Positions 1 through 12,949 of a stretch of 12,949 bases of DNA are shown here, one piece after another. Below the pieces are notes generated by a model. It was not told the DNA's origin, did not search any database, and was given only the letters and a program-made list of their open reading frames with translations. Numbering within the stretch: the first letter of the stretch is position 1; each line of letters starts with the position of its first letter. Source of the stretch: Octopus sinensis (taxonomy: Eukaryota); NCBI RefSeq assembly GCF_006345805.1, contig NW_021826360.1, positions 1 to 12,949 on the forward strand, in the 5' to 3' direction. A program made the translations under genes and the position numbers.

Positions 1-56
1 GCGGTGCCTTAGCGTGCCGCAATCCAATGTCTGAAACAAGTAAAGGATAGAAGATT
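1..56 (+). mobile_element. 3' tail fragment of a SINE (same family as 2188-2545)
   Basis: GGTGCCTTAGCGTGCCGCAATCCAATGTCTGAAACAAGTAAAGGATAG aligns by eye (roughly 70%) with the reverse complement of ~2205-2256 (GGTGCCCCAGCATGGTCGCGATCTAGTGACTGAGAGAAAATAAAAGATA). It ends in an A-rich tail and is cut by the window edge. Confidence 0.5.
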
Positions 57-66
57 AAACTAAATA

Positions 67-86
67 TACAGTAATCCCTCGACTAT
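67..86 (+). mobile_element. Lone pogo/Tigger-like terminal inverted repeat remnant
   Basis: TA followed by CAGTAATCCCTCG (69-81) resembles pogo/Tigger termini (CAGT...CCTCG after a TA target). I found no partner end in the window. Confidence 0.35.
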
Positions 87-192
87 AGTACTCCAAACAC
101 CATGATGTTAACTGGATGTTTGATTTTTACCACTCTTGGTACATGCTCTCAGATTGCACTGTCCTCAGATTGACACCCAAACACTCCGAAAT
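87..192. repeat. 106-bp direct repeat, copy 1 (copy 2 at 717-822)
   Basis: AGTACTCCAAACAC...ACACTCCGAAAT matches 717-822 at offset 630 with 5 mismatches, all transitions. Confidence 0.95.
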
Positions 193-303
193 TCATAACT
201 GTCATCTAAATTACGCAAAAATGAAAATTACACTGACATCTCATTTTAACAGATATTTCCACCAAAATTACATAGAAATATCTTTAAATAGTAAAGAGTA
301 AAT

Positions 304-903
304 TTATTCAATAAAATCACCATTGGCTTCAATCAGCCTCCAGACGACTTAAGAATCTCCTGTAATTCTTCTGGACAGTCTCCTTGTTTAAGATGGTGAA
401 TGCTGCCATAATCCTTGCTTTCAGTTCTTTGATGTTACAAGGCGTTTTGTTGGTCTGTCGTTCAACTTCACCCCACACATAATAGTCAAAGGGTTTGAAG
501 ACTGGGGAGTTGTCGCAGAAATTGTCTGAGTCATGACTGAGTTATCTTGCTTGTGTGGCATAATACAGAGTCCTTTTTACCAGACATAGAGTCTCAGTAG
601 CCACCCTCGTGACCCAGGGCAACACCACCTCCTCCAGGCACTTGATGTACGCCTCCGTGTTGAGTGTGAGGCCGTGTAGGAAGATGAATGGAGGCATAAT
701 GTTGCCATCACTAGTGAGTACTCCAAACACTATGGTGTTAACTGGATGTTTGATTTTTATCACTCTTGGTACATGCTCTCAGATTGCACTGTCCTCAAAT
801 TGACACCCAAACACTCTGAAATGTTCATATTAGAGCTTCCGGCGCAAGTGCCAAGCAGTACCACATGTCATTTCTAAATTTCTGGTAGAGTGAATTGCGT
901 CAT
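304..903 (-). pseudogene. Degenerate maT/DD37D-like transposase
   Basis: Manual minus-strand translation: N-terminus MTQFTLPEI*K*HVVLLGTCAGSSNMNISECLGVNLRTVQ (HTH-like; ATG at 903-901), then a deletion junction and frameshift, HVPRVIKIKHPVNTIVFGVLTSDGNIMPPFIFLHGLTLNTEAYIKCLEEVVLPWVTRVA..., YVW*, KDSVLCHTSKITQS*, NSPVFKPFDYYVWGEVERQTNKTPCNIKELKARIMAAF..., IEANGDFIE* (stop 304-306). These match the mariner-type 'QQDSAPxH' and 'SPDxNPxDY' catalytic regions. Multiple stops and frameshifts. Confidence 0.85.
717..822. repeat. 106-bp direct repeat, copy 2 (inside the transposase relic)
   Basis: About 95% identical to 87-192. Confidence 0.95.
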
Positions 904-979
904 GGTGGTGTTTTTCTCACAGACGGTGCCCAACTGTCCCTACTATACTGTGTAGTTGAAAAAAGCAAAAACAAAACAA

Positions 980-1013
980 TGCGCATGCGCTTCATTAAAA
1001 ATATAAAATGGCG
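980..1013. promoter_or_regulatory. NRF1-type palindrome and YY1-type motif in the transposon 5' subterminal region
   Basis: TGCGCATGCGC at 980-990 and AAAATGGCG at 1005-1013, about 80-110 bp upstream of the transposase ATG. Motif match only. Confidence 0.4.
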
Positions 1014-1084
1014 ACAGTTTCCATGACATAACTAAACTTTGTGTGTAAATATGTTAATGTCAGTGTTGTGCATTTGTTGGCATG

Positions 1085-1560
1085 ACACAACTGAGCTTTG
1101 TGTGTGTGTAAGTATATGTAAATGCGTGTGTGTATATGTATGCGTTTATATTACACAACTGAGCTTTGTGTGTGTGTAAGTATATGTAAATGCGTGTGTG
1201 TATATGTATGCGTTTATATTACACAACTGAGCTTTGTGTGTGTGTGTGTAAGTATATGTAAATGCGTGTGTATATGTGTGTGTATGTATGCGTTTATATT
1301 ACACAACTGAGCTTTGTGTGTGTATGTGTGTGTGTAAGTATATGTAAATGCGTGTGTGTTTGTGTGTGTATGTATGCGTTTATATTACACAACTGAGCTT
1401 TGTATGTGTGTGTAAGTATATGTAAATGCACGTGTGTATGTGTGTGTATGTATGCGTTTATATTACACAACTGAGCTTTGTGTGTGCGTGTGTAAGTATA
1501 TATAAATGCGTGTGTGTATGCATGCGTTTATATTACACAACTGAGCTTTGTATGTGTGTA
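1085..1560. repeat. Compound minisatellite, 7 units
   Basis: ACACAACTGAGCTTTG starts at 1085, 1153, 1221, 1301, 1387, 1465 and 1535 (periods 68, 68, 80, 86, 78, 70). Constant blocks are separated by variable (TG)n. Degenerate units lie near 1025 and 1755. Confidence 0.95.
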
Positions 1561-1640
1561 CGAGTGTGTGTGTATGTAAGTATTTATGTATACAGGTATG
1601 TTAATGAGTATCTACCAGTAATTATGTATGTTAGAACGTT

Positions 1641-1671
<31 letters not shown>

Positions 1672-2187
1672 TGGCTAGGTTATCTTGCCTGTATGGCATG
1701 GCGCAGACTAAGCTAATGCATGCTTGTGTGAGTGCGTGTATGTATGTACCTGTATGACACAATTGAACTTCATATATGTTTACAATGTATGTGTGTACAT
1801 TTTGTTGTTTAGAATACGTCTCTCTGTATGATTGCGTGACTGTGCGCGCGCCCGTGATTGAGTGTGTGTGTTTGTGTACACGTGTGATCGTGCGATTGCG
1901 TTTGTATAAGGATATGTGTGTGTATAGAGGTATATGTGTGTGTGTGTGTGTGTGTGTTGTGTGGTGAAACCCTGATATACGATATTTACTTAATTTTCGT
2001 TTGTTGGTTTCTGTCTTAATGAACATTCCATATCAACTTGCACAATCTAATTAACTCTAGTGAGGTACTGGACTGCTTCTGACCTACATATTAGGAACAC
2101 ACAGACACATGTAATGACATGCAAAAACAAAAATTAAAAAAAAAAAAAACACTACACACAGACTCGCGCGCACGATGCACATCGCAC

Positions 2188-2545
2188 ATCTTTATCTTAG
2201 TATCATTTATCTTTTATTTCTCTCAGTCACTAGATCGCGACCATGCTGGGGCACCTTCAAAAATTTTTAGTCAAATGGCTCAACCCCAGTACCTATTATT
2301 TTTAAGCCTGGTACTTATATCGTTATCTTTTGCTGAACCGCTAAGTTATGGCGACGTAAACACAGGTTGTCAAGAAATGGTGGGGAACAAACACACGCAC
2401 AAAGACACACACACACACACATATCGGTCTTGTCGGTCTCTTTAACTGAACTGTTGAGTTACGGGGACGTAAACAAACGAAACACCAACACCGGTTGTCA
2501 AGCGCTGGTGGGTGACAAACAGAAACACAAAGACACATATATGTA
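2188..2545 (-). mobile_element. 3' half of a SINE with a tandemly duplicated internal domain
   Basis: Two copies of CTGAAC..AGTTA(T/C)GG(C/G)GACGTAAACA..GGTTGTCAAG..TGGTGGG..ACAAAC..CACAAAGACAC (2318-2420 and ~2422-2542). The tail at 2188-2256 matches 1-56 in reverse. Confidence 0.65.
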
Positions 2546-2580
2546 CAAGAATGCCGGAGGTAGAGTGATATGCTTTATCG

Positions 2581-2825
2581 TTAAAACTGAAAAACATCAC
2601 AAAAATATCACCAAAAACTACTACTCAAAGTTTTACGTTCTCCTTTGTCGGATAGTTTTGTGTGTGTGTATGTGTTTGTTTGTGTATGTCTGTGTTTATG
2701 TGTGCGCGCGTGCCTATGAAGGTGCATGGCTCAGTGGTTAGAGTGCCACAACAGTTTTCTCAATCAAAACCGCTCAGAACGTGAAACTCTAAGTGACAGT
2801 TTTTGGTGATGTTTTGCAGCTTTAA
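2581..2825. mobile_element. TTAA-flanked MITE, Kolobok-like
   Basis: TTAA at 2581-2584 and 2822-2825. Imperfect ~50-bp inverted arms (2585-2641 and 2776-2821): AACTGAAAAACATCAC..CAAAAACTACTACTCAAAGTTTTACGTTCT versus the reverse complement AGCTGCAAAACATCACCAAAAACTGTCACTTAGAGTTTCACGTTCT. Termini are AA...CT (RR...YY). Confidence 0.55.
2717..2745 (+). mobile_element. Isolated tRNA-derived SINE head (A box only)
   Basis: TGAAGGTGCATGGCTCAGTGGTTAGAGTG carries a perfect A box TGGCTCAGTGG (2727-2737). It resembles the head of the 8837-9147 element. No B box follows. Confidence 0.6.
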
Positions 2826-2827
2826 AG

Positions 2828-2869
<42 letters not shown>
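2828..2869. repeat. (TA)n microsatellite
   Basis: Direct inspection. Confidence 0.95.
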
Positions 2870-2870
<1 letters not shown>

Positions 2871-2871
<1 letters not shown>

Positions 2872-2970
2872 CCTGCTCACTCAGCCAGCGGGGTGGCGTT
2901 ATTTGAAGGCTAAAACAATGCGAAGCGCATTGTGACCAGCGATATGTAGCAACATCTGATAGCCTGGTCG
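2871..2970 (+). mobile_element. Probable retroposon 3' segment with stem-loops
   Basis: A roughly 50% GC island between microsatellites, with hairpin ACAATGCG-AAG-CGCATTGT (2915-2933) and GACCAG/CTGGTC (2934-2939 / 2964-2969). The family assignment is from recollection only. Confidence 0.35.
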
Positions 2971-2989
2971 AAAAGAGAAAGAGAGATAA

Positions 2990-3052
2990 GATATATATAT
3001 ATATATATATTATTATACATACACACACATATATAATGTATATCTATATACA

Positions 3053-3084
<32 letters not shown>

Positions 3085-3180
3085 CATTTAAATTCAGACA
3101 CAAAAGAGAGAAGAAAACATAGAGAAAGAGAGTCACAGACAGAAAGATAGAGAAACACAGACAGACAGACAGACAGACAG
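2990..3180. repeat. Compound microsatellite (TA, CA, CATA, GA, GACA)
   Basis: Direct inspection. Confidence 0.9.
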
Positions 3181-3464
3181 AGTAAGTTAATAAAAAGGAT
3201 ATCAGAATTTACGATTCCCTTATTTCAGGTATCAGAATTCAACAACCGCAAGAAGTTTACGAGGTAAAAGAGCTGGCAAGAGTTTATCGCTAGTTTAAGA
3301 TAACGATGCAAGCGCCACCCTGCGGCATGTATGTTTTATCAACGATTTTTGTTAAAAATAATAAGCATGGGTTATCTTTCGCAACCTACCGAACATAACT
3401 TTCTCAGTCTCCCACCATCATTCCCACCTTTTCCTCACCCCTTCTCCTATCCCTAAATTAAGTG

Positions 3465-3537
3465 CATGTATATGTATATATGTGTGTGTATGCATGCATA
3501 TCTATGCATATAAATATATGCTGTATATGTTATATAA

Positions 3538-3577
<40 letters not shown>

Positions 3578-3656
3578 TAATATAATAATATAATACATAC
3601 ATATATATACATATATATATACATATAGATATATGTATATATATTATATACATATA

Positions 3657-3719
<63 letters not shown>

Positions 3720-3848
3720 TATATATATGTTATATATATATATATATAAGAAGATAGAATATATGAATATGTAATGTGTGTATGTATGCATATATATGTC
3801 TTTCGCGTGATATATACATATGCATGTATGTATGTTTGTATGTTTACA

Positions 3849-3881
<33 letters not shown>

Positions 3882-3960
3882 CATATACATGCGCATGCAC
3901 ACACACACACACACGCGTATGTGTTTGTATGTACTTGCATCTGTTTGAAAGCGCATACAC
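3465..3960. repeat. Long imperfect (TA)n / (TG/CA)n tract
   Basis: Direct inspection. It explains the YI-rich ORFs. Confidence 0.95.
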
Positions 3961-4351
3961 ATAACAAATTCCGGTATTTAAGCAATTTCATGTTTATATT
4001 TGTATATGAAGAGATATTACGATCGTTATCTTTATGATTTAATCCTTAGATTCCTTTCAATAAAACAAAGATCCCATTTCTAATAAAGCCACCAAAATTT
4101 ACATCGCTAGAAACTACAAATAATGATAAGGTGGTACACAATGGTATTTAGTAAGGTTTTGTATATTTACTCTCCTCCGATTACTTAATCAATTCGCTAT
4201 GTGCACACTTGATACTCACTTTTTATGCCTGAAAAGCCCAGCTTTTCGTGACTTTCACGTAACTATGAAGTAGTGGAACTAATTTTACCATTAATTTTTG
4301 TATAGATGCCGATTTGTTATTCTGAGATGTAATTTTTAGCACAGATTCTCT

Positions 4352-4358
4352 ATGTATG

Positions 4359-4392
<34 letters not shown>

Positions 4393-4617
4393 TGTATGTA
4401 TGTATGTGTGTATGTATGTATGTATGTATGTTTGTATGCATGTACGTATGCATGTATGTATGTTTGTATGCATACATGTTGTATGTTTGTATGTATGTAT
4501 GTTTTATGTATGTATGTATGTTTTTATGTATATATGTATGTTTGTATGTATGTATGTATGTTTGTATGTATGTATGTATGTATGTATGCCTACATGCATG
4601 TATGTAGGTATATACAT
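4352..4617. repeat. (TATG)n tetranucleotide microsatellite
   Basis: Direct inspection. It explains the MYVC-repeat ORFs in all frames. Confidence 0.97.
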
Positions 4618-4896
4618 GGTTCTATTTTCTCTTCAGCGTTAATTTTGACCGGCAACTTCCTTGTTAGCAGAGTTTTGAAAGAAAACATCTTGTTTCCGTT
4701 ATCATCCTTTCGTCATTCGCACGTACCGTGTTTGCTACACTCACCCACCTTGTATTGAATCTTTCATGAGACAAAACTTGCCTCTCTATTCTCACCTTCC
4801 TTTTCAAATGGTACTTGAAAAAGTTGATGAGCGATTGGCCAGAGAGGAAAGTGTTTGTCTCTAAACCTTTCGCTCGAGCCCACCACACACATTCTT

Positions 4897-5047
4897 GCAC
4901 AAGGTCTCAAACTTGGGGGAAGGGATTAAGTCGATCACATCGATCCCAGTGCGTAACTGATACTTATTTAATCGAACCTGAAAAGATGATAGACAAAATC
5001 GACCTCGGCGGTATTTGAACTTAGAACGTAGCGGTAGACGAAATACC
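4897..5047 (-). mobile_element. tRNA-derived SINE family A, 5'-truncated copy
   Basis: Aligns with 5095-5220. B box retained (rc of TTTGAACT). The sequence ends at GAAATACC, the 3' arm of the head hairpin. Confidence 0.9.
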
Positions 5048-5269
5048 TATTTCTTTACTACCCACAAGGGCTAAACAAAGAAGGGACAGACAAACGTATT
5101 AAGTCGATTATATCGACCCCAGTGCGTAACTGGTACTTATTTAATCGACCCCGAAAGGATGAAAGGCAAAGTCGACCTCGGCGGAATTTGAACTCAGAAC
5201 GTAGCGGCAGGCGAAATACCGCTAAGCATTTCGCCCGGCGTGTTAACGATTCTGCCAGCTCACTGTCTT
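5048..5269 (-). mobile_element. tRNA-derived SINE family A, full-length copy
   Basis: Minus strand: A-box-like TGGCAGAATCG, hairpin, B box GAGTTCAAATTCC, central block GCCTTTCATCCTTTCGGGGTCGAT..AAGTACCAG (recalled as a Meta/MESC-like conserved SINE domain, unverified), tail ...CCTTGTGGGTAGTAAAGAAATA. Roughly 88-90% like 9912-10144 by eye. Confidence 0.92.
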
Positions 5270-5274
5270 AAACG

Positions 5275-5348
5275 ATAACAACAACAACAATAATAATAAT
5301 AATGATAATTATAATAACAACAACAACATGAACAACAATAATAATAAT
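5275..5348. repeat. (AAC)/(AAT) microsatellite
   Basis: Direct inspection. Confidence 0.9.
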
Positions 5349-5411
5349 CCATGGATGGAATTTATATATAGCGATGTATTAAAATATTTATGAATTCCAT
5401 CCATGGATTAT
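5344..5411. repeat. Perfect 19-bp inverted repeat / 68-nt hairpin
   Basis: ATAATCCATGGATGGAATT (5344-5362) is the exact reverse complement of AATTCCATCCATGGATTAT (5393-5411). The stem extends to ~27 bp with 2 mismatches. Confidence 0.9.
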
Positions 5412-5899
5412 ATTTTTGTTATTACTACATTTATATATATATATATATATTATATATATATATATATATATTTGTAAAAAAATGAAGTTCGAAAATGCTG
5501 CTATATTATACAATTTTAATTTTTATATATACATTTATAACATGTTTCAGTTCCTGAAATGAACCTTATCAAAAAGAGTTATATATAAAAAAAGACAGCT
5601 CATGCCGTCAAACACAAGAAATTCATTTATAATACACAACGGAGTCAGACATCTTTAAAGTTCAAATATAGTTTGAAGTAAGTTCATTCATGCTATATGT
5701 TCAAAGTGTTCGATGTAGTGGCCCACGGTGACGATACGTATTCAATACAAAAAACAGATCAAAGTGGTGGAAAGTAGTCAATACAGAAGATTGATGTTCC
5801 CGAAAGAGCGAGGAATTCATTTTTACCTTGAGCAATTGTGATGACCCATGGTGGATGTTCGCTGGGTGATTCTAGTGAGTCTTGTGAGTTGTTCGGGTT

Positions 5900-6030
5900 T
5901 ATATATGTATATATATATATACATACATACATACATACATACATACATACATACACACACATATGTGTATATATATATACACCACCATATATATGTGTGT
6001 GTGTTTGAGTAAATATATATGTATGTATGT
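5900..6030. repeat. Compound (TA)/(CATA)/(TG) microsatellite
   Basis: Direct inspection. Confidence 0.9.
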
Positions 6031-6193
6031 ATACGACGGCTATTCTCACAGTGTCCGTCTATGAAATTCACTCACCAGGCATTGGCCGGCCTGTAGAAAG
6101 TACTTACCCAAGGTTCTGCATAGCGGGGCTGAACTCGAAACCATAGGGTTGCAAATCGACTCTTTTAGCAACACAACAACCATACCTGCGCCT
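6031..6193 (-). mobile_element. tRNA-derived SINE 5' half with CORE-like domain (family B)
   Basis: Minus strand: head AGGCGCAGGTATGGTTGTTGTGTTG.., B-box region GGTTTCGAGTTCAGCCC (6126-6142), then ACCTTGGGTAAGTACTT, resembling the CORE motif ACCTTGGGCAAGTCACTT. It ends in a TA/CATA microsatellite. Confidence 0.7.
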
Positions 6194-6835
6194 ATTACAG
6201 GCGCAAATTTTAAACAGCCAAATAAATAAATAAACATATAATAAGATAAAATTTAAAACCACAACAAATCTAAGTATCAATATTGAACTCCGCACGTGTT
6301 GCTTGCCGATTGACACCGACAGCAAAATTCACCGGTTCAAGTCTCGTCGGCGGAAGCCTGTTTTTTGCCTTAAATTTTCATCACCGTCTTTCAGATACGA
6401 TGTTTAATAATGTTTAGTATCAGTGTAATAGCTTTATGAAGTCACCGTTTTGTCGATGTAGCCTCGTTTCTGTTTTAAATTAGAATTAAGGATAATGTTT
6501 GCCCTACTGAATAAGTTTAGTTTAGTTAATTAGCAATGATGGTCTTTTAATTGAAAATGGAGTCAGGAAGTACCCCAGAGCTAACCTCATCGTCTTATTT
6601 AACTTGCCAAATAAATAAAAAAATAAACTAAAAAATCAAACCTTCGCTCATATTCTTTCACTAACGCCTCCCCGACCACCATGTTTTACGCCATATTTTT
6701 TTTGTTTCCTTTCCTTTTTTATATGCTTTTTTTGTTTTTTTTTGTTTTTGTTTTTATGAAACGGGAGTAGGGAAGAGGTGATTCTTTTTCGTTTTCTTTC
6801 TTTTCTCCTTCCGTTCTTCTTTGCTTTCCTTCCAA

Positions 6836-7065
6836 TACACACACACACACACACGCATATATATATGCCTGTATGTATATATATATATATATATATATAT
6901 ACATACGCGTGAGCCCTCACACATAAGTATATATATGTATATATATGTACATACATATATACATATATGTGTGTGTGCGTGTACATACAAATAAAACAAA
7001 CGAATACACATCATGCAAAACACGCACGCACACACACAGACACACACACACACACATACACATAC
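6836..7065. repeat. Compound (CA)/(TA)/(TG) microsatellites
   Basis: Direct inspection. Confidence 0.85.
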
Positions 7066-7134
7066 GTAAACGCTACGGAGTAACGGAATCTGTTGTGGTG
7101 AGCAAAAATATCTGGCGCCACGCAGTCAAGGTCC

Positions 7135-7285
7135 TTTACGTTTCCAAGTTCAAATCCCATCGGGGGTTGACTTTGATTGCCCCAATTTTTTTAATCTGTT
7201 CTGATTCAAATCCCAACAGGGGTCCATTTTCCCCTTTTCATCTTTCCGGGTTCAATAAAATGTGTACCAATCAAGTACTCAAGTA
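7135..7285 (+). mobile_element. Two adjacent old, degenerate family-A SINE fragments
   Basis: TTACGTTTCCAAGTTCAAATCCCATCGGGGGTTGACTTTG (7136-7175) and TGTTCTGATTCAAATCCCAACAGGGGTCC..CCTTTTCATCTTTCCGGGTTCAATAAAATGTGTACCA (7198-7270) align with the B box and central block of 9912-10144. Confidence 0.65.
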
Positions 7286-7644
7286 CGGAGTACTTTACAC
7301 CAGCTCTCTGCTGTAATTTAGAGGATTTTTGTCTCTGTTACATATCCTTATTTATTCAAGCAACAAGAGATTGTCTACGCGTTGCTTAACATGCTAGAAA
7401 TAGCAGACAAATGTCTCATAAAGCACGTCTCCTTTATAATTACTCCATGTAACAAAATTTTTTAAAAATTTACTTTTTGTCTTTGGTCCGAAAATTTTAT
7501 TCCCTATTTGCTTCTATTCAGGAATCAAAGGAAATGACTACTATTCCCTTCACACTTTGCTTTTTTGATCTGGACATCAAATGTTTAGAAACTGACATAT
7601 TTTCCATTACATTTCAGATAGATTAAGTGCTTTGTTGCTGAAGA

Positions 7645-7684
7645 AGAATTTTCTAGAATTTTCTTGAACTTTCTAGAATGTTCT
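7645..7684. promoter_or_regulatory. Heat-shock element (HSF binding site), 8 contiguous alternating nGAAn pentamers
   Basis: aGAAt tTTCt aGAAt tTTCt tGAAc tTTCt aGAAt gTTCt. All 24 core positions are intact, and the three differences between the four 10-mers fall only on n positions. Confidence 0.88.
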
Positions 7685-7701
7685 GACAACATAGATCGCA
7701 G

Positions 7702-7709
7702 TATAAATA
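7702..7709 (+). promoter_or_regulatory. TATA box
   Basis: TATAAATA lies 17 bp downstream of the HSE and starts 32 nt upstream of the Inr A (7734). Confidence 0.8.
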
Positions 7710-7731
7710 CAGGGAATGTAAGCTCAACAGT

Positions 7732-7737
7732 TCAGTT
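7732..7737 (+). promoter_or_regulatory. Initiator (TCAGTT); predicted TSS ~7734
   Basis: Matches the protostome Inr consensus TCAKTY at canonical spacing from the TATA box. Confidence 0.65.
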
Positions 7738-7820
7738 TACTTCGAGCTATTCAGGTGGAGATAAGTTTGAAGAAAGTAAAGTTTGATGGAAATATTGGCC
7801 ATTTTTCATACTTTCCAGGG
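7734..7820 (+). other. Predicted first (leader) exon of a heat-inducible transcript
   Basis: Runs from the Inr to a GG|GTAAGC donor at 7821. Contains one weak-context ATG (7786; MEILAIFHTFQG). Inferred, no transcript data. Confidence 0.5.
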
Positions 7821-8205
7821 GTAAGCAGATAGAAAATAACAGTTGCTACCCAAGGACAAAACTCGTGTTTCACAGTGTTACACTCGTGTTACACAGACTC
7901 TGACTGTTTCAAAATTTCCTTTTTATCATTAGTGTGGTTTAGATCCAGGAGTAAGGAAAAATATTCGAAAAGAAGATGAATTAATTTAATTTAAAATAGA
8001 AAATATCGTTTTTGAACTATTTTAAAACTATTTTATGAGAAAGTGATATGTGTGCGCGTGCGTATGTGTGTGTATGTGGTGTGTGTGTGTGTGAGTGTGG
8101 AGAGAGATAGATAGATAGAGAGAGAGAGAAGGAGAGGAAGAAGAGAGAATAGTATAGGTCTCAAAGAAGAAATCTCATGATGATGATGATGAGGATGATG
8201 ATAAT

Positions 8206-8418
8206 GGTTTCAAATTTTGCCACAAGGGCACCCGTTTTGAGAGAGGGGATAAGTCAATTACATCGACCCAGCGTTTCACTGGTACTTAATTTATCGATCC
8301 CGAAAGGATAAAAGGCAAAAGTGACCTTGGCGGAATTTGAACTCAGAACATAAAGACGGACGAAATTCTTAGCGGCATTTCGTCCAAAGTGCTAATGATT
8401 CTGCCAGCTCACCGCCTT
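8206..8418 (-). mobile_element. tRNA-derived SINE family A, full-length, tail variant ...CCCTTGTGGCAAAATTTGAAACC(ATC/ATT)n
   Basis: Head AAGGCGGTGAGCTGGCAGAATC, B box and central block are all present. (GAT)n tail at 8177-8205. Confidence 0.9.
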
Positions 8419-8419
8419 G

Positions 8420-8427
8420 ATAATAAC

Positions 8428-8499
<72 letters not shown>
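8420..8499. repeat. (AAT)n, tail of the SINE at 8500-8719
   Basis: Direct inspection. Confidence 0.95.
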
Positions 8500-8719
8500 C
8501 CTTTCTACTATAGGCACAAGGCCTGAAATCTGTGGGGAGGAGTATAATCGATCACATCGACCCCAGTACTTATACTTGACAAGTACTTAATTTATAGACC
8601 CCGAAAGGTTGAAAGGCAAAGTCGACCTGAGCGGAATCTGAATCCAGAACCTTAACACGAAGGAAATGCCGGAAAGCGTTTCGACCGGCGTGCTAACGAT
8701 TCTGCCAGTTCACCGCCTT
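8500..8719 (-). mobile_element. tRNA-derived SINE family A, full-length, tail variant ...GGCCTTGTGCCTATAGTAGAAAGG(ATT)n
   Basis: Head AAGGCGGTGAACTGGCAGAATCGTTAGCACGCCGG and central block present. More diverged than the other copies. Confidence 0.88.
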
Positions 8720-8721
8720 GA

Positions 8722-8786
<65 letters not shown>

Positions 8787-8805
8787 ACAATAGTAATAAT
8801 GTTGC

Positions 8806-8836
<31 letters not shown>
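8722..8836. repeat. (TAG)21 followed by (GAT)n
   Basis: TAG run 8722-8785; GAT run ~8807-8836. Confidence 0.95.
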
Positions 8837-8839
<3 letters not shown>

Positions 8840-9147
8840 CTCTCCCTTAGAAAACGGCATATGAACATTCAGCTTTTGTCGAACGACCTGCACCAATGAT
8901 TTGTTTATAGTGATCAAAAGTTCGTGCCGCACACTAGCTCTCTCTCTCTCTCTCTGCATCAAATCGGCGTTGCTTGAACAGGTGCGCCGTGTACCACACA
9001 TCAAGTGTGTCAAAGGGACGGTCGAGCAACGTGAGATGAAGTGTTTTGCTCAAAAAACACAACGCACCACCCGGACTAGGAACTGAAACCACGATCTCGC
9101 GGCGATCGTGAGTGCAATGCCCTAACCCCTAAACCATGAGTCTTCAC
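8837..9147 (-). mobile_element. tRNA-derived SINE family C (CORE-like segment), inserted in (GAT)n
   Basis: Minus strand: head GTGAAGACTCATGGTTTAGGGGTTAGGGC (degenerate A box), degenerate B box GTTTCAGTTCCT, then TTGTGTTTTTTGAGCAAAACACTTCATC (CORE-like). An internal (GA)n is present, and GAT repeats flank both sides. Confidence 0.7.
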
Positions 9148-9270
9148 GATGATGATGATGATGATGAGGATGATGATGGTGGTGGTGGTGGTGGTGGTAG
9201 TGGATGGTGGTGGTGGTGGTGGTGTGGTGGTGGTGGTGGTGGTGGTGGTGGTGGTAGTAGTAGCAGTAGT
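9148..9270. repeat. (GAT)n-(GGT)n-(AGT)n compound trinucleotide repeat
   Basis: Direct inspection. It explains the poly-P/H/S ORF. Confidence 0.95.
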
Positions 9271-9911
9271 GAAATGTTACATTGAATGACGATGGCTAAG
9301 ATATTCAGTTCAGAGGGACGTTTAAGAAAGTCCCAGATGCAATTTGTTCCTTTCTTGCCCGAACACACACGGATATGACTGAAGTTGAAATATGTTCCCG
9401 TATTCCAAAGCTATTGCATTGACTTGAGAGAAAATTTGGCATTGAATATACACTATGGAGACTCATAGCATCATCTGTAGAAAAAAACAAAACAAATAAA
9501 AAAAATCTAAAAATGACTTCCGTTTCTGTGAACAAAGAATGATTTCCAAAATATTTTAGAAATATTCGTTAAATGTTTTCAAATACTTTTTTGTTTTGTT
9601 TTGTTATGTTTTGTTTTTTTTCTCTGCCAAAGAACAGGAGGAAATTCATCATTGTTTTTAAAATATCCTTTTATAATTCTTGAAATATTTTAATTTACGT
9701 CCAGACCACACCAAAATGATGAGAAAACAATTTCTGGGGGAAGTCTATCCGTGATTATGAAAAAGATAAATGATCTTATTCAAAATGAAAGAAAAAAAAT
9801 ATAGTTTTTAATTACTTTTAATTGTTTCATAAAAATAGCCAACAAGAAATTAATTTATGTATATACGTGTACGGATGTAGATATATATGCGTATTGTATA
9901 TATGTATGTAT

Positions 9912-10144
9912 AAGGCGGTGAGCTGGCAGAAACGTTAGCACGCCGGGCGAAATACGCAGCCGTATTTCGTCTGCCGTTACGTTCTGAGTTCAAATTCCGC
10001 CGAGGTCAACTTTGCCTTTCATCCTTTCGAGGTCGATAAATTAAGTACCAGTTACGCACTGGGGTCGATGTAATCGACTTAATACGTATGTCTGTCCTTG
10101 TTTGTTCCCCCTGTGTTTAGCCCCTTGTGGGTAATAAAGAAATA
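9912..10144 (+). mobile_element. tRNA-derived SINE family A, full-length, with target-site duplication
   Basis: A-box-like TGGCAGAAACG (9924-9934), 9-bp hairpin (9948-9969), B box AGTTCAAATTC (9987-9997), central block and tail ..GAAATA. ATATGTATGTAT lies on both sides (9900-9911 and 10142-10153). Confidence 0.93.
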
Positions 10145-10180
10145 TGTATGTATGTATACACACACATACATACATATATA

Positions 10181-10217
<37 letters not shown>
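10145..10217. repeat. (TATG)/(CA)/(TA) microsatellite
   Basis: Direct inspection. Confidence 0.9.
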
Positions 10218-10218
<1 letters not shown>

Positions 10219-11089
10219 CAAAAGAGCGGGGTGTTTCCACGCAGGAAAAAATATAGGAAAATGTGTGGTTGAAAATGCACCTAAATTTCAAAAACTCGTA
10301 AATGTTTAAAATACATTTATTTACATATGTACCAAACTTGTTTCAACAATATTTTTTTGTTTATCAATGGTAAAAGTTTAAAATTATGAATTAGAAAAAC
10401 ATGTTTAAAAGTTTCAATGTTGACAAATTAAAATGTTCAAAACAGATAAATTTAGCATTGTGAATTAGGAGGACAGGTGCAAGTTTGAATGTTCATATAG
10501 CAGTCAGTAATATTAAAACTATATGAATTTGTTTGAATACACAAAGTTCATTAATGTTAGTGGTAATCGACAAGTCATAATGAGTTAAGAGGGAAAAATA
10601 GAAGGGAAAAATGAAAATAGTAAAAAAAAAAGGGGGGGGGGAATTTGGTTTACAGTTTCTCCGATCCTCTTTCTTTCCGTAGACGCTTTCGCATGTTAAG
10701 AAAATATATCAACCCATTTTAACCCACTACTCTGGTTTGAGGACAGTTGTATTTGGTTTGTTTACTGCATTAAAGGTTAACTGGACGCTTCTATATGTTT
10801 GTTATCCCTATTTATAGAACTATCTTCAAAATTTCGACAGGGTTAAGCTGGGTTAAAATAGGTTAATTTATAATTTTTCAAACCGATCACATGGAGGAAT
10901 GGTGTTCATCTCCATTTTGAATGGAAACACCACATGTGTGTGCATGCATCTATATATGTGTATATAATATATATATATATATATAGAATTATATATATAT
11001 AATATATCGTGAAATTTGATTTAGTTTTACTAAATTGAGTTTGTTCTCCCGTTGTCTTGGAATTTTATATTTCCCACTATTAATAATAT

Positions 11090-11429
11090 GTGTATATATG
11101 TATATATACAAATGTTTGTATGTATATATATGTGTGCGTGTATGCGAATATATAAATATGATGATGGCTGTGTACTTGTTGATAGAAGATGCTTGCTCAT
11201 GGTGCCACACACGTGTGTGTGTATGTATATATATATATGAGTATTTAATATATATATATATATGTGTGTGTGTGTGTCTATATATATATATATATGAGCA
11301 TATTATATGTATGTATGCATATATCTGTCTGTATATCTATCTATCTATTTATCTATCTGTCTGTCTATCTGTCTGTCTGTCTGTCTCTCTCACTATCAAT
11401 CTATTTACCTCTCTCTTTATATATATATC

Positions 11430-11461
<32 letters not shown>

Positions 11462-11580
11462 AGTATACACATTCATTGTGTTAGTTATTCCACACTCACA
11501 CACATACTTATATATACGTCATGTGTTAATGTTTGTTTCTGTGTGCGCGTTTGTGTGTGCGTGTGTTCGCGCATATATAT
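11090..11580. repeat. Patchwork of (TA), (TG), (TCTA), (TCTG) microsatellites
   Basis: Direct inspection. Confidence 0.85.
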
Positions 11581-11823
11581 CATAACATTGTCAAATGCAA
11601 ATATTTCCCAGATAGTATGGCGACCGGCCAAGATAAGTAGGATTTTATGAAGCATAAATATGATTGTGTGAGGAGAACTTCTGGTAGGATCCATTTTTAT
11701 GTTCCTAGTTCTGATACACTGAAGAGGTATTTAGATGAGGCATCTACAATATACAAAAACAGTACTATATATTCTAGGACATAATATGAAAGCAAATATT
11801 TCGAAGATATAATGATTTAACAC

Positions 11824-12283
11824 TACTAGTTTTCAACCGGGGTCTATATGATCCCTGGGGGTCCATAAACCCATTTTCCTTTAGATGTATTTATTGCAGG
11901 AAAAAGCTAGGTTTCTTTCTTAGGTGTGGAAAACAAAATAGGAATTTTGAAAGAAGGTTCTACAAAACTAGCTTTTAAACATCGAATAGCTAAGGGGGTC
12001 CACCAGAATAGTAATTAAAGGGGTCCATAGATAAAAAAAAAAACATGGTCGAGAACCCCTGCTTTAGATGTATGTATTGGTATGTATTGTAAGAAACAGA
12101 TAGAGTTCTTTCTCTAACATTTTACATAGTTCAACCTACACAAGTTAATGTGTTAAGAACAAAATAGGAATTTTGAAAATTTCTATTAAACTAGTTCTTA
12201 AGCATCGATTGATTGTAAGGGTCCACCAGAATAAAATAGTAATCAAAAGGGGTCCATGAGCTAAACATGGTTGAGAAGTACTG
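11824..12283. mobile_element. hAT-like MITE with a duplicated right end
   Basis: Degenerate left end TAGTTTTCAACCGGGGTC (~11827). Two right ends: GGTCGAGAACCCCTG (12047-12061) and GGTTGAGAAGTACTG (12269-12283), resembling CAGTGGTTCTCAACC-type hAT TIRs. Subterminal GGGGTCC motifs are repeated. Tandem units start with CTTTAGATGTAT at 11879 and 12062. Confidence 0.65.
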
Positions 12284-12408
12284 TATTACACATTAGAAAA
12301 CGTGTGTTATCAATGTTACGATGCCATATGTAGGATATCAAATGGGTGTTGTGTAAGATACGATAATGAAGATACAATATTTAGCGTTTGAAAACAACGG
12401 CTCAATAT

Positions 12409-12575
12409 TGATTTCAAATTTTAGCAGAAGGCCAACAAATTTGGGGGAGGGGTTAAGTCGATAATATCGACCCCTTTGATCAACTGGAACTTATTTTATC
12501 GACCCTGAATCGGATAAAAGACAAAGTCAACCTCGGTAGAATTTGAACTCAGAAAATAAAGGCGGACGAAATGCC
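12409..12575 (-). mobile_element. tRNA-derived SINE family A, 5'-truncated copy
   Basis: Tail like that of 8206-8418. Central block and B box present. The sequence ends at GAAATGCC, the same point as the 4897-5047 copy. Confidence 0.85.
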
Positions 12576-12581
12576 TTCGGA

Positions 12582-12881
12582 CGTCACTCACTACCACATA
12601 ACTCACCTCCATATCACTCACCTTCACATCACTCACCGCTGCATCACTCAACACCATATTACTCATCTCCACATCACTCACCACTGAATCACTCACCGCT
12701 GCATCACTCACCGCTGCATTACTCACCGCTGCCTCACTCACCTCCACATCACTCACTTCCACATCACTCAGTTGCACACCACTCACCGCTGCATCACTCA
12801 CCTCTTCATCACTGACTACCACATCGCTCACCGCCACATCATTCACTACTAGATCACTCAACATAACATCACTCACTATGT
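12582..12881. repeat. 15-bp minisatellite, 20 units (consensus CATCACTCACC-GCTG/TCCA)
   Basis: The ACTCA core recurs at exactly 15-nt spacing from 12586 to 12871 with no indels. Confidence 0.97.
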
Positions 12882-12949
12882 CACATTACCCCCACTACCA
12901 CCACCATCCAAACCCCACTTCCACCCCCGCGCCATTTCACTGACACCAG

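What the first reader, a model, noticed from the sequence alone, without database searches (positions are those of the whole stretch)
7645..7826. Classic heat-shock promoter (8-pentamer HSE + TATA + Inr + donor) inside a repeat-dense region
Seen: eight perfect alternating nGAAn units at -89..-50, TATAAATA at -32, TCAGTT at +1 (7734) and GG|GTAAGC at 7821. The three differences among the four 10-bp units all avoid the GAA/TTC cores. Established: HSF trimers bind alternating nGAAn arrays, and three units suffice. A long contiguous array just upstream of TATA, with a non-coding first exon and an intron, is the layout of Drosophila hsp83/hsp90-type genes. Inference: this is a very strong, functional HSF-driven promoter, and it is invisible to ORF-based annotation.
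Basis: partly seen in the sequence, partly recalled or inferred. Interest (0 to 1): 0.8.

Follow-up and report, generated by a model that had tools for sequence, protein, structure and literature searches.

The report
Heat-shock promoter in an octopus-like genome
A textbook-looking heat-shock gene switch (eight HSF binding units, TATA box, start site) really is there in what is probably an octopus-type genome, but it is an ordinary kind of element and the gene it drives lies outside the window.

Summary
There are eight perfect alternating nGAAn/nTTCn units at 7645-7684, TATAAATA at 7702-7709, TCAGTT with A at 7734, and GTAAGC beginning at 7821. It is the only HSE of three or more units in the 12.9 kb window, even allowing one mismatch. 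A TATA+Inr pair sitting 10-40 bp beside a given site has a chance of about 4e-4. The segment 7320-8045 is single copy within the window and shows no transposon hallmarks.

The best explanation is a genuine HSF-responsive RNA polymerase II promoter of the insect hsp83/hsp40 type, which carries a contiguous 6-9 or 3-7 unit block 30-100 bp upstream of the start site.

Three things are not shown. The splice donor is one of three equally good donor-like sites, and "exon 1" contains an ATG. No coding exon or Pfam domain appears anywhere in the window, so the target gene is unknown. No binding or expression data could be reached.

The host is probably a cephalopod, not an arthropod: a transposase remnant is 79-91% identical in DNA to Octopus bimaculoides. 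The array is partly a 10-bp tandem duplication.

Verdict: a new member of a known kind, of modest interest.

The parts
7645..7684 (+). Heat shock element: eight contiguous perfect alternating nGAAn/nTTCn units (-89..-50). It is also a 10-bp x 4 tandem repeat.
   Evidence: It is the only HSE of 3 or more units in the window. Seven of the eight units carry the preferred flanking base (AGAAn / nTTCT).
7702..7709 (+). TATA box TATAAATA, 17 bp downstream of the last HSE unit, with its T at -32.
   Evidence: One search shows that the TATA+Inr composite is rare (2 in 108 kb of strand sequence).
7732..7738 (+). Initiator TCAGTTT (fits YYANWYY and TCAGTY). The inferred transcription start is A7734.
   Evidence: The start site is inferred from the TATA spacing, not measured.
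7734..7820 (+). Putative first exon or leader (87 nt, 36% G+C, no special structure). It contains a 16-nt direct repeat at 7763-7794.
   Evidence: folding z-score -0.61. The 3' boundary is hypothetical.
7786..7788 (+). The only ATG in the leader, in a poor context (TTTGATGG). It would read MEILAIFHTFQ(G) up to the donor, so it is either an upstream ATG or a real start codon.
7821..7826 (+). Candidate 5' splice site GGG|GTAAGC.
   Evidence: It scores 6/9 to the consensus, with equal candidates at 7755 (CAG|GTGGAG) and 7776 (AAA|GTAAAG). GTAAG occurs at 0.12 per 100 nt on the + strand of the window.

Best explanation
This is a genuine RNA polymerase II heat-shock promoter.

How it would work: under proteotoxic stress, HSF trimers bind cooperatively to the 40-bp block of eight alternating nGAAn units at -89..-50. 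Eight units is room for two to three trimers. From about 17 bp upstream of the TATA box they activate a TATA/Inr core promoter that starts transcription at or near A7734 on the + strand.

The transcript begins with a short AT-rich leader. It is probably spliced, with the donor most likely at 7821, to exons that lie beyond the 3' end of the window, more than 5.1 kb away. The layout is that of insect hsp83 (Hsp90) and hsp40 promoters, so a chaperone or co-chaperone gene is the most likely target.

Shown: the motifs, their spacing, their statistical rarity, single-copy status within the window, and the absence of coding sequence in the window.
Inferred: HSF binding, heat inducibility, the exact start site, the splice, and the identity of the gene.

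Part of the array probably grew by 10-bp tandem duplication in this repeat-prone genome.
For: - Eight perfect units: 0 of 200 shuffles match, and it is the only HSE in 12.9 kb even with a mismatch allowed. None occurs in 41 kb of related DNA.
- TATAAATA and TCAGTT sit at canonical distances. The probability of such a composite beside a given site is about 4e-4.
- All three substitutions avoid the GAA/TTC cores. Seven of eight units have the preferred AGAAn/nTTCT flanks (with PMC2871787 for the preference).
- Published layouts agree. Insect hsp83 carries a contiguous 6-9-unit HSE 30-100 bp upstream of the TSS, and hsp40 carries 3-7 units at 35-100 bp. Genes with such conserved HSEs were heat-induced (PMC4717527). 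The number of consecutive units relates to response magnitude (PMC2871787).
- The segment is not one of the window's repeat families and has no TIR, LTR or TSD.
- An independent animal-like metagenome contig, L002, has the same build: eight perfect units (35/40 identical), TATA, CAACAnTTCAGTTTA, a leader of about 95 nt, then GTGAGT.
Against: - No chaperone or any other coding exon is detectable downstream or upstream in any frame.
- The donor is not distinctive, and the leader contains an ATG, which is unusual for an efficiently translated heat-shock leader.
- The array is formally a 10-bp tandem repeat with two identical leading units, in a genome full of slippage repeats.
- HSE-phased 10-bp repeats also occur elsewhere without a TATA/Inr.
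- No orthologue, transcript or binding evidence could be obtained.
Confidence: 0.7

Rival explanations
1. This is a non-functional slippage product. A 10-bp minisatellite, (AGAATTTTCT)n, happens to have HSE phasing and happens to sit near AT-rich TATA-like and Inr-like sequence. Nothing is transcribed from it.
For: - TRF scores it as period 10 x 4 copies, and the first two units are identical.
- The window has about 90 tandem-repeat calls.
- HSE-phased 10-bp repeats such as (GAAAATTCCA)n exist in other collections with no TATA/Inr.
- No gene is seen in the window.
Against: - A random 10-mer unit has GAA/TTC phasing in only about 0.2% of cases (my calculation).
- TATA and Inr at canonical spacing add a further factor of about 4e-4.
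- The substitutions spare the cores and the flanks fit the extended consensus.
- Slippage origin and function are not mutually exclusive. HSE length varies by small indels in Drosophila (PMC2871787).
Confidence: 0.12
2. The promoter is functional and heat-inducible, but it drives a non-coding or lineage-specific transcript, in the manner of Drosophila hsr-omega, rather than a classical chaperone gene.
For: - No coding potential is seen for 5.1 kb downstream.
- The downstream region is SINE- and microsatellite-rich.
- The first AATAAA after the start is at 9495.
- Genome-wide, most HSF sites in Drosophila are at non-heat-shock genes (title and abstract of PMC3021535).
Against: - Cephalopod introns are long (my knowledge), so a coding exon beyond the window is unremarkable.
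- The proximal 8-unit block plus TATA is the signature of classical hsp genes.
Confidence: 0.1
3. The promoter belongs to a mobile element, such as a solo LTR or other TE fragment carrying its own HSE/TATA/Inr. It is one of many copies in the genome.
For: - The surroundings are repeat-dense: SINE copies, a mariner-like remnant, and a degenerate repeat at 7070-7320 directly upstream.
- TE-borne HSEs are known in other animals and plants (my knowledge).
Against: - 7320-8045 is single copy in the window and absent from 41 kb of cephalopod-like DNA. That sample is far too small to exclude anything but a very high-copy family.
- There are no terminal inverted or long terminal repeats and no target-site duplication.
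- No gag, pol or transposase domain lies downstream.
Confidence: 0.08

Closest known systems
Insect hsp83 (Hsp90) promoters, including Drosophila melanogaster Hsp83
   Same: A single contiguous proximal HSE of 6-9 units lies 30-100 bp upstream of the TSS (PMC4717527). It is conserved near the TSS across Drosophila (PMC2871787). From my knowledge of D. melanogaster Hsp83, there is also a TATA box and a short non-coding leader exon followed by an intron.
   Different: No Hsp90 coding sequence is seen within 5.1 kb. The host is cephalopod-like, not an insect. All eight units are perfect and partly a 10-bp duplication. The leader contains an ATG.
Insect hsp40 / DnaJ-1 promoters
   Same: [quoted passage not shown]
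   Different: The block here is longer. No J-domain exon is seen in the window.
Drosophila hsp70 promoter
   Same: An HSE sits just upstream of a TATA box, with a TCAGT-type initiator. Activation is by cooperative HSF trimer binding (PMC2871787, and my knowledge).
   Different: hsp70 uses several separate 3-4-unit HSEs spread over about 250 bp together with GAGA elements, and the gene is intronless (my knowledge). Here there is one 8-unit block and a likely intron.
Human polyubiquitin C (UBC) promoter
   Same: It is an HSE-bearing stress promoter (PMC4552642), and from my knowledge it has a non-coding first exon and a 5'UTR intron.
   Different: The UBC HSEs lie somewhere within the 916 nt upstream of the TSS that the abstract says were analysed (PMC4552642). 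That they are distal and of mixed activating and repressive architecture is my reading of the title and my own knowledge. No ubiquitin exon is seen here.
Metagenome contig Ga0126331_1020847 (locus L002), an unannotated animal-like promoter
   Same: Eight perfect alternating units (35/40 identical), TATA, the Inr context CAACAnTTCAGTTTA (14/15), a leader of about 95 nt, then a GTGAGT donor.
   Different: It has extra upstream HSEs and a CCAAT box. The HSE-TATA gap is 27 bp, against 17 bp here. There is no alignable similarity outside the motifs, and its gene is also unknown.

Membership tests
HSF-dependent heat-shock promoter | At least three contiguous alternating nGAAn units with intact G/C key positions | tested here: met
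   Eight perfect units at 7645-7684. The criteria are those given in PMC2871787.
HSF-dependent heat-shock promoter | HSE lies within about 400 bp upstream of a core promoter, with the proximal block 30-100 bp from the TSS | tested here: met
   TATAAATA lies 17 bp after the array and TCAGTT 32 bp after the TATA T. This places the array at -89..-50. The TSS is inferred from the motifs, not measured.
HSF-dependent heat-shock promoter | HSF trimers bind the element | not testable with these tools
   Needs EMSA or ChIP.
HSF-dependent heat-shock promoter | Transcription from the site is induced by heat or proteotoxic stress | not testable with these tools
   No transcript data could be reached. Exact-protein look-ups and the ORF homology search all returned nothing.
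HSF-dependent heat-shock promoter | Conservation of the HSE/TATA block at orthologous loci | tested here: inconclusive
   No orthologous locus could be retrieved. The exact 46-mer has 0 hits in metagenome contigs. There are 0 protein-level hits for the flanking ORFs.
hsp83/Hsp90-type gene | Contiguous 6-9-unit proximal HSE | tested here: met
   Eight units at -89..-50, against 6-9 units at 30-100 bp in PMC4717527.
hsp83/Hsp90-type gene | Non-coding exon 1 followed by an intron | tested here: inconclusive
   GGG|GTAAGC at 7821 is one of three 6/9 donor-like sites within 90 nt. The leader holds an ATG at 7786.
hsp83/Hsp90-type gene | Hsp90 coding sequence downstream | tested here: not met
   No Pfam domain of any kind in the three + frames of 7734-12949. 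This holds within the window only, and the gene could lie beyond it.
Transposable-element-borne promoter | Multiple copies, terminal repeats, target-site duplication, or TE genes | tested here: not met
   Single copy in the window. No TIR, LTR or TSD. No TE domains downstream. Genome-wide copy number is not testable here.
Simple 10-bp tandem repeat | Head-to-tail copies of one unit | tested here: met
   TRF reports period 10, 4.0 copies, 83% matches. This describes how the array may have arisen and does not exclude function.

The most novel reading that the evidence does not exclude
The eight-unit array was created or lengthened recently by 10-bp slippage in a microsatellite-prone cephalopod genome. 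That gave birth to, or strongly boosted, a heat-inducible promoter whose product is a non-coding or lineage-specific RNA running into SINE- and repeat-rich DNA. It would be an hsr-omega-like stress transcript outside insects, and an example of a promoter arising by repeat expansion.
Probability: 0.1. Interest if true: 0.6.

Novelty: new member of a known kind. Interest (0 to 1): 0.3.

Why it matters
If confirmed, it would be a compact, strong, stress-inducible promoter from a cephalopod. No heat-shock promoter from that group turned up in the literature searched, and genetic tools there are scarce. It would therefore be a candidate inducible driver for transgenes, and a marker for annotating a stress gene whose first exon ORF-based methods miss.

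It also illustrates how HSE arrays can lengthen by tandem duplication. Conceptually it adds nothing new to the HSF/HSE paradigm.

Tried and rejected
- **Coding exons.** I scanned Pfam with all three + frames of 7734-12949, all three - frames of 1-7700, and the remaining non-low-complexity ORFs. Nothing was found. Rfam and tRNA scans were also empty.
- **Extending the window or finding the same locus.** Exact look-ups of 11 window ORFs found none on record. A concatenated query of 41 unique-region ORFs returned 0 hits among 5.8 billion proteins.
- **Orthologue by DNA.** The exact TATA-to-leader 46-mer had 0 hits in metagenome contigs.
- **Architecture scans.** In metagenome contigs there were 2 hits, one plant-like and one animal-like analogue, neither an orthologue. 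The composite had 0 hits in viral contigs. The bare 8-unit pattern gave 6 loci there, all 10-bp tandem repeats.
- **Literature.** No cephalopod heat-shock promoter paper was found. No text matched sequence strings from the promoter or the SINE.
- **Shrimp origin.** This was my first impression from the microsatellite load. I rejected it because the transposase remnant matches Octopus bimaculoides.
- **Bidirectional promoter.** Rejected. There is no TTTATA within 100 bp on the other side of the array; the nearest is at about 7433. No minus-strand coding sequence was found.
- **Bacterial-type promoter or terminator scan.** Irrelevant, and at shuffle level.
- **Generic HSP90/HSP70 protein search.** I ran no further search on this to fish out octopus loci. 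Cephalopod entries would be buried under thousands of closer hits.

Full report

Yes, to the base. The sequence at 7645-7684 reads AGAAT TTTCT AGAAT TTTCT TGAAC TTTCT AGAAT GTTCT. A script that looks for runs of alternating nGAAn/nTTCn units finds this 8-unit run and no other run of three or more in the 12,949-base window.

- The core pattern, even with three mismatches allowed, matches once, and in none of 200 dinucleotide-preserving shuffles.
- Allowing one core mismatch per three units still gives no second HSE anywhere in the window.
- TATAAATA lies at 7702-7709, 17 bp after the last unit.
- TCAGTT lies at 7732-7737 with A at 7734. This puts the T of the TATA box at -32 and the array at -89..-50.
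- GTAAGC begins at 7821, giving a putative 87-nt first exon.
- The three departures from the 10-bp consensus all fall on 'n' positions. This is only suggestive (0.4^3 = 0.064).
- Seven of the eight units also carry the preferred flanking base (AGAAn, nTTCT), a preference described for Drosophila HSEs (PMC2871787).

**2. Is it more than chance?**

The composite TATAAA-N20-28-TCAGT occurs only twice in 108 kb of strand sequence, taken from the window plus two related loci. In first-order Markov simulations, its probability of starting 10-40 bp from a given site is about 4e-4.

The array itself is a different matter. Tandem Repeats Finder scores it as a 10-bp unit in 4.0 copies, and the first two 10-mers are identical. 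Part of it therefore almost certainly arose by tandem duplication in a genome that is saturated with slippage repeats (about 90 TRF rows).

As a control, I scanned 2.9 million viral contigs for a bare 8-unit array. This returned six loci, all of them 10-bp tandem repeats such as (GAAAATTCCA)n. None matched the TATA+Inr composite. HSE-phased repeats can therefore exist on their own. What singles this one out is the core promoter attached at canonical distances.

**3. What surrounds it?**

The window is eukaryotic, about 35% G+C, and very repeat-rich.

- A Tc1/mariner-like transposase remnant at about 197-989 on the minus strand has its best protein hit in Octopus bimaculoides (54% identity, E = 1.6e-31).
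- That remnant aligns at 79-91% DNA identity to an O. bimaculoides chromosome. The source is therefore most likely a cephalopod, probably an octopod, and not the arthropod that the Drosophila analogy suggests.
- A roughly 215-bp SINE-like element is present in six copies: 4913-5044, 5100-5269, 8207-8420, 8583-8721, 9912-10081 (minus strand) and 12412-12572.
- None of these families covers 7320-8045. That segment is single copy within the window and shows no terminal inverted repeats, long terminal repeats or target-site duplications.

**4. What does it drive?**

Unknown.

- Pfam scans of all three + frames of 7734-12949, all three - frames of 1-7700, and the remaining non-low-complexity ORFs found no domain at all.
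- Rfam and tRNA scans were empty.
- Any coding exon therefore lies more than 5.1 kb downstream, outside the window, or the product is non-coding.
- A bidirectional arrangement is unlikely. There is no TATA on the other side within 100 bp.

The intron claim is the weakest part of the finding.

- GGG|GTAAGC matches the donor consensus at 6 of 9 positions.
- So do CAG|GTGGAG at 7755 and AAA|GTAAAG at 7776.
- Sites of that quality occur at 1.4 per 100 nt on the + strand of the window.
- The leader contains one ATG (7786, poor context). It lies inside the second copy of a 16-nt direct repeat and would read MEILAIFHTFQ(G) up to the 7821 donor.
- The leader has no unusual RNA structure (z = -0.61).

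**5. Attempts to bring in related sequence**

- Eleven window ORFs are not in the protein collection.
- A concatenated query of 41 unique-region ORFs gave no hit among 5.8 billion proteins.
- The exact TATA-to-leader 46-mer is absent from metagenome contigs.

Neither an extension of the locus nor an orthologue could therefore be obtained.

An architecture pattern (six HSE units, TATAAA, TCAGT) hit only two of 241 million metagenome records.

- One looks like a plant small-hsp-type promoter.
- The other, Ga0126331_1020847, is animal-like and strikingly parallel. It has exactly eight perfect units (35/40 identical to the window's), a TATA box, the initiator context CAACAnTTCAGTTTA (14/15), a leader of about 95 nt, and then GTGAGT.

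Outside the motifs the two do not align, so I treat the second contig as an analogue. It shows that this build recurs. I do not treat it as an orthologue.

**6. How it most likely works**

The layout matches the published description of insect hsp83 promoters: a contiguous HSE of 6-9 units 30-100 bp upstream of the TSS. It also matches hsp40 promoters, with 3-7 units at 35-100 bp. Genes with such conserved HSEs were heat-induced (PMC4717527).

In general, each 5-bp unit binds one HSF monomer. Alternating units promote cooperative trimer binding. The number of consecutive units relates to the size of the response (PMC2871787).

I therefore commit to a genuine HSF-responsive TATA/Inr promoter that fires at about 7734 on the + strand, with confidence 0.7. 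Its target, most likely a chaperone or co-chaperone gene, lies beyond the window. Binding, inducibility, the start site, the splice and the gene are all inferences.

The rivals are:
- a non-functional slippage repeat (0.12);
- a functional promoter of a non-coding or lineage-specific RNA (0.10);
- a TE-borne promoter (0.08).

**7. Novelty and verdict**

This is an ordinary kind of element, a heat-shock promoter, in an under-studied lineage. The literature search turned up no cephalopod heat-shock promoter, so it is a new member of a known kind.

Its interpretation is partly supported. The promoter reading is well founded. 'Very strong, functional', the non-coding exon and intron, and the hsp83/hsp90 identity are not established. 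The Drosophila framing is only an analogy.

Interest is modest (0.3).

Noticed in passing
window 87-989 (minus strand): A Tc1/mariner-like transposase pseudogene with an in-frame stop at 542-544. Its best protein hit is Octopus bimaculoides LOC128250757 (54% identity), and it is 79-91% identical in DNA to O. bimaculoides chromosome CM046625.1. A 106-bp piece is duplicated at 87-192 and 717-822 (95% identity). It has no Pfam hit.
   Followed up: partly
window 4913-5044, 5100-5269, 8207-8420, 8583-8721, 9912-10081(-), 12412-12572: Six copies (77-83% identical) of a roughly 215-bp SINE-like element. Four are followed directly by a tandem repeat of a different motif: (AAC/AAT)n, (ATA)27, (TAG)21+(TGA)11, or a 15-bp unit x 19.5. 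It was not found in 41 kb of O. bimaculoides and ENA cephalopod-like DNA. From memory it resembles an abundant octopus SINE, but I could not verify that.
   Followed up: partly
window 1085-1578: A minisatellite with a 68-80-bp unit in about 4-6 copies, built around (TG)n and ACACAACTGAGCTTTG.
   Followed up: no
window 12584-12876: A 15-bp tandem repeat (TCACTCACCACCACA, 19.5 copies, 74% matches). It produces long spurious ORFs on both strands and a weak pentapeptide-repeat Pfam hit.
   Followed up: no
window 7763-7794: A 16-nt direct repeat inside the putative leader (AAGTTTGAAGAAAGTA / AAGTTTGATGGAAATA). The only ATG of the leader lies in the second copy.
   Followed up: partly
window 7861-7896: A short direct repeat, ACTCGTGTTTCACAG / ACTCGTGTTACACAG, 21 bp apart and about 40 bp into the putative intron. 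Its significance is unknown.
   Followed up: no
L002 (Ga0126331_1020847) 840-1110, minus strand: An unannotated animal-like promoter with eight perfect HSE units, two further upstream HSEs, a CCAAT box, TATATAAAAG, TTTCAGTTTA and a GTGAGT donor about 95 nt downstream. This is the same build as the window's element.
   Followed up: partly
L006 3546-3583, L008 1591-1628, L009 5093-5130 (IMG/VR contigs of 339-733 kb): An identical long (GAAAATTCCA)n array, HSE-phased for well over eight units, sits in three large 'viral' contigs. L005 and L010 share a different array, and L007 has its own. It is unclear whether these act as HSEs in a eukaryotic host or giant virus.
   Followed up: no
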